A DNA stretch of 64,000 nucleotides, taken from contig CBDANS010000007.1 of the NCBI GenBank assembly GCA_965197745.1, positions 1,376,001-1,440,000 of the forward strand. The letters are read 5' to 3'. Shown in pieces: positions 1-64,000 of the stretch. A model generated the notes under the pieces. The model was not told where the DNA came from. It made no database searches and saw only the letters and a list, made by a program, of their open reading frames with translations. This stretch comes from Opitutales bacterium (lineage in GTDB: Bacteria > Verrucomicrobiota > Verrucomicrobiia > Opitutales > PNEW01). The position numbers and the translations under genes are program-made. How positions within the stretch are numbered: position 1 is the first letter of the stretch; each line of letters starts with the position of its first letter.

Positions 1-906
1 CAAAATTTCAAAGGCCATACGAATTTGGTTAGGATCAAAATTCTCTTCTCCTACTTTTTCGAGAACTTTATTACTGGCATCTTCCATGATGCTGTTAACA
101 GCTTCATCGCGATCCAGCTTTTTTTCTTGAAATACGGCCTTGTCCAGTCGGTCGCTGACATGGTCCCTGATAAAAGCCAGTGTTTCGGGGTCACAGTTAT
201 GGAGCTCAAAATCTCTCTTTTGCTTTCCAGCCGACGCGGCCAACTTTTTTTGTGCGTCTATTATTTTTACGACATTTTCATGGGCAAATTCCAGGGCCGC
301 GATAAAGCGTTCGTCGGGTAATTGGTCGGCACTCCCTTCGATCATCATCATGTCTTGTTCGTTCCCGACATAAATCAGGTCGAGCGATGATTGAAATTGT
401 TGTTCATGGGTGGGGTTTACAATAAATTCTCCGTCCACTTCTCCAATACGCACGCATCCGATCGGTCCATTCCAGGGTATGTCAGATATGAGCATTGCTG
501 CTGATGCGCCGTTCACCATTAGAATGTCAGGTTCATTAATGAGATCCGTGGTGAGCAGCATGCCTAAGACTTGAACTTCATTGAGAAAACCTTTGGGGAA
601 TAACGGGCGTAGTGGCCGGTCACACAGGCGTGAGGTAAGAATTTCTTTTTCCGAAGGACGTCCTTCACGTTTAAAAAAACCACCGGGAAATCGTCCCGCC
701 GCGGAAAATTTTTCTCTATAATCAACAGTTAATGGGAAAAAATCCTGGTCTGGGCTGCGGAGTCCTGTGGCCGCCGTGGCTGCCACAAATACAATGGTTT
801 CTCCTAATCGAATAGATATCGCTCCGTTAGCTTGTTTTGCCAATGTTCCGGTCTCAAATGTAATGCCGAGATCATCAACGGTTTCTGAATATTTATGCTT
901 TAGCAT
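1..906 (-). CDS. pnp: Polyribonucleotide nucleotidyltransferase (PNPase), 5' part; runs off the window start
   Basis: Not in the ORF track; hand translation from ATG 906 gives MLKHKYSETVDDLGITFETGTLAKQANGA...DFFPLTVDYREKFSAAGRFPGGFFKREGRPSEKEILTSRLCDRPLRPLFP; open to position 1; lies downstream of rpsO. Confidence 0.97.
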   Translation of the reverse strand, partial: MLKHKYSETVDDLGITFETGTLAKQANGAISIRLGETIVFVAATAATGLRSPDQDFFPLTVDYREKFSAAGRFPGGFFKREGRPSEKEILTSRLCDRPLRPLFPKGFLNEVQVLGMLLTTDLINEPDILMVNGASAAMLISDIPWNGPIGCVRIGEVDGEFIVNPTHEQQFQSSLDLIYVGNEQDMMMIEGSADQLPDERFIAALEFAHENVVKIIDAQKKLAASAGKQKRDFELHNCDPETLAFIRDHVSDRLDKAVFQEKKLDRDEAVNSIMEDASNKVLEKVGEENFDPNQIRMAFEIL

Positions 907-1138
907 CTTTTACCTTTATTACTTATTTCTTTCTTAATCCACTTGAAATGTCGATCCATCGACCATCTTAAAATATATTTTATTTTAAAATAGGGGGTTC
1001 TGTTTGTTAATTTTTATTTCATACACATAGCAGTATTGCATTATATATTTATCTCACATCGATGGCTTTACATGACTTGTGCCAGACAGAGTGATTGAGA
1101 CAAGAGTGTCCAGCGAGTGCGAGATTTGACTACAATCT

Positions 1139-1405
1139 TTATCGACGCAATTTAAGGCGCTGCAACAGGTCGTTGTATTTTTTAAGATCGTGTCGCTTTA
1201 CATAATCAAGCAACTTTCGTCTTCGGCTTGACAACCCGATAAGTCCTCTTCGAGAGTGAAAATCTTTACGGTGTGTCCGCAGGTGTTCGGTCAGATGATT
1301 TATACGGGAAGTGAGGAGGGCAATTTGGACCTCACTTGAACCGGTATCTTTATCATGTGATCGGTAATCATTAATTATATTTGTCTTATCAATCGTTTCT
1401 GTCAT
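1139..1405 (-). CDS. rpsO: 30S ribosomal protein S15
   Basis: [13 protein letters not shown]...[11 protein letters not shown] motif; start taken as ATG 1405 (88 aa) with GGAG upstream. Confidence 0.98.
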
Positions 1406-1726
1406 TTTATTCTCCAATTTCACGACTTGAGGGACGAACGTTTTTTCGCTCGTGAATCCAGCCGGAGCCAGAAACACCGTTTAAGCCCGACGAGGTTAAT
1501 AGTCGGACAAGCCGCGGAAAAGGCCTTTATACCGGCACTTTTCTCAACGCAAGGGATAACTAAATGGCGGTAAAATTAACCTTTGCAAGCTTTAATTTAG
1601 ATGCAGGAGTTTTAAAAAAGGGATGTAATTTTTATTTCGTAAAGAATCTTTTTCATCTGCTTCACCGTCAGTTTCCTCCGATATTTTACGACACTGCAAT
1701 AGGGGAAGGCGCGGGCACTACCTGTA

Positions 1727-2095
1727 TTATCCTGCTTTAAAGACAATCTTCTCTATTTTTTCGCACCCTTCAATTTTCTTCAGGCGTTCCATGATTTCAT
1801 TGTGCTTGAATTTTAACTCCTGGCGCAAAATAGGGTTGGTAACGGCGACAATTAATTTTCGTTCTTTCTCTATGCGTAGAGGACGGCATCGATCCGCATG
1901 CATCCTCCCCACAATGTCTCGCCAGTGGGTGATAAGGCTTTCTTCGGGCCTGAGGTCACCAATTTTATATTCCTGGATTAAAGTTTCAAGAAGGGTATCC
2001 AAACTCCATGCCGGTCGATCGATGGAATAATTTTTATCTTCCGGTAGAGAACGGAGATTAGCGATGAGATTTTCGATAGGGCGTGGAAATTTCAT
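1727..2095 (-). CDS. DUF721 / DciA-like protein
   Basis: HWRDIVG...CRPLRIE...LIVAVTNPILRQELKF pattern, 122 aa. Confidence 0.75.
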   Translation of the reverse strand: MKFPRPIENLIANLRSLPEDKNYSIDRPAWSLDTLLETLIQEYKIGDLRPEESLITHWRDIVGRMHADRCRPLRIEKERKLIVAVTNPILRQELKFKHNEIMERLKKIEGCEKIEKIVFKAG

Positions 2096-2129
2096 AGAGT
2101 GCAGTATCTATAGATAAGAAAACGTAATC

Positions 2130-2834
2130 CTAGCTACGGGGTCGATGAGGCAGATACGAAAGTAAATCTATTAAACAGTTGATACGATAATAATCTTTGA
2201 TCCGGTTCTCCGGATCGAGGATAATAGCATTCCATCCGGCATTGATGGCTCCTGCCGCATCTCGATCAGGGCTATCTCCTATATGGAGTATATTTTTGGG
2301 ATTGAGGACCATACTCTTTTCAACATGAGAGAAGATGCGGCGGTCTGGCTTCTCAAAACCCACCTCACTGGAAATAAAGATAGTCTCAAAAAATTTGCCT
2401 ATCCCGCATTCGGCGGCGACATTACGAAGGCGTTTGTCCCAATTCGACAAAAGGGCAAGTCTGTAGTTGCGGTCCTTTAATGATTGAAGCGTGGGTAATG
2501 CATCATTTGAGATTTTCCATCGTCTTGCCAATGCAAAGGTCTCAAATAGATCTTTAAAAATAAGCTCAAAATCCTTATCAGAACAAAAGCGCCCAAAAGT
2601 CTTCCATGAAATATTGCGCCAGAATTCAATTTCCGTAGTTTCATTGATATTTTCACGTGTTTTTTTCAACGCCTCAGAAAATGAGCTTTTAAACATGGAA
2701 TTTAAATCCCCCGCGGGGACAGTGACTCCATGATGGGATAGCACTTCAGCATACACGGCGCCAACAGAGGGGTGGGGGGTAATCAATGTCCCTGCGGCAT
2801 CAAAAGTGATGCCAATTACCTCGGAAAAATCCAC
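2130..2834 (-). CDS. HAD-IA family hydrolase
   Basis: FDAAGTL, LLSNWD, KPDRRIF, HIGDSPDRD motifs. Confidence 0.9.
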   Translation of the reverse strand: MDFSEVIGITFDAAGTLITPHPSVGAVYAEVLSHHGVTVPAGDLNSMFKSSFSEALKKTRENINETTEIEFWRNISWKTFGRFCSDKDFELIFKDLFETFALARRWKISNDALPTLQSLKDRNYRLALLSNWDKRLRNVAAECGIGKFFETIFISSEVGFEKPDRRIFSHVEKSMVLNPKNILHIGDSPDRDAAGAINAGWNAIILDPENRIKDYYRINCLIDLLSYLPHRPRS

Positions 2835-2949
2835 ACTCTTAATGAATCATATTCCCTGGCTAATGGCTATTTATATTTAATGAGAACCATGTTTGCAACT
2901 TACTTGACGCTCTGTCATTCAATTTTAGTTTCTGAACAAAGTATTATTC

Positions 2950-3687
2950 ATGAGCTACCTGCAAAATCTGAAATTTTACTATCGCGCGTGGCGATATCGT
3001 TTAAAACTGGAAGGGAAAGAGATACTCTTTATGACAAATACCCTTTCCCCTGGCGATACGGCAGTGGATATTGGAGCGCACAAGGGTGCATACACTTATT
3101 GGATGCAAAAAGCCGTAGGCCGGAGGGGCAAGGTGTTCTCCTTTGAACCGCAGCCGTCGCTGGCTGTATACCTTGAATCAATCATAACTTCCCTCAAGTT
3201 AAACCAGGTGAAAGTAGAAAATCTGGGAATCTCCTCAAAAGCTGGATCGGCCGAGTTATATGTGCCGGGGATAAATCCTTCTCCGGGTGCGACTTTTGCT
3301 GTTCCTGCGGAGAATTTCGAGGGAACAACTTTGAGGGTTAATATAGAGTCCCTGGATGATTACTTTGATAAGACAAAAGGGAGACCCATACACCTTATCA
3401 AAGTAGATGTTGAAGGGCATGAGTTAAAAGTATTTCAGGGAGCGGAAAGAATTCTGAAAGAGGATCGTCCTGTATTAATATTTGAATGTGAAAATCGTCA
3501 TCATACTCATGACAGTATGCATGATGTTTTCACTTTTCTTGAAGAGCTGGGATTTAAAGGGGGATTTTATTCAGGGAACCGTTTTTATCCGTTCTCGCTC
3601 TTTAATGAGACTGAACATCAGAAGTCAGGGCACCCCGGTTATGTAAATAACTTCATCTTCAAATACGGAACACTGCCCTCTGACTAA
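2950..3687 (+). CDS. FkbM family methyltransferase
   Basis: VDIGAHKG, FSFEP, IKVDVEGHE motifs. Confidence 0.92.
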   Translation: MSYLQNLKFYYRAWRYRLKLEGKEILFMTNTLSPGDTAVDIGAHKGAYTYWMQKAVGRRGKVFSFEPQPSLAVYLESIITSLKLNQVKVENLGISSKAGSAELYVPGINPSPGATFAVPAENFEGTTLRVNIESLDDYFDKTKGRPIHLIKVDVEGHELKVFQGAERILKEDRPVLIFECENRHHTHDSMHDVFTFLEELGFKGGFYSGNRFYPFSLFNETEHQKSGHPGYVNNFIFKYGTLPSD

Positions 3688-3696
3688 TGAAAGAAA

Positions 3697-4488
3697 TCAA
3701 GAGGGAGTGGAAGGACCTTTAATCGTTTTATTGTGTTCATATAGCTTGCTATAGCGAACGAGGGTATAAAATGCCATTGTCACCGCGATATAAAATCCGG
3801 GGAATCCATCCATAAAACCTAACTTTATAAAATAACCTCTGAAAAACCGCCATCCTGGTCGAAATACGGTTTGCAACAGCGACCACCGTGATTCCTTTTC
3901 CAACTGACGTTTTAAAAATATATCACTGAAATATATAATTTTTTCAATCTGGGCGTTAAGGTTGGGATAGGTGTAATGATGCAGGTCTCCCCTGAGTTTC
4001 TGCGATTTGCCATCAATCACGATTTTTTCATGTTCTATCCCTCCACCCCAACGCGCTTTACCGGCTCGTAAAAGCCGTTGGCTGTAATCCGGGTACCAAT
4101 CGCCATGAGTAATCCAGCGTCCCATGAACCACACTTTTCGTGGAAAATAAGCACCATCGAAATCATTATTTTCTATTTCAATAAATGCCTGAATAGATGC
4201 CTTGAGTTCAGGCGAAACTTCTTCGTCCGCGTCGAGAGCGAGGATCCAGGGCTGCGTTGCATAATCCAGGGCTATATTCTTCTGGTCGCGATAACCGCGC
4301 CATTCATGATTGAAAACACGCGCATTATAGCTGAGCGCAACTTCCTCTGTTTCATCGCTACAGTCATTTATAACCAGGACAATATCCTTTACCCAGAACG
4401 CCACACTGTCCAAACACCTTTTCAGGTTATCGGCCTCATTGTGCGCAATCATGGTAACACTTAGCGGATATTTTTTTTCCTCACTCAT
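3697..4488 (-). CDS. Glycosyltransferase family 2 (WaaE/KdtX-like LPS core beta-glucosyltransferase)
   Basis: NEADNLKRCL, WILALDADE, HE..., GFMDGFPGF motifs. Confidence 0.9.
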   Translation of the reverse strand: MSEEKKYPLSVTMIAHNEADNLKRCLDSVAFWVKDIVLVINDCSDETEEVALSYNARVFNHEWRGYRDQKNIALDYATQPWILALDADEEVSPELKASIQAFIEIENNDFDGAYFPRKVWFMGRWITHGDWYPDYSQRLLRAGKARWGGGIEHEKIVIDGKSQKLRGDLHHYTYPNLNAQIEKIIYFSDIFLKRQLEKESRWSLLQTVFRPGWRFFRGYFIKLGFMDGFPGFYIAVTMAFYTLVRYSKLYEHNKTIKGPSTPS

Positions 4489-4651
4489 AAATGATCAACA
4501 CTCTCTAAGCACGAAATCAAAATTAGAATGCACTGTCCTCTAAATGTAAATTAATTTTGTGATTGATGAGGATTGGCAAAATTCGAGAATGTCATTTATA
4601 GTTAGTATCTGTCTATCAACCCCGTTTATAATTTAATGCTTTCATTGTACT

Positions 4652-5641
4652 ATGGATTATGAAGAGTCTATACAGCCGCTTCGAGGAGAAAACACACTGC
4701 GCATCCTCCACCGGATACTTCCTCTAGGCCGTAAATATCATCCGATCTTAACGCTTTTTAATAAACGGCAAGGATTAATAGCTGTACCTTTTGCCATGCA
4801 CTTTGTCATTACTCCAGCTTCATGGGGAAAGCAAATAGTCAATTATCTATTAACCGGGAGTGATTTCATTCCTGAAATAAGTCTTCTGGAACCCTTGTGT
4901 CGCAATTTGAAAGAAGGTATTATACTCGATATCGGAGCCAATACGGGGCTCTATGTGTTGTTCATAAGAAATTATTCAAACTTGCCAATTGTGGCTTACG
5001 AGCCGGATCCCTTTCTTTTTAAACTTTTAAACCAGACTATAGCCTACAATGCGATTCAGAATATCAAAATAAAAAATGTAGCATGTGGGAATGAGCGCAG
5101 TGAATTGGCTTTTGCCATGGGCATTAACGGCTCAGTCGTTGTTGACACCGTAAACAACCCATCGCATGAAGTGAACTTGCTTTTCTATGAAAATAACTGG
5201 GATCGAGAAGCGCAAGAGACGAAAGCGGGTAATTTAGTGATAAAAGTACCGGCCGTAGCCCTCGATGAGGAATTAGTCAACGGGCCTAAAGTGGCCATGA
5301 TGAAAATAGACTGCGAAGGCTATGAGTGCCATATATTAAAGGGAGCTAAGGATCTTATCGCGCAACATAAACCCTATCTTTTTTTAGAACTTCATCCAAC
5401 AATGCTCAATAAGTTTAACCATACATCTGAAGACGTCCTCGAATTATTAAATCCTTATTACCATTTACAGTACTGGTGTTATCAGCACAACTGGCCGACG
5501 ACGAAATTAGGACGAAGTCTTATGAAATTCAGAAAATCGAAAGCCCACCAATATGAAGATGCAGATGAAATGCTCGCTGATATAAAATCCAATCCTGGCA
5601 TATCCCAGGTATACCTGGTAGGTCACCCTAAAGAAGATTGA
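4652..5641 (+). CDS. FkbM family methyltransferase
   Basis: LDIGANTG, AYEP, MKIDCEGYE motifs. Confidence 0.9.
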   Translation: MDYEESIQPLRGENTLRILHRILPLGRKYHPILTLFNKRQGLIAVPFAMHFVITPASWGKQIVNYLLTGSDFIPEISLLEPLCRNLKEGIILDIGANTGLYVLFIRNYSNLPIVAYEPDPFLFKLLNQTIAYNAIQNIKIKNVACGNERSELAFAMGINGSVVVDTVNNPSHEVNLLFYENNWDREAQETKAGNLVIKVPAVALDEELVNGPKVAMMKIDCEGYECHILKGAKDLIAQHKPYLFLELHPTMLNKFNHTSEDVLELLNPYYHLQYWCYQHNWPTTKLGRSLMKFRKSKAHQYEDADEMLADIKSNPGISQVYLVGHPKED

Positions 5642-5670
5642 ATGAAGTGAACCTGCTGATAGATCAACTT

Positions 5671-6711
5671 TTATCGCGTGTCATCTCGTTCCAGTTCTTT
5701 GAGGAATTCAGATATATCCCCTTTAGCTCTCGCCACTGTGATATCCGCCATGTATCTATTCTCTTCAAAGGTTTTAAAGGCTTGATTTAAATTTCTATTC
5801 TTTAAAGCAATAATTTTATGTTTAACTTTCCATGGCCCATATACGCGGTCATCCGACATCCCGTAAAATGCAACGGTTGGACAACCGCACGCTGCGGACA
5901 GATGAGTGGTTACGGTATCGACGCCGACATATATTTTGGCCCGGTATAAAAGATAAGCCAACTCTGAGAAAGACATCCCTTTTTCAGCAAAAATACAGTT
6001 TTCCCCAGTGTTTTCCTGTAAGCTCTTAGCCTGTTCTATTTCCGTTTGATCACTACTTGTATTGATAACTACCTGATCGAATTTTTGAAGCAGCCATTGG
6101 GTCAGCTCGATCCAATTTTCCATCGGCCACTCCTTGCTTTTCCACCTTGTGGCCATGCGCAAAACCGCATAATTACTCTGAATATGAATAATGTTTTCAA
6201 AAATCGGTTCTGTCACGTCCCTTGAATATTGGAGTGCGGGTGGGGAATCAGGGAGTGCCAATACTTCTTTTACTATGCGGTAGTCTTTTTCTACGGTATG
6301 TAGGTGAGGCTGATGAAACGTTAATATTTCGTCAAATACCCCCTTCCACATGATGTTTAATTTAGTATTCGTGCCATCAGCGATTTTATTTTTCCCCTTA
6401 AGCAAGGAAACTAACCAACGGGCCCTGCTTTTATCGGTAAGTTCAAAAATATAGTCGAAGTTGTATTTCCTTAATCCCCTGATGATATCAAGATCATGCA
6501 TGAAGGTTTTAATATTTCGATTCTCATACTCAATAGGAGTGTATGGAAAAATGTGATCGATTCCATTACAACCTTCGAGTATTCCTTCGGACCCTTTTCT
6601 AATGACAACAAATATTTCCGCAGTGGGGCATGACTCTCTCACCGCTGCCAGGGTAGGGGTCATGAGGAGTGAATCTCCGATATGAAGGAGCTTGATAAAT
6701 AATATACGCAT
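5671..6711 (-). CDS. Glycosyltransferase family 9 (LPS heptosyltransferase-like)
   Basis: RILFIKLLHIGDSLLMTP, KEWP, GVDTVTTHLSAA, YGPW motifs. Confidence 0.92.
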   Translation of the reverse strand: MRILFIKLLHIGDSLLMTPTLAAVRESCPTAEIFVVIRKGSEGILEGCNGIDHIFPYTPIEYENRNIKTFMHDLDIIRGLRKYNFDYIFELTDKSRARWLVSLLKGKNKIADGTNTKLNIMWKGVFDEILTFHQPHLHTVEKDYRIVKEVLALPDSPPALQYSRDVTEPIFENIIHIQSNYAVLRMATRWKSKEWPMENWIELTQWLLQKFDQVVINTSSDQTEIEQAKSLQENTGENCIFAEKGMSFSELAYLLYRAKIYVGVDTVTTHLSAACGCPTVAFYGMSDDRVYGPWKVKHKIIALKNRNLNQAFKTFEENRYMADITVARAKGDISEFLKELERDDTR

Positions 6712-6840
6712 CCTGATTATTTCAGCATAAAAACAGAGAACACTTCAGGTGTAATGTAAACGTGTAAGTTACTGAGACTTTCCGACTTTTATCTTTCAAA
6801 TGACTTGTGCTATTTTGGAAACTTTATATGCTAATGCAAA

Positions 6841-8658
6841 ATGAAAAATTTCATTAGCAAGGTAATGCACAACCTCGCTGCTATGTTCGTAGCATTGGGG
6901 GTGTTCATAGTTATTTGGGTTGTGGTCTTAATAATCCTTGCCCTTATTTTCGAGGAAAGAGCCGTTCCCATAAAAGAAGATTCTGTTTTAGCCTTTGATC
7001 TCTCTGTTAACATCATGGATTCTCCCCGTGATTTTTCAGCGTTCGATTTAATCGAAGAAACCATAGACGGTGGTTCTTCTCCCGTTTTATATTTAAAATC
7101 CGTGATTGATGGCATCGAGAGAGCAGCCGAAGATGACCGTATCTCGGCTTTATTCCTTTATGGCAGCCTCAGACCAGAAAATTATGGCTCCAGCTATGCG
7201 GTATTGCGGGAAGTGAGAGATGCCATAAAGCGGTTCGAAAAATCAGAAAAACCGGTTATCGCTTATCTCGTCAATTCTTCATTACGGGATTATTATTTAG
7301 TATCTTCGGCGGAGACCCTGATCCAGAACCCTTTTGGTTTAGTAAATTTAAAAGGACTATCACTTAATCATATATTTTTGGGAAATGCTTTTGATAAGTA
7401 TGGGATTGAAGTGCAAACTTCACGAATCGGTAAATACAAATCTTTTGTAGAGGCATTTACCAGTGATAAAATGAGCCCGGAAGATCGTTATCAGACGAAA
7501 GAATTAATTGAAAGTTTATGGAAAAATATTCTCTCTGATATCAGTGAAAGTCGAAATATCAACGTTGAATCACTGGCAGAATTTTCGGAGGATCGAGGGT
7601 TCATTTCCCCTGATGTGGGGATCGAAGCTGGTTTAATTGACGAATCTGCGTATTTTGATGAAGTGCGGGAAAAACTTATAGAGGTATCCGGTTTTGATGA
7701 AGATCTAGAAAGCTTTAAACAAATTAAATTTAACGATTACCTTCGTGAAGGTCGTCTTCAATCCCCTGACATTCTGGTTCTCGATAAGGAGCCGAAGATT
7801 GCGGTTGTTTATGCCGAAGGGATGATCGTCAATGGAGAGGGAGATTTTGACCAGGTGGGAAGTGACCGGGTGTCACGAGAGCTTCGCAAACTGAGGCATC
7901 GGGACGATGTCAAAGCGATTGTTTTACGTGTCAACAGCCCGGGTGGCAGCGCTGTTGCTTCAGAAATTCTTCTTCGTGAATTGCAGTTATTGAAAGAGGA
8001 AAAACCGGTCGTTGTCTCAATGGGCTCGTTTGCAGCTTCAGGTGGATATTGGATATCTGCTCTTGCCGACACCATTTATGCGGAAGCGACAACAATAACC
8101 GGATCAATAGGTGTTTTTAGCATTTATCCCAATATAAAAGAATTCTCTAATCGCATTGGAATTACTTTTGATGGCGTGAAAACTTCCAAATATGCGGATA
8201 TATTTTCGGTAACACGGTCTAAATCAGAGGATGAATTGGGATTACTGCAAGAGTACACAGATTTCATTTATGATTCTTTTGTCGCGCGTGTATCGGAGGG
8301 ACGAAAATTAAGTATAGAAAAAGTAGAAGCGATTGCCCAGGGCCGAATCTGGTCCGGCGCCGGAGCGAAGGAAATTGGTCTCGTCGATAAATTGGGCGGG
8401 CTTGATGATGCCATAGAGCATGCCGTTGGTATTGCGGGGATAAAAGGTGATTGGCGTCTTATTCAGGTTCCTGAGGAAACGGATGCTGCAGCCTTTATCG
8501 ATAAACTACTTGGTGGTCCAGGCAGAGAACCCATTGGGTATGAAGGTTCGCTCACTAATAAGTTAAAAGAATTAGAGCGTGAGCTTTCATCCTTAAACAT
8601 TCTCAATGATCCGAATGGCGTTTATGCCTTGTTGCCACTCAGCTTTAAACTGAACTGA
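6841..8658 (+). CDS. sppA: Signal peptide peptidase SppA (67K type)
   Basis: N-terminal TM; GKYKS, LRVNSPGGS, AASGGYWIS, TITGSIGV, IAQGRIW. Confidence 0.96.
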   Translation: MKNFISKVMHNLAAMFVALGVFIVIWVVVLIILALIFEERAVPIKEDSVLAFDLSVNIMDSPRDFSAFDLIEETIDGGSSPVLYLKSVIDGIERAAEDDRISALFLYGSLRPENYGSSYAVLREVRDAIKRFEKSEKPVIAYLVNSSLRDYYLVSSAETLIQNPFGLVNLKGLSLNHIFLGNAFDKYGIEVQTSRIGKYKSFVEAFTSDKMSPEDRYQTKELIESLWKNILSDISESRNINVESLAEFSEDRGFISPDVGIEAGLIDESAYFDEVREKLIEVSGFDEDLESFKQIKFNDYLREGRLQSPDILVLDKEPKIAVVYAEGMIVNGEGDFDQVGSDRVSRELRKLRHRDDVKAIVLRVNSPGGSAVASEILLRELQLLKEEKPVVVSMGSFAASGGYWISALADTIYAEATTITGSIGVFSIYPNIKEFSNRIGITFDGVKTSKYADIFSVTRSKSEDELGLLQEYTDFIYDSFVARVSEGRKLSIEKVEAIAQGRIWSGAGAKEIGLVDKLGGLDDAIEHAVGIAGIKGDWRLIQVPEETDAAAFIDKLLGGPGREPIGYEGSLTNKLKELERELSSLNILNDPNGVYALLPLSFKLN

Positions 8659-8714
8659 GTTTTAGGTGAGCATCGCGATTCATCGCACTTCAGGTAATTG
8701 ACAAATTACGATTT

Positions 8715-9293
8715 GTGGATGAGACTTACTCCATTAAGATGGAAAACGAGGAAGTCATATTAAATCGCGATTGTAAAGCTACGCTCATTCCAGCTGGTCA
8801 TGAAGTTGTCCTCACTGAGGGAACTACAGTTACCATTTCTCAGGCTCTTGGTGGCAGTCTTACCATACGAAATGATATGGGAATGTACCGGATCGGAAAC
8901 AGCGAGCTAGACGCGCTTGGTGATGATATTGCCGGGCAAATAAGAAATCAGAAAATACCAGCTGAAGAATCTGACATACCATTTGGTGTGGATTTAGTGT
9001 GGGATGCTTTGAAAACCTGTTATGACCCGGAAATTCCGGTAAACATCGTTGATCTTGGATTGATTTATGATCTTTCCCTGGTGGATTTGGATGAAAATAA
9101 CCATAATGTAAATGTGAAGATGACATTGACAGCGCAGGGGTGTGGAATGGGACCAGCTATTGCCGCTGACGCTAAAGAGAAAATCGAGGCTTTACCCTCT
9201 GTGCAATCGGCTGACGTGCAGATTGTATGGGATCCCCAATGGACTCCGCACATGATATCCGAGGAAGGTCGCAAACTGCTCGGTCTCGACTGA
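8715..9293 (+). CDS. sufT: Putative Fe-S cluster assembly protein SufT (DUF59)
   Basis: QALGGS, CYDPEIPVNIVDLGLIY, MTLTAQGCGMG, VWDPQW; alternative start ATG 8739. Confidence 0.88.
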   Translation: MDETYSIKMENEEVILNRDCKATLIPAGHEVVLTEGTTVTISQALGGSLTIRNDMGMYRIGNSELDALGDDIAGQIRNQKIPAEESDIPFGVDLVWDALKTCYDPEIPVNIVDLGLIYDLSLVDLDENNHNVNVKMTLTAQGCGMGPAIAADAKEKIEALPSVQSADVQIVWDPQWTPHMISEEGRKLLGLD

Positions 9294-9308
9294 AGCACTT
9301 TTTAACCC

Positions 9309-10247
9309 ATGGAACTGGAGGAAAAAAAAAGACCTCCCAAACCGGAATTAAAACAGATCCGGAGCTTTATCGACCACATTGCGTTGGAGCGTCGTCTCTC
9401 AGAATACACGGTGCGTAATTATCGAGCTGCCCTCTTAAATTTTTTTACCTGGCTGAGAGATATCAGCAATTGGACGGGTGATCTAAGTAAAATCGAAAAC
9501 AGGGTGGTCCGTGATTACTTAATTGAAAGTCAACGTCGTGTATCGCGCCGCACGCTTCATAACCATGTCTCTGGATTGAGATCTTTTTATAAATTTCAAC
9601 TCAGAAATGGAGCTGTTCAAAGCAATCCTTTTGAAGGAATCACATTACCTAAATTACAAAAACCACTCCCAAAATTTTTAACGGAAAATCAGATCAAACA
9701 ACTTATTACTGGTCCGATGACCCTACTTGGTAACGAAAGTCTTACCCCATTTCAAGCATGGCGGGACAGGCTCATCCTGGAATTGCTCTATGGTGGAGGT
9801 TTGCGGGTGAGTGAACTGATTGGATTAAACTACGGGATGATTGATTTGAGCAGTGGCGTTGCGCGCATTCGGGGTAAAGGCAATAAAGAGAGGCTCTGCC
9901 CGCTTGGTAGGGTGGCCACGGCCTGCCTTAATAAGTTTAGCTCTGAACATGCACCTGAAACCGGCTATGACGACCCGGTTGTGATTAATGATCGGGGCCA
10001 TCGGGTTAGCGCCAGATATGTCCAATTGATGATAAAAAAATATTTAGCCCTTTCGGATCTACCACTCGATATGAGTCCTCATAAGATACGACATTCTTAT
10101 GCAACACACTTGCTCAATAATGGAGCAGATTTGAGATTGGTGCAGGAACTGCTTGGACACGCCAGTCTGTCTACCACCCAGATTTACACCCATGTAGATT
10201 TGGCGCGCTTAAAAGATGCTCATCGTAAAGCCCATCCGCGACCTTAG
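9309..10247 (+). CDS. xerC: Tyrosine recombinase, XerC-like
   Basis: GLRVSEL, GKGNKER, HKIRHSYATHLL, LLGHASLSTTQIYTH catalytic residues; housekeeping context; XerC versus XerD not certain. Confidence 0.85.
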   Translation: MELEEKKRPPKPELKQIRSFIDHIALERRLSEYTVRNYRAALLNFFTWLRDISNWTGDLSKIENRVVRDYLIESQRRVSRRTLHNHVSGLRSFYKFQLRNGAVQSNPFEGITLPKLQKPLPKFLTENQIKQLITGPMTLLGNESLTPFQAWRDRLILELLYGGGLRVSELIGLNYGMIDLSSGVARIRGKGNKERLCPLGRVATACLNKFSSEHAPETGYDDPVVINDRGHRVSARYVQLMIKKYLALSDLPLDMSPHKIRHSYATHLLNNGADLRLVQELLGHASLSTTQIYTHVDLARLKDAHRKAHPRP

Positions 10248-10327
10248 CAGGGAATTTATAGGTGGTATTCAATAGGCGGGATTGTAGCAGGGTGAAAATA
10301 GAGCTATGCTCCTGAATATTAAAATTT

Positions 10328-10523
10328 ACGGCCACGACGGAGCGTGGCCCTCCATTATTATGGAGAGACGAAGAATAGTCGGCTATAACCACGCTGCTGC
10401 GCAAGGTTCGGTGGTAGCTATTCCTTAACTGGCAATGTGTGCCTTGCAGCCATACCTATTGTCGATTTTAGATTCCAATACCGTCCGTGTTTCTTCTGGA
10501 GGGCCACGCTCCGTCGTGGCCGT
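10328..10523. repeat. Inverted pair of 27-bp REP-like palindromes (10328-10354 and 10497-10523)
   Basis: TGGAGGGCCACGCTCCGTCGTGGCCGT at 10497 and its exact reverse complement at 10328, between convergent genes. Confidence 0.9.
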
Positions 10524-10567
10524 CGTCCAAGTCGATAATTTTTCAGGGAGCTACCCCTCAATGTATG

Positions 10568-11620
10568 CTATAAACTTTTATAGATTTCAGTGTCTTTCGG
10601 GTTTAGAACGAAGAGGTGTGAATCTTGCAAGAGAGCGGTTTTTTTCTCCATATCACAACGTAGGGGGAGCTGAGCGACACCGATTAATCGGCGCATGATT
10701 TCTACTCCAGAGAATTGCAGAGCCAACTCATAGGAAAATTCAGAGGTCGATCGGTACGCTTTTAAAAAACGGAGAATTAAATCATTATTTATTTCAGCTA
10801 ATGTAAAGTGAGCCAGCGTGACCCCGATTTCAAATTCGGGAATTCCGAAAAAAGAGAATTCAGGATCAATAATTTTCAATCCGTTTTCAGTCCTCAACCA
10901 GCTGCCCGGGAAATAATCACCGTGCAACAGGGTGGGGCCATCCTCCAGATATAATCGCCCCAGTTTACTTACTGCTTCTACAAAAATGGCATTGTTAATC
11001 AGTTTGTCAGCCGCTTGTTGAAGCCCTGAAGTGATGGCATCGAGGTCCATACCATTGTTCTGTAAGAGAGGGAAATGAAATATATGTTCATGGTTAAGTT
11101 CTCGCATATCCCGATTTGTCAACGAGCCCCGGTCTGCTTCATCAAAGGGAAGTTTATGGAGCTTGCTCAACCACTCAGCTAAAGCGTCAATCTCCTCCGG
11201 GAGCAACTGACTCCCCAGGTATATATCGGTATAGTCTCTTGACTCACCCAGATCTTCGATGGCAATAATGCGAGACAGGGGGTCAAGGTCATAAAAATCA
11301 GGCATTCTTTCTTTCACCCCAGGGTGTTCTTTAATGAGTTCGTAAAAACGGGCTTCGCGTATAACGCGATCCCATGGAGCATCAATACTCGGGTATTTTT
11401 CTACCCACGGTCTTGACTGTTTCAAAATGATCGAGCGGTGATCAGTTGAAATGCGGAGCGTGCAGTTCATGTTCCCCTCGCCAGCCGTCTCAGCTTTAGT
11501 TACCCTTTCATTCGCATTAAGTAATCCACGCTTTTGCAGATAGCTTTCCACAATTTCAGATTCATTTTTATCCAATAGAGTGATTTGAGGATATTCTTTA
11601 AGTAGTTCCTCTTTATTCAT
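10568..11620 (-). CDS. APH/choline-kinase-like phosphotransferase (methylthioribose kinase-like)
   Basis: GEGNMN, ILKQSRPW, LLHGD, IIDPEFSFFG motifs. Confidence 0.8.
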   Translation of the reverse strand: MNKEELLKEYPQITLLDKNESEIVESYLQKRGLLNANERVTKAETAGEGNMNCTLRISTDHRSIILKQSRPWVEKYPSIDAPWDRVIREARFYELIKEHPGVKERMPDFYDLDPLSRIIAIEDLGESRDYTDIYLGSQLLPEEIDALAEWLSKLHKLPFDEADRGSLTNRDMRELNHEHIFHFPLLQNNGMDLDAITSGLQQAADKLINNAIFVEAVSKLGRLYLEDGPTLLHGDYFPGSWLRTENGLKIIDPEFSFFGIPEFEIGVTLAHFTLAEINNDLILRFLKAYRSTSEFSYELALQFSGVEIMRRLIGVAQLPLRCDMEKKTALLQDSHLFVLNPKDTEIYKSL

Positions 11621-11897
11621 TATATTTTCCAGCGGGGAATTAATGTCGGATAATAGATGCTTCCATTTAATGATAGTATGGATTTATAGATCAATAGCGA
11701 ATGGATACCCCATATACAGTATATCCAGTGAGAATGATAAATTAACGGGCTGATGATAAAAACCGTTCTTAATAAGTCTGTATGAGCTGTTAAATAATTC
11801 GAAATCATGGAAGCGAAGCATATTTTTTATAAAAAGATTGAGATGTTATGAATAAAGGTAAACCTTTGGCACCAGAGAATATTAAGATTATCGCATA

Positions 11898-13085
11898 ATG
11901 AATATACACGAGTATCAGGCAAAGTCGTTATTTGAAGAATATGATATTCCAGTTACGCCAGGTGCTGCTGTCCACATGCCAGAGGAGATTGATGGAGCGC
12001 TGGCGAGACTGTCCGGGGAGAAGCTGGTTGTAAAAGCGCAGATTCATGCCGGGGGACGTGGCAAGGGAACCTTTGTCGATGGTTTAAAAGGAGGAGTAAA
12101 GCTGGCTTCATCGAAAGAAGAAGCAGATAAACTGGCTCGAAGAATGTTAGGTAATACGCTGGTTACTCATCAGACGGGTCCTGAGGGGCGTGAAGTAAAT
12201 ACCGTTTATTTTTCTGATGCTATTGCCATTAAGAAGGAATTCTATCTCGCAATTCTCCTCGACCGAGCAAGCTCGCATCCGGTGATTGTCGCGTCAACCG
12301 AAGGGGGAGTGGATATTGAAAAGGTAGCTGATGAAACACCGGAGAAAATAACTAAAGTCTTTATTGATCCAGCTTTAGGAATAAAACCCTATCAAGCTCG
12401 CCTTGTCGCATTCGGACTCGGATTTAAAGGAAAGGATGCTTTACAAATGGGCAATATTGTCAGTTGCCTCTATCGTCTTTTCTGGGAAAAAGATTGCTCA
12501 CTTGTTGAAATCAATCCGCTCGTAAGCACACCTGACGGTGGTATTGTCGCTTTGGATGCCAAAGTAAGTTTTGATGACAATGCTATTTTTCGCCACCCGG
12601 ATATTTCGGAAATGCGAGACCTCAATGAGGAAAATCCAAAAGAAGTCGAAGCCTCCAAGTATTCTTTAAATTATATCGCGCTTGACGGCAATATTGCCTG
12701 TCTCGTTAACGGCGCCGGACTGGCGATGGCAACGATGGATATTATTAAACATTATGGCGGTAATCCGGCAAATTTTCTTGATGTGGGAGGTAGCGCTACC
12801 GAGGAACAGGTTACCCAGGCCTTTAAAATTATACTCAGCGATCCCCATGTAGAGGGCATACTTGTCAATATCTTCGGGGGAATAATGCAGTGTGATATTA
12901 TTGCCGCCGGAGTAATAGAAGCAGCCAAAGCAGTAAAAATTTCTTTGCCACTGGTGGTTCGACTGGAAGGGACAAATGTTGATACCGGCAAGAAATTACT
13001 CGAAGACAGTGGACTTGCTATTACTTCAGCCGACAGCCTTGGCGAAGCTGCCCAGAAGGTCATCGCCATGGTGAAAAATAATTAA
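11898..13085 (+). CDS. sucC: Succinyl-CoA synthetase beta subunit
   Basis: MNIHEYQAK, KAQIHAGGRGK, VNGAGLAMATMD, NIFGGI. Confidence 0.99.
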   Translation: MNIHEYQAKSLFEEYDIPVTPGAAVHMPEEIDGALARLSGEKLVVKAQIHAGGRGKGTFVDGLKGGVKLASSKEEADKLARRMLGNTLVTHQTGPEGREVNTVYFSDAIAIKKEFYLAILLDRASSHPVIVASTEGGVDIEKVADETPEKITKVFIDPALGIKPYQARLVAFGLGFKGKDALQMGNIVSCLYRLFWEKDCSLVEINPLVSTPDGGIVALDAKVSFDDNAIFRHPDISEMRDLNEENPKEVEASKYSLNYIALDGNIACLVNGAGLAMATMDIIKHYGGNPANFLDVGGSATEEQVTQAFKIILSDPHVEGILVNIFGGIMQCDIIAAGVIEAAKAVKISLPLVVRLEGTNVDTGKKLLEDSGLAITSADSLGEAAQKVIAMVKNN

Positions 13086-13121
13086 TCCATCATTCTTAAT
13101 TCCTAATTCTTAATTTATAGA

Positions 13122-13997
13122 GTGAGCATTCTGGTAAACAAAGACACTCGGGTTGTGGTTCAAGGTATCACGGGGAAAGCGGGAGGATTTCACGCCCGCC
13201 AGTGCCTGGAGTATGGCACCAATATCGTTGCCGGCGTGACCCCGGGAAAAGGTGGCCAGACTTTTGAGGATAAAGTTCCAATCTATGATAGTGTCGATGA
13301 AGCCGTTAGGCAAGAGGGAGCCAATGCAACCCTGGTATTTGTTCCACCCCCATTTGCCAGCGATTCCATACTGGAAGCAATAGATGCAGGAATTGAGCTT
13401 GTTGTCGCTATTACCGAGGGAATCCCGGTGCGCGACATGACGGAAGTAAAGGCCAAGCTTGAACGTTCCCAATCCCGAATGATTGGACCTAATTGTCCGG
13501 GGATAATCACCCCCGGTCAATGTAAGATGGGTATCATGCCCGGATATATTCACAAGCCAGGCAAGGTGGGCGTAGTCTCCCGATCCGGGACACTAACTTA
13601 CGAGGCAGTGTGGCAGTTGACGTCTCGCGATCACGGACAGAGCACCTGTATTGGTATTGGCGGCGACCCTATTATTGGGACTACCCACACCGATGCGGTA
13701 AAGCTTTTTAATAAAGATCCAGAGACCGAGGCGATAATAATGATCGGGGAAATTGGTGGTGATGCTGAGGAAAAAGCCGCTGAGTATATTAAAGACAATG
13801 TTAAAAAACCGGTTGCCGCATTTATTGCCGGAACAACCGCTCCTCCGGGGCGACGCATGGGCCATGCCGGGGCCATTGTCTCAGGAGGGAAAGGGACTGC
13901 CGCGGCAAAAATTGAATCGCTCAAGGAGGCGGGTATTGCTATTGCTACAACCCCATCGGAAATTGCGGAAACCCTTTTTACGGTTTATAAAGGCTGA
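13122..13997 (+). CDS. sucD: Succinyl-CoA synthetase alpha subunit
   Basis: [29 protein letters not shown]. Confidence 0.99.
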
Positions 13998-14017
13998 AGT
14001 GGCAGCTTGAGAGGATA

Positions 14018-16057
14018 TTAAGAGCGACCTCGGCTGGAATAATTTCTACGCCCTCTTTGCTTACGTCTCCCCAGGTTTTTTGATGGAGGGTGTAAATGGT
14101 CGCCCTTGCGCAGGATATCGATCTGATCACGGAGGAGAGCAGCCTGTTCAAAACGGAGATCTTCTGCTGCTGCCAGCATCTCAGTCTCCAGTTCCGCGAT
14201 AACCAAAGCCACATCCTGGTCCCCCCTCGCTTCTGCTACAGAAACAGGGTCAACGGCATCACTTTTATTATCGTAATGCAGACTGGCCTGAACAGACCTT
14301 TTAATGCTTCGAGGAATGATTCCGTGTTCGGTATTGTAAGCCAATTGCTTTTCCCGCCGCTGATCGGTAATTTCGAGGGTCTTTTTCAGCGAGTCATTTA
14401 ATTCTTCAGCGTAAAGAATAACGCGTCCTTTTTCATGACGCGCGGCTCGACCAGCGGTTTGGATCAGACTGGTCAGGCTTCGCAAAAATCCTTCTTTGTC
14501 AGCATCGAGGATAGCGACGAGAGCGACTTCGGGCAGATCCAGACCTTCACGCAAGAGATTTACCCCGACTAAGACATCGAAGTCACCGCGTCGTAAGTTA
14601 CGTAATATTTCCACGCGCTCAATAGCGTCAATATCACTGTGAAGATATTCCACGCGAATTTCTCTCTCTCGCAGGTAAGTACTCAAGTCTTCCGACATAC
14701 GTTTGGTCAGCGTTGTCACAAGGACACGCTCTCCCGTTTTCACCGCCTCTTGTATTTCACCAATGAGATCTTCAACCTGGCCTTTGGTAGGACGAATTTC
14801 CATTAGTGGATCCAGCAATCCCGTCGGTCTGATCAGTTGTTCCGCTACGGTCTTAGAGAGCTGCAAATTATTATCCGAGGGGGTCGCGGAGACAAAAAGT
14901 GCTTGTCCGGTGATCTCATTAAATTCGTCAGCCCGCAAAGGCCGATTATCGAGCGCCGAAGGCAGGCGAAATCCAAACTCGACAAGTTTCTCTTTGCGTG
15001 AGCGATCGCCACGGTACATACCGCCAATTTGAGGAACCGTGGCGTGGCTTTCGTCAATGATGAGTAGAAAATCCTCAGGGAAGAAGTCTATCAGGCACGA
15101 TGGGCGTTCGCCGGGATTGCGGCCAGAGAGATGTCGGGAGTAGTTTTCAATTCCACTGCAAAAACCCATTTCCTGCAGTAATTCAAGGTCGTATTCCGTG
15201 CGCATGCGAATTCGTTGAGCTTCGAGCAGGCTCCCCTTTTTTTCATATTCACGGACTCTCTCCTCTAATTCTTCACGTATTGCCTGAATAGCTGAGTCTA
15301 ATTTGCGGCGCGGTGTAATATACTGGTTGGCGGGGTATAAATGAAAATGTTCAAGCTTATGACCGGTTTCTCCCGTGAGGGGGTCCAGTTCTTCTAAATT
15401 TTCAATCTCATCACCCCAGAATTCAATTCGAATGGCGCTCTCCATATAAGCGGGAAAGACATCGACCACTTCTCCGCGTACCCGGAAATGACCCCGTGTG
15501 AGTTCAACATCATTGCGCTCGTAAAGATTCTCAACTAAACGTTCGAGAAATATGTCGCGACTATAATTTTTACCAATACTGAGAGGAATCATCATCTCTT
15601 TGAAATCATCCGGAGAACCCAGACCGTAGATACAGGATACACTGGCCACCACGATAACATCTCGCCGACTGATCAAGGCACTCGTAGCCGAGATGCGAAG
15701 GCGTTCAATTTCATCGTTAATTGAGGAATCTTTCTCAATGTAAGTGTCGGTTTGAGGTATGTAAGCTTCCGGTTGATAATAATCGTAATAACTGACGAAA
15801 TATTCTACGGCATTATCAGGGAAGAAATTTTTAAATTCCGAATAGAGCTGGGCAGCCAGGGTTTTATTGTGTGATATGACGAGGGTAGGTCGCTGCAAAC
15901 ACTCGATTATGTTGGCCATCGTAAATGTCTTTCCCGAACCGGTCACCCCCAGCAGTGTCTGATAGCCATTACCTGACTTGATGGAATCCACTAAGGATTT
16001 AATTGCCTGGGGCTGATCACCAGTTGGGTGGTAGTCCGCTTTTAATTGAAATTTCAT
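14018..16057 (-). CDS. uvrB: Excinuclease ABC subunit B
   Basis: [48 protein letters not shown]. Confidence 0.99.
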
Positions 16058-16261
16058 CGGCTAGAGGGTGAGCGATAAACCATCAAAATTTATAAATGGT
16101 ATAATTAAGCGTTAAAATCGCTCCTGTCGAGCTTGGCAACTGGCTTTTGAATAAGCGGTTATCACAATTTTTTGGTTGAGTAACTATTTATTCAGGTGCA
16201 TCCCTATTACTTTTGAACAGTATACAGGATATTGTTCAAATTATATAAATAAAGCCTCCCG

Positions 16262-16870
16262 ATGATTTCACACCAGCATAAATGTATTTTAATCAAGGTC
16301 CCTAAAACTGCAGGCACGAGTATCGCGCTGGCTTTGAACTGTGCGCATATATTAAAGCCACATCGAAATATCATTGAAATAAAAGCCGCCTTAGAAAGTA
16401 ACCCTGGGATCGGGATTTAAAATATAGGGGAGACGCCAACGGTTGATTGTTTTAAAGAATATTTCAAATTTGGTTTTGTGCGAAACCCCTGGGATAGAGT
16501 AGTCTCTCTTTATAATCGTAAAGAGGGGATACAAATGTCGAATGTTATGAAATTTGAACAATTTGTGGATTGGATAAATTTCAGCAGTGATGCTTGTGTT
16601 CATCCATCGCAGCATAAGAATCAGCTGGATTGGTTTACCGACGATAGCAGTGCTGTAATTGTGGACTTTATCGGAAAATACGAAAACCTGGAAAGTGACT
16701 GGCTTAAAATATGTGAGATGCTGTCTGTTAATATTACCCTCCCTCACGCGAGAAAAAATCCATTTAATAAACGTAATTATACTGAATATTATACAGATCA
16801 AACGAGGGATATTATTCGAGAAAAATTTCACGTGGATATTGAGTATTTTAACTATGAATTTGGTATTTGA
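16262..16870 (+). pseudogene. Sulfotransferase family 2 protein interrupted by an in-frame TAA (16418-16420)
   Basis: ATG 16262 gives MISHQHKCILIKVPKTAGTSI (5'-PSB motif); after the TAA the same frame continues to FKFGFVRNPWDRVVS (3'-PB motif) and DFIGKYENL. Confidence 0.85.
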
Positions 16871-16931
16871 ATCTTCTTGCTTTAAGATTTTCTCTCTCGC
16901 TTGATTAATTGCTTAGCTTTTAAGTATTCAG

Positions 16932-17108
16932 TTGAATCATAATATAATCATAGCCTTAATTCTTTTTGGCCTTGTCATTGCCTGGTTCATTATTCGCTTT
17001 TTTATACGTCTTACTCTCCGCCTTTTTTTCTTTTGCTTCTTAATTATTGTCCTTCTTGGGATCGCCTTATTTGTATTCCATCCCTTTAACCTGCAATCTC
17101 CATTCTAA
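16932..17108 (+). CDS. Small two-helix membrane protein (58 aa)
   Basis: Hand translation from TTG: MNHNIIIALILFGLVIAWFIIRFFIRLTLRLFFFCFLIIVLLGIALFVFHPFNLQSPF; its stop abuts the sulfatase ATG. Confidence 0.6.
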   Translation: MNHNIIIALILFGLVIAWFIIRFFIRLTLRLFFFCFLIIVLLGIALFVFHPFNLQSPF

Positions 17109-18623
17109 ATGAAAAATAAACCGAACATCCTTTTTATCATCACCGACCAGCAGCGGGCTGACACACTTGGATTCTTAAAAAGAACGCCTTGCCAGACACC
17201 CAATATAGACAGATTAGCGAGCAGGGGAATTTCATTTGATCAGTGTATCACCCCGAATCCGATTTGTGGACCTGCTCGCGCCGCAATATTTTCCGGTCGC
17301 TACCCACACCAGCTTAGGAGTGAGGTATTTCCTGAAGGCCTTGGCGTTACGGGAAGAGAATATGGTAAGGATATGATGCTGAATACCTATTCAATCCGTG
17401 AATCTCCTGATCTCACCAACCTCCTTAAAGCGGAGGGATATTCTACTGCTTATGCGGGAAAATGGCACGTGGGAGAAGATATCATCGGTGACTGGTTTGA
17501 AAGAGCAGAGGGAAATAGATTAATTAATTATGACAAGTGGATTAAAGAGAATAATCTTCCCGACGGGTGGGCCATGAATGACAATGAGGTAAAAACAAAC
17601 CGGTTTCCTCATATGTCGATACCCTTTCCTAAGGTGAGTCCGCTGGAAGCCTCACAAACGGTCGATGCCTGGATCGCCGATATTGCGATACGACAGATAG
17701 AAGAGCGCCCTGTAGACCAGGCTTTCTTTCAGGTCTGCAGTTTCATCGGGCCCCATCCACCATTTAAAATCCCTGAGCCTTACTTCAGCTATTATGATCC
17801 TGAATCTATTCCCGAACCTCCAAATTTCAATCCATCGGCCTTAGAGCCCGCATGTAAATATTATAGCTTTTACCGGAACATTAGGCAGGACTATAGTGAG
17901 GACTGGAGTGAATGGAAAAAGTCCGTTGCCGTCTACTGGGGATTTGTAAAATTAATGGATGATCAGGTGGGACGTCTAATCGATTGCCTGGAGCGTGATC
18001 AGTTGCTCGATGAAACATTAATCATATTTTGCAGTGACCATGGGGAGATGCTTGGCCAGCATGGATTATGGCAAAAAATGCAACCCTACGAAGAGTCATT
18101 GCGCGTACCCCTTGTCATGGCTGTTCCAGGAATGAAGGAGGGGGATGGTATTCGCAGTCAAGCCGGGGCTTCACTCATCGATATAGCCCCCACCATCCTT
18201 TCCGCGGCCGGTGTTAAAGCACCTGGAAATTACGAGGGGATCGATCTTTCACCAGCATTTACTGGGGGGACACCGTTAAAAGAGGATCGTATGCTATTCA
18301 GTGAACAGAAACCACTCGGGCATTTTCACGGAGAAGTAGATTGGCGTCTGGCCACAGATAATCGCTATAAATATGTTTGGAATCGCACGGATCGAGACGA
18401 ATTTTATGATCTATCAGCAGATCCTTTGGAAACCGAGAATCTAATAAATAATTCAGATCTAAATTCAGTGATTTCAACATACCAGGATGCTTTATTCAAC
18501 TGGTTGAAAGATACCGCTGACCCGCTTTTATCCGACTATGAATATGAATTGTCTTTGAGTGATCGGGTGAGGGATATTCTGCTAAAAAAAATTGATATTA
18601 TTTACACCAGGAATCGGCCCTAA
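17109..18623 (+). CDS. Formylglycine-dependent sulfatase (S1, Cys-type), no signal peptide
   Basis: KPNILFIITDQQR, CGPARAAIFSGRY (CxPxR), GKWH, PHPPF, SDHGEM. Confidence 0.95.
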   Translation: MKNKPNILFIITDQQRADTLGFLKRTPCQTPNIDRLASRGISFDQCITPNPICGPARAAIFSGRYPHQLRSEVFPEGLGVTGREYGKDMMLNTYSIRESPDLTNLLKAEGYSTAYAGKWHVGEDIIGDWFERAEGNRLINYDKWIKENNLPDGWAMNDNEVKTNRFPHMSIPFPKVSPLEASQTVDAWIADIAIRQIEERPVDQAFFQVCSFIGPHPPFKIPEPYFSYYDPESIPEPPNFNPSALEPACKYYSFYRNIRQDYSEDWSEWKKSVAVYWGFVKLMDDQVGRLIDCLERDQLLDETLIIFCSDHGEMLGQHGLWQKMQPYEESLRVPLVMAVPGMKEGDGIRSQAGASLIDIAPTILSAAGVKAPGNYEGIDLSPAFTGGTPLKEDRMLFSEQKPLGHFHGEVDWRLATDNRYKYVWNRTDRDEFYDLSADPLETENLINNSDLNSVISTYQDALFNWLKDTADPLLSDYEYELSLSDRVRDILLKKIDIIYTRNRP

Positions 18624-18640
18624 CCCCATTTCCGCTTGAT

Positions 18641-19945
18641 TTAATTTTCGATCGCATAGATTTCTTTTTCGCCTTCGGTCTTGCCGATAATGACTGCGCC
18701 ACAGGTATCACTGTAGACATTAACCGCGGTGCGGCACATATCGAGGATGCGGTCCGTAACCCATACCAGCCCAACGGCTTCAAGGGGAAGGCCGACAACC
18801 CCAAGAATAACGGTAATCGCAACAAGGCTGGCAGCCGGAATTCCTGCAACTCCTACAGAAGTTAATAATGCCAGGAGGACTACGGAAAACTGGGTCGCAA
18901 AACCGATTTCGAATCCTTGCAAAACACCGTAAATCTGCGCGATAAAAATGATGACAACACACTCATAGAGTGCGGTGCCATCCATGTTAACCGTCGCTCC
19001 CAAGGGGAGGGTAAAGCTGGCGGTCTTATTGGAAACACCCGCATTCTTTTCTACTGTCTCGAGAGTAACAGGTAGGGTTGAAGCAGAAGATGCGGTGGAA
19101 AATGCAGTAAGTAAAACCGGTGCCATCGACTTGAGATGCTGGAGGGGATTAACTTTTGCTGCAAATTTTAATAATAATCCTAAATTGAGTAAAAGATGAA
19201 TGCCCAACGCTAGAACAACGGTGATAAAAAATAAGAGCAATGGCTTAAACAATCCGAATCCTGTTCGCAGGATGATCGGCGTTACCAGTCCAAATACTCC
19301 TATTGGTGCAAATTTAATTACTAAATTGGTGATTCGCATCATTACACCCTGAATACTTTCCCATAAAGTGGACTGGAATTCTAAATGTCGCTGTGAAAGC
19401 TTGCTGATAAAATAACCGAAGAGCAGGCTGAATACGATGAGCCCTAATAGTTGTCCATTATCAGTAGCCGCTTTTATGATGTTTGGTGGAATCATACGAA
19501 TAAATATATTGACCATTTCACCACTTCCCCGGCCTTCAACTTTATCCATAAATTGATCTGCACTCTGTGCCTGCCCTACAATTTGAGCTGCAAGTTCAGA
19601 AGAGACAGACCCTGGTCTGATAATGTTTACAATCAACAAACCGATGATTATTGCGAGCAATCCTGAAACTGTATAGTAGACAAGGATTTTAATACCCATT
19701 CGACCGAAATTACGTTCAGAACCAAGACCCATAATGCCGCAAATAATTGAAGAAACAATGAGCGGGACTACTATCATCTTCAGGGCATTCATGAATATTA
19801 TGCCGATAAATTCGCAAGTACTCACAAGTCCAACTGCATAACCACTATGCGCGTGATCGGCTATTTTAATGACAATGCCAATCACAACAGCCAGGAGTAT
19901 GGCGCCCAGAATTTGCCAGTGTAGCTTCCACTTAAGCGGGTTCAT
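18641..19945 (-). CDS. Dicarboxylate/amino acid:cation symporter (DAACS, GltP/GltT family)
   Basis: AFSTASSASTLP, LPLGATVNMDGTALY, DRILDMCRTAVNV. Confidence 0.96.
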   Translation of the reverse strand: MNPLKWKLHWQILGAILLAVVIGIVIKIADHAHSGYAVGLVSTCEFIGIIFMNALKMIVVPLIVSSIICGIMGLGSERNFGRMGIKILVYYTVSGLLAIIIGLLIVNIIRPGSVSSELAAQIVGQAQSADQFMDKVEGRGSGEMVNIFIRMIPPNIIKAATDNGQLLGLIVFSLLFGYFISKLSQRHLEFQSTLWESIQGVMMRITNLVIKFAPIGVFGLVTPIILRTGFGLFKPLLLFFITVVLALGIHLLLNLGLLLKFAAKVNPLQHLKSMAPVLLTAFSTASSASTLPVTLETVEKNAGVSNKTASFTLPLGATVNMDGTALYECVVIIFIAQIYGVLQGFEIGFATQFSVVLLALLTSVGVAGIPAASLVAITVILGVVGLPLEAVGLVWVTDRILDMCRTAVNVYSDTCGAVIIGKTEGEKEIYAIEN

Positions 19946-20486
19946 GCTGATACAAGTAGAAGGGAAAAAAGAATACAGTCAACTCGTTAGAATATGAGCT
20001 CTTTGCAGGTAGCACTTTCTTTAATGATGCTTAATTTAAATAGCGTCTTAGAAGATAAAAGGAGAATGTTGAACTTTCCCTAATACGGTATTGAGAGAAT
20101 GCGACCTATAGGGTGAGGGCGTATTTAAAGGCCTGGAAAAAAGCGCACTGAGGCGAGATAAATCGCGATCTGCATCCATAAGGACCTTACTGTTAATCAC
20201 TTCTTTTAAGGGTAATAAGTGTTCTGTTTTCTCCAGAACTGTTTGGCTATTGGAAATCTCCAGGATAAATGCTACCTGTTTCAACTGGGGCTTTTTTTTA
20301 AGTGACCTCGAACGAGGAAATAGTTTTCATCAATCTGTAAGGAATAAATTAAGTAATTATATTCACTTTTCTTTTTGCCGCAGATTTGAATTAATGAAGT
20401 GTCAGTTTCGGGAATATGCACCCCGTGTATTTTTCCATTGAATATATCGCTGGTTGCACTAACTTATAATGTAATTTTATTTCACT

Positions 20487-21674
20487 ATGATTATTAAACC
20501 ACGTGTCCGCGGTTTTATATGCGTAACAGCTCACCCGGCTGGGTGTGCTGCGCATGTTCAGGAACAGATTGACTATGTGCAAGGGCAACAAGCTAATGAG
20601 GGTGGGCCTAAAAATGTTCTTATTATAGGAGCTTCGACTGGCTATGGATTATCCACACGCATCGTTAGTGCTTTTGGCTACAACGCGGCAACGATCGGTG
20701 TTTTTTTCGAAAGACCTGCGAGTAATGGAAAACCCGCGTCTGCGGGATGGTACAATTCGATTGCTTTTGAAAGAGCTGCTCATGAAAAAGGTTTATATGC
20801 GAAGAGCATTATGGGTGATGCTTTTTCTGATGAGATCAAGAATCAAACGATCGATCTGATAAAAAAAGACTTAGGCAAGGTAGACCTGGTTGTTTATAGC
20901 CTGGCTTCCCCTCGGCGTACTGACCCGAAAACGGGAGATACATATAAAATGTCCCTTAAACCCATTGGCCAGACACTCCATGACAAGACGCTTGATACTG
21001 ATAAAAAAATAGTCATGGAGGATAGCATTGAGCCGGCGACAGAAAAGGAAATTGTAGAAACGATAAATGTTATGGGGGGTGAGGATTGGGAATTATGGCT
21101 GAATGCCCTTATGGCAGCTGAGGTCCTTGATGAAGGCGCTACGACTGTCGCTTATTCCTATATCGGTCCTGAAGTAACCTGGCCTATTTATAAAAATGGC
21201 ACGATTGGTATGGCCAAAGAAGATCTTGAAAAATCCGCGGCCAAAATTGATTCGAGATTAAAAACTATTGGTGGTCGCGCATTCATCTCCATTAATAAAG
21301 GAGTCGTGACCCAATCCAGCTCGGCTATTCCGGTTGTTCCTCTATACTTTTCTCTTCTTTTCAAAGTAATGAAAGAAAAGGGATTGCACGAAGGCTGTAT
21401 TGAGCAAATACAGCGACTTTTCACCACTAATCTATATAATGGGGCAGTGCCCGAGTTAGATGAATCGGGTAGAATACGCATAGACGATCTGGAGATGCGG
21501 GCTGACGTACAGGAAGCTGTGGCCGAACTTTGGCCCCGGGTTACTACCGAAAACCTTGAAGAGATTTCAGATTTTTCCGGCCACCAGCGCGAATTCTTAA
21601 GACTCTTCGGCTTCGGTTTTCCAGGTGTGGATTACGATGAGGATATTAATCCGGAAGCAAACTTCGAGACCTAG
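20487..21674 (+). CDS. fabV: Enoyl-ACP reductase FabV / trans-2-enoyl-CoA reductase
   Basis: MIIKPRVRGFICVTAHPAGC, GASTGYG, YSLASP, YKNGTIGMAK. Confidence 0.96.
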   Translation: MIIKPRVRGFICVTAHPAGCAAHVQEQIDYVQGQQANEGGPKNVLIIGASTGYGLSTRIVSAFGYNAATIGVFFERPASNGKPASAGWYNSIAFERAAHEKGLYAKSIMGDAFSDEIKNQTIDLIKKDLGKVDLVVYSLASPRRTDPKTGDTYKMSLKPIGQTLHDKTLDTDKKIVMEDSIEPATEKEIVETINVMGGEDWELWLNALMAAEVLDEGATTVAYSYIGPEVTWPIYKNGTIGMAKEDLEKSAAKIDSRLKTIGGRAFISINKGVVTQSSSAIPVVPLYFSLLFKVMKEKGLHEGCIEQIQRLFTTNLYNGAVPELDESGRIRIDDLEMRADVQEAVAELWPRVTTENLEEISDFSGHQREFLRLFGFGFPGVDYDEDINPEANFET

Positions 21675-21688
21675 TTGCAAAGCTCAAT

Positions 21689-22078
21689 TCAACGCGATTG
21701 CAGTCTGATTTTTTCAAAGCCGGCTTTGCGGCAGGTATCCATGATAAAAGTTACATGCTTAAGATAGGAATCCTCGTCGGCGAGGATTAAAACAGGCAGT
21801 TCCAAATCAATATGTGCGGCGAGACTGATAGCGGCAATGAGTTCGTTCCGAGTCACTAAAGTCCCGTTATAATAAAATTCACCTTCAGGACTGATTCCCA
21901 CCTCCAAGCGTTCTATTTGCTTGTTTTTTCCGGCAGTCTCAATCTTTGGAGGCAGGATATTGAGAATGCTTATATTCCGAAATTGCATAGAGACGAGGAA
22001 AAAGAAAATAAGGACGATGAGCACATCGACGAGGGGGACAATATTTATCTCGGCCTTACGCCTCCGTTTTTTCTCCAT
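21689..22078 (-). CDS. exbD: ExbD/TolR family protein
   Basis: EINIVPLVDVLIVLIFFFLV, ILADED. Confidence 0.9.
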   Translation of the reverse strand: MEKKRRRKAEINIVPLVDVLIVLIFFFLVSMQFRNISILNILPPKIETAGKNKQIERLEVGISPEGEFYYNGTLVTRNELIAAISLAAHIDLELPVLILADEDSYLKHVTFIMDTCRKAGFEKIRLQSR

Positions 22079-22095
22079 AGGACTTATAGTTCAGG

Positions 22096-22686
22096 CTATT
22101 CTAAGTCGCCTTTCGAGGGCTTATCATTTTGCTTAATTAAATCAATAAGACGTTCCACCCCGACACTGAGTTGCGCTTCGAGAAAATCTATTCGGCGGGT
22201 TAAATAGCTGTTACCGACAAGCGCCGGAATGGCGATGGATAGACCAAGCATCGTCGTTGTTAAGGCGAGGGCAATACCCTGGATAAATATATCGGGGTCG
22301 GGCATTCCAGTATCCGGTGAGACGTTGGCAAATACCTGGATTAATCCCGTTACGGTACCCAGAAGTCCAATCAGTGGCGCCGCGCTGACGACGATATCGA
22401 GAAGGAACAGTCCGCGTTCCATGTGTGATACTTCCAATCGGGCATAGGCTTTTAACTGTTCTGTATCAGGCGCGTTTACCCGATAGAAATTCAGTATCCT
22501 CGCGCTGACCGATCCATCATAAATCTGTGGAATTTCGCCCTTAATGAAACTATCAGCCATTTCTTCTGGAATGACTCGACTTTGGCGTAAAGCAATAAGC
22601 CTCTCGATAAATATAAAGACAGCGATCAGGGAACATATAAGTAATGGCCAAAAAAATATGCCGGCGCCTTCAATAATGTTGATCAT
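22096..22686 (-). CDS. exbB: MotA/TolQ/ExbB proton channel protein
   Basis: APLIGLLGTVTGLI, GIALALTTTMLGLSIAIP. Confidence 0.9.
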   Translation of the reverse strand: MINIIEGAGIFFWPLLICSLIAVFIFIERLIALRQSRVIPEEMADSFIKGEIPQIYDGSVSARILNFYRVNAPDTEQLKAYARLEVSHMERGLFLLDIVVSAAPLIGLLGTVTGLIQVFANVSPDTGMPDPDIFIQGIALALTTTMLGLSIAIPALVGNSYLTRRIDFLEAQLSVGVERLIDLIKQNDKPSKGDLE

Positions 22687-22839
22687 ACAATTAGCTATGT
22701 CGGGGGGTATTTATCTCTAATCTCGCTAAGTAATTTAAAAATTTAATGCTTTCTGTATTAGCATGAAGGGGATATTAAATTCCTCTTCAGGTCACTGGGG
22801 GATCGACTAAGAGATGAAGTTTAATCATGTCGATCAAGA

Positions 22840-24006
22840 TTATTTTTTTGCCTCTTTCAAAGCGGCGGCCAAATCGGCAACGAGATCTTCAGCGCTTTCA
22901 ATCCCGGTTGAGATACGAATGATGCCCGGTGTAATCCCCGCTTCCCGTCTGGCCGTTTCATTCATGGCGGCATGACTCATTGACCAGGGTTGTTCGATCA
23001 GTGATTCAACCCCCCCTAAACTTACACTGAGATGAAAATATTTTAAGTTTTTAAAAAAAATAACAATATCCGCGTTTTCCAGATCCAATTCGAAAGAGAG
23101 TATGCCGCCAAATCCTTGCTGTTGCTTTTTAGCCAACTGGTGTTGGGGGTGGTCTTTCAAGCCAGGATAAAAAACCGTTTTCACTAAGGCATGTGCCTTA
23201 AGAAAGGCTGCAATTTCATGGGCATTACGCAGGTGGCAATCCATTCGAGGAACGAGTGTTTTTATGCCACGCAGTGCGAGCCATGCATCAAAGGGTGGGG
23301 CGCCCGTCCCCAATGCATTTACCAGAAATCCAATTTTTTCACTTATATTTGCGGTGCGTGTTACCACCGCTCCCCCCAGCATGTCAGAATGCCCGTTCAG
23401 GTATTTTGTCGTTGAATGAAGAACGAGATCAACTCCGAATTCAATGGGACGTTGAAGGAGGGGAGTCATGAAGGTATTATCAAGAGCGGTAAGGATATCA
23501 TGCTTGCGCGCGATATCGACAACGGCCTTGATATCAACTATATTGAGGAGAGGATTAGTTGGCGTTTCGATATATATGAGGCGGGTATTGGAACGGACTG
23601 CGGCGGCGATGGATTCAGTTTTAGTCATGTCGATTAGACTGAATTCCAGTCCGAATTTTGATAGCACATTAGTAAACAGTCGAAATGTGCCGCCATAAAG
23701 TTCATGCCCGCATATGACATGATCCCCGGCCTGCAGAAGCATTAACGCGGTATGAATGGCAGACATACCGGTATTCGTGGCAAAAGCTGCATGGCCACCT
23801 TCTAATTTAGCTATACTCTCGTTGAGCGCCTGCCGCGTTGGGTTTCCGGTCCGCGTGTAGTCATAGGGGGGTGGATCATCCACCGCATTAAAATAAAAGG
23901 TTGAAGTCGTATAAATGGGAGTAGTAACCGAGTTATACTGGTCGTCTTTATATACCCCGGTATGAACCGCATCGGTCTGCGGGTGGACATCCTTTGATCG
24001 AGCCAT
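22840..24006 (-). CDS. metB: Cys/Met metabolism PLP enzyme (cystathionine gamma-synthase/lyase)
   Basis: YDYTRTGNPT, ETPTNP, DNTF, HSTTKYLNGHSD, SLGGVES; exact activity uncertain. Confidence 0.8.
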   Translation of the reverse strand: MARSKDVHPQTDAVHTGVYKDDQYNSVTTPIYTTSTFYFNAVDDPPPYDYTRTGNPTRQALNESIAKLEGGHAAFATNTGMSAIHTALMLLQAGDHVICGHELYGGTFRLFTNVLSKFGLEFSLIDMTKTESIAAAVRSNTRLIYIETPTNPLLNIVDIKAVVDIARKHDILTALDNTFMTPLLQRPIEFGVDLVLHSTTKYLNGHSDMLGGAVVTRTANISEKIGFLVNALGTGAPPFDAWLALRGIKTLVPRMDCHLRNAHEIAAFLKAHALVKTVFYPGLKDHPQHQLAKKQQQGFGGILSFELDLENADIVIFFKNLKYFHLSVSLGGVESLIEQPWSMSHAAMNETARREAGITPGIIRISTGIESAEDLVADLAAALKEAKK

Positions 24007-24026
24007 CTTTAAGTGGAAGAGGGGAA

Positions 24027-24632
24027 TTATTGATTGTCAATATCGGGCAATGACACCGCCATACGATCAACATTCTCTACTCCTTCAAGGAGTTCACCAA
24101 TTGGATCCCAGGATCCCGAAATTAGACTTTCCTTCGCCCCTTCCTTTATGGTGCTGTCAAAATATTCATCCCCAATGCTTATTTTGAGATTTTCCATATC
24201 GATAGTGATTACGGTTTCGGGATCGCTCTTCACGGTAGCGCTTAGTTTTTGAATAACTTCAGTTTTCACTGTCAGACAGGGCATTCCTAATTGGGTTGAA
24301 TTGCCAAAAAAGATTTCCGCAAACCCTTCAGTAATAAGAGCGCGAAATCCGGCTCGGTATAAGGCTTGAGGGGCATGCTCGCGAGAGCTGCCGCAACCAA
24401 AATTGTTATTACTAATGAGTATACTCGCCTCGCTGTATTTCGGGTCGTTTAAAATATGATCCTTCTCCGTCCCGTCCTCTTTATGACGCAGATCGTAAAA
24501 CAGATAGTCACCGAGCCCGTCAAATGTTATACACTTCATATAGCGAGCGGGTATGATGCGGTCGGTGTCGATATCATCACCGGGGAGATAAACACCTTTG
24601 CCAATAACTTTTATAATTTTCTCCAATGCCAT
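24027..24632 (-). CDS. leuD: 3-isopropylmalate dehydratase small subunit
   Basis: DIDTDRIIPAR, NFGCGSSREHAP, FAEIF. Confidence 0.97.
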   Translation of the reverse strand: MALEKIIKVIGKGVYLPGDDIDTDRIIPARYMKCITFDGLGDYLFYDLRHKEDGTEKDHILNDPKYSEASILISNNNFGCGSSREHAPQALYRAGFRALITEGFAEIFFGNSTQLGMPCLTVKTEVIQKLSATVKSDPETVITIDMENLKISIGDEYFDSTIKEGAKESLISGSWDPIGELLEGVENVDRMAVSLPDIDNQ

Positions 24633-24658
24633 ATCAATGCATAGTAAAGCGGGGTAGC

Positions 24659-26083
24659 TTAGACTCCGGAAGGTTCGAGTACACCAAAGACCTCTCGCGC
24701 ATCACTGATTTCACCAGTTACTGCTGCTGCCGCAACCATCAGCGGGCTCATAAGAATAGTTCTGCCTGTGGGACTCCCCTGGCGGCCTTTGAAATTACGG
24801 TTGCTGGAACTCGCGCATAACTGGTCGCCAATCAGCTTGTCAGGGTTCATGGCCAGGCACATGGAACATCCTGCTCCCCGCCATTCAAATCCTGCTTTCG
24901 TAAATATATCATCCAACCCCATTTCCTCCGCAAGCTTAGCCACAATTTGGGATCCCGGGACGACAAGCGCTTTCACGTTGGGTGCGACATGATGACCTTC
25001 AATATATTTGGCCGCCTCTTTCAAATCATTGATACGGGCATTGGTGCAGGAACCGATGAAGGCGACATCGATTTTTGTGCCTTTAATTGGTGAGTCAGGA
25101 ACAAACTTCATGTGTTCGAGTGCTTCTAAAACGCCGTCTCTATCATCGGCTGGCACTTGATCGGGGTCGGGTATATTTTCATCAATAAAAATTGCCTGCC
25201 CCGGATTTATGCCCCAGGTAACGGTGGGTGCTATATCTTCCGCGCGGATAGCGACCACATCATCATAATCGCAGTCCTCATCAGAGGCGAATGATTTCCA
25301 TCTTTCAACCGCATCATCCCAGGCAGTGCCTTTCGGTGCGTAAGGTCGTCCCTGGAGGTATTCATAGGTCGTTGCATCCGGGTTTACATAACCCGCACGC
25401 GCACCGCCCTCAATCGACATATTACATACCGTCATACGTTCTTCCATTGAGAAGCGATCTAATATTTCACCACCATATTCATAGGCAAAGCCGGTTCCGC
25501 CATTCACTCCCAGGACACGGATAATATGTAGAATAACATCTTTGGCATATACCCCTGGGGAGAGAACTCCGTCTATATTAATGCGGCGCACCTTGAGTTT
25601 GTTCAGAGCAATAGTCTGGGTAGCGAGAATGTCGCGAATTTGTGAAGTGCCAATGCCAAAGGCAATAGTGCCGAAGGCTCCATGGGTTGAGGTGTGAGAG
25701 TCCCCGCAGGCAATCGTTGTTCCCGGTTGGGTTATGCCCTGTTCTGGCCCGACAATGTGCAGAATTCCCTGTTTTCCTGAATGTGTATCAAAAAAAGTAA
25801 TTCCGGTATCTTCACAGTTTTTGCGCATCTCTTTGATCATGGCATCAGCCAAATCATCAGTATAAGGCTCTTTTTTCTCATCCGTGGGGACAATATGATC
25901 GACCGTGGCAAACGTTCTTTGGGGATATCGGACTTTTAAACCCAATTCATTAAGCATGCCAAATGCTTGCGGGCTTGTGACCTCATGGACGAGGTGAGTG
26001 CCAATAAACAGTTGTGTCTGACCGTTAGACAGTTCTCGAACGGTGTGGGCATCCCATACTTTTTCGAATAAATTTTTTCCCAT
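24659..26083 (-). CDS. leuC: 3-isopropylmalate dehydratase large subunit
   Basis: [39 protein letters not shown]. Confidence 0.98.
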
Positions 26084-26210
26084 AAAGCCAGCCTAAATCG
26101 TAAAATTGAATCAGTTAACTTAATAGTATACTCCCAACGCGCAACTACAAAGGTTTAGAATAGGATGTCATCCAGCGTAATTAAGGACATTTATGAACCG
26201 ATAAATCCAC

Positions 26211-27530
26211 TTAAGTTTCCATTTCAACTAAGAATCTTCTAATACGGTTCAAAACGTTTTCTTTGCCCAATACCTGCAGCATGGCGTAAAAGCCTGGCCC
26301 GACATTAGTTCCCGATACTGCCAGCCGGGTCGGGTGGATATATTCCCCGCTACTTACATTATGGTTCACGGTCAGACTTTCTACCGTTTTTTCGAGGATC
26401 TCCTCTGAAAAATCATCCAGGGTTTCAATAACCGATAAAAACTCATTTAAGCGCGCAAGCGGTTCTCCTTTTTTGAATATTTTTTGTTTCGCTTTCTCAT
26501 TTATCAAATATTTTTCTGTGAAAAAGTATGCACAGTATCCGGGTAATTCTTCAATTGAGCGCACTTTCTCACGACAGATTCTCAAAACGTCCTGAAGGAA
26601 ATCTTCATCCACGTCTTCCGGAATGATCTTAGATTCATTCAAGACCGGCCGGCATAACCAGCTAAAAGTTTCCAGGGGAAGAGCACGCAGGTAATTTGTA
26701 TTAATAAATGCAAGTTTCTTCTCGTCGAAGCGCGCGTTGTTTTTATTGATGCCCGCGAGGTCGAATAGCTGAATGATCTCATCGATCGGTAGAATCTCAC
26801 GGTCGTCTTTAGGTGACCACCCGAGAAGACAGAGATAATTGCGCACGGCATCAGCAAGGAAATAACGCTGTTCATATTCTTCAATGAGTGATCCTTTATC
26901 ACGCTTGCTCATTTTTCCGGGACCCTGTTGCTTTAGAATGAGTGGGATATGAGCGTAGTGGGGCAGTTCTGCCCCGAAGGCTTTAAAAAGTTCAGTGTGT
27001 TTGCTCGTATTGGATAAATGATCTTCACCGCGTATAATATGGGTAATTCCCATGGTTAAATCGTCTACAACGTTAACAAAGTGAAAGACGGGGGAGCCAT
27101 CTGAGCGAAATATAACGAAGTCTTTCTCTTCAGTCCGTTCCACTCGGCCGCGAACAGCATCTTCGATAACCTGGGGTTGACCGGTTATTTTGAAATAGAT
27201 CGCGCCGTCTTTTTCATAAGCGCGATCATCGCTTTGCAACTGCTCAAGATGGGAGCGATATATATCATTGCGTTCACTCTGGAAGTAGGGGCCGTATTCG
27301 CCACCGGCTTCCGGGCCTTCATCCCAATTAAGCCCCAGCCACTTCATTCCATTATATAATTTATTAATCGCCTCGTCCGTATTGCGCTCCTTGTCTGTGT
27401 CTTCAATGCGCAGAACAAAAGTTCCCTCGGTGTGACGCGCATAGAGCCAGTTAAAAAGAGCAGTACGCGCACTGCCAATATGAAATAAACCAGTGGGACT
27501 GGGAGCGAATCTGACTCTTACCTTTGACAT
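26211..27530 (-). CDS. gltX: Glutamate--tRNA ligase (compact form)
   Basis: [34 protein letters not shown]; start taken as ATG 27530. Confidence 0.96.
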
Positions 27531-27537
27531 CTTAAAA

Positions 27538-28380
27538 TTAAACCTGAGGGGAGTTACTATTATCCTTTGAAGAAATAATTTGTTCTTCCTTGTCAATTAT
27601 TGATTCAATCTCATGAGCAGATAAACCCATCTTATCCTCGCAAAATTGTGTCATATCTTGAGGGAATGGCGCCTTAAAAATTAATTCAGGCTCGAAATCA
27701 TGAAAAGAAACGATGGAAGCATGAAGGGCTTGGCGATGATGGGGCAGCTTCATTTCCAATCTGTCGGTCCAACCTTTTTCGATAAACTCGAGATACAAAG
27801 TATCATCGGGTCCATATATTTTATCGCCAACGATGGTGTGACCCAACCATTGGGCGTGCACGCGAATCTGGTGTTTTCGGCCCGTTACGGGTTCTACCTT
27901 AGCGAGGGTGTAACCTTGACTCACAGCAAGAGGGATAAATGTTGTTATCGCTTTTCGCGATGTTCGCGAGCGGCGGACGGCCTGCTTGATATAGACTTTG
28001 CTTTGCATGTCCCGCGCCAGGTGCTGATCGACAATCTTGATGCTTGACAGTTCACCGTTGAGTAAAGCGTGGTAAGTTTTTCTTACGTTCCGCTGCTCAA
28101 TCGCCATCTGACATTGACGTGACCACTGCTTGTTTTTTGTTAAAATCACCACACCGCTTGTTTCACGGTCCAATCGGCTGACAAGGTGCAATATATTCAA
28201 TCCGGTGTATTCACGACAGGCACCCACGAGGCTGGAAAACGGGCCGTTTTTTGAGGGATGGCACGGGATCCATCCGGGTTTGTCGATGACGAGAAAGTCG
28301 TCGTCTTCCCTTAATATCCACTTTTTTAAATCTCTCAGTTCAATGAGGGGTGGATCGGCAGAGCAATTTTCCATAATCAT
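27538..28380 (-). CDS. RluA family pseudouridine synthase
   Basis: [37 protein letters not shown]. Confidence 0.94.
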
Positions 28381-28412
28381 AATCAGAAGGAATGAATAAC
28401 TTTCAGATAAAT

Positions 28413-29243
28413 TTACTTCTTTTGCAATTGTTCCAATCGCGCAATACGAAGACCAAAAGCAGCGAGTTTAGTGACTATCACTTTCGGGAGTTTTGAGGAG
28501 AGGAAGACAAGCAGCTGATTATTCCAGCCGGAGACGGCCAGGGATTTATTTTTAACCAATGCTTTTAATGCCGCATTGACTACTTCTATGGATGTTTGAC
28601 CCGGATACTTGCTCATGGGTGATTCCGTGAAGCCCGCCCGGATAAAGAATTGTGTTTTTGTGGGACCCGGGCAGAGGGCGAGGGCGCTGACACCGGTTCC
28701 TTTAAGGTCTTCATTTAAGGCCAGGCTCCAGTGTAGAAGAAATGCTTTTGTTGCCGCGTATGTCGCCATATAGGGGAGGGGTTGAAATGCGGCGGTAGAA
28801 GCGACGTTCAAGATTACGCCCCCCCGTTCAGTGAGCAGGGGCAGCATCGTAGCCGTAAGATATACCGGGGCGCGAATATTGACGTCCAGCATATTGAGAT
28901 GCGTCTCGCTATCGGGTTCCGGAAATTGCCCGTAACTGCCAAATCCACTGTTATTTATAAGGAGTATTTTCCCTATATCTTCATTATCTTTAAGTAAATT
29001 AATCAATTTCGCGGTTTGTGTCACTATTTCGTCCGAATTGCTGAAATCACAGGGGAGGTGAACAAGTTCTTTACCGCTCCATTTTAAGGTGGGTTTTGTG
29101 CGAGAAAGGTTGCAAAAAAGCGCTCCGTCATTTAGGCTTTTTACAGCTTTGAGAAAATGCTCACCTATACCTGATGAGCCCCCTGTGACGACAATTGTGG
29201 AAAATCGGCTAAGGGTAGACTTGATAGCTTTGTTATTCACCAT
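28413..29243 (-). CDS. Short-chain dehydrogenase/reductase
   Basis: VTGGSSGIG, INNSG, YAATK, CPGPT. Confidence 0.94.
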   Translation of the reverse strand: MVNNKAIKSTLSRFSTIVVTGGSSGIGEHFLKAVKSLNDGALFCNLSRTKPTLKWSGKELVHLPCDFSNSDEIVTQTAKLINLLKDNEDIGKILLINNSGFGSYGQFPEPDSETHLNMLDVNIRAPVYLTATMLPLLTERGGVILNVASTAAFQPLPYMATYAATKAFLLHWSLALNEDLKGTGVSALALCPGPTKTQFFIRAGFTESPMSKYPGQTSIEVVNAALKALVKNKSLAVSGWNNQLLVFLSSKLPKVIVTKLAAFGLRIARLEQLQKK

Positions 29244-29305
29244 TTACGAGGGCAGCAGTTAGCCCCGGATTCATTAATTATTAGCACTAATACAAGGTAA
29301 TATAT

Positions 29306-29680
29306 ATGAAAAACAACAACCATGAACTGATAATATCGGGTGTTCACCTGGATCTGACTGAAGCACTTAAAGAAATCGTGAATGAAAAAATTGAAAAGCT
29401 TTTTCGACACGAAGATCATATTATCAGAATACGAGTTGAACTTGAATTTAATTCCAACGTATCCAAGCAAAACGAGTATATTGCCAAAGGTCATATTGAA
29501 ATATATGGGAAACCCCTGGTTGTAAAGGAAGCTTCGAACGATCTTTATAAGTCCATCGATCTATTAGTGGATAAACTTGATCGCATGTTGCGTCGGCGTT
29601 CGCGCTTGCGAAAAGTGAAACGCATGCACCCGCACGATATCGATATACCAGCGGAAATACCAAAAACACAGACTGCTTAA
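29306..29680 (+). CDS. hpf: Ribosome hibernation factor (HPF/RaiA)
   Basis: SGVHLDLTEALK, DLYKSIDLLVDKLDRMLRR. Confidence 0.9.
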   Translation: MKNNNHELIISGVHLDLTEALKEIVNEKIEKLFRHEDHIIRIRVELEFNSNVSKQNEYIAKGHIEIYGKPLVVKEASNDLYKSIDLLVDKLDRMLRRRSRLRKVKRMHPHDIDIPAEIPKTQTA

Positions 29681-29695
29681 CTTTTAGCGTATCCG

Positions 29696-29739
29696 TATAT
29701 AAAAAGCCCGTGAGGATCTTCTCACGGGCTTTTTATATA
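29696..29739. terminator. Intrinsic terminator after hpf (symmetric, could act on both strands)
   Basis: TATATAAAAAGCCCGTGAG-gatctt-CTCACGGGCTTTTTATATA perfect stem with U-tract. Confidence 0.92.
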
Positions 29740-29863
29740 GCTTTACCTTATCTTGAATTGATTTAGTAACTTTATGCTTTATTTAGATTTTCTGCTCAGA
29801 GAGAATGGACAAGCAATTCAGGTAGTGTTTTTAAAATTCAATAATATTTAACCGTTTCTTCCT

Positions 29864-30238
29864 ATGGCTAAACATTCTATTAATTATGGAATAATTATAA
29901 TCGCTGTTAGTATCGCCTTTTATATCGGAACATACAGGGTCAGCATGACTGCATTGATCCCGGGAATAATGGGAGTTGTCATGGTCATTTGCGGTTTGCT
30001 CGCACGCAAGGAAAGTCGTCGCAAACACATGATGCACGTGTCGGCAGTTGTTGCTTTAATCGGTTTTCTGGCTACCGCAGAAGGATTATTCAGGTTGATC
30101 GGAATGATGAGCGGCAAAGAAGTCGAGCGTTCCATAGCATTCATTGAAATGGCGATCACTTCGGTTATATTCCTCCTCTATGTTATCTCCTCGGTTCAGT
30201 CCTTTCGAGAGGCGCGGAGGAATAGAGGGGCAGAGTGA
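29864..30238 (+). CDS. Small four-helix membrane protein
   Basis: Hydrophobic helices; S.TALIP and RKHMMH motifs. Confidence 0.75.
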   Translation: MAKHSINYGIIIIAVSIAFYIGTYRVSMTALIPGIMGVVMVICGLLARKESRRKHMMHVSAVVALIGFLATAEGLFRLIGMMSGKEVERSIAFIEMAITSVIFLLYVISSVQSFREARRNRGAE

Positions 30239-30251
30239 TCAGTGATCAAAT

Positions 30252-30280
30252 TAGCTTCGTCTTCGTCCGCCTCTGCCTCT
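30252..30280 (+). repeat. Hexamer-based repeat (TTCGTC/TGCCTC), interrupted by the IS110
   Basis: TAGCTTCGTCTTCGTCCGCCTCTGCCTCT continues as TCGTCC after the IS; an inverted partner is at 31752-31787. Confidence 0.75.
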
Positions 30281-30399
30281 TGTAGGTTACCCCGCGATGA
30301 TAAGACAACCTTTTGAGTCCTTCCGAGAATGGGTCATCGTAACACGTCGGAGGAAGGACTGGAAAAAGCTTTCAACAGTGTCTACGGTTGAGAGTGCCA

Positions 30400-30586
30400 G
30401 GAACTCCCGACTCCTAATAAGAGGAGCCGGGAGCAAATCGGAAGAGTTCATTCTGCCTCTGGAACCCGCGTTAGCGGAGTTCAAGACGAAGCCTGGGAAC
30501 TTCCGATCTAACCTGGCTAATCTCAAACAATTGAAAGAGCCCGGATTATACCCCCGCGAGCTCATCTTGACAAGACCGAGATAGCC
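30400..30586 (+). ncRNA. Putative bridge RNA of the IS110 element (5' end approximate)
   Basis: 5' hairpin 30404-30433; target-binding loop with TCTGCCTCT (30452-30460) and GACGAAG (30485-30491); donor-binding loop with ACAATTG (30527-30533) and ACAAG (30570-30574). Confidence 0.85.
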
Positions 30587-31519
30587 ATGAATGAAAAAAA
30601 ACACACCCTCATCGCCATAGATATAGCCAAAAACACCTTGCAAGTGCAAAGTGCAGAGCAAAGTTACGCTCTAAGCAACGACAAGTCGGGACTCAAAGAA
30701 CTGCTCAAAGCCATAGGAAAGATGGATGCCCCCTTTGTGGTGTGCGAAGCCACAGGAGGCTACGAGCGCGCCTTGTTGAGCGCTTTGCATGAAGCGCAGA
30801 TTGTGGTGTGCCTGATTAATCCTGCGCGCGTACGGGCCTTCGCCACGAGCGATGGCATCCGTGCAAAGACCGATAAGATCGATGCCAAGGTATTGCTGCG
30901 CTTTGCTCAGCAAAAGCAGTTGTCCCCAACAGCTCCCCCGACACCCGAACAGCAACAGATGACTGCTTTACTGGATCGACGCCATCATCTGAGCGAACAG
31001 CTTGGCCGCGAGAAGAACCGCTTGCAGAACAGTCCCAAGAGCATCCACCTTTCCATCCAACGCATGATCCGTTTCGTTGAGAACGAAATCGATCGCATCG
31101 ACAAACAGCTGCGATTGCTCATCAACGAGAATGATCCACTGCGTGCGAAAGCCGAACTTATCGCTTCAGTCAAAGGAGTCGGTGAAGTGACGACTTGGAC
31201 CCTCCTGGCTTATATGAGCGAAATGACTCATCTGGGCCGCAATCAGTTGGTCGCTCTTGCCGGTCTGGCTCCCTATAATCGTGACAGTGGCAAGACCCAT
31301 TCTAAGCGATCGATAAAAGGAGGTCGTGCCAAAGTCAGAAAATGTCTCTATATGGCTGCTCGCACCGCGGCTCAACATAACCCCGTGATCAAACCTTATG
31401 TGCAGAGGTTAGTCGATCGGGGAATGCCTTACAAATGTGCTCTCGTTGCGGCCATGAGAAAACTCCTTATTCATCTGCAGTCCCTTCTTAAAAAACATCA
31501 ATTAGCTCTTGCTTCATGA
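30587..31519 (+). CDS. IS110 family transposase/recombinase
   Basis: DEDD RuvC-like residues (IAIDIAK, CEATG, KTDKIDA), KGVGEVT, catalytic Ser in GLAPYNRDSGK, GGRAKVRKCLY, ALVAAMRKL. Confidence 0.97.
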   Translation: MNEKKHTLIAIDIAKNTLQVQSAEQSYALSNDKSGLKELLKAIGKMDAPFVVCEATGGYERALLSALHEAQIVVCLINPARVRAFATSDGIRAKTDKIDAKVLLRFAQQKQLSPTAPPTPEQQQMTALLDRRHHLSEQLGREKNRLQNSPKSIHLSIQRMIRFVENEIDRIDKQLRLLINENDPLRAKAELIASVKGVGEVTTWTLLAYMSEMTHLGRNQLVALAGLAPYNRDSGKTHSKRSIKGGRAKVRKCLYMAARTAAQHNPVIKPYVQRLVDRGMPYKCALVAAMRKLLIHLQSLLKKHQLALAS

Positions 31520-31751
31520 CACAATTGCTTCGTCCTCCCAGGTATTTACAATAATATCAAGGTAGAACACGCTGCCTGACGGCCATAAACTTTGCGACGG
31601 CTGTTCCCTGGCGCGTTTAATTATGTCGTAATTGAAGAAGCGTGCTAAGGACCAACTTTCGTCCCGCGATGGCGGGACTATGGCTGGCAGGCAGCCCGCT
31701 CCACCTTTCTTACTTTTTAATCTTTTTGTGCTTTTTGTGGCTATTTCAATA

Positions 31752-31787
31752 TAGACGTAGACGAAGAGGCAGACGAAGACGAAGCTA
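31752..31787 (-). repeat. Inverted copy of the hexamer repeat, containing an empty IS110 target
   Basis: Reverse complement reads TAGCTTCGTCTTCGTCTGCCTCTTCGTCTACGTCTA; the first 16 nt equal 30252-30267. Confidence 0.8.
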
Positions 31788-31894
31788 TATACTTTCTTAT
31801 GCTTCGAAGGGGAGACCTAAAATACTCTTGGCAGGAATATCCATCTTCTCCTTGATATTCGCGCTCACTTACTACTAAATGGCCACTTCATTAA

Positions 31895-31968
31895 GCGCCG
31901 CTAGCTCAATTGGATAGAGCACCTGATTACGGATCAGGAGGTTGGGGGTTCGACTCCCTCGCGGCGTG
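31895..31968 (+). tRNA. tRNA-Arg(ACG), CCA not encoded
   Basis: Acceptor GCGCCGC/GCGGCGT, D arm GCTC-AATTGGATA-GAGC, anticodon arm CCTGA-TTACGGA-TCAGG, T loop GTTCGACTC. Confidence 0.96.
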
Positions 31969-32293
31969 CAATGGATATTCAACAAATTACATAATTCATA
32001 TACTACATATCCTTATTAGGATATCAGTCACTGTGTTTTTTCTGTGTTGATTGATCCTGCCGTGAAGATACTGAAGAAGGTAATTGAGTCGGGGGAAGAG
32101 CACTGTTGCGTGTGTTAAGTTTTAGATCTTAAGCAAAATAAATTTCAAAAAAAGCACAGGCACAGCTGAGTGTTATCGAGTAACCTGGCTTAGAGAACGG
32201 GTTTCCTGGGATTGGGGTATGCTCTGGGATGAGCCAGAAATAAAACCGTTAAATTACTCGCGAACTTAAATTAAGTTCGCTTACCAGGGAGCA

Positions 32294-32545
32294 TTATATC
32301 CACTTTTCTTTAACCGCCAGGTTAAAGCTTGTGACGATACCGTAGCCCGCATTGTCCGATGCCGTCTGATAATACCTGTAACGGGGTCCGATAATTTTTC
32401 CATCCTGAATGACAACATATCCGTTATGATTTCGCGGGGGCTCAACAGCATTTACCTGGTTACTGATCTTGGGTTTTTCGGTATTCCACTGCACGTTTTT
32501 GTCCGACTGTAAAGTCCCAGGTTGCTCGTTCGCATTATTTACCAT
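32294..32545 (-). CDS. Hypothetical protein (83 aa), possibly a fragment
   Basis: ATG-started ORF in intergenic space; no recognisable motif. Confidence 0.35.
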   Translation of the reverse strand: MVNNANEQPGTLQSDKNVQWNTEKPKISNQVNAVEPPRNHNGYVVIQDGKIIGPRYRYYQTASDNAGYGIVTSFNLAVKEKWI

Positions 32546-32743
32546 GATTAAAATATAATAACCTCATAAGTAATTTGCAAGCGCTGATAACGGATGTCTG
32601 AAAAATCCACAAACCAATTGCCATCATGAAGATAGCCCATTTCACTCTTACTCTACCTTGGCGACAGTGAGAATTAAGCGTGTTTTGAGGGTGTTGGATA
32701 GACTTAAAGAATTGATTTCAAAAGGGGACCTTTCAACGGTCAG

Positions 32744-33535
32744 TTAAAAAGCTTTAACCAAAAATAACTGATTGCGCACATCCGTTCCCAGGGGGCCACA
32801 AAAAGTATAATGAAGAATGGGAAAGCTTGCTCCCTCAATTGATAAAGGCAGTCGCATCGCATATTCAGCATAATCCCACCGGTTAAATACGATGTAAGCC
32901 TGACGGAAGACAGCTACCTCAAGCTCATGCTCGATAGAAAAATCAGGGAGGAGCATGGGACCCGTATCGACCTGCCAGGTATCCTCCATGTGCCGGGCAT
33001 TCATAACTGTAACCGGGTACTCCGCCACCACTTCTATTGTTTCATCCCCTTTTGTTGTGAGATAGCGCGTCCTCCCAAGAATGGGCTTATTCTCAACCAT
33101 GGCGTCATGAACTTCCTCATAAGTCGTCATCTCCACCACTTCATTGTAAGAACGCAGTTCTCCTTCCAGGGAGTCCATGGTTGTCACCGTATTGATTTTA
33201 GAACCGACAACGTCACCCACCCGATAGGCCATCCGTTCAAATCCGGGTGTGCTTTCAAATTGTTTCACAAACATGAACTGGCCTTCATTAGAAAATACCA
33301 CATGAAATTCCATGGTTGGCTGAGCAATTAGATTTGTGTCCACGTACATCTTCTCGCCCGCGCAGGGATGACTTAAAAAATACTCTCTGAATGATTCACC
33401 ACTGCCACGTATTTTACAACTGGCTTGTAAAGCGCATCGAGGGGTATGGTCAGCGGTATGCTGAGACCATTGAACAAATGAATTAATATAGTCGTACTTT
33501 AAAATAGTGTTATAACTTAGATCGAAATTACCCAT
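32744..33535 (-). CDS. Hypothetical protein (263 aa)
   Basis: Long ORF with protein-like composition, co-oriented with upstream transporter genes; family not recognised. Confidence 0.75.
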   Translation of the reverse strand: MGNFDLSYNTILKYDYINSFVQWSQHTADHTPRCALQASCKIRGSGESFREYFLSHPCAGEKMYVDTNLIAQPTMEFHVVFSNEGQFMFVKQFESTPGFERMAYRVGDVVGSKINTVTTMDSLEGELRSYNEVVEMTTYEEVHDAMVENKPILGRTRYLTTKGDETIEVVAEYPVTVMNARHMEDTWQVDTGPMLLPDFSIEHELEVAVFRQAYIVFNRWDYAEYAMRLPLSIEGASFPILHYTFCGPLGTDVRNQLFLVKAF

Positions 33536-33679
33536 AGCAGGACTTATAATTTATATATGATGTTTATTTCAATCGCTAAAGTGCAATTCAGTCAGATCGG
33601 CATGGTTCAAAAAGGATTGCCAGTAGCTATCGGGACAGCACCGAAGGAGAGACGCAAGCGGTTTACGCCTGCACCTTGG

Positions 33680-34567
33680 CTAAGCCCGATTGACGGTGTA
33701 TATTCCAATGGCGACAAGGATAGCCCCAATCGCGAGATTTGCGGTGATCGGTTCTTTTAAAAAGATATGACTGAGGGCGACACCAAATAGGGGCGTCGCG
33801 AAAAAAATCGCAGACATTTTACTGGGGCTGTGTCGCTTTAAGATTAGTGTCCAGCCAACGAAACAGAATCCTCCAATTACGAGTCCCTGGTAGAGAATTG
33901 AGCTCATGGCAATCATGGAGAAATGGTGCTCTTTCATATCCTCCAAACAAAGACTCAGGCAGAAAAAAATGGGGAGGCTTAATGCCATCTGCCAGATAAG
34001 GAGTCGATAAATATTTATATCTTGAATCAGCAGCTTAACGAAAATATTACAGATACCTAATAAAAACGCGCTGCCAAGGACAATGAGATCGCCTAAAATA
34101 TAATTGAAATCTAAATTTAAATTTCCCCTGAAAACGATAAGCACGCCTCCAAATGCTACGATTAACCCAAATATTTTACGCAGGGTTAAGTGATCACCTT
34201 TGATGAAAAAGTGAGCTAATACAGCAGTGAAAAAGGGGTTCAGGTTAATGATGACCGTGGTGTGGGAAGCGTAGGTGAATTTCGTTCCCAAATTAATCAG
34301 TCCAATTTGTGCCGTGAAAAGCAGAGACAAAATAATGAGTGGGATTATTTCCGTTTTTTTCGGAATAAGCGGAATGCGAGAATAGGTCGCCCAAAGAAAT
34401 ATAGCCAATGTTGCCAGTGAAAAGCGAAGTCCCCCAATCATGAATGGGGGTAAATCACCGAGGGCAGCTTTCAGCGCTACGGAGTTACCTCCCCAGAGAA
34501 AAGCGAGAAATACAGCGACCGTTATGATTTTAGCGCTGGGCTCTTCAATCGGTATCGATTGTTTCAT
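33680..34567 (-). CDS. DMT/EamA family transporter
   Basis: FLWGGN, PPFMIGGLRF, about 10 TM helices, PLFGVALSHIFLKEPIT. Confidence 0.93.
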   Translation of the reverse strand: MKQSIPIEEPSAKIITVAVFLAFLWGGNSVALKAALGDLPPFMIGGLRFSLATLAIFLWATYSRIPLIPKKTEIIPLIILSLLFTAQIGLINLGTKFTYASHTTVIINLNPFFTAVLAHFFIKGDHLTLRKIFGLIVAFGGVLIVFRGNLNLDFNYILGDLIVLGSAFLLGICNIFVKLLIQDINIYRLLIWQMALSLPIFFCLSLCLEDMKEHHFSMIAMSSILYQGLVIGGFCFVGWTLILKRHSPSKMSAIFFATPLFGVALSHIFLKEPITANLAIGAILVAIGIYTVNRA

Positions 34568-34685
34568 TTCTCATAAATGTTGTTTCCGGTATAGATATCG
34601 GTGACTGTCGCAGACAGGTCTAATACTATAGCACCTTGTAAGAACCGGGAAGTTCTTAAATATTTAATGCAATTCAGCGTAGCTT

Positions 34686-35822
34686 CTATTGAAAACAGCT
34701 GGATGCTTGATTCCTGAATCTCTTTAACAGATCAGCGATAGAAAAGCTGGGACGGTCAATTAAGTAGGAATGGGCGGTGTCATTAAAATTGCGATACCAG
34801 TGCTCAGGAATTCCGTTCTTTCCGACAACCGCACCGACAATGCTTCCCGCCGTTGCTGCGGTGCAATCATTATCCAATCCCATGGCTACAACTTCGCCGA
34901 TGACTTTTGTCAAGTCGGTCCCACCGATCTTAATACCCCATAAGGTCAAACAGGCGTTATTAATGGTGTGAACTTTATGCATGCCTTCGAAACGATCATT
35001 TACGGCATTTCGAGCCTCACGAAAGTTTGTGATCTTTGGAGCAATTTCAAATGCCCAGTTGAGGGCTTTCGCTAATTCACAGTCCCTTGGAATTTCAGTA
35101 AGTCCGATTTTCAATGCTTCCAATGGATCATCAACGGTAAAAGCAGCTGAAATGGCTGCTGAGAAGAACATCGCCCCGTAAATTCCATTTTTGCGGTGGC
35201 TGATATACGAATCGCGATAGGCCATTTCAGCAGCATATTCGGGCCAACCCGGTGCTATGTAACCCCATGGATCTGATCGGATATCTGCACCAATTAATTC
35301 ATCATAAGGATTATCAATCTCCCCGGCAACCATCGCTGAATGACCTTCCTGCAAATTTTTCAGCGTAATTTCTTCCGCCGTGCAGGCATATGGTAGATAA
35401 CGAAGCCAGGATTCACCTACATTTTCAGTAGTAAATTCAGAACCATAAGATTCCGTGATTAAAAGACCTAAAAGCGTATAAACAATGTCGTCATCCACGG
35501 GCACCCCGCTAAGTTTTTCCCGGGTATAACTTTCGCGTGTGCTGAATTCATATCTTAAAAGGTGTGGATCGGGTACCGTGCTCCAATAATCTTCTGGAGG
35601 AAAACTATCTCCATTATCCCTGGCAAGGGATTCCATTTTCTCAATGGACCATAATTCAACGGGCGCCCCAAGCGTGCATCCAGCGAGTCTTCCAAGTAGT
35701 GCGCCCTCAAGTTTCTCTTCGTAGGTTTTTTCGTCAAAGCGAGTCCACAGACGACGTGGTCCATCTAATCGTAGCTCTCGTATTTTGTCTAATTCGTTGG
35801 GTTCCTGATATTCGGGGTCCAT
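34686..35822 (-). CDS. ADP-ribosylglycohydrolase family protein
   Basis: GRLAGCTLGAPVE, VDDDIVY, IGADIRSDPWG, GLDNDCTAATAGSIVG. Confidence 0.9.
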   Translation of the reverse strand: MDPEYQEPNELDKIRELRLDGPRRLWTRFDEKTYEEKLEGALLGRLAGCTLGAPVELWSIEKMESLARDNGDSFPPEDYWSTVPDPHLLRYEFSTRESYTREKLSGVPVDDDIVYTLLGLLITESYGSEFTTENVGESWLRYLPYACTAEEITLKNLQEGHSAMVAGEIDNPYDELIGADIRSDPWGYIAPGWPEYAAEMAYRDSYISHRKNGIYGAMFFSAAISAAFTVDDPLEALKIGLTEIPRDCELAKALNWAFEIAPKITNFREARNAVNDRFEGMHKVHTINNACLTLWGIKIGGTDLTKVIGEVVAMGLDNDCTAATAGSIVGAVVGKNGIPEHWYRNFNDTAHSYLIDRPSFSIADLLKRFRNQASSCFQ

Positions 35823-35845
35823 GTCAATTTGTTACTTGTTCATTA

Positions 35846-37573
35846 TTACACTATCTCAATAAACTTTAAAAGGAGGAAGATGATGACAAGAAGTAAAATC
35901 ATTAAAATGGCGCCCCATAAAATAGTGGCTTTAACATTTTCTCGTCGCGGGCCGAAATGACTGACGATGACACCGAGAGAAACGTTTACGATCAGTGCGT
36001 ATAGTCCAATCCATTGAAAACTGAGGCTGGGTTGGCCGGTAAAACTATCCCAAAAAGCAACTAACGCGGCTGTAGCAATTCCGTATGCACCCCCCATGAT
36101 CGCTCCCAATGGAGTGGTCGATTTAATGAAGAGAGCAAAAAAGAAGAGGCAAAAAATAGGCGCTACGAGGAGACCGTCAGTTTTCTCGGTTACGGCCAGG
36201 AAGTTTCCTGAGACATGTTCAAGGAATGAACTGAGGTAGACGACGATCAGTCCGATAACAAACGCCAAATACATAGCATATCGCAGATGGGTAATCTCGC
36301 TTTTCGGCCGTAACCCAAATCGATCGAGGAAGTCAGTCATGACCACAGCGGTAATAGAATTCACCCCGGAATCGATACTGGACATCGCTGCCGCAAACAT
36401 CGCGGCGAGAACAAGTCCGGACAAACCCATAGGCAACATATTAGCGATATAAAAAGGAAAGAGGATATCGGCTCCACCAGTTACCGTAGTGTCCTGTGGC
36501 AGCATATGCTGGTGTTCATTGAAGTATCCCAATAAGGCGAGCCCCAGGACACCTAATACAAGGGTTACTCCTATAGAAATTATAGTATTAACCAAATAAG
36601 ATTTTCGCGCAGCAATCGTGTCGCGTGTCGCCATAAATCGCTGGATAGCCGTTTGGTCTCCCCCCGCCGTGCTTACCCGCCAGATTAATGTTGAGACGAA
36701 CGCACCGAAGAGACTAACTCTAATACGCGGGTCGAGGCTGAAGAGTGGTTGCTCATCCCAGGTGGAAACCCACTGGGTGGGCCACCATGATAAGTAACTG
36801 CTGCTTTGGTAACTGATGACAATTATGGTAATCAAAGCACCGAGGAGAAGCAGGCTGAATTGGGCCAAATCGGTAATCACTACCGCCTGCAATCCACCGA
36901 GCGAAGTATAGGTAATGGCAACCAACCCAATGGCCATTACCAATAAGGGTCGCCATTCTGATCCCAGGTCCATCATCACGAGAAGAGCACTCGTTGCGAG
37001 ATAGATAAGGAGCGACATCCAAACCAGTCGCAGGACAATAAACATAGATGCGCCCAAAAGACGACCGCTGAGACCGAGACGCGCTTCAAGCAGTTCATAG
37101 GCGCTGGTCACGCGGTGTTTCATGATTAAGGGAATGAGTCCATACCCAACGATGAAGTAGGCGACAACTATCGAGATTAATCCCCCCAGGATAAAAGAGG
37201 GGCCATGTTTTATGATTTCACCAGGTTGGGCGAGATAGGAGATGGTGCTAAGTAATGTAGCATAAAAAGATATCCCGATGAGCCACGGCGGCATATGCCG
37301 GGATCCGATAAAGTACTCTCCGGTACTTGATTGCTTTCGAGAGTAAGACCATCCTAGAAAGAGAACACCGCCCACATAAAAGGCGATAATTACCCAATCC
37401 AACCAACCCAATCCGGTGTGTTCATATGCATTGACGGTAATAGCTACTTCAATGTTATCGGTGGCGGGTATATTCTTTTCGTGGGATACATCCGTTTTCC
37501 CAGGGAGCGAATGTGATGCCAATAAAATAACAACTCCGAGGTATGTGATCCAGCGGATAGGGAAGTGTGACAT
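35846..37573 (-). CDS. Sodium:solute symporter (SSS)
   Basis: EYFIGSR, SAYELLEARLG, YTSLGGLQAVVITD, DQTAIQRF, AAAMSSIDSGVNS. Confidence 0.95.
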   Translation of the reverse strand: MSHFPIRWITYLGVVILLASHSLPGKTDVSHEKNIPATDNIEVAITVNAYEHTGLGWLDWVIIAFYVGGVLFLGWSYSRKQSSTGEYFIGSRHMPPWLIGISFYATLLSTISYLAQPGEIIKHGPSFILGGLISIVVAYFIVGYGLIPLIMKHRVTSAYELLEARLGLSGRLLGASMFIVLRLVWMSLLIYLATSALLVMMDLGSEWRPLLVMAIGLVAITYTSLGGLQAVVITDLAQFSLLLLGALITIIVISYQSSSYLSWWPTQWVSTWDEQPLFSLDPRIRVSLFGAFVSTLIWRVSTAGGDQTAIQRFMATRDTIAARKSYLVNTIISIGVTLVLGVLGLALLGYFNEHQHMLPQDTTVTGGADILFPFYIANMLPMGLSGLVLAAMFAAAMSSIDSGVNSITAVVMTDFLDRFGLRPKSEITHLRYAMYLAFVIGLIVVYLSSFLEHVSGNFLAVTEKTDGLLVAPIFCLFFFALFIKSTTPLGAIMGGAYGIATAALVAFWDSFTGQPSLSFQWIGLYALIVNVSLGVIVSHFGPRRENVKATILWGAILMILLLVIIFLLLKFIEIV

Positions 37574-37590
37574 TTAAAAAAGTTAATAAA

Positions 37591-38442
37591 TTAACGACGT
37601 TTAATGATTTCCGATAGGCGATCCCATTCAGCGACATAGTTTCTTAAATGTATCTTACCGCCATCGATTTCACTCGCTAAAAGTTTTCGAACCAACAGCT
37701 GCTCCTGTTCATATTCAGCGTCTGATAAGAGCTCGGCAAAATGAGCCATTCTTGCCCATAAAAGATGCGTGGTAAATGCATCGAATTCATTGTAATTGAT
37801 TATTTCCTTGAGTTTCCCTTCGAGCCAAAGTTGAGACACCGATTCACCGGAAACGTCTATCTTTCCAGGAATGCCACTTAAAGATGCAATTTCATTAAGT
37901 TTGGGTGTATTTGCCCATCGGCCAAGGATGGGAGCAAGATCGATATTGAAATCACTGTGAGCGCTGAAATAATCAGTGCCTTCCCACGGTTTTTCAGGTC
38001 TTTTCCCAAAACCAAAACCTGCGAGGCCGTGGACAATGGATCGTTCTATGATGATAGGAACATCAGCATTGTGAGAGTTGAATCCGACTATTTGTGGTTT
38101 ACGGGACCCTACGGCTTTAAGAAAGGTCGCTATTATATGTCGCTCCGTCCATTTATCTTTGTCTTCTGGGTCAGCGGGTAAGGAGATGAGCTTTAAGGAA
38201 ACGTTATTAGACGTAGCTTCACGGTAGATTCCAGCTATAGAGACTATTCGACATAAAGCAGTTTTAATATAAGGTTTGGGGTTATCAGCATCGGCCCCGG
38301 CATCATTCCAAAGTGCCTGAAATGAATCTGCATAGCTTTGAGGGGGATTATGCTTAATATCATGAAGTATTTCACCTGCCATCGGGTCAGGCACCCATTC
38401 AATATCAAAACTGAGGAGTTGAGGCTGTACTGATTTAAACAT
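37591..38442 (-). CDS. 3'-5' exonuclease, PolB-like DEDD family
   Basis: SFDIEW, RIVSIA, VGFNSHNADVP, GIPGK, YNEFD. Confidence 0.88.
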   Translation of the reverse strand: MFKSVQPQLLSFDIEWVPDPMAGEILHDIKHNPPQSYADSFQALWNDAGADADNPKPYIKTALCRIVSIAGIYREATSNNVSLKLISLPADPEDKDKWTERHIIATFLKAVGSRKPQIVGFNSHNADVPIIIERSIVHGLAGFGFGKRPEKPWEGTDYFSAHSDFNIDLAPILGRWANTPKLNEIASLSGIPGKIDVSGESVSQLWLEGKLKEIINYNEFDAFTTHLLWARMAHFAELLSDAEYEQEQLLVRKLLASEIDGGKIHLRNYVAEWDRLSEIIKRR

Positions 38443-38639
38443 CTGCAGAAAATTAGATTGCCCTTAGCATATTCGTTGCGTGTGTTATCCCGGTAAATAT
38501 AAATTTTAACTGCAACTAAAATACAATCATGAAATCTTATCTGGAAGGAGTGCCAATTGGGTCGATCAATTATTGATAGCGATGAATTTTTAATTTGCAG
38601 TATCTGATTGGTTTTTATTTCAAGACATTGACATTTATT

Positions 38640-39632
38640 ATGTCCTATTCCTTAGAAAAAGAGATTGCCTTAAAATCTGTCTTAAAAGCCAGTCGATTAT
38701 GTCAGACGGTGCGCCGCTCTCTGGTCTCAAATGGTGCCATGATGAAGGAAGATAAATCTCCCGTTACGATTGCTGACTTTGGTTCCCAAGCGGTTATATC
38801 AAATGAGCTCTATCAACATTTTCCTGATGATCCGATCATTGCAGAGGAAGACGCAACAGAACTTCTCTTGAATGAAAATTCGCATCTTCGTGAAAATGTG
38901 TTTCGGGAAGTTCAACAGGTATCCCCGGGGTTGGGTCAAGATGCAATTATTGAAGCAATACAGCGAGGAAATCATATTGGGAGTGGAGTAGGGAGGCAAT
39001 GGGCGCTCGATCCCATTGACGGGACTAAGGGGTATTTGAGGAATGGTCAGTATGCGGTCGCCCTCGCCCTGATTGAAAATGGAAAGGTGGTCTTTGGAGT
39101 ACTGGGGTGTCCTCAGCTCGCTTTTGACACCAGTAATGCAGATCATTCAATTGGGTGTTTATTCTATGCTGCGCGCGGAGAGGGTGTGTACATCAGCGAC
39201 TTGGAGAATCAAAATGAAAGGCCGATAAAAGTCTCTGATATCCAGAGACCCTCCGAGGCGAAATTTTGTGAATCTCGAGATTCGGGACATTCATCACATG
39301 GGCGCGCCGCCCGGATTTCATCCCTTCTTGGGATTACCGCCACGCCAATTCGTATAGACAGCCAGTGCAAATATGCCGTAGTCGCGCGCGGTGACGCTTC
39401 CATTTATCTCAGGTTGCCTGCAAGCCGCGGATATGTAGAAAAAATATGGGATCACGCCGCCGGGGTAATCATTGTTGAAGAAGCAGGTGGAAAAGTTTCT
39501 GATGTTGAGGGCAAACCGCTTAATTTTTCAAGAGGAAATACCTTAAAAGACAATAGAGGTGTGATTGCAACCAGCGGATCGATCTTTGAGGATGTTATTT
39601 CTGTTGTCCGTGAGACTATGAAAGCGAAATAG
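38640..39632 (+). CDS. 3'(2'),5'-bisphosphate nucleotidase, HAL2-type
   Basis: KEDKSPVTIADFGSQA, AEED, LDPIDGTKG, DSQCKY, EKIWDHAAG. Confidence 0.92.
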   Translation: MSYSLEKEIALKSVLKASRLCQTVRRSLVSNGAMMKEDKSPVTIADFGSQAVISNELYQHFPDDPIIAEEDATELLLNENSHLRENVFREVQQVSPGLGQDAIIEAIQRGNHIGSGVGRQWALDPIDGTKGYLRNGQYAVALALIENGKVVFGVLGCPQLAFDTSNADHSIGCLFYAARGEGVYISDLENQNERPIKVSDIQRPSEAKFCESRDSGHSSHGRAARISSLLGITATPIRIDSQCKYAVVARGDASIYLRLPASRGYVEKIWDHAAGVIIVEEAGGKVSDVEGKPLNFSRGNTLKDNRGVIATSGSIFEDVISVVRETMKAK

Positions 39633-39733
39633 ACATCAAGCTATGAGCGATATGGAGTGTAGACGGACATGCGTAAATATGAATAAGCGTAGCATCGACT
39701 GGAGGGGCGCGTCCTTCACGTCTGTGAACTCGC

Positions 39734-40144
39734 TTACAGCTTAGGGCTGAATTCGACTTCTATGTTGAAATAGGTGTCCCCTGAAGTTAAAGCTTGAATG
39801 GCTTTGGTGATTTCAACAAAACCGGACGTTTTCTTGATATACCCATCTGCTTTTAATTTTAATGCTTTCTCAACAGTTTCGCCCTCGAAGATTCCGGAAA
39901 ATATAAGAATCTTTATATGAGGCATACTGCTTTTAAATATTCGTAATATTTCCAGACCGTCTGTGTCTGGCAAGTGTAAGTCCAATATAACCAGGTCAGG
40001 GTCAAGCTCCCGGCATTCCTTGAGGGCATCCTGCCCTTTTCCCGAATATCCTACAATTTCATACTCCGGATTTATCTCCGATAAGTAGGTGGTAATCATT
40101 TCGCGCAAGGTCAAATTGTCGTCGACCATGTAGATTCTTATCAT
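39734..40144 (-). CDS. Single-domain response regulator (NarL-like receiver, no HTH)
   Basis: MVDD, ILDLHLPDTDG, GYIKK. Confidence 0.9.
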   Translation of the reverse strand: MIRIYMVDDNLTLREMITTYLSEINPEYEIVGYSGKGQDALKECRELDPDLVILDLHLPDTDGLEILRIFKSSMPHIKILIFSGIFEGETVEKALKLKADGYIKKTSGFVEITKAIQALTSGDTYFNIEVEFSPKL

Positions 40145-40620
40145 GATTCCGTTTATCTTTTATGATTAAAAACTATCGGTACAAGTTCCTGAATTTTACC
40201 CGTTTATATATTTGCGACGCTTATAGAGTATCAGAAATATCAATATATTAAAGAGGATAAACAACCTCATTGATGACACTTTAAGTAAATCCTCTCTCCT
40301 TTGGCTGTATTTCGGTAAGGACAATGACGATTGTTTGAAAGCCCCTGACCCTGCGAGGTAATCAGTTATGGTAATGCTTTTACCGACTATATGTAAAAAA
40401 AATATAAAAAAATGATTCTTCATTTAATACCATTTATAAAATAACGATTATTCATTATTACTTATTATGAATAGAACATAGAGTAATTCTCGGGGTGTTC
40501 TATTCGCTTAGCCTTATGCAGAAATTTACCTGAGAAATGCAATGAAATGGTACTTTTTTTAAAATTCCGGGTTGTTTCGTCGACTATCGAGATGCAGGTA
40601 ATGAGAAATAGTTGATAATA

Positions 40621-42210
40621 ATGTTAAGAGAACAGACAATATCGGATAAGCCAATTACGGTTCAAAAGGATCATACGAATTACATTCGCGCTGAAGCGGT
40701 AAATAAGGAACAGGCGACCTTATTTGATAAGGCAAAAGATGCAATTGTGATACAGGATCTGGGAGATCGGATCTTGTATTGGAATCAAGCTGCTGAGAGC
40801 CTCTACGGTTTTACAGCGATAGAAGCGGTCGGAAAATTCACCAAAGATCTATTTTACAGAGATGAATGCAACAAACCAATTGAAGTTGACCAAGCATTGC
40901 GGGAAAATGGCGAATGGCATGGAGAACTCGAGCAATTAACAAAAGACGATATCAAAGTCGCGGTTGATAGCCGTAATACTCTTGTCCGCGATGAGAGGGG
41001 GAAACCGAAATCCATTCTCATGATTAATACGGATAAGACAGAAAGAAAACGTCTGGTAGCACAATTTCTGAGGGCTCAAAGGATGGAAAGTATTGGATCA
41101 TTGGCGGGGGGTATAGCCCACGATCTTAATAATCTTCTGGCCCCGATAACCTTATCAGCTGATATACTATTGAAAAATCCCGTGGATGAGAGAAGCAAGG
41201 AATTGTTATCGATGATAACAAGCAGTTCCAAGCGAGCGGGATCAGTGGTAAATCAACTCCTTACATTCGCGAGAGGTGTGCAGGTTGGGGAGAATGTATT
41301 AATACAACCAAAACATGTATTAATTGATATCGTAAAATTTATTAAAGAAACTTTTCCCGCGAACATAAATATCAGATTCAGTATTCCAAACGAACTGTGG
41401 CTTCTCAACGGAGACCCTACCCAATTACAACAGGTCTTCCTCAACCTGTGTATTAATGCCAGGGATGCCATGCCCCGAGGGGGTAATCTTTTCTTAGGGG
41501 CTGAAAATGTTTTTTTTGATAAAACTTACGCCGTCATGTCATCAGAGGCAAAGCCGGGTTCTTATGTCGTCCTCACAGTCACGGATACCGGAGAAGGCAT
41601 GTCTAATGAGACAAGGGAAAAAATATTTACTCCATTTTTTACGACAAAAAAGATAGGTGAGGGAACAGGGCTTGGTCTGTCAACATCTCTCGGTATTGTC
41701 CAAAGTCACGGTGGATTCTTCATAGTTGACAGTAGGATTGGGCACGGCAGCACGTTTAAAGTTTATTTTCCTGCGAATACCACTGGGTCCGAACAGGTAC
41801 ATAAATTTAGTGTTAAACCGCTGCCCCCGGCCAATGGAGAGAGGGTCCTTATCGTTGATGATAAATCAAACATTCGTATCGCAACGCAAGAGGTTCTGGA
41901 AGCCCAAGGCTATAAAGTTTTAACGGCAGGAGATGGGACTGACGCATTGGCCCTTTTTGTGAAAAGCAAAAATAAAATACGAGTTGTATTAACGGATATT
42001 GGGATGCCCTATATGGATGGAGTAGCCTTAGTGCGCACTTTGAAAAAAATAAAACCGGATACTAAAGTAATTGTTTCTACCGGCCAGGGAGAGAAAAACC
42101 TGATTTCCGAGTTGGAAAAGCTTGGCGTTAAAATATTCCTACATAAACCTTATTCTGCTGAAACATTGATAAGGGCGCTCAATAAAGTATTAATGGCTGA
42201 CGCTATTTAG
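40621..42210 (+). CDS. Cytoplasmic hybrid histidine kinase (PAS-HisKA-HATPase-receiver)
   Basis: YWNQAAE (PAS), GIAHDLNN, NARDAM, DTGEGM, GTGLGL, C-terminal receiver LTDIGMPYMDG. Confidence 0.95.
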   Translation: MLREQTISDKPITVQKDHTNYIRAEAVNKEQATLFDKAKDAIVIQDLGDRILYWNQAAESLYGFTAIEAVGKFTKDLFYRDECNKPIEVDQALRENGEWHGELEQLTKDDIKVAVDSRNTLVRDERGKPKSILMINTDKTERKRLVAQFLRAQRMESIGSLAGGIAHDLNNLLAPITLSADILLKNPVDERSKELLSMITSSSKRAGSVVNQLLTFARGVQVGENVLIQPKHVLIDIVKFIKETFPANINIRFSIPNELWLLNGDPTQLQQVFLNLCINARDAMPRGGNLFLGAENVFFDKTYAVMSSEAKPGSYVVLTVTDTGEGMSNETREKIFTPFFTTKKIGEGTGLGLSTSLGIVQSHGGFFIVDSRIGHGSTFKVYFPANTTGSEQVHKFSVKPLPPANGERVLIVDDKSNIRIATQEVLEAQGYKVLTAGDGTDALALFVKSKNKIRVVLTDIGMPYMDGVALVRTLKKIKPDTKVIVSTGQGEKNLISELEKLGVKIFLHKPYSAETLIRALNKVLMADAI

Positions 42211-42279
42211 GGCTTTATTCCTTATCTCAAAACAGCAACAATTAAATCGGTTCTTCCATTGAGAATAACCATTTGCTCC

Positions 42280-42930
42280 TCAGGTAATCGTTTCATGAGG
42301 TTTAACCATACCATTTGAAATGGCAAATCGCGTAAGCCCGGCTATATCATGAATATCTAATTTTTTCATGATATTGGCCCGATGGGTTTCGGCTGTTTTT
42401 GAGCTTATATTAAGTTTCGATGCGATTTCTTTGGTCGAATGGCTTTCTGCCACAAGCTGTATAATTTCACGTTCGCGTGTGGTCAAAGATTTCATGGTGC
42501 CGTCCTCCCGAGGATTAAACATAATTTCTCTTACTGCTTCCATTATACGGGGACCGAAATAAGTTTCACCGTTGGAGACCAAACGGATTGCTTTTTCAAG
42601 TTCTTCGATAGTTGTATCTTTTTCCAGATAACCATTTATTCCGGTTTCCATTATCTTTTTGACTAACCCGGGGGATTGAGTGCCAGAAAATACTAATATA
42701 TTGCTTTTTGGTTTCTCGGATTTCAGACGTTGCAGGATTTCCAAGCCATTAAGACTGGGAAGCATAATATCTAACATTACGAGGTCCGGCTCGTGTTGCA
42801 GACATAGTTTAAACCCCTCTGCCCCATCACCTGTTGTTGCGATTACCTTTAGGGATGGAAATGAATCCAGAATACGGCATATCATTTCGCGCATTATTTT
42901 CTCATCTTCTATGATAATGACCGATTTCAT
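42280..42930 (-). CDS. NarL/LuxR family response regulator
   Basis: Receiver (IIEDE, LDIMLP) plus LTTREREII...TAETHRANIMKKL HTH; start ATG 42930. Confidence 0.95.
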   Translation of the reverse strand: MKSVIIIEDEKIMREMICRILDSFPSLKVIATTGDGAEGFKLCLQHEPDLVMLDIMLPSLNGLEILQRLKSEKPKSNILVFSGTQSPGLVKKIMETGINGYLEKDTTIEELEKAIRLVSNGETYFGPRIMEAVREIMFNPREDGTMKSLTTREREIIQLVAESHSTKEIASKLNISSKTAETHRANIMKKLDIHDIAGLTRFAISNGMVKPHETIT

Positions 42931-43344
42931 TAAATTGAGTATAAGAAGACTATGAATACACGACAAGGCAGATGTTTTACTTTATCATCATATTTAAAGT
43001 TAAAATCCATAATCTATGGTTTCCAAAAGATGTATTTTATAACTGAAAAAGATCTTTCAGTCAAAAACATACCGGCTTAATGGGGGTATTAAAAGTAACT
43101 ATACACTTCGAATGTAAATTAAACGAAACGCAGCGAAATAAAGATTATCTTTATTGAATTATTTTGCACTGCTTAAATTTTAGAAAACCCGCGAAAATAT
43201 TATATGCATCGAGGGTATTTCAATAAAGTACATTCAAATACTCAGAATGTCTTTTTTGGGAGGCGGTTATCAAGAATATTAACGATGTGACAACAATTAT
43301 AATATTCTTACTTAACAGCTGAATGTTGTGGCTAAAAAAGTTGG

Positions 43345-46300
43345 TTATTTTTTATTTACCAACGCAGTCGTACCCAAAAGTTTAATCAAGCGACGGCGTT
43401 CACGCCATCCGATGAGGGTAAGGATCAAGCCACCGCCGAGGTAAGTCGAGGGCTCGGGGACAGGTACGATCTCATCCCCTTGAAAACGCGCGTGAAAGGT
43501 CTTACTCGTCCCCCACGGATTGACGAACCTTATCTGCGCTAACTGCGAGTCGGTCAGCCCTGCCGATCCAAATATGATCTGGTCGATGCCTCCCCCGTTG
43601 GTGTCTCCGGTGTAGTCCAGTATTGAGAGGATCTGTCCCGAGTCCGTCCACGCCAGTTCCAGTCCGCTGCTGTCGTCAAAGTCTATAATGCTTGTTCCGG
43701 TGCCTAAATCGATTGACGAGTCCGAGGACAGGGTCAGCGTTCCTAACACTTCATCGAAACCGTCGGTGTCAAAGATCCCTCCATCCAATTCCATGTTCGC
43801 GGTGTCCACGATCTGGTCATCACCACTTAAGAGCAAACTGCCCCCGGTGATGATCACCGTTCCCGTGCCGTCAAGGGCATTGCCCGCTCCGTTGTTCAGT
43901 TCCAGGGTTCCCGCATTGACCGTGGTGTCTCCGCTGAAACTGTTCGTGCCGGTTAAGGTCAGGGTCCCCGCATCGAGGAAGACCTGGGCCGTGGCACTGC
44001 CGCTGCTTAAGGAACCGATCGTTTCACTGAAACTGTTTACGTCGAGGCGTCCGTCAGAATCGATGGTCACTGCCGAGGTGTCAGCGATCTGTTCGCTGCT
44101 GCCGACAAAGGCGATGGCCGATCCGGCTGCCCCCACGCCGTCACCAATGACCAGGGCCCCGGGAACAGAGGTTCCACCGGACACATTCAGATTCATCGTC
44201 CCGTCGTTAATGGTCGTTGATCCGGTGTAGGTATTAGACCCTCCCTGGACAAACCAGGTGCTCGTGCCATCTTTTACAAAATTGCCTGTTCCACTGATCA
44301 CTGAACCTGAGATTATCCCGGCTAAATCACCGTTATCAACAGTCAGCGTGCTTCCGTTCAGATCAATATCACCACTGATCGACATGATCGTCGTGTTGCT
44401 TATTTTGGCATTGGAACCAAGGGTGATATCGCCGGTCCATTCCTCAAATCCTGCACCCGGATCAGTCCAATACAGTGCGCCCACGCCGCCCACTCCGGTG
44501 CCATTGATGGTCAACGGCTCCGCGGACATGTCCGAAGCTATATCCGATACCTGGAGCGTTGCTCCGGACTGGACTACAGTCCCACTGCCGGTGCCGCCCA
44601 GGGCGCTCGGATCGGTGATCTCGAGGGTCCCCGCCTGTACCGCGGTCGTGCCTGTGTAGGTATTGACGCCATCCAGGACCAGGGTCCCCCTGTGCCGGTC
44701 TTGTCAAAGCTTCCCGTGCCGGCCATGATCCCCCCGTAGGTCAACGTCGTGGCGGCATCGGTTTCGATCGTCCCTCCGCCCGCGTTTAAGGCGATTCCAC
44801 GGTTGCTGTCCAGGGAGAAGGTAGCAGTGGTATTAAGCGTGCCTCCGTCAAAGGTAAGGTGTCCGGGGGTGGCTGCTCCGGGGGCTGCCCCTAATCCACT
44901 GTCGGCGCTGATGCTGATCGAGCCGTCGTTGATCGTCGTTGCTCCGGTGTAGGTGTTGACCGCCGAGAGGGTGAGGGTGCCATTGCCGTCTTTAATTAAA
45001 TCTCCAGAGTCTGAGACGATGCCACTGAAGGTGGTGTCACCGTTGCCGTCAACGGTAAGATCAAAAGTCTGATTGTCGATGGTGCCACTGACGTCCAAAG
45101 TGCCTGCGTCAGTTTTAATGGTTGCTGCCGATCCCAGACTGACCGCGCCCTGCCATTCGGTGCTGCCGGAAATATTTTGCAAAGCTCCCGCGCTGCTCTC
45201 CCCGGTGCCATTTAAAGAAAGCGCTTCGGCCCCTACAGTGATCCCCGTGTCGAGGGCCAGGGTCCCGCCACTGTTGACGGTCGTGCCGCTGCCGGTTGTG
45301 CCCATTCGATTTCGAGAACACCGTCATTAACGGTGGTGTTTCCTGAGTAAGTGTTAGCGGCGGTAAGGGTGAGGGTGCCATTGCCGTTTTTAATTAAAGC
45401 TCCCGAATCGGAGAGGACGCCACTGAAAGTCGTGTCGGCGGCTCCACCCACGGTCAGCGCGAACGACTGATTGTCGATGTTGCCGCTGATCTCTAAACTG
45501 CCAGCTAGTGAAATGATAGTGGCAGTCGATCCCAAGTCGACGGCTCCCTGCCATTCGTTGGTGCCGGAAATGTTCTGTAAGGCTCCCGCAGTGCCAGCCT
45601 CTCCGGTGCCGTTTAAAGTGAGGCCTTCTCCTGTAACCGTGATTCCCGTATCGAGGGCTAAGGTGCCACCACTGTTGACCGTTGTGTCGCTGGTGGTATC
45701 GCCGAGGGCACTGGCGTCTTCGATTTCGAGGACACCATTGTTGATCGTCGTGGTCCCGTCATAGGTGTTATTATTGGTTAAAGTCCAGGTCCCGTCGCCC
45801 TGCTTGACAATATCGCCACTCTCCGAAATGACACCGTCAAATGTCGCATTCGTAGCATCGCCCACGGTAAGCGTTCCTTGTGGTGAAGTCCCCAACTGCA
45901 CTTCTGCAGCCGTGCTCGAACTGGAGAGCGACCCGATCGTTTCGTCCTCATTGGTGAGATCGAGCAGTCCATCCGACAGTATCGTGACCGCGCTGGTGTC
46001 AGAGATCTGATCATTGCGATTGGCGTATTCGACAATGGCACTGCCCGCTGCTCCCACTCCGTCACCTATAGTAAGATCTGAGTCAATCGCTCCATTGACA
46101 CTGCTTCTATCTAAAGACAGGGTCCCGTCTTCGACAACGGTGTCTCCGCTGTAGGTATTGGTGCCTCCGTTTTCAAAAGTCAGTTGTCCTCCCTGGTGGG
46201 TGATTCCCCCCGTACCCGAGATGTTTCCCTGGATACGGAAGTTCTGTGTGTTGGCGTTAAAATAATCGAGGTCGTCATTGAGGGCTATAGGGGCTAATAT

Positions 46301-46681
46301 TCTGCTCTTGTCCTGCATGTCCACAGTGAGCGAGGCATTGCCGCTGCTCACATCAAAGGTGATGGTGTTGGTGCCAATGATATTGTATTCTTTGTTATTC
46401 GTGTCGTGAAAGAAATCCATCTGCCCGACCACGACATTAATGTCTACCGTGACATTACGGTTGTTGCCGGTACTAACGGTTCCAAAGTTGGCGGTGTCAC
46501 CGATGGCGTTGGGGGGACCTCCACCCGGTGTCCAGTTGCCGGCCACACTCCAGTTGCCATTGCCATTGAGGTTCCAGTCAAATACTTGCGCTTCGAGAGT
46601 TGATGATAAATAAAAACTCAACACTAGGAGTAATCCCAAGCGGTGTGAGTTTCTTATCTTAACTTTATTCTTCAGACTCAT
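43345..46681 (-). pseudogene. PEP-CTERM surface protein with autotransporter-associated beta-strand repeats, split by two frameshifts (about 45304 and 44686-44690)
   Basis: Three ORFs in three frames form one protein: signal peptide, repeated K.G.GTLTL...NTY.G.T.IN.G, C-terminal VPVPEPST-TM-WRERRR. Confidence 0.88.
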
Positions 46682-46820
46682 TTCAGATTGGTATCGCGCT
46701 TTAATATTAGTAAATCTAAATTAATTATCTATTAATATTAGAAAAACTTTAATTAAATTGCAAGCAAAACTGGGGGTTTATACCTATAAAAAATATGTAA
46801 AAAACAGCCATGATTTGTGA

Positions 46821-47006
46821 TTATTCAGAAGGAAAACTTAGGAGATGAGTGGCATAAGAGAGTTCTTGATTTTGCAATCTGGCCCAAAGATTACAGGCCA
46901 GGTATAAAAGGAGGAAAAAGACGCCCCAATGCATTTCTTCAAGGAGGAACATAAAAATTGAAAAAAGAAGGAAGACGCTGGCTAAGAGTAGTTTAATTAA
47001 GTGCAT
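46821..47006 (-). CDS. Possible small membrane protein (61 aa)
   Basis: Two hydrophobic segments; no other support. Confidence 0.3.
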   Translation of the reverse strand: MHLIKLLLASVFLLFSIFMFLLEEMHWGVFFLLLYLACNLWARLQNQELSYATHLLSFPSE

Positions 47007-47410
47007 GCGATACTTTTCTGTTGTATTCCATAGTATCGCATTAAACGAGACTGATGGTATCAGTAAAATACTGTATCTTTTTTAGAGATATCACGTAGCA
47101 GGACGCGTAAAGTGCTGGAAGGTAAAATTTACATACCACATATGGGACGCGTTCAAGTTGAATGGGCGATAGCGCCCCGGCTGATAAACAGAGATTGGCA
47201 GTTTTAATGAAAACGCCCCAGTCTGGTCGGTCTGGAGAGAGAGAAGCACCCCCAAGAGCAATTTAACTTAGCGCATAAGATTTAATACGCCCCTGCCTTT
47301 ATCGGTTTTACACCAGTAAGAGCAATCTCAGGGATTGATTAGGTTTAAATTGGGTGATCAAGTAGTATTTAGTAACCGGTAGATAAAAAGTAAATTGCTA
47401 ATAAATAGGC

Positions 47411-48112
47411 TTATTCACTCAGAAAACGGGGTTTGATTTTTTCTTCAGTAATTTTATCCCCATTCTTACAAACCGTGTAAGCACTTGCCGTTTGACGTGA
47501 GCTGACTACTTGATGAAGTTGATTTTCAACATAATGGAGGGCCACACCGTCATCCGCGGCCACACCATCGGAAATTTCTCCATTTAGAATCAACTGGTGG
47601 TATGATGGTCGACGGGCAGCTTCACTGTCAAAATGAGGACAATTACTGCCAGGGAGAAAGCCCAGGTAATTGAGAGGGGTCAAGCGCCCCGGGATGGAAT
47701 CGGTAACTCCCTCATCAAACCAGCAGATTGATCCCGCGCTTACTCCGCCCAGGACTATGCCTTTCTCCCAGGCTTTTCTCAATATTAGATTTACCCCCCA
47801 ATCGCGCCAAAGAACGAGCATGTTTCGGGTGTTGCCTCCGCCAATGTAGAGCGCGTCCTGATCGAGAATGATCGCTTCCAGGTCTTCACTGGGCGCATTA
47901 AAAAGACTGAGATGGCATGGTTTACACTCCAGGCGGAGAGCAGCATCATAAAAGCGCCGAATCATCCAATCTGAATCCCCGGCAGCGGTCGGAAGAAAAC
48001 AAATATTGGGGCAGGTTTGACCCGTTAGCTTAAGAAAGTATTTTTCAAGTAATAATCTGTCAGGCAGCAACGATAAACCTGCACCCCCAATAGCTAAAAT
48101 CTGTTTTTTCAT
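47411..48112 (-). CDS. Peptidase E (S51 family)
   Basis: AIGGAG, FLPTAAGD, IGGGNT, GVSAGSICW, CPHFD. Confidence 0.92.
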   Translation of the reverse strand: MKKQILAIGGAGLSLLPDRLLLEKYFLKLTGQTCPNICFLPTAAGDSDWMIRRFYDAALRLECKPCHLSLFNAPSEDLEAIILDQDALYIGGGNTRNMLVLWRDWGVNLILRKAWEKGIVLGGVSAGSICWFDEGVTDSIPGRLTPLNYLGFLPGSNCPHFDSEAARRPSYHQLILNGEISDGVAADDGVALHYVENQLHQVVSSRQTASAYTVCKNGDKITEEKIKPRFLSE

Positions 48113-48217
48113 ATAATCTTTGAATCTAATCCTTGATTTAAATTTAAAATTCTAGAGGATTAAATCGCAGAGTAGAATATTTTTTAGAGGCGAAGCAATA
48201 GCGCATATGGAGTATCC

Positions 48218-50344
48218 ATGAGTGGAACATTAGATTTAAAAACCCCTAAGACGATTAATCTCCGCGAGGGCGACTCAGAGGAAAAACGAGAAAAGATAAG
48301 GCAGTATTTTCACGAGACATTTGATGTCTATGAAAAGCTTTTCGAGCCATTGAAAAATGAAGAAGCCTATACTACGCGAGCGGATCCCCTGCGCCATCCG
48401 CTCATTTTTTATTTAGGGCACCCCGCGGTTTTCTTTATCAATAAACTTGTCCTCGCTAAGATACTGGATAAGCGCATCAATCCCAAATTCGAATCCATGT
48501 TTGCGGTTGGTGTTGATGAAATGTCCTGGGATGATCTTAACGAGTTGCATTACGACTGGCCAAAGTCAATAGAGGTGAAGGAATACCGAAATCGGGTCAG
48601 GCGAACGGTCGACGAATTGATAAGAGAAATGCCACTGAATCTTCCCATTGATTGGGATAATCCGTTCTGGGTGATTATGATGGGAATAGAGCATGAACGC
48701 ATCCATTTGGAAACGTCTTCTGTCCTCATCCGCCAGCTTCCGCACAATCTCCTTTCATCTAATTCGGAGTGGCAGATCTGTAGTGATAGTGGAAGAGCGC
48801 CTGAAAACCGCTTACTTCCTGTTAGCGAGGGGAAGTTGCAGATGGGTAAGGAGAGAGAGCATCCGCTCTATGGATGGGATAATGAATACGGCCGTTATGA
48901 AACAGAGGTCGCGACATTTAAAGCCAGTCAGTATTTGGTAACTAATCAGGAATTTTTGGAATTTGTGGAAGCGGGTGCTTACGGGAATGAACAATGGTGG
49001 ACCGAGGAAGGTTGGAAATGGGCACAATATAAAAAAGCAGAACATCCATTGTTCTGGATGCCCGACGATAAAGGGTCCTATCGATTCAGGACCATGCTGG
49101 AAATTATAGATATGCCGTGGAATTGGCCCGTAGAAGTAAATTACCTGGAAGCTAAAGCCTTTTGTAATTGGAAAAGTGATAAATCGGGAAAAACGATACG
49201 CCTTCTTATGGAAGAAGAATGGTATCGCTTGTTGGATTTTACGATGACGAAAGATCAACCTGAATGGCAACACGCACCCGGGAATATAAACCTGGAGTAT
49301 TATGCCTCATCCTGTCCGGTGGATAAATTTCAGTTTGGCGAGTTTTATGATGTATTAGGAAATGTCTGGCAATGGACTGAGAGCCCTATAGCCGGCTTTC
49401 CCGGATTTGAAGTCCACCCTCTATACGACGATTTTTCAACCCCGACCTTTGATACTAAACATAATCTGATTAAAGGAGGGTCATGGATTTCAACGGGCAA
49501 CGAGGCGACAAGACACTCGCGCTATGCTTTTAGACGACACTTTTTTCAACACGCAGGATTTCGCTATGTCGAATCAGATACGCCCGTTGTCATCCGCAAT
49601 GATGTCTATGAAACGGATCCAGAAGTAGCTCAATACTGCGAATTACACTATGGAGAAGACCATTTTGAAATTGAGAATTATCCTGAAAAAATTGCGCAGA
49701 TCAGTCTGGCAAAAATGCAGGGTCGATCTAAAAAGAGAGCGCTTAACCTTGGTTGTAAAGTAGGGCGAAGCACTTTTGAACTGGCGGTGGAGTTTGATTC
49801 GGTCACTGGATTAGATGCCACCGCGCGCACGATCAAGATTGCCGTCGATATGAAGGATAAAGGATACGCTCTTTATGCCCTTCCTAAAGAAGGAGAAATT
49901 TATACCTTTCACGAAAAAAGACTCACCGATCTCGGTCTTGATGGGGTTCGCGACAAGGTTGAGTTTTATCAAGCAGATGCATCCAACCTGATCGAACGAC
50001 ACAAAGATTACGATCTCATCCTCATCGATAACCTCATCGATAGAATATATGACCCGAAGAAATTATTAAACAACGTCCATAATCGGGTAAATCCTGGAGG
50101 ACTGCTATTAATTTCCTCAACTTATGACTGGCAGAAAAAGCACACCGAAAAACAAAAATGGGTGGGGGGTTTTAAAGAGGCGGGTGAGAATGTTATTTCA
50201 CTGGAGGGTTTAAAGCAGCTATTAGAACCGCATTTTAAATTCATGGGCGAGCCCATGGATATTCCTTACGTTATCCGGGAAACAACGCGTAAGTACCAAC
50301 ACTGTATTGCGGAATTAACTATTTGGGAACGCCAAACGAATTAA
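48218..50344 (+). CDS. ovoA: 5-histidylcysteine sulfoxide synthase / methyltransferase (ovothiol synthase)
   Basis: RHPLIFY, iron motif HERIHLE (HxxxHxE), FGE-like domain (YGWDNEYG, GNVWQW, HPLYDDFS, FRRHFFQHAGFRY), C-terminal SAM methyltransferase. Confidence 0.93.
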   Translation: MSGTLDLKTPKTINLREGDSEEKREKIRQYFHETFDVYEKLFEPLKNEEAYTTRADPLRHPLIFYLGHPAVFFINKLVLAKILDKRINPKFESMFAVGVDEMSWDDLNELHYDWPKSIEVKEYRNRVRRTVDELIREMPLNLPIDWDNPFWVIMMGIEHERIHLETSSVLIRQLPHNLLSSNSEWQICSDSGRAPENRLLPVSEGKLQMGKEREHPLYGWDNEYGRYETEVATFKASQYLVTNQEFLEFVEAGAYGNEQWWTEEGWKWAQYKKAEHPLFWMPDDKGSYRFRTMLEIIDMPWNWPVEVNYLEAKAFCNWKSDKSGKTIRLLMEEEWYRLLDFTMTKDQPEWQHAPGNINLEYYASSCPVDKFQFGEFYDVLGNVWQWTESPIAGFPGFEVHPLYDDFSTPTFDTKHNLIKGGSWISTGNEATRHSRYAFRRHFFQHAGFRYVESDTPVVIRNDVYETDPEVAQYCELHYGEDHFEIENYPEKIAQISLAKMQGRSKKRALNLGCKVGRSTFELAVEFDSVTGLDATARTIKIAVDMKDKGYALYALPKEGEIYTFHEKRLTDLGLDGVRDKVEFYQADASNLIERHKDYDLILIDNLIDRIYDPKKLLNNVHNRVNPGGLLLISSTYDWQKKHTEKQKWVGGFKEAGENVISLEGLKQLLEPHFKFMGEPMDIPYVIRETTRKYQHCIAELTIWERQTN

Positions 50345-50449
50345 TAAGTGGCATTTTTTTTGCCGATTAATTTATATCCCGATGAATTTTATGGAGGGAA
50401 CGCGTAATAATAGGATTTGTAGTTAATCTTTAATCCGTAATTTTAAAAC

Positions 50450-50478
50450 GGTGGAGCGGGGTGTCCCCAGCACGCTTC
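50450..50478 (+). repeat. REP-like element, second family (GGTGGAGCG...CAGCACGCTTC)
   Basis: Similar to copies at 58092-58119 and 58139-58165 (inverted). Confidence 0.6.
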
Positions 50479-50497
50479 AACCCTAAAATTTTATAAC

Positions 50498-51028
50498 ATG
50501 GAGGATAAATATTTTTTTTGGCTCGATCTGGAGATGTCCGGGTTAAGTCCTGTGGAAGATAAGATTCTTGAAGCCGCGGTGATCGTCACAGATAAGGAAC
50601 TCACATCGGTAATCACTTATGAAACCGCGGTCTTTCAGTCCCCGGAAGTTCTGGAAAATATGAACGCCTGGTGCAAAGAGCATCATGCCAAAAGCGGACT
50701 GACGGATAGGGTCTCTACCGGGATTCCGGAAAATGAACTTGACGATAAACTCTGTGCAATTACCGATGCCTATTTCAGGGATGAGCCAGTAATTCTTTGC
50801 GGTAATTCCATTGCTCACGACAGGAAATTTGTAGAAATGCATCTCCCAAAATTTACTTCGAAGTTGCATTACCGTATGCTTGATGTCTCAAGTTTCAAAA
50901 TTGTCTTTCAGGAAATTTTCGGTAAGAATTACGACAAAAAAAATAATCACCGGGCCTTGGCGGACATTCAAGAGTCAATAGCAGAATTGAAATATTATCT
51001 CGACTACATAAGGGATCAGGCCCATTGA
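50498..51028 (+). CDS. orn: Oligoribonuclease
   Basis: WLDLEMSGL, LCGNSIAHDRKF, LHYRMLDVSS, HRALADIQESIAELKYY. Confidence 0.96.
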   Translation: MEDKYFFWLDLEMSGLSPVEDKILEAAVIVTDKELTSVITYETAVFQSPEVLENMNAWCKEHHAKSGLTDRVSTGIPENELDDKLCAITDAYFRDEPVILCGNSIAHDRKFVEMHLPKFTSKLHYRMLDVSSFKIVFQEIFGKNYDKKNNHRALADIQESIAELKYYLDYIRDQAH

Positions 51029-51180
51029 CTTTTATCGGATACTGCGGTAATTGATGTGCCGTATAAAATTGTCTCATCACGGGATTTAACCTGACGTGAT
51101 GATGCAATAAGAGTACTCCAACAAATTATACGATGAAAAATAGATTACTGGCTTATAGATTTGCTGATATTGGAATTACC

Positions 51181-52407
51181 ATGCTGCGCTTCCCCATATT
51201 AATTTTTATAGCTCTATTAGCGTGGAGTATTAACTTAACAGCTGCTGACTGGCCCCAGTGGCGAGGGCCGGGGAGGAATGGCATTTCTTCAGAGACTGGG
51301 TTGTTAAGGTCATGGTCTGAAGAAGGACCCGAACTATTGTGGACCACTTCCGTGGGGGTAGGGGCTTCATCTATGGCCGTCCATGACAATTACGTATATA
51401 CCATGGGTAACATAAATGATGAGGACGTTGTCATTTGTCTCAACCGTAAAACTGGAGACAAGGTATGGTCTTTTTCCTATGCATGCCCTTTCAAGAGCAG
51501 GAGGCATGAAGGGGGCACCTCATGTACTCCCACTGTCGATGGCAATCGTGTTTATACACTCAGCTACGAGGGAGATCTTTACTGTCTTGATGCCACATCA
51601 GGCAGGGCCATATGGTCCAAAAGTCTGAGGAAGGAATTTAACGGTAAACCGAATAAATTTGGATATGCGTGTTCACCATTGGTTGTCGATGATATGGTAA
51701 TCGTTGAATCGGGCGCCGATGAAGGATCGCTCCTGGCGCTCAATAAAAAATCCGGTCGCTTTATATGGAAGTCAGGTGATTACAATGCAGGGTATTCCTC
51801 CCCTGTGGCGTTTCAACTCAATGGAAAACAAGTGGGATTAATTTTCAATGGTTATGGCCTGGTCGGGCACCGACTCGAGGACGGTAAGGAACTTTGGAAT
51901 TTTAAGTGGAATACCAGTTATGACATTAATGCGGCCACACCCATTGTTTCGGGAAAATATATATTTATTTCCTCAGGCTATGGGACGGGAGGCGCCGTAT
52001 TGAATGTAGGCAGAGGCAAGCTTACCGCTGTGTGGAAATCAGAAGCCTTTGCCAATCAATTCAGCAGCAGCGTGCTATGGAAGGGGCACCTTTACGGATT
52101 TCACGGTAATGTTGGTAAACAAGATGCATCCTTGCGTTGTGTGGAGTTTGCCACCGGTAATATCATATGGGAAAAGAGAGAACTGGGTATCGGTAGCGTC
52201 ATCCTTGTTGACAAAACGCTGGTCATTCTCAGTGAAGGGGGCGAGTTGGTGCTGGCCGAAGCATCGCCTTCCGGTTACACCGAATTGGAGCGTCTTCAAG
52301 TTCTGGGTGGACGCTGTTGGGTAACCCCGGCCTATGCAGATGGCTTAGTCTACTGTCGCAACAATAACGGCAAAATGGTTTGTTATAATCTAGGGGAGAA
52401 ACTGTAA
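51181..52407 (+). CDS. Secreted PQQ-like (BamB-type) beta-propeller protein
   Basis: Signal peptide then DWPQWRGPGRNG; repeated LYCLDA.SG..IW blades; alternative start 51133. Confidence 0.9.
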   Translation: MLRFPILIFIALLAWSINLTAADWPQWRGPGRNGISSETGLLRSWSEEGPELLWTTSVGVGASSMAVHDNYVYTMGNINDEDVVICLNRKTGDKVWSFSYACPFKSRRHEGGTSCTPTVDGNRVYTLSYEGDLYCLDATSGRAIWSKSLRKEFNGKPNKFGYACSPLVVDDMVIVESGADEGSLLALNKKSGRFIWKSGDYNAGYSSPVAFQLNGKQVGLIFNGYGLVGHRLEDGKELWNFKWNTSYDINAATPIVSGKYIFISSGYGTGGAVLNVGRGKLTAVWKSEAFANQFSSSVLWKGHLYGFHGNVGKQDASLRCVEFATGNIIWEKRELGIGSVILVDKTLVILSEGGELVLAEASPSGYTELERLQVLGGRCWVTPAYADGLVYCRNNNGKMVCYNLGEKL

Positions 52408-52425
52408 TCCCCAACGCTTATACCT

Positions 52426-54696
52426 GTGATCCTAGCGAATATGATTGTTACCAGGTATTGCCGCATCTGGGTTGCCGCGGTTTTATTACTGGCTACCGTT
52501 GACGCCGGATATGGCGCTAAATCCTCCTCGGGGTGGTATAACTGGCGCGGCCCGGATCAAAATGGAACCTCTCCTGAAATTAATTTACCGGATAAATGGG
52601 AATTAGATGGGGCCAATCATCTTTGGACTTACCCGATATCTGGAGGAGGCACTCCGGTGGTAAGAGACGATCGGGTATATATCTTTGGCTATAGAGGCGA
52701 AGGGGAAGACCTTCAAGAGGTTCTCCTTTGCCTCAATGCTCTAAACGGTGAACGTATTTGGGAGCAGTGCTTCAATGATTTTCTCAGCGATATTGTCTAT
52801 AACCGTTATGCTATAGGTGCGCCAGCTTTGGATCCCGATACCGGGAATGTTTATCTGCAGACCAGCGCGGGACTGCTTTTAGGCTTTGATCAAAACGGTC
52901 AGCGTCTCTGGGAACATTCGATGATGGAAGAATATGGAAGGCTTACTTTTCCCAATGGGCGTACCGGTGGACCCGTCATTGACGGCGATCTGGTTATCGT
53001 CCACGGCATCACGGCCAACTGGGGCCGCAACGGACCGGCGCGGGATCGTTTTTATGCTTTTGATAAGAGGACAGGAGAACTTGTCTGGTATTCACAACCT
53101 GGAGTCCAGCCTCAGGACAGTTCGTTTTCCACCCCCGTCTTCGGCTGGATCGGTAAGCGCCGGGTTTTTTATTGTGGCACGGGTTGTGGAAACATCGTGT
53201 GCGTGGATGCGCGTACCGGGCAACCGATATGGCGTTTTCAAATGTCACTCGGCGGAGTAAATTCATCGGTAGTTTTATTTGAAAAAAACAAGCTCATTGC
53301 CATCCACGGCAAAGAGAATCTGGATACCTCGAGCATAGGTCGAATGGTCTGTCTGGAAATTCCCACGCATTTACCGGATGACCTTAAGCTTCCTTTTGTT
53401 CTCGGTCCCGATGCCGAGTTATGGCGCAATGACAGTGAGTCCTTTACGAGCTCACCGGTGCTCCAAGGTAAGCGCATTTATCTGACCGATCGCACCGGCG
53501 AACTTATATGTATAGATGCGGATACGGGAGTGGAGCTATGGAATAAGAAGCTTTCTCCGGATCAGTTGCATGCCTCGCCATTATGGGCAGATAATAAACT
53601 CTACGTGCCGATGCGCGATAGTATTTTTTATATTATCCACCCCGGAGAGACCGAGGCAAAGATCCTCAATCAGGTTAAACTCGAAGGGGTCTGCCTCGGA
53701 GCGCCGGCGGTTAACAGGGGGCGCGTCTATGTACATACGCAGGTTAATCTCTATTGTTTTGGTTCACCGTCATCGCGTAATTATAAAATTAAAAAACGAA
53801 AACCGCTTGTCAAAACCGGACCTCCTGCAGAACTTCAGATTATTCCCGCGGAATTTGCCGCGCGTTCAGGAGAAAGTTTATCCTTCACCGTATGGAACCT
53901 GGATAAAAACGGTAATCGAATAAATAAAGTAACCGATCTTAACTGGAACTCTTCCGTTCCTTCTTATGCCAATGTCGACAGTTCTGGTGTTCTTGCCATT
54001 GAACCTTCCCTTGAGGTAATTGCCGGCAGCATTAAAGCTTCGGCAGGTAATCTCCGAGGAAGCACACGGGGCCGTATCTTACCGGACCTTAATTATAAAG
54101 AAGACTTTGAATCCTTCAGGCTCGATCATAAAACGCCGGGTGGAGTGGCCTTTGCCTATCCGCCCACGCCTTGGATCGGGGCGCGACTGCGTTGGCGGAT
54201 TTTAAATAGGGAGGGGAATCAGGTGATGGAAAATACCCTTGAGCGGGTTCTCTTTCAACGTTCAACGAACTTTATCGGTCACCATAATATGAATAATTAC
54301 ACGATGGAAGCCGATGTCATGAGCGATGGCAACCGCCGTATCATGTCTAATGTCGGGCTTATCAATCAGCGTTACCTGATCGCCCTTGTAGGTAACTGGC
54401 AGATTCTTGAAATTGTTTCCAATCATGATCGACTCAAAGTTTCCGTGCCTTTTAAATGGAAACCTAATGTATGGTATCGATTGAAAACGCGGGTTGATGT
54501 AAACGCAGAAGGGAGAGGTCTCGTGCGGGCAAAAGCCTGGGAAAAAAAATCCCCCGAACCCGATTCCTGGACAATAGAAGTCACGCATAATATAGCTCAC
54601 CAGGAGGGAGCCCCAGCATTGTACGCATTTTCACCGCAAAGCCAAAAGCATGTTTATATCGACAATCTGTCGATTACCCCTAATCAAAATAATTAG
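52426..54696 (+). CDS. Secreted PQQ-like beta-propeller protein with additional C-terminal beta domains
   Basis: Signal peptide, WYNWRGPDQNG, propeller blades, about 310-aa C-terminal extension. Confidence 0.88.
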   Translation: MILANMIVTRYCRIWVAAVLLLATVDAGYGAKSSSGWYNWRGPDQNGTSPEINLPDKWELDGANHLWTYPISGGGTPVVRDDRVYIFGYRGEGEDLQEVLLCLNALNGERIWEQCFNDFLSDIVYNRYAIGAPALDPDTGNVYLQTSAGLLLGFDQNGQRLWEHSMMEEYGRLTFPNGRTGGPVIDGDLVIVHGITANWGRNGPARDRFYAFDKRTGELVWYSQPGVQPQDSSFSTPVFGWIGKRRVFYCGTGCGNIVCVDARTGQPIWRFQMSLGGVNSSVVLFEKNKLIAIHGKENLDTSSIGRMVCLEIPTHLPDDLKLPFVLGPDAELWRNDSESFTSSPVLQGKRIYLTDRTGELICIDADTGVELWNKKLSPDQLHASPLWADNKLYVPMRDSIFYIIHPGETEAKILNQVKLEGVCLGAPAVNRGRVYVHTQVNLYCFGSPSSRNYKIKKRKPLVKTGPPAELQIIPAEFAARSGESLSFTVWNLDKNGNRINKVTDLNWNSSVPSYANVDSSGVLAIEPSLEVIAGSIKASAGNLRGSTRGRILPDLNYKEDFESFRLDHKTPGGVAFAYPPTPWIGARLRWRILNREGNQVMENTLERVLFQRSTNFIGHHNMNNYTMEADVMSDGNRRIMSNVGLINQRYLIALVGNWQILEIVSNHDRLKVSVPFKWKPNVWYRLKTRVDVNAEGRGLVRAKAWEKKSPEPDSWTIEVTHNIAHQEGAPALYAFSPQSQKHVYIDNLSITPNQNN

Positions 54697-54706
54697 GAAT
54701 TTTTAA

Positions 54707-56269
54707 ATGAATTCAGTTAACTATTATATAGGCTTGCTTACCTGTTTGGGAATTGTGGGGATAGCATTTAACCCCGTTTTAACGATGGCTGAAGACTGGC
54801 CTATGTGGGGGCGCGATCCGAGCCGTAACATGGTCTCAATGGAAAACAACCTTCCCGAGACATTTGACCTGGGTGAAACGATAGAGGGAAGCGAAGAAAT
54901 AGACTTGGCAACAGCACAAAACATTCAATGGGTCGCCAAATTGGGATCTCAAAGTTACGGTAACCCATCGGTTTCTGACGGTCGTGTCTATATTGGGACC
55001 AATAATGAAGTGCCGCGTGATGCCGACAATATCGGCGATCGCGGGATACTTATGAGTTTTGATGAAGAAACAGGAGGGTTCCTCTGGCAGCTTATTGTCC
55101 CCAAACTTGGCGCCGGTAAAGTCAGTGATTGGGAATACATCGGGATCTGTTCATCTCCCGCGGTCATCGATAATTTTGCCTATGTGGTGACTAACCGGGG
55201 TGAAGTTTTGTGTTTGGATGTGAATGGCATGGAAAATGGGAATGATGGGCCGTTTAAAAATGAAGGGGAATATATGGCGGTCGCTGGAAAACCACCGGTG
55301 GAAGTTAAAGACAGTCATGCGGACATCATGTGGCGCTTTAACATGCGCGACGAGCTCGGTGTATTCCCACACAATATAACCAGTTGCTCCCCTTTGATGA
55401 TAGACAGCTATGTTTACTCGTCGACGTCAAATGGAGTTGATTGGTCACACACGAATATACCCGCTCCGTTTGCACCCAGTTTTGTCGTCCTGGATAAGCG
55501 CAATGGATCATTGCGCGGTGAGGAGAATTCGGGCATAAGTGCCAGGGCTCTGCATGCTTGTTGGACATCTCCGACTTACGGTGAGGTTGATGGTAAAGGG
55601 ATGATAATATGGGGTGGGTCCGATGGATGGTGTTACGGCTATGACCCCGTCCCCATAAAAAATGATGATGATTTCTTTGAGTTAAATGAACTCTGGCGCT
55701 TCGATTGTAATTCACCGCAATATCGATATAAAGATGACAAGCCATTAAGGTATGCCACCTCGAAAGGGCCCAGTGAAATAATTGCCACTCCGGTATTTTA
55801 TAAAAACCGCGCTTATATTGCCATTGGCCAGGATCCCGAACATGGGGATGGCGTAGGTCAATTAAGTTGCATTGATGTCAGCAAGCGAGGGGATATTAGT
55901 GAAACGGGTGCAATTTGGGTCTACCAGGATATTGGCAGAACAATATCAACAGTCTCCATTAAGGATGACTTGCTTTATATTGCTGAATATGCCGGTAAAA
56001 TCCACTGTCTCGACGCGGATACGGGAAAACCTTACTGGATATACGATACCCAAAGCCGCATCTGGGGCTCAACACTCGTAGCTGATGGTAAAGTATATAT
56101 CGGCAATGAAGATGGAGATCTGGTCATCTTAAAGGCGGGAAAAACGATGGGATTGATTAATAAAGTAAATTTTGGTTCTCCTATTTACAGCAGTCCCATC
56201 GTCGCCAATGGAACCTTGTATGTGGCAAGCCAAACCCATCTCTTTGCCATCAGTAAATCAGCGCCATGA
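54707..56269 (+). CDS. Secreted PQQ-like beta-propeller protein
   Basis: Signal peptide, DWPMWGRDPSRNM, IHCLDADTGKPYW, IYSSPIVANGTLYV. Confidence 0.9.
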   Translation: MNSVNYYIGLLTCLGIVGIAFNPVLTMAEDWPMWGRDPSRNMVSMENNLPETFDLGETIEGSEEIDLATAQNIQWVAKLGSQSYGNPSVSDGRVYIGTNNEVPRDADNIGDRGILMSFDEETGGFLWQLIVPKLGAGKVSDWEYIGICSSPAVIDNFAYVVTNRGEVLCLDVNGMENGNDGPFKNEGEYMAVAGKPPVEVKDSHADIMWRFNMRDELGVFPHNITSCSPLMIDSYVYSSTSNGVDWSHTNIPAPFAPSFVVLDKRNGSLRGEENSGISARALHACWTSPTYGEVDGKGMIIWGGSDGWCYGYDPVPIKNDDDFFELNELWRFDCNSPQYRYKDDKPLRYATSKGPSEIIATPVFYKNRAYIAIGQDPEHGDGVGQLSCIDVSKRGDISETGAIWVYQDIGRTISTVSIKDDLLYIAEYAGKIHCLDADTGKPYWIYDTQSRIWGSTLVADGKVYIGNEDGDLVILKAGKTMGLINKVNFGSPIYSSPIVANGTLYVASQTHLFAISKSAP

Positions 56270-56526
56270 ATAAAAGCTCTTCCCCTCTTAAATATATCAT
56301 TTATGCCTATCTCGGCATTCTTTTCATTTTGCATCAGGACTTCTGGTTGTGGGATGACGGAAGCTTAGCATTGGGTTTTATCCCTGCGGGACTTATTTAT
56401 CATATCGGTTATTCAATAATGGCAACCCTGGGCTGGATCCTGGTCATAAAGTATGCCTGGCCCACTGAATTGGAAAATATTTCAGAGCAGCCTGCAGATT
56501 CTGCCTCCTCAACGACGGAAGCTTGA
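56266..56526 (+). CDS. DUF3311-like small membrane partner of the SSS transporter
   Basis: LHQDFWLWD...LGFIPAGLIYH, two TM; overlaps both neighbours by 4 nt. Confidence 0.8.
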   Translation: MNKSSSPLKYIIYAYLGILFILHQDFWLWDDGSLALGFIPAGLIYHIGYSIMATLGWILVIKYAWPTELENISEQPADSASSTTEA

Positions 56527-58022
56527 TGACCCCATTAATTATTATCTCCGGTTATCTTTGTTTGCTTTTTGTCTTAGGACAGATCAGCGGTAAATTCTTT
56601 CGGGGTACGCCCAGTGATTTTTTTGTTGCCAGTCGGTCGATTGGGTCCTTCCTGCTCCTCATGTCGGTCTTTGGCACGACGATGACGGCCTTTGCCATGG
56701 TAGGCAGCACGGGTGAAGCATACCGGGTGGGCATCGGGACTTATGGCAAGATGGCATCCTGGTCTGGCCTGATACATTCCGCCTGTTTTTTCTTTATTGG
56801 AATACGATTATGGTCATTCGGGAAACGTTACGGTTATAACACACAAATTCAGTTTTTTCGAGATCGATTTGAGAGTAATGCAATCGGCATACTTTTATTT
56901 CCAATCCTCGTGTGTCTTGTCATCCCCTATCTCCTAATCGGTTTACTCGGCGCAGGGAGTCTTGTCCGTGGGGTTACCGCCGGCGCATTTCCCGAGTTGT
57001 TTGCCGAGACAAGAGGGGGGATTCCACCCGCGATAACCGCGGGCATAATTTCCATTGTTGTCCTTACCTATGTTTTGCGGGGAGGGGTGCGCAGCGCTGC
57101 CTGGGCTAATACATTTCAAACTATAGTATTTATGATCATGGGCCTCGTTGCTTTTTTTATTATTTCTTCAAAACTGGGAGGGCCTTCATCTGCCAGCCAG
57201 ATGGCTAATCCCGAGAGGATGATACGTGGTGAATCTATTCCCCCTATGCAGTTTTTTACGTACTGTTTTATTCCCCTTTCAGTAGCCATGTTTCCCCATC
57301 TCTTTCAGCATTGGCTCACCGCGAAATCGGCCCGGACTTTCCGTTTAACCCTGGTCGCTCATCCCCTTTTTATCATGATTACCTGGGTCCCCTGTATCCT
57401 CATTGGGGTATGGGCGTCAGGAGCCATCATCGACGGTGTAAAAGTGATCACTGAAGGCACTAACCCCAATGCGGTCCTGGGCATTATGGTCGGTAAACTG
57501 ACAAATCCCGTTATCGCCGGTCTCGTCTCATCCGGGGTGCTGGCCGCGATCATGTCTTCACTTGATTCGCAATTTGTCTGTTTGGGAACCATGTTTACAG
57601 AAGACATCGTCCTACATCACTTCCGTCGTTACCGGTTGTCGGAGAAACAGGTTTTATGGATGGCCCGAGGATTTATAATCCTCATTGTTCTTATAACCTA
57701 CCTTTTGTCACTTGCTAATCCGGTGCAGATTTTCTCGCTCGGGGTCTGGTGCTTCAGTGGGTTTGGTGCGCTTTTCCCCCTTGTGTTTGCGGCTATCTAC
57801 TGGAAAAGGGTAACGTGCGCGGGAGCGATCGGCTCCATCATCTGTGCAGCATTGACCTGGTTCTATTTATTTCACAAATCGGATTACGGTCTCAATCGCG
57901 GTTATCTTATCGGTGATGCCATGCCAGTCGTTTTTATTTTTTTAGCCTGCCTCATCCCACTTGTGCTCATTTCTCTTCTAAGCAAACCTCCCTCTAAGGA
58001 AACACTGAATAAATTCTTTTAG
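56523..58022 (+). CDS. Sodium:solute symporter (PanF/MctP-like)
   Basis: DFFVASRSIG, GGVRSAAWANTFQ, MFPHLFQ, AAIMSSLDSQ. Confidence 0.93.
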   Translation: MMTPLIIISGYLCLLFVLGQISGKFFRGTPSDFFVASRSIGSFLLLMSVFGTTMTAFAMVGSTGEAYRVGIGTYGKMASWSGLIHSACFFFIGIRLWSFGKRYGYNTQIQFFRDRFESNAIGILLFPILVCLVIPYLLIGLLGAGSLVRGVTAGAFPELFAETRGGIPPAITAGIISIVVLTYVLRGGVRSAAWANTFQTIVFMIMGLVAFFIISSKLGGPSSASQMANPERMIRGESIPPMQFFTYCFIPLSVAMFPHLFQHWLTAKSARTFRLTLVAHPLFIMITWVPCILIGVWASGAIIDGVKVITEGTNPNAVLGIMVGKLTNPVIAGLVSSGVLAAIMSSLDSQFVCLGTMFTEDIVLHHFRRYRLSEKQVLWMARGFIILIVLITYLLSLANPVQIFSLGVWCFSGFGALFPLVFAAIYWKRVTCAGAIGSIICAALTWFYLFHKSDYGLNRGYLIGDAMPVVFIFLACLIPLVLISLLSKPPSKETLNKFF

Positions 58023-58091
58023 GGCAAACGTAACGTTTTCTTCATACCTGTCAGGTTTCCAGAACTTATCTGTTATGAATAAACGATAGAG

Positions 58092-58397
58092 GGTGGAGCG
58101 GTCTGTCTCAGCACGCTTCTTTTTTAATAATAAGAAAACACGCGGTAGGGACACCGCGTTCCACCAAGATATTGTTAGTAAATACTGGAGGGACGCGCTC
58201 CGTCGCGTCCGTTAACATCTTTTACAATAAGAAAAATAAATGATTCTCATATTATAGCGGACGCAACGGAGTGCGTCCCTCCAACCTTCGACTTTCGATA
58301 TTTGATTTTTCCTCCATGATGATCTGTGAATTGCTAATTTTCCTGTTTCACTCTAATTTCACGATTGCAGGACGCTGGATTTCCTCAGCACGCTTCT
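58092..58397. repeat. Cluster of REP-like palindromes (two inverted pairs plus one degenerate copy)
   Basis: 58092-58119 with 58139-58165 (GGTGGA family); 58186-58212 with 58257-58283 (TGGAGGG family); CTCAGCACGCTTC again near 58385-58397. Confidence 0.85.
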
Positions 58398-58486
58398 TTT
58401 TATTATATTAACATTATGCACGACAGGCGCTTCCTACCCGTGTAAGCATTGGTAAAAGATCCTTTAATTTGCTATCATTACCTGAG

Positions 58487-59560
58487 ATGAGTTTAGAACC
58501 ATTAGTCGAAAATGCAGCCAGCCAACTGGACGCTTATGTGCGCGACATGGTGCAATGGCATTTTTCACCCGAGAGCGGTTCTCCATTCTGGCTTGATTGG
58601 TCGAGTAAGGCGGGGTGGAACCCCGGACAGGAAATTAAATCTTTTGCCGACCTCATGCGTTTTCCCCATTTCGATGATGAATGGTTGCGCGACGAGCCTA
58701 ATGAACGGTGGATTCCGAAAGCTAACGAGGGCAAACCTTTTATGATATTCGAAACAGGAGGCACAACGGGAATGCCAAAACAGCGAATAAGTTGGGAGGA
58801 CCATCTCACTGATTATGCCGATTTCTCAGCCGGTCTCGATGAGAGGGGATTTCCGCGTGGCGGTAATTGGCTAATGTTGGGACCAACGGGTCCTCGAAGA
58901 TTAAGAATCTCCATCGAATATCTGGCTAACCTCAGAGGGGGCTCCTGTTATTTTGCTGATCTGGATTCACGCTGGGTAAAAAAACTAATTGCTTCTAAGG
59001 ATTTTAAAGAGGCCAACAAGTATAAAGATCACGTTGTGCAGCAAGGGTTGGAATTGCTTAAGAATCGCAAGATTGCCTGCCTTTTTACTACCCCAAAAAT
59101 ACTTGAAGCACTGGGGGAAGAGGTTTCCCTGCCCGATGTCGGTATAAAAGGCGTGTTTTGCGGCGGGACGACTATGACTCCTCAAACCGTGCGCTTTCTG
59201 GTGGAGGAAGTTTTAGAAAATCGTGTCGCATTCGTTCCCACCTATGGTAACACCCTTATGGGATTAGCACGCAGTCGCCCTCTTAGACCTGAAGACAATT
59301 TCAGTATTACTTATTACGCGCCCCAACCGCGCGCCGTTCTTCGTATTGTCGATAAAGACGACACGGCAAAGACCGTCGACTATAATGATTACGGGCGCGT
59401 TGAACTGACTACGCTGACGCATGAGTTTTTCATGCCACGTTTTCTAGAGCGAGATGAAGCGATTCGCCGCCCGCCCTGCGAAGAATTCGCCTGGGATGGG
59501 GTCGGTGATGTCCGACCTTACGGAGCCCTGGACACCCAGATTGTAGAAGGCGTTTATTAG
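58487..59560 (+). CDS. EhpF/GriC-like short adenylate-forming enzyme
   Basis: WHFSPESGSPFWL, P-loop ETGGTTGMPK, GPTGP, DLDSRWVK, ERDEAIR, C-terminal IVEGVY; motifs recalled from EhpF. Confidence 0.8.
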   Translation: MSLEPLVENAASQLDAYVRDMVQWHFSPESGSPFWLDWSSKAGWNPGQEIKSFADLMRFPHFDDEWLRDEPNERWIPKANEGKPFMIFETGGTTGMPKQRISWEDHLTDYADFSAGLDERGFPRGGNWLMLGPTGPRRLRISIEYLANLRGGSCYFADLDSRWVKKLIASKDFKEANKYKDHVVQQGLELLKNRKIACLFTTPKILEALGEEVSLPDVGIKGVFCGGTTMTPQTVRFLVEEVLENRVAFVPTYGNTLMGLARSRPLRPEDNFSITYYAPQPRAVLRIVDKDDTAKTVDYNDYGRVELTTLTHEFFMPRFLERDEAIRRPPCEEFAWDGVGDVRPYGALDTQIVEGVY

Positions 59561-59570
59561 ATTTAATGCT

Positions 59571-61019
59571 GTGCTTGGAGAGATGAAGGATACACCACAT
59601 TTGAACGCTTTACGTCTGGGGGTTCCATATAAAAGTCTGGATACGATGGAGCTTGTTGACAATAGAAACAGCAAAATACTCGCCAGCATAAGCCAGGTGA
59701 ATTCTGGTTTAATAAGGCGTGATTTGCGCAAGGTAAGCTCCGCCCGAGAAACATTCTCCCAGGTAAAAGCACAAGATCTGCTCCAGCAATTTACTAAAGC
59801 GGGAGAGCTTTTTATAACCGCGAATTTAAAAGTAGATTCTGATGACTTTGCTCAGAGTCCGGAGGAATACATCAATGCGCTTTCGGGCAGTACCGGGCTT
59901 CCGCAAACGCTCTGCCGGTCAAACATGAAAAAAATTCATTACGTTTTGACGCATATGGAGATGATACTGCACGGGTTGAGCCGGGGGTTAACCCCTGATA
60001 TTTTAGATAGTAGCCTCGGCAATTACGGGGGAATAGAAATGTGCTTTTATCCGGTGACCGACTGTCTGGGTGTTGTCCTGCCAAGCAATTCTCCGGGTGT
60101 AAATTCGCTCTGGCTTCCAGCCATCGCGATGAAGATACCAGTCATTATAAAACCGGGGCGCGAAGACCCCTGGACACCGTTGCGCATTATTCAGGCTTTA
60201 TATTCTGCGGGGATTCCCCGTGAAGCGATCAGTTTTTATCCCACAGATCATGAAGGGGCAGATACCATTCTTGAACAGTGCGGCCGGGGCATGATTTTTG
60301 GCGGAGCCAATGTTAATCGCTATGAAAGCGATTCACGCATTCAGATACATGGCGCTGGTCGAAGTAAAGTTCTCATCGGCAATGACTGTGTCGATCAATG
60401 GGAAAGTTTTTTGGATGTAATATTAGAATCGATAACAACAAACAGCGGACGCAGCTGCATTAATGCTTCAACGATTGTTACGCCCAGGCATGGCGATGCC
60501 ATTGCTGAAGAGCTGGCCAGGTGCGTTGCCGGAATTCAGCCAAAAGCACTGGATGACGGGGATGCTCAACTGGCGGGTTTTGCCAATTCAAAAATGGCAG
60601 AAGTGATTGATAAGACCATTGAAAGCGGTCTGAAAGCAACAGGTGCGGAAGACATTACAGGTCGATTGCGTCGGGATCCAAGAAAAATTGAATTTGGAGG
60701 GCAGATCTATCTTTTACCGACTATTGTTAAATGTGAAAGTTTTGAACACCCCCTCGCAAATAGTGAATTCATGTTCCCTTTTGCCAGTGTTGTGCAGATT
60801 CCACAGAAACATATGGAATCAGAAATTGGTCATTCTCTAGTAGTCACCGCAATAACAAAGGACCAGAACTGGATTAAAGACTTAATAAAATCTCCACACA
60901 TAGATCGTCTGAATATCGGGACTGTGCCAACCACTCTGGTGCATTGGGATCAGCCGCATGAAGGCAATCTTTTTGACTTTCTCTACCATCGACGAGCGAT
61001 TCAACGTGTACAGGCATAG
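59571..61019 (+). CDS. Aldehyde dehydrogenase-fold protein (GriD/EhpG-like reductase)
   Basis: LPSNSPG, IIKPG, catalytic Cys in GRSCINAS, EFMFP; the usual ELGGK is replaced by HGAGRSK. Confidence 0.8.
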   Translation: MLGEMKDTPHLNALRLGVPYKSLDTMELVDNRNSKILASISQVNSGLIRRDLRKVSSARETFSQVKAQDLLQQFTKAGELFITANLKVDSDDFAQSPEEYINALSGSTGLPQTLCRSNMKKIHYVLTHMEMILHGLSRGLTPDILDSSLGNYGGIEMCFYPVTDCLGVVLPSNSPGVNSLWLPAIAMKIPVIIKPGREDPWTPLRIIQALYSAGIPREAISFYPTDHEGADTILEQCGRGMIFGGANVNRYESDSRIQIHGAGRSKVLIGNDCVDQWESFLDVILESITTNSGRSCINASTIVTPRHGDAIAEELARCVAGIQPKALDDGDAQLAGFANSKMAEVIDKTIESGLKATGAEDITGRLRRDPRKIEFGGQIYLLPTIVKCESFEHPLANSEFMFPFASVVQIPQKHMESEIGHSLVVTAITKDQNWIKDLIKSPHIDRLNIGTVPTTLVHWDQPHEGNLFDFLYHRRAIQRVQA

Positions 61020-61025
61020 AAAAAT

Positions 61026-62192
61026 ATGATCGGATTTGAAGCAAAGTCAGCACCTGGAATAGTGTATGGAATCGACTCCGTGGATAAGATTGGACCCTGG
61101 GTTAATTCGCTTGGAGCAAGCAAAGTATTACTTGTTACTGATCCGGGTATCGTGTCCGTTGGCCATTTGGATCGCGTTACAAAAAGGATCAGGCATGCCG
61201 GATTAGACTTTTGCGCGTATACCGATGTCACTGAAAATCCTACGACTAAGGTGGTTTCTCAGTGTGCGGAGACAGCAAGGGCAGCCAATGTGGATCTGAT
61301 CATTGGACTGGGCGGTGGCAGCAGTCTTGATACCGCTAAGGGTTGCAACATGCTTTTATCTAACGGGGGACAAATTCAGGATTACAAAGGTTACGGGAAA
61401 GTTGCGAATCCCATGCTGCCCTTTATTGCCATTCCCACGACAACCGGCACCGGTAGTGAAAGTCAGTCCTACGCTTTGATTTGTGATGAAAACACACATG
61501 AAAAATTGGCCTGTGGCGATCCTAAGGCGATTGCGGCGATTGCGATCCTCGATCCGAGCCTGGCTAAAACCCAACCGCCAATTGTCACCGCCTGTTCGGG
61601 TGTAGATGCGATGGCGCATGCCATCGAGTCTATGGTTTCGCTCAATTACAACGAGCTGTCATCGCTTTATTCGCGCGAAGCATTCCGAATTGTCAATTCA
61701 AATCTGGAAAAGGTACTCTTTTCAACGCCGGAAATCGAAGCGTATGGAGCGATGCTCCTGGGGGCTTCCTATGCGGGTCTTGCTATCGAAAACAGCATGC
61801 TCGGATGCGCGCATGCGGCAGCTAATCCACTGACAGCACGATTTAACATCGTCCATGGCCACGCCGTAGGTTTGATGCTGCCGCATGTCATGCGTTTCAA
61901 TGCTGAGGACGCGGTAGCCCGGGATATTTATGCCGGTTTAGCCATTGACGCAGGAATAGCGGATCAAGGTGTATCACAGGACCAGGCCTGCGAACGACTG
62001 ATCGAGCGAGTGGTAGCTATCCTTGAACGGTCTGTCCTCTCAACATCGCTTTCGGAGTGCCATGTATCACACGAAGAAATTTCACCCCTTGCCGTTGAGG
62101 CATCTAAACAATGGACCGCTTTATTTAATCCACGCCCGATGACGGTTGAGGATTTTATAAAATTATATGAAGCCGCTTATTCATCTGCATAA
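61026..62192 (+). CDS. Iron-containing alcohol dehydrogenase
   Basis: LLVTDPG, GGGSSLDTAK, IPTTTGTGSE, DAMAHAIE, GCAH, HGHAV. Confidence 0.95.
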   Translation: MIGFEAKSAPGIVYGIDSVDKIGPWVNSLGASKVLLVTDPGIVSVGHLDRVTKRIRHAGLDFCAYTDVTENPTTKVVSQCAETARAANVDLIIGLGGGSSLDTAKGCNMLLSNGGQIQDYKGYGKVANPMLPFIAIPTTTGTGSESQSYALICDENTHEKLACGDPKAIAAIAILDPSLAKTQPPIVTACSGVDAMAHAIESMVSLNYNELSSLYSREAFRIVNSNLEKVLFSTPEIEAYGAMLLGASYAGLAIENSMLGCAHAAANPLTARFNIVHGHAVGLMLPHVMRFNAEDAVARDIYAGLAIDAGIADQGVSQDQACERLIERVVAILERSVLSTSLSECHVSHEEISPLAVEASKQWTALFNPRPMTVEDFIKLYEAAYSSA

Positions 62193-62236
62193 TTTCATTT
62201 GAGTGAATTCATCATGTATATTTCTGCCTGGGAAAG

Positions 62237-63439
62237 ATGATCCGAAATTTCAGTTTTAAATTGTGCCTCTTAGTCCTCTTCGTAAGACCGGGAAGCGGTC
62301 ATTGGCTGTGCGCCGGGGATAACGAATTTAATACGGCAGCGACGGAAGATGAGGTAAAAATAGTGAGCAGTAATCTCTCTCACGCCTCAGAATGGAGTAT
62401 GCATCGTGGCAGTCCACAGCTTCAGGGTCTGGCTCGAGGCAGGATATCAGAAAATCCTGCACTCCGATGGTCATTTGATACCGGTGATTCTATAAAGTCC
62501 TCCGCCGCGATCGTGGGGAACCGGATATTTATTGGTTCAGACTCTGGAAAGGTACATGCTCTGGATCTCGATTCAGGTCATGAGATTTGGTCATACGCAA
62601 CTGAAGGACCAATCGAGGCGACGCCTTGTGTCGTTAACGAAACCGTATTTACCGGATCTTCTGATTCTTTTCTTTATGCTCTTGATATAAATACCGGTAA
62701 ATTAAAGTGGAAGTATCAGACCGGGGACAAGATCATGGGTGGCGCTAATTGGGCGTTGAATCCCATGGGTGATAATGTCTGGATACTTTTTGGAAGTTAT
62801 GACGGCGCATTACACTGCGTGGATGCCGAATCTGGCGCGTTGATCTGGAAGCATCAAACGGAGTACTTTGTCAATGGCACACCGGCTATTTTAGAAGAGA
62901 GTAAAGTTGTATTTGGCGGATGCGATTCCCACATATATATACTCCGGCTTGAAGATGGAACGGAACTGAAGAGAATAGAATCGGGCGCTTATATCGCATC
63001 CTCGATTGCCATTTTTGACGAACGCGGATTTGTGGGACACTATAACAATGATGTCCTCTCATTTGATTTGAAAGCGGGATCAATTCTCTGGACTTACAGT
63101 GATAATAACTATCCTTATTTCTCCTCAGCAGCCGTCACTGCTGAATATGTTGTAATCGGCAGTCGTGATAAACGATTGCATTGCATTAACCGAAATTCCG
63201 GTAAAGGAGAATGGCAATTTCAGACCCTTGGGCCAATAGACAGTTCTCCTGTTGTCTGTGATAATAAAATTATATTTGGTTCACGCGACGGGCACCTCTA
63301 TATATTAAATCTTAAAACCGGAAAAGAGGCATGGTCTTACGACATAGGCGCGCCGGTGACCTCTTCCCCGGCAATGGGTGACGGTAAAATTGTCATAGGC
63401 TCGGAAGATGGCTCAGTCTATATGTTTGACGCTGGCTAA
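62237..63439 (+). CDS. Secreted PQQ-like (BamB-type) beta-propeller protein
   Basis: WSMHRG, regular blades IKSSAAI..FIGS..G.VHALD..SG..IW. Confidence 0.9.
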   Translation: MIRNFSFKLCLLVLFVRPGSGHWLCAGDNEFNTAATEDEVKIVSSNLSHASEWSMHRGSPQLQGLARGRISENPALRWSFDTGDSIKSSAAIVGNRIFIGSDSGKVHALDLDSGHEIWSYATEGPIEATPCVVNETVFTGSSDSFLYALDINTGKLKWKYQTGDKIMGGANWALNPMGDNVWILFGSYDGALHCVDAESGALIWKHQTEYFVNGTPAILEESKVVFGGCDSHIYILRLEDGTELKRIESGAYIASSIAIFDERGFVGHYNNDVLSFDLKAGSILWTYSDNNYPYFSSAAVTAEYVVIGSRDKRLHCINRNSGKGEWQFQTLGPIDSSPVVCDNKIIFGSRDGHLYILNLKTGKEAWSYDIGAPVTSSPAMGDGKIVIGSEDGSVYMFDAG

Positions 63440-63460
63440 CTAATAAAACATTTTAATATT

Positions 63461-64000
63461 ATGGACTTAGAAGCCATTGAGAAACTTCCAGCGACAGAGA
63501 AAGAAGAAACCACCGCAGGTAATTACTTTGTGGCTAACTACCCGCCTTTTTCTTTTTGGAACACGGAAGATATAAAACAGGTTCACCGCATTATCGATAG
63601 GGAATCGCCGGCCGACGTGCCCTTGGGTATCTATTACCATATTCCCTTCTGCCGGAAACGCTGCCACTTTTGCTACTTTCGAGTATACACCGACAAGAAT
63701 GCAGCTCAGATAGCGGAATACCTCGATGCTACATTAAAAGAGTTACAGGCTTATACTGAAAAACCTTACATCCAGTCGCGAAAACCGAAATTCATTTACT
63801 TTGGTGGTGGCACCCCCTCTTATCTGTCAGCGAAGCAACTTACCAATCTAACGGACAGTATGAAGACACTGCTTCCCTGGGATGAGGTAGAAGAGGTGAC
63901 CTTTGAATGTGAACCCGGCACCTTAAGTGAAAAGAAACTCGAAGTCATAAAAAATCTGGGGACCACACGGCTGAGCCTGGGAATTGAAAATTTTGATGAT
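63461..64000 (+). CDS. HemN/HemW-like radical SAM protein, 5' part; runs off the window end
   Basis: Not in the ORF track; hand translation MDLEAIEK...GNYFVANYPPF...YYHIPFCRKRCHFCYF (CxxxCxxC)...IYFGGGTPS...FECEPG...TRLSLGIENFDD. Confidence 0.93.
   Translation, partial: MDLEAIEKLPATEKEETTAGNYFVANYPPFSFWNTEDIKQVHRIIDRESPADVPLGIYYHIPFCRKRCHFCYFRVYTDKNAAQIAEYLDATLKELQAYTEKPYIQSRKPKFIYFGGGTPSYLSAKQLTNLTDSMKTLLPWDEVEEVTFECEPGTLSEKKLEVIKNLGTTRLSLGIENFDD

Follow-up and report, generated by a model that had tools for sequence, protein, structure and literature searches.

The window, a 64,000-nucleotide stretch of an Opitutales bacterium genome, carries at positions 30281-31529 (+ strand, as for all features below unless stated otherwise) a 1249-bp insertion sequence, counted with one copy of its CT core. 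It comprises a left end of 306 nt, a recombinase gene (30587-31519, 310 amino acids) and a right end only 10 bp long. The recombinase combines an N-terminal RuvC-like DEDD domain (PF01548, 2.4e-23) with a C-terminal Tnp domain (Tnp20; PF02371, 2.6e-19). When the protein is aligned to the structures of IS621 (8wt6) and ISCro4 (9t56), its residues D12, E54, D96, D99 and S234 align with D11, E60, D102, D105 and S241 of IS621. Columns D12, E54, D96 and D99 are invariant in all 35 relatives, and the column of S234 holds serine in 28 of them, threonine in six and arginine in one.

Boundaries and copies of the element

The genome contains four copies of the element, which differ by 0-1 bases over 1249 bp. 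In contigs of three public runs the element stands apart as its own piece (30279-31534), 4.2-6.5 times as deep as the flank. Their flanks diverge exactly outside CT...CT, which fixes the element boundaries independently. The same nine nucleotides, comprising the left target half TCTGCCT and the core CT (30272-30280), precede all four copies, and TCGTC follows all four (right target half TCGTC(CT), 31530-31536 in the window). The element itself contributes the right donor half TGTAG (30281-30285) at its start and the left donor half ACAATTG with the core CT (31521-31529) at its end. These ends, TGTAGG... and ...CAATTG as read directly from the sequence, are not inverted repeats; in the 17 aligned leaders the element starts with TGTA[GA]G. 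The presence of CT at both junctions of all four copies, always within the same 14-nt site, fits the dinucleotide-core insertion of the IS110 group. A long left end (306 nt) bearing the guide RNA and a short right end (10 nt) assign the element to the IS110 group and not to IS1111, following the criterion given in the part of PMC11208160 used here.

A sequence-only reading of the window had derived the target TCTGCCT-CT-TCGTC by removing the element and the donor ACAATTG-CT-TGTAG by circularizing it. All its strings and coordinates are present in the sequence, both composite sites match the copy junctions, and the other copies agree with it, as all four share the same ends and sit in TCTGCCT-CT-TCGTC. 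A longer element, or flank carried along with it, was at first suggested by a 90-bp right flank common to the window copy and a second copy, L002 (97.8% identical). We rejected this because in the remaining copies, L003 and L004, the similarity ends immediately behind TCGTC. The 90-bp flank is part of a diverged family of repeats, of which there are about 100 partial matches, also beside an empty site.

Fold and guides of the predicted left-end RNA

The last 150 nt of the left end form two stem-closed loops, and RNAfold recovers both closing stems and both inner hairpins. A 5' stem-loop (30404-30433), which corresponds to that of IS621, stands directly ahead of a target-binding loop module (30437-30507). 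In this module, 30438-30449 and 30497-30506 form a closing stem in which A30445 (and G30446) is bulged; it encloses the target guides and an inner hairpin (30462-30482; helices 2 and 3, bulged A30478). The donor-binding loop module (30514-30587) is closed by pairing of 30515-30524 with 30578-30586, contains bulged A30520, and reaches with its 3' strand the A of the recombinase ATG; its inner hairpin (30537-30563; helices 5 and 6) has a GAGC/GCTC base and bulged A30559. Two further hairpins lie in the upstream leader. H1 (30311-30365), which is based on the fold and on the alignment of 17 orthologous leaders, bears the invariant loop motifs CGAGAATGGG and CTCGTCGGAG, and H2 (30368-30395) differs in sequence between orthologs. 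When the whole left end is folded, a nearly invariant GCCAGG (30396-30401) pairs with CCTGGC (30512-30517). This modeled pairing would compete with the donor-loop stem; covariation is impossible here because both sides are invariant.

Comparison across relatives supports the stems. Compensatory changes occur in 29 of 35 stem pairs, including 9/11 in the target-loop closing stem (helix 1) and 10/11 in the donor-loop closing stem (helix 4), and 95% of cells are paired, in an alignment that was fitted to the model and hence favors structure. None of 500 shuffles reaches the same level, and slid controls are 30-45% paired. A model built on this RNA (R1) matches 36 of 63 sources, always directly upstream of a recombinase gene, which it abuts, and on that gene's strand. 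Of 151 genomes of the order, it matches 12. A scan of 29800-32000 against Rfam 15, at E values up to 1, returned no bridge-RNA family; apart from a weak hit that fell well short of the threshold, it gave a tRNA at 31895-31968, the only significant match in this region.

Each loop holds two guides. The left target guide TCTGCCTCT (30452-30460) is identical to 30272-30280. The right target guide AAGACGAAG (30483-30491) is the reverse complement of CT+TCGTC(TT); at nine nucleotides it is longer than GACGAAG (30485-30491), its last seven, as which it was first read, and it pairs with CT+TCGTCTT. Compared with the flanks, the left guide matches at 9/9 positions and the right at 7/7, or 9/9 for two copies. 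In the donor loop, the left guide ACAATTG (30527-30533) is identical to 31521-31527 and matches 7/7 but not the core, as it is followed by AA instead of CT, whereas the right guide (30566-30574) matches the core plus three nucleotides contiguously, with ACAAG (30570-30574) pairing to CT+TGT over 5 nt. Full right-donor pairing with bulges, as TGTAG would need here, is among the published features of IS621, and in relatives the right donor guide contains CTACAAG, a full 7-nt match. To gauge how readily such matches arise by chance, we generated 20,000 dinucleotide shuffles of the 306-nt left end and did not demand any position inside a loop. The 9-mer occurred in 14 shuffles, the right-target 7-mer in 1374, the donor 7-mer in 199 and the 5-mer in 5455; both target guides occurred together in two and both donor guides in 50.

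Directly behind the right guides lie putative handshake dinucleotides, CC in the target loop (30492-30493) and AC in the donor loop (30575-30576). By the rule described in PMC11208158, in the part considered here, each handshake base pairs with position 7 of the DNA that is not its cognate. C30492 can indeed pair with donor G7 but not target T7, and A30575 with target T7 but not donor G7. Across orthologs the rule holds for the target loop in 18 of 19 cases and for the donor loop in 12 of 19, the latter value being reached by 24 of 10,000 permutations. The four guides, proposed in the sequence-only reading to match the element's own target and donor, were found where that reading had placed them. 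The fold likewise agrees with the IS621-type two-loop layout it put forward, and the strand rule, with the 3' side being the reverse complement of the core together with the right half, fits the published description as far as the sections of PMC11208160 and PMC11208158 used here convey it.

Guide-target covariation and alternative readings

Relatives of the element insert at other sites, and their guides differ accordingly. The left guide agrees with the left flank at 149 of 171 positions in 19 orthologs (permuted 79.1, sd 6.1; 0/10000), and the right guide with the right flank at 98 of 120 positions in 24 orthologs (permuted 38.2, sd 5.6; 0/10000). Multi-copy relatives have different targets, each matched by the element's own guides. 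Three such IS110 elements, from the Opitutales genomes OY829953.1, OZ219851.1 and OZ252288.1 (84%, 57% and 56% protein identity), share the left-end architecture and occur in multiple copies; their guides differ in step with their targets, TCATCG[C/T]-CT-TCGTC, CTG[T/A/G]G[T/G]T-CT-CTGTG and CGCATGT-CT-CACTA, respectively. In the donor loop, the left guide reads ACAGTTG in relatives whose element end is ACAGTTG. These A-to-G changes in guide and end go together, with one mismatch in group B, in a loop whose conservation leaves little room for a strong test of covariation. Some orthologs match poorly, on the left flank L061 (3/9) and L070 (6/9), and on the right flank L059 (1/5) and L058, L071 and L111 (2/5 each); wrongly placed boundaries may account for part of it. 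Relatives have yielded both compensatory changes in the stems and target guides that change with each element's own flanks, and at the level of sequence they provide the decisive test of the bridge-RNA reading. We assign a probability of roughly 93% to the interpretation that 30281-31529 is an autonomous IS110-group insertion sequence encoding a two-loop bridge RNA of the known kind.

By analogy to the parts of the IS621 work used here, the element would excise as a circle, and its left end would be transcribed into the bridge RNA from a promoter re-formed where the circle closes. Recombinase tetramers would bind this RNA, which would pair around CT with either strand of the target and of the donor, and serine-mediated strand exchange, aided by the handshake bases, would insert the circle into a new repeat copy. 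Conversely, the four copies might be a recently dead or silent family, with an intact-looking RNA gene and recombinase and with guides that are a fossil of past specificity. Among the public runs listed, none is recorded as RNA, and contigs of four public runs over 30150-31700 contain neither a circle junction nor an empty-site contig, although rare forms are invisible in contigs. Position 30501 is T in the window copy and L002 and C in L003, L004 and the repeat contig of three runs. Moreover, the close relative L118 carries a mutated donor-loop hairpin base and has the same left guide, yet its site matches only 5/7. Against this stand the 0-1 differences over 1249 bp, the open reading frame and the complete set of catalytic residues, which argue for very recent movement. 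In addition, the contig ends at 31534 of three public runs lead on into flanks unlike the four in the genome; this hints at more insertion sites in these samples. Overall, we regard loss of activity as improbable.

Even less probable is that the guide-like matches act as DNA, i.e., that the recombinase reads subterminal repeats resembling its target without an RNA guide. Before 2024, target choice of IS110 and IS1111 elements was discussed in terms of DNA ends, which favors this explanation, and the element is known here from DNA alone. However, the matches sit in loops of stems that are kept by compensatory changes on one strand, the handshake positions co-vary as well, and the assignment of guides to top and bottom strands and their spacing follow the solved IS621 RNA complex, as far as its published description was used here.

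Relation to known systems, leader frame and target sites

The element is a new member of a known bridge-RNA system and does not represent a new mechanism. The class was recognized in the sequence-only reading, which considered that this ortholog might be undescribed; in line with this, the closest protein in a set of 5.8 billion is 90% identical, and Rfam 15 holds no matching family. Among relatives with a solved structure, ISCro4 transposase (9t56), compared at the protein level, gives the best score (E 2.7e-38 over residues 8-300), and the same catalytic positions are aligned. The recombinase is only distantly related to that of IS621 from E. coli (Durrant et al. 2024, PMC11208160; Hiraizumi et al. 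2024, PMC11208158; 8wt6-8wt9), with E 6.7e-38 over residues 9-300, but shares both domains and the five catalytic residues. In the sections of these papers on which we draw, IS621 further resembles the element in its CT core, its RNA in a long left end opposite a short right end, the order of 5' stem-loop, target loop and donor loop, a closing strand of 9 nt behind the right donor guide, handshake bases that pair with non-cognate DNA, and a target that is a genomic repeat. The correspondence is nearly nucleotide by nucleotide and extends to spacing. Ahead of every one of the four guides, the first linker base follows a bulged A at a distance of 5 nt (A30445/30478/30520/30559 to A30450/30483/30525/30564), as in IS621 (A43/67/116/150 to G48/72/121/155), and guide offsets and lengths are equal.

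Several features set the two systems apart. The flipped-out A and syn-G nucleotides of IS621 are reported as conserved and recognized by the Tnp domains, whereas the four syn-G positions are A here and in close orthologs (30450, 30483, 30525 and 30564). The left donor guide lacks core coverage, and target and donor sequences differ. With A in place of syn-G and a donor core left uncovered, the sequence rules of the element depart from those of IS621. The 306-nt left end includes about 115 nt of additional conserved leader, with two hairpins and invariant motifs, before the 5' stem-loop, while the IS621 RNA is given as 177 nt and its joined ends as 298 bp in total. Finally, the donor-loop stem runs into the start codon of the recombinase and ends there. 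In the supplements of PMC11208160, as far as used here, the 9-nt left target guide has four unrelated occurrences, and ten Verrucomicrobia rows are without names to compare. The element adds a natural Verrucomicrobiota bridge-RNA ortholog with fully readable specificity.

The leader also harbors an open reading frame of 95 codons (30297-30584, translation inferred) that overlaps the whole bridge RNA. Its ATG is at position 17 of the left end, and its TAG stop lies just short of the recombinase ATG, ending 2 nt ahead of it. Among related lineages, 18 of 24 keep the frame open through leader and bridge RNA, across at least 85% of the left end, up to a stop at the recombinase start; the frame stays open despite frame-shifting indels. 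This suggests that the frame is translated and coupled to recombinase expression. We therefore raise, tentatively and at somewhat less than even odds, the idea that the left end in this Opitutales clade of IS110 elements does two jobs, as bridge RNA and as message of a leader frame coupled to the recombinase. The frame would start about 17 nt inside the element, near the expected start of a transcript from a junction promoter. A scan for sigma-70 promoters, whose consensus may not be that of the host, found nothing of at least 8/12 spanning the computed circle junction; the best spanning match is TTGCTT-17-TAGGTT (6/12). The frame spans all five hairpins and ends at a recombinase start codon buried in the donor-loop stem. 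Ribosomes translating it would open the bridge RNA and, by termination-reinitiation, would move on to translate the recombinase. A single RNA would then serve either recombinase synthesis or guide-RNA function, and selection would keep the frame open rather than preserve a peptide. Such a frame would bear on a question of the field, namely how balanced output of recombinase and guide RNA is achieved from one promoter. We found no account of a leader frame in IS110 or bridge-RNA elements in the papers searched. That the left end is primarily protein-coding, encoding a small protein or extending the recombinase at its N-terminus, with the RNA secondary, is hardly credible: it draws on the widely open frame and on its in-frame fusion with the recombinase, as seen in protein P0012 and in some distant elements, but neither the leader nor the antisense frame has a Pfam match, the peptide is not conserved because orthologs read segments in different phases although the frame stays open, and coding cannot explain the covariation of stems and of guides with targets. 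Coding and RNA functions of the left end may nevertheless coexist.

As deduced from the sequence, the specificity of the element is its own, with target TCTGCCT-CT-TCGTC(TT) and donor ACAATTG-CT-TGTAG. Besides the four occupied sites, the genome holds 16 exact unoccupied copies of TCTGCCT-CT-TCGTC; allowing up to one mismatch, there are 60 sites versus three for the reversed pattern. The extended flank CT+TCGTCTT is present at two of the four element copies and, among the 16 empty sites, at seven. The occupied and empty sites, together with close relatives that differ mainly in their target guides, make up a compact natural series suited to studying how guides are reprogrammed in nature. The 14-nt target lies inside repeated (CTTCGT)n-like arrays, which occur as inverted pairs. 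A parallel is offered by REP-targeting IS110 elements such as ISPpu9 and ISPpu10 of Pseudomonas putida, whose site-specific insertions go into a multi-copy, intergenic, palindromic repeat of their host, as described in the parts of PMC12288879 and 10.64898/2026.03.19.712850 used here, although repeat family and host phylum are different. One unoccupied target, TCTGCCTCTTCGTC, lies on the - strand at 31760-31773 (G000:C7:1407760-1407773), 230 bp downstream of the element and in inverted orientation.

Element copies, recombinase and insertion sites

Judged from its sequence, the insertion at 30281-31529 is intact and belongs to the IS110 group; it has its own specificity and a predicted IS621-type bridge RNA. 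All strings and coordinates put forward by the sequence-only reading proved correct when the sequence was read again. Its 310-aa recombinase (30587-31519, plus strand) carries both IS110 domains (PF01548, 2.4e-23; PF02371, 2.6e-19), and the closest solved structures are the transposases of ISCro4 (9t56, E 2.7e-38) and IS621 (8wt6, E 6.7e-38). In the structural study of IS621, the catalytic residues are D11, E60, D102, D105 and S241 (PMC11208158); D12, E54, D96, D99 and S234 align with these, the PDB chain being offset by two. All 35 aligned relatives share the four acidic residues, and the S234 column of that protein alignment holds S in 28, T in six and R in one. In a large protein set, the nearest proteins share 90, 86, 84 and 83% identity, followed by many at 55-68%.

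The genome contains four full copies and one 40-bp fragment. Copies differ from that in the window at one position or none, namely element position 1146 (copy L002) or position 221, window 30501 (L003 and L004). TCTGCCT-CT precedes and TCGTC follows all four; beyond these bases the flanks diverge, bearing out the proposed target TCTGCCT-CT-TCGTC. In three public runs, drawn from three studies, the contigs give the element as a separate piece, 30279-31534, whose depth is 4.2, 4.6 and 6.5 times that of the left flank, consistent with a multi-copy repeat that ends at these positions. In runs X1, X3 and X4, contigs leave the element at 31534 into sequence absent from the four genomic flanks, a hint of further insertion sites in those samples. 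The fragment (L005, G000:C7:1372270-1372309), 3.7 kb before the window, is 85% identical to element positions 16-55 and is possibly a remnant of an element left end.

The reconstructed 14-nt target occurs unoccupied 16 times in the genome, including an exact match at 31760-31773 (minus strand); allowing at most one mismatch, there are 60 sites versus 3 for the reversed pattern. Target sites lie within (CTTCGT)n-like arrays, often inverted pairs flanking AT-rich DNA, and CTTCGTCTTCGTC occurs 75 times versus 0.13 expected. To the right of the element, 31530-31790 is a palindromic intergenic repeat of about 250 bp with about 100 partial matches in the genome; each of its tips bears a (CTTCGT)n-like array, and its interior holds the inverted arms aggtagaacacgctgcc... 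/ ...ggcagcccgctccacct. A right flank of the same kind adjoins the element in OY829953.1, a related genome. Downstream of the element, at a distance of 366 bp, is a tRNA gene (31895-31968, 62.3 bits).

Predicted bridge RNA fold and guide-target covariation

RNAfold on 30430-30590 returned the two stem-closed loops that had been proposed, each with an inner hairpin (z = -2.55); the entire left end folds with z = -4.4. The base at 30501 is T in the window copy and L002, and C in L003, L004 and the repeat contig of the three public runs; with C, the target-loop stem has two single-A bulges, the form of most orthologs. When the left end was dinucleotide-shuffled 20000 times, with guides allowed at any position, both target guides (30452-30460 and 30485-30491) appeared together 2 times and both donor guides (30527-30533 and 30570-30574) 50 times.

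The suggested target-loop/donor-loop layout superimposes closely on IS621 as described in the text of the structure paper (PMC11208158), from which the comparison was made. A bulged A in the stem strand precedes each of the four guides (30445, 30478, 30520 and 30559), and the first linker base follows 5 nt later (30450, 30483, 30525 and 30564), the spacing from A43/67/116/150 to G48/72/121/155 in IS621. In both RNAs the guides begin two bases beyond the first linker base, and the stretch from the right donor guide to the RNA end comprises 11 nt, 1 nt and a 9-nt stem strand, corresponding to IS621 157-167, 168 and 169-177. The handshake bases also obey the published rule: C30492 could pair with donor G7 and not with target T7, and A30575 with target T7 and not with donor G7. 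Unlike the description of IS621, however, A occupies all four syn-G places here, and AA rather than the core follows the left donor guide.

A strong antisense sigma-70-like site (TTGTCA-17-TATAAT, 11/12) lies in the donor loop at 30573-30545 on the minus strand and would direct transcription against the bridge RNA; the close relative L036 has TATACT, and the site is not kept in relatives of 56-57% identity. The predicted circle junction holds only a weak sigma-70-like match (TTGCTT-17-TAGGTT).

Loci fetched for the 35-sequence protein alignment come mostly from Opitutales and other Verrucomicrobiota, with more distant ones from other phyla, Planctomycetota among them. Since three of the relatives occur in several copies, their element ends could be read independently and compared with the guides at the homologous places. 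OY829953.1 (84% protein identity) has target TCATCG[C/T]-CT-TCGTC and left target guide TCATCGTCT; OZ252288.1 (56%) has target CGCATGT-CT-CACTA and four exact guides (CGCATGTCT, TAGTGAG, ACAGTTG and CTACAAG); and in OZ219851.1 (57%; target CTG[T/A/G]G[T/G]T-CT-CTGTG) the right donor guide is exact and three of the four guides have one mismatch or wobble. A covariance model of the bridge RNA, for which four lineages were used, gave 36 matches in 63 sources, every one just upstream of a recombinase gene on the same strand, and hit 12/151 genomes in a sample of the order. Across 32 distinct rows, 95% of cells were paired and 29/35 pairs had changed on both sides, in an alignment that was fitted to the model and thus favours the structure; 0/500 shuffles equalled this, and sliding partners by 1-3 columns left 30-45% paired.

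In relatives, the target guides vary along with the flanks of their own element. Ortholog ends were placed solely by conserved donor sequence, using the string of the left donor guide on the downstream side of the gene and CTTGTA[GA] on the upstream side of the RNA. Same-guide duplicates, loci with a missing or non-unique end string, cases at contig edges and two right ends lacking CT were removed before counting. Right guides matched right flanks at 98/120 positions in 24 distinct orthologs, 12 of them perfectly (permutations: 38.2, sd 5.6; 98 reached in 0/10000). Left guides, with a one-base register shift allowed, matched at 149/171 positions in 19 orthologs, with at least 8/9 in 15 (permutations: 79.1, sd 6.1; 149 reached in 0/10000). 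Poor matches retained in these counts include the loci L061, L070, L059, L058, L071 and L111. Among 19 orthologs, pairing of the donor-loop handshake base with target position 7 holds in 12, a value reached by 24/10000 permutations, and that of the target-loop handshake base with donor position 7 in 18. The donor loop is far more conserved than the target loop, matching reports on IS110 elements in general. In L061 (CAIOJL010000225.1, a 2.9-kb contig), the right end runs straight into the left-end start (ACAGTTG-CC-TTGTAGG), which looks like a head-to-tail tandem or a captured circle junction.

Leader and open frame through the RNA gene

The bridge RNA module takes up no more than the final 150 nt of the left end. 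The preceding 156-nt leader is conserved in length in most orthologs (150-156 nt in 14 of 26 with a located start) and contains a hairpin in which the motifs CGAGAATGGG and CTCGTCGGAG are invariant, a further hairpin of variable sequence, a nearly invariant GCCAGG and the 5' stem-loop. In the whole-left-end fold, this GCCAGG pairs with CCTGGC, which is just as conserved and lies at the base of the donor-loop stem; the predicted pairing would be an alternative to that stem, and since both strands are invariant it lies beyond a covariation test.

A leader ORF (30297-30584, plus strand) runs from left-end position 17 to 2 nt ahead of the recombinase ATG. We examined such frames in 24 lineages, 21 with a settable left-end start and three further ones, leaving out lineages without a findable start, close duplicates and the doubtful L061. 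In 18/24 lineages the frame stayed open over 85% or more of the left end, and in 16 over 98% or more, compared with 0/24 for the reversed-sequence control; between 2 and 108 of 500 dinucleotide shuffles reached each open case, and no more than 34 did so in 15 of these 18 lineages. An in-frame ATG falls at positions 14-18 in 13 lineages. The frame ends with TAA or TAG 5-6 nt ahead of the recombinase ATG in 11 lineages, and otherwise with the TGA of ATGA or by in-frame fusion to the recombinase, a form found in distant elements and protein P0012. The remaining two frames contain 4-9 stops in most lineages. Stops are also partly depleted in a minus-strand frame, which we take as a by-product.

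Descent from an ancestral open frame does not account for these counts: all orthologs but the closest read one or more segments in a phase other than the window's, and several shift phase at places where 1-3 stops interrupt the alternative frame of the window itself. The frame, rather than the peptide, therefore seems to be maintained. The leader peptide had no Pfam match, and our literature search found no paper describing an open frame through an IS110 leader or bridge RNA. We favour a reading in which translation of the leader ORF would be coupled to a recombinase start hidden by the donor-loop stem. Among more distant IS110 loci, several of them cut by contig ends, 14/26 have at least 85 open codons upstream, a count that is less telling because their G+C is higher.
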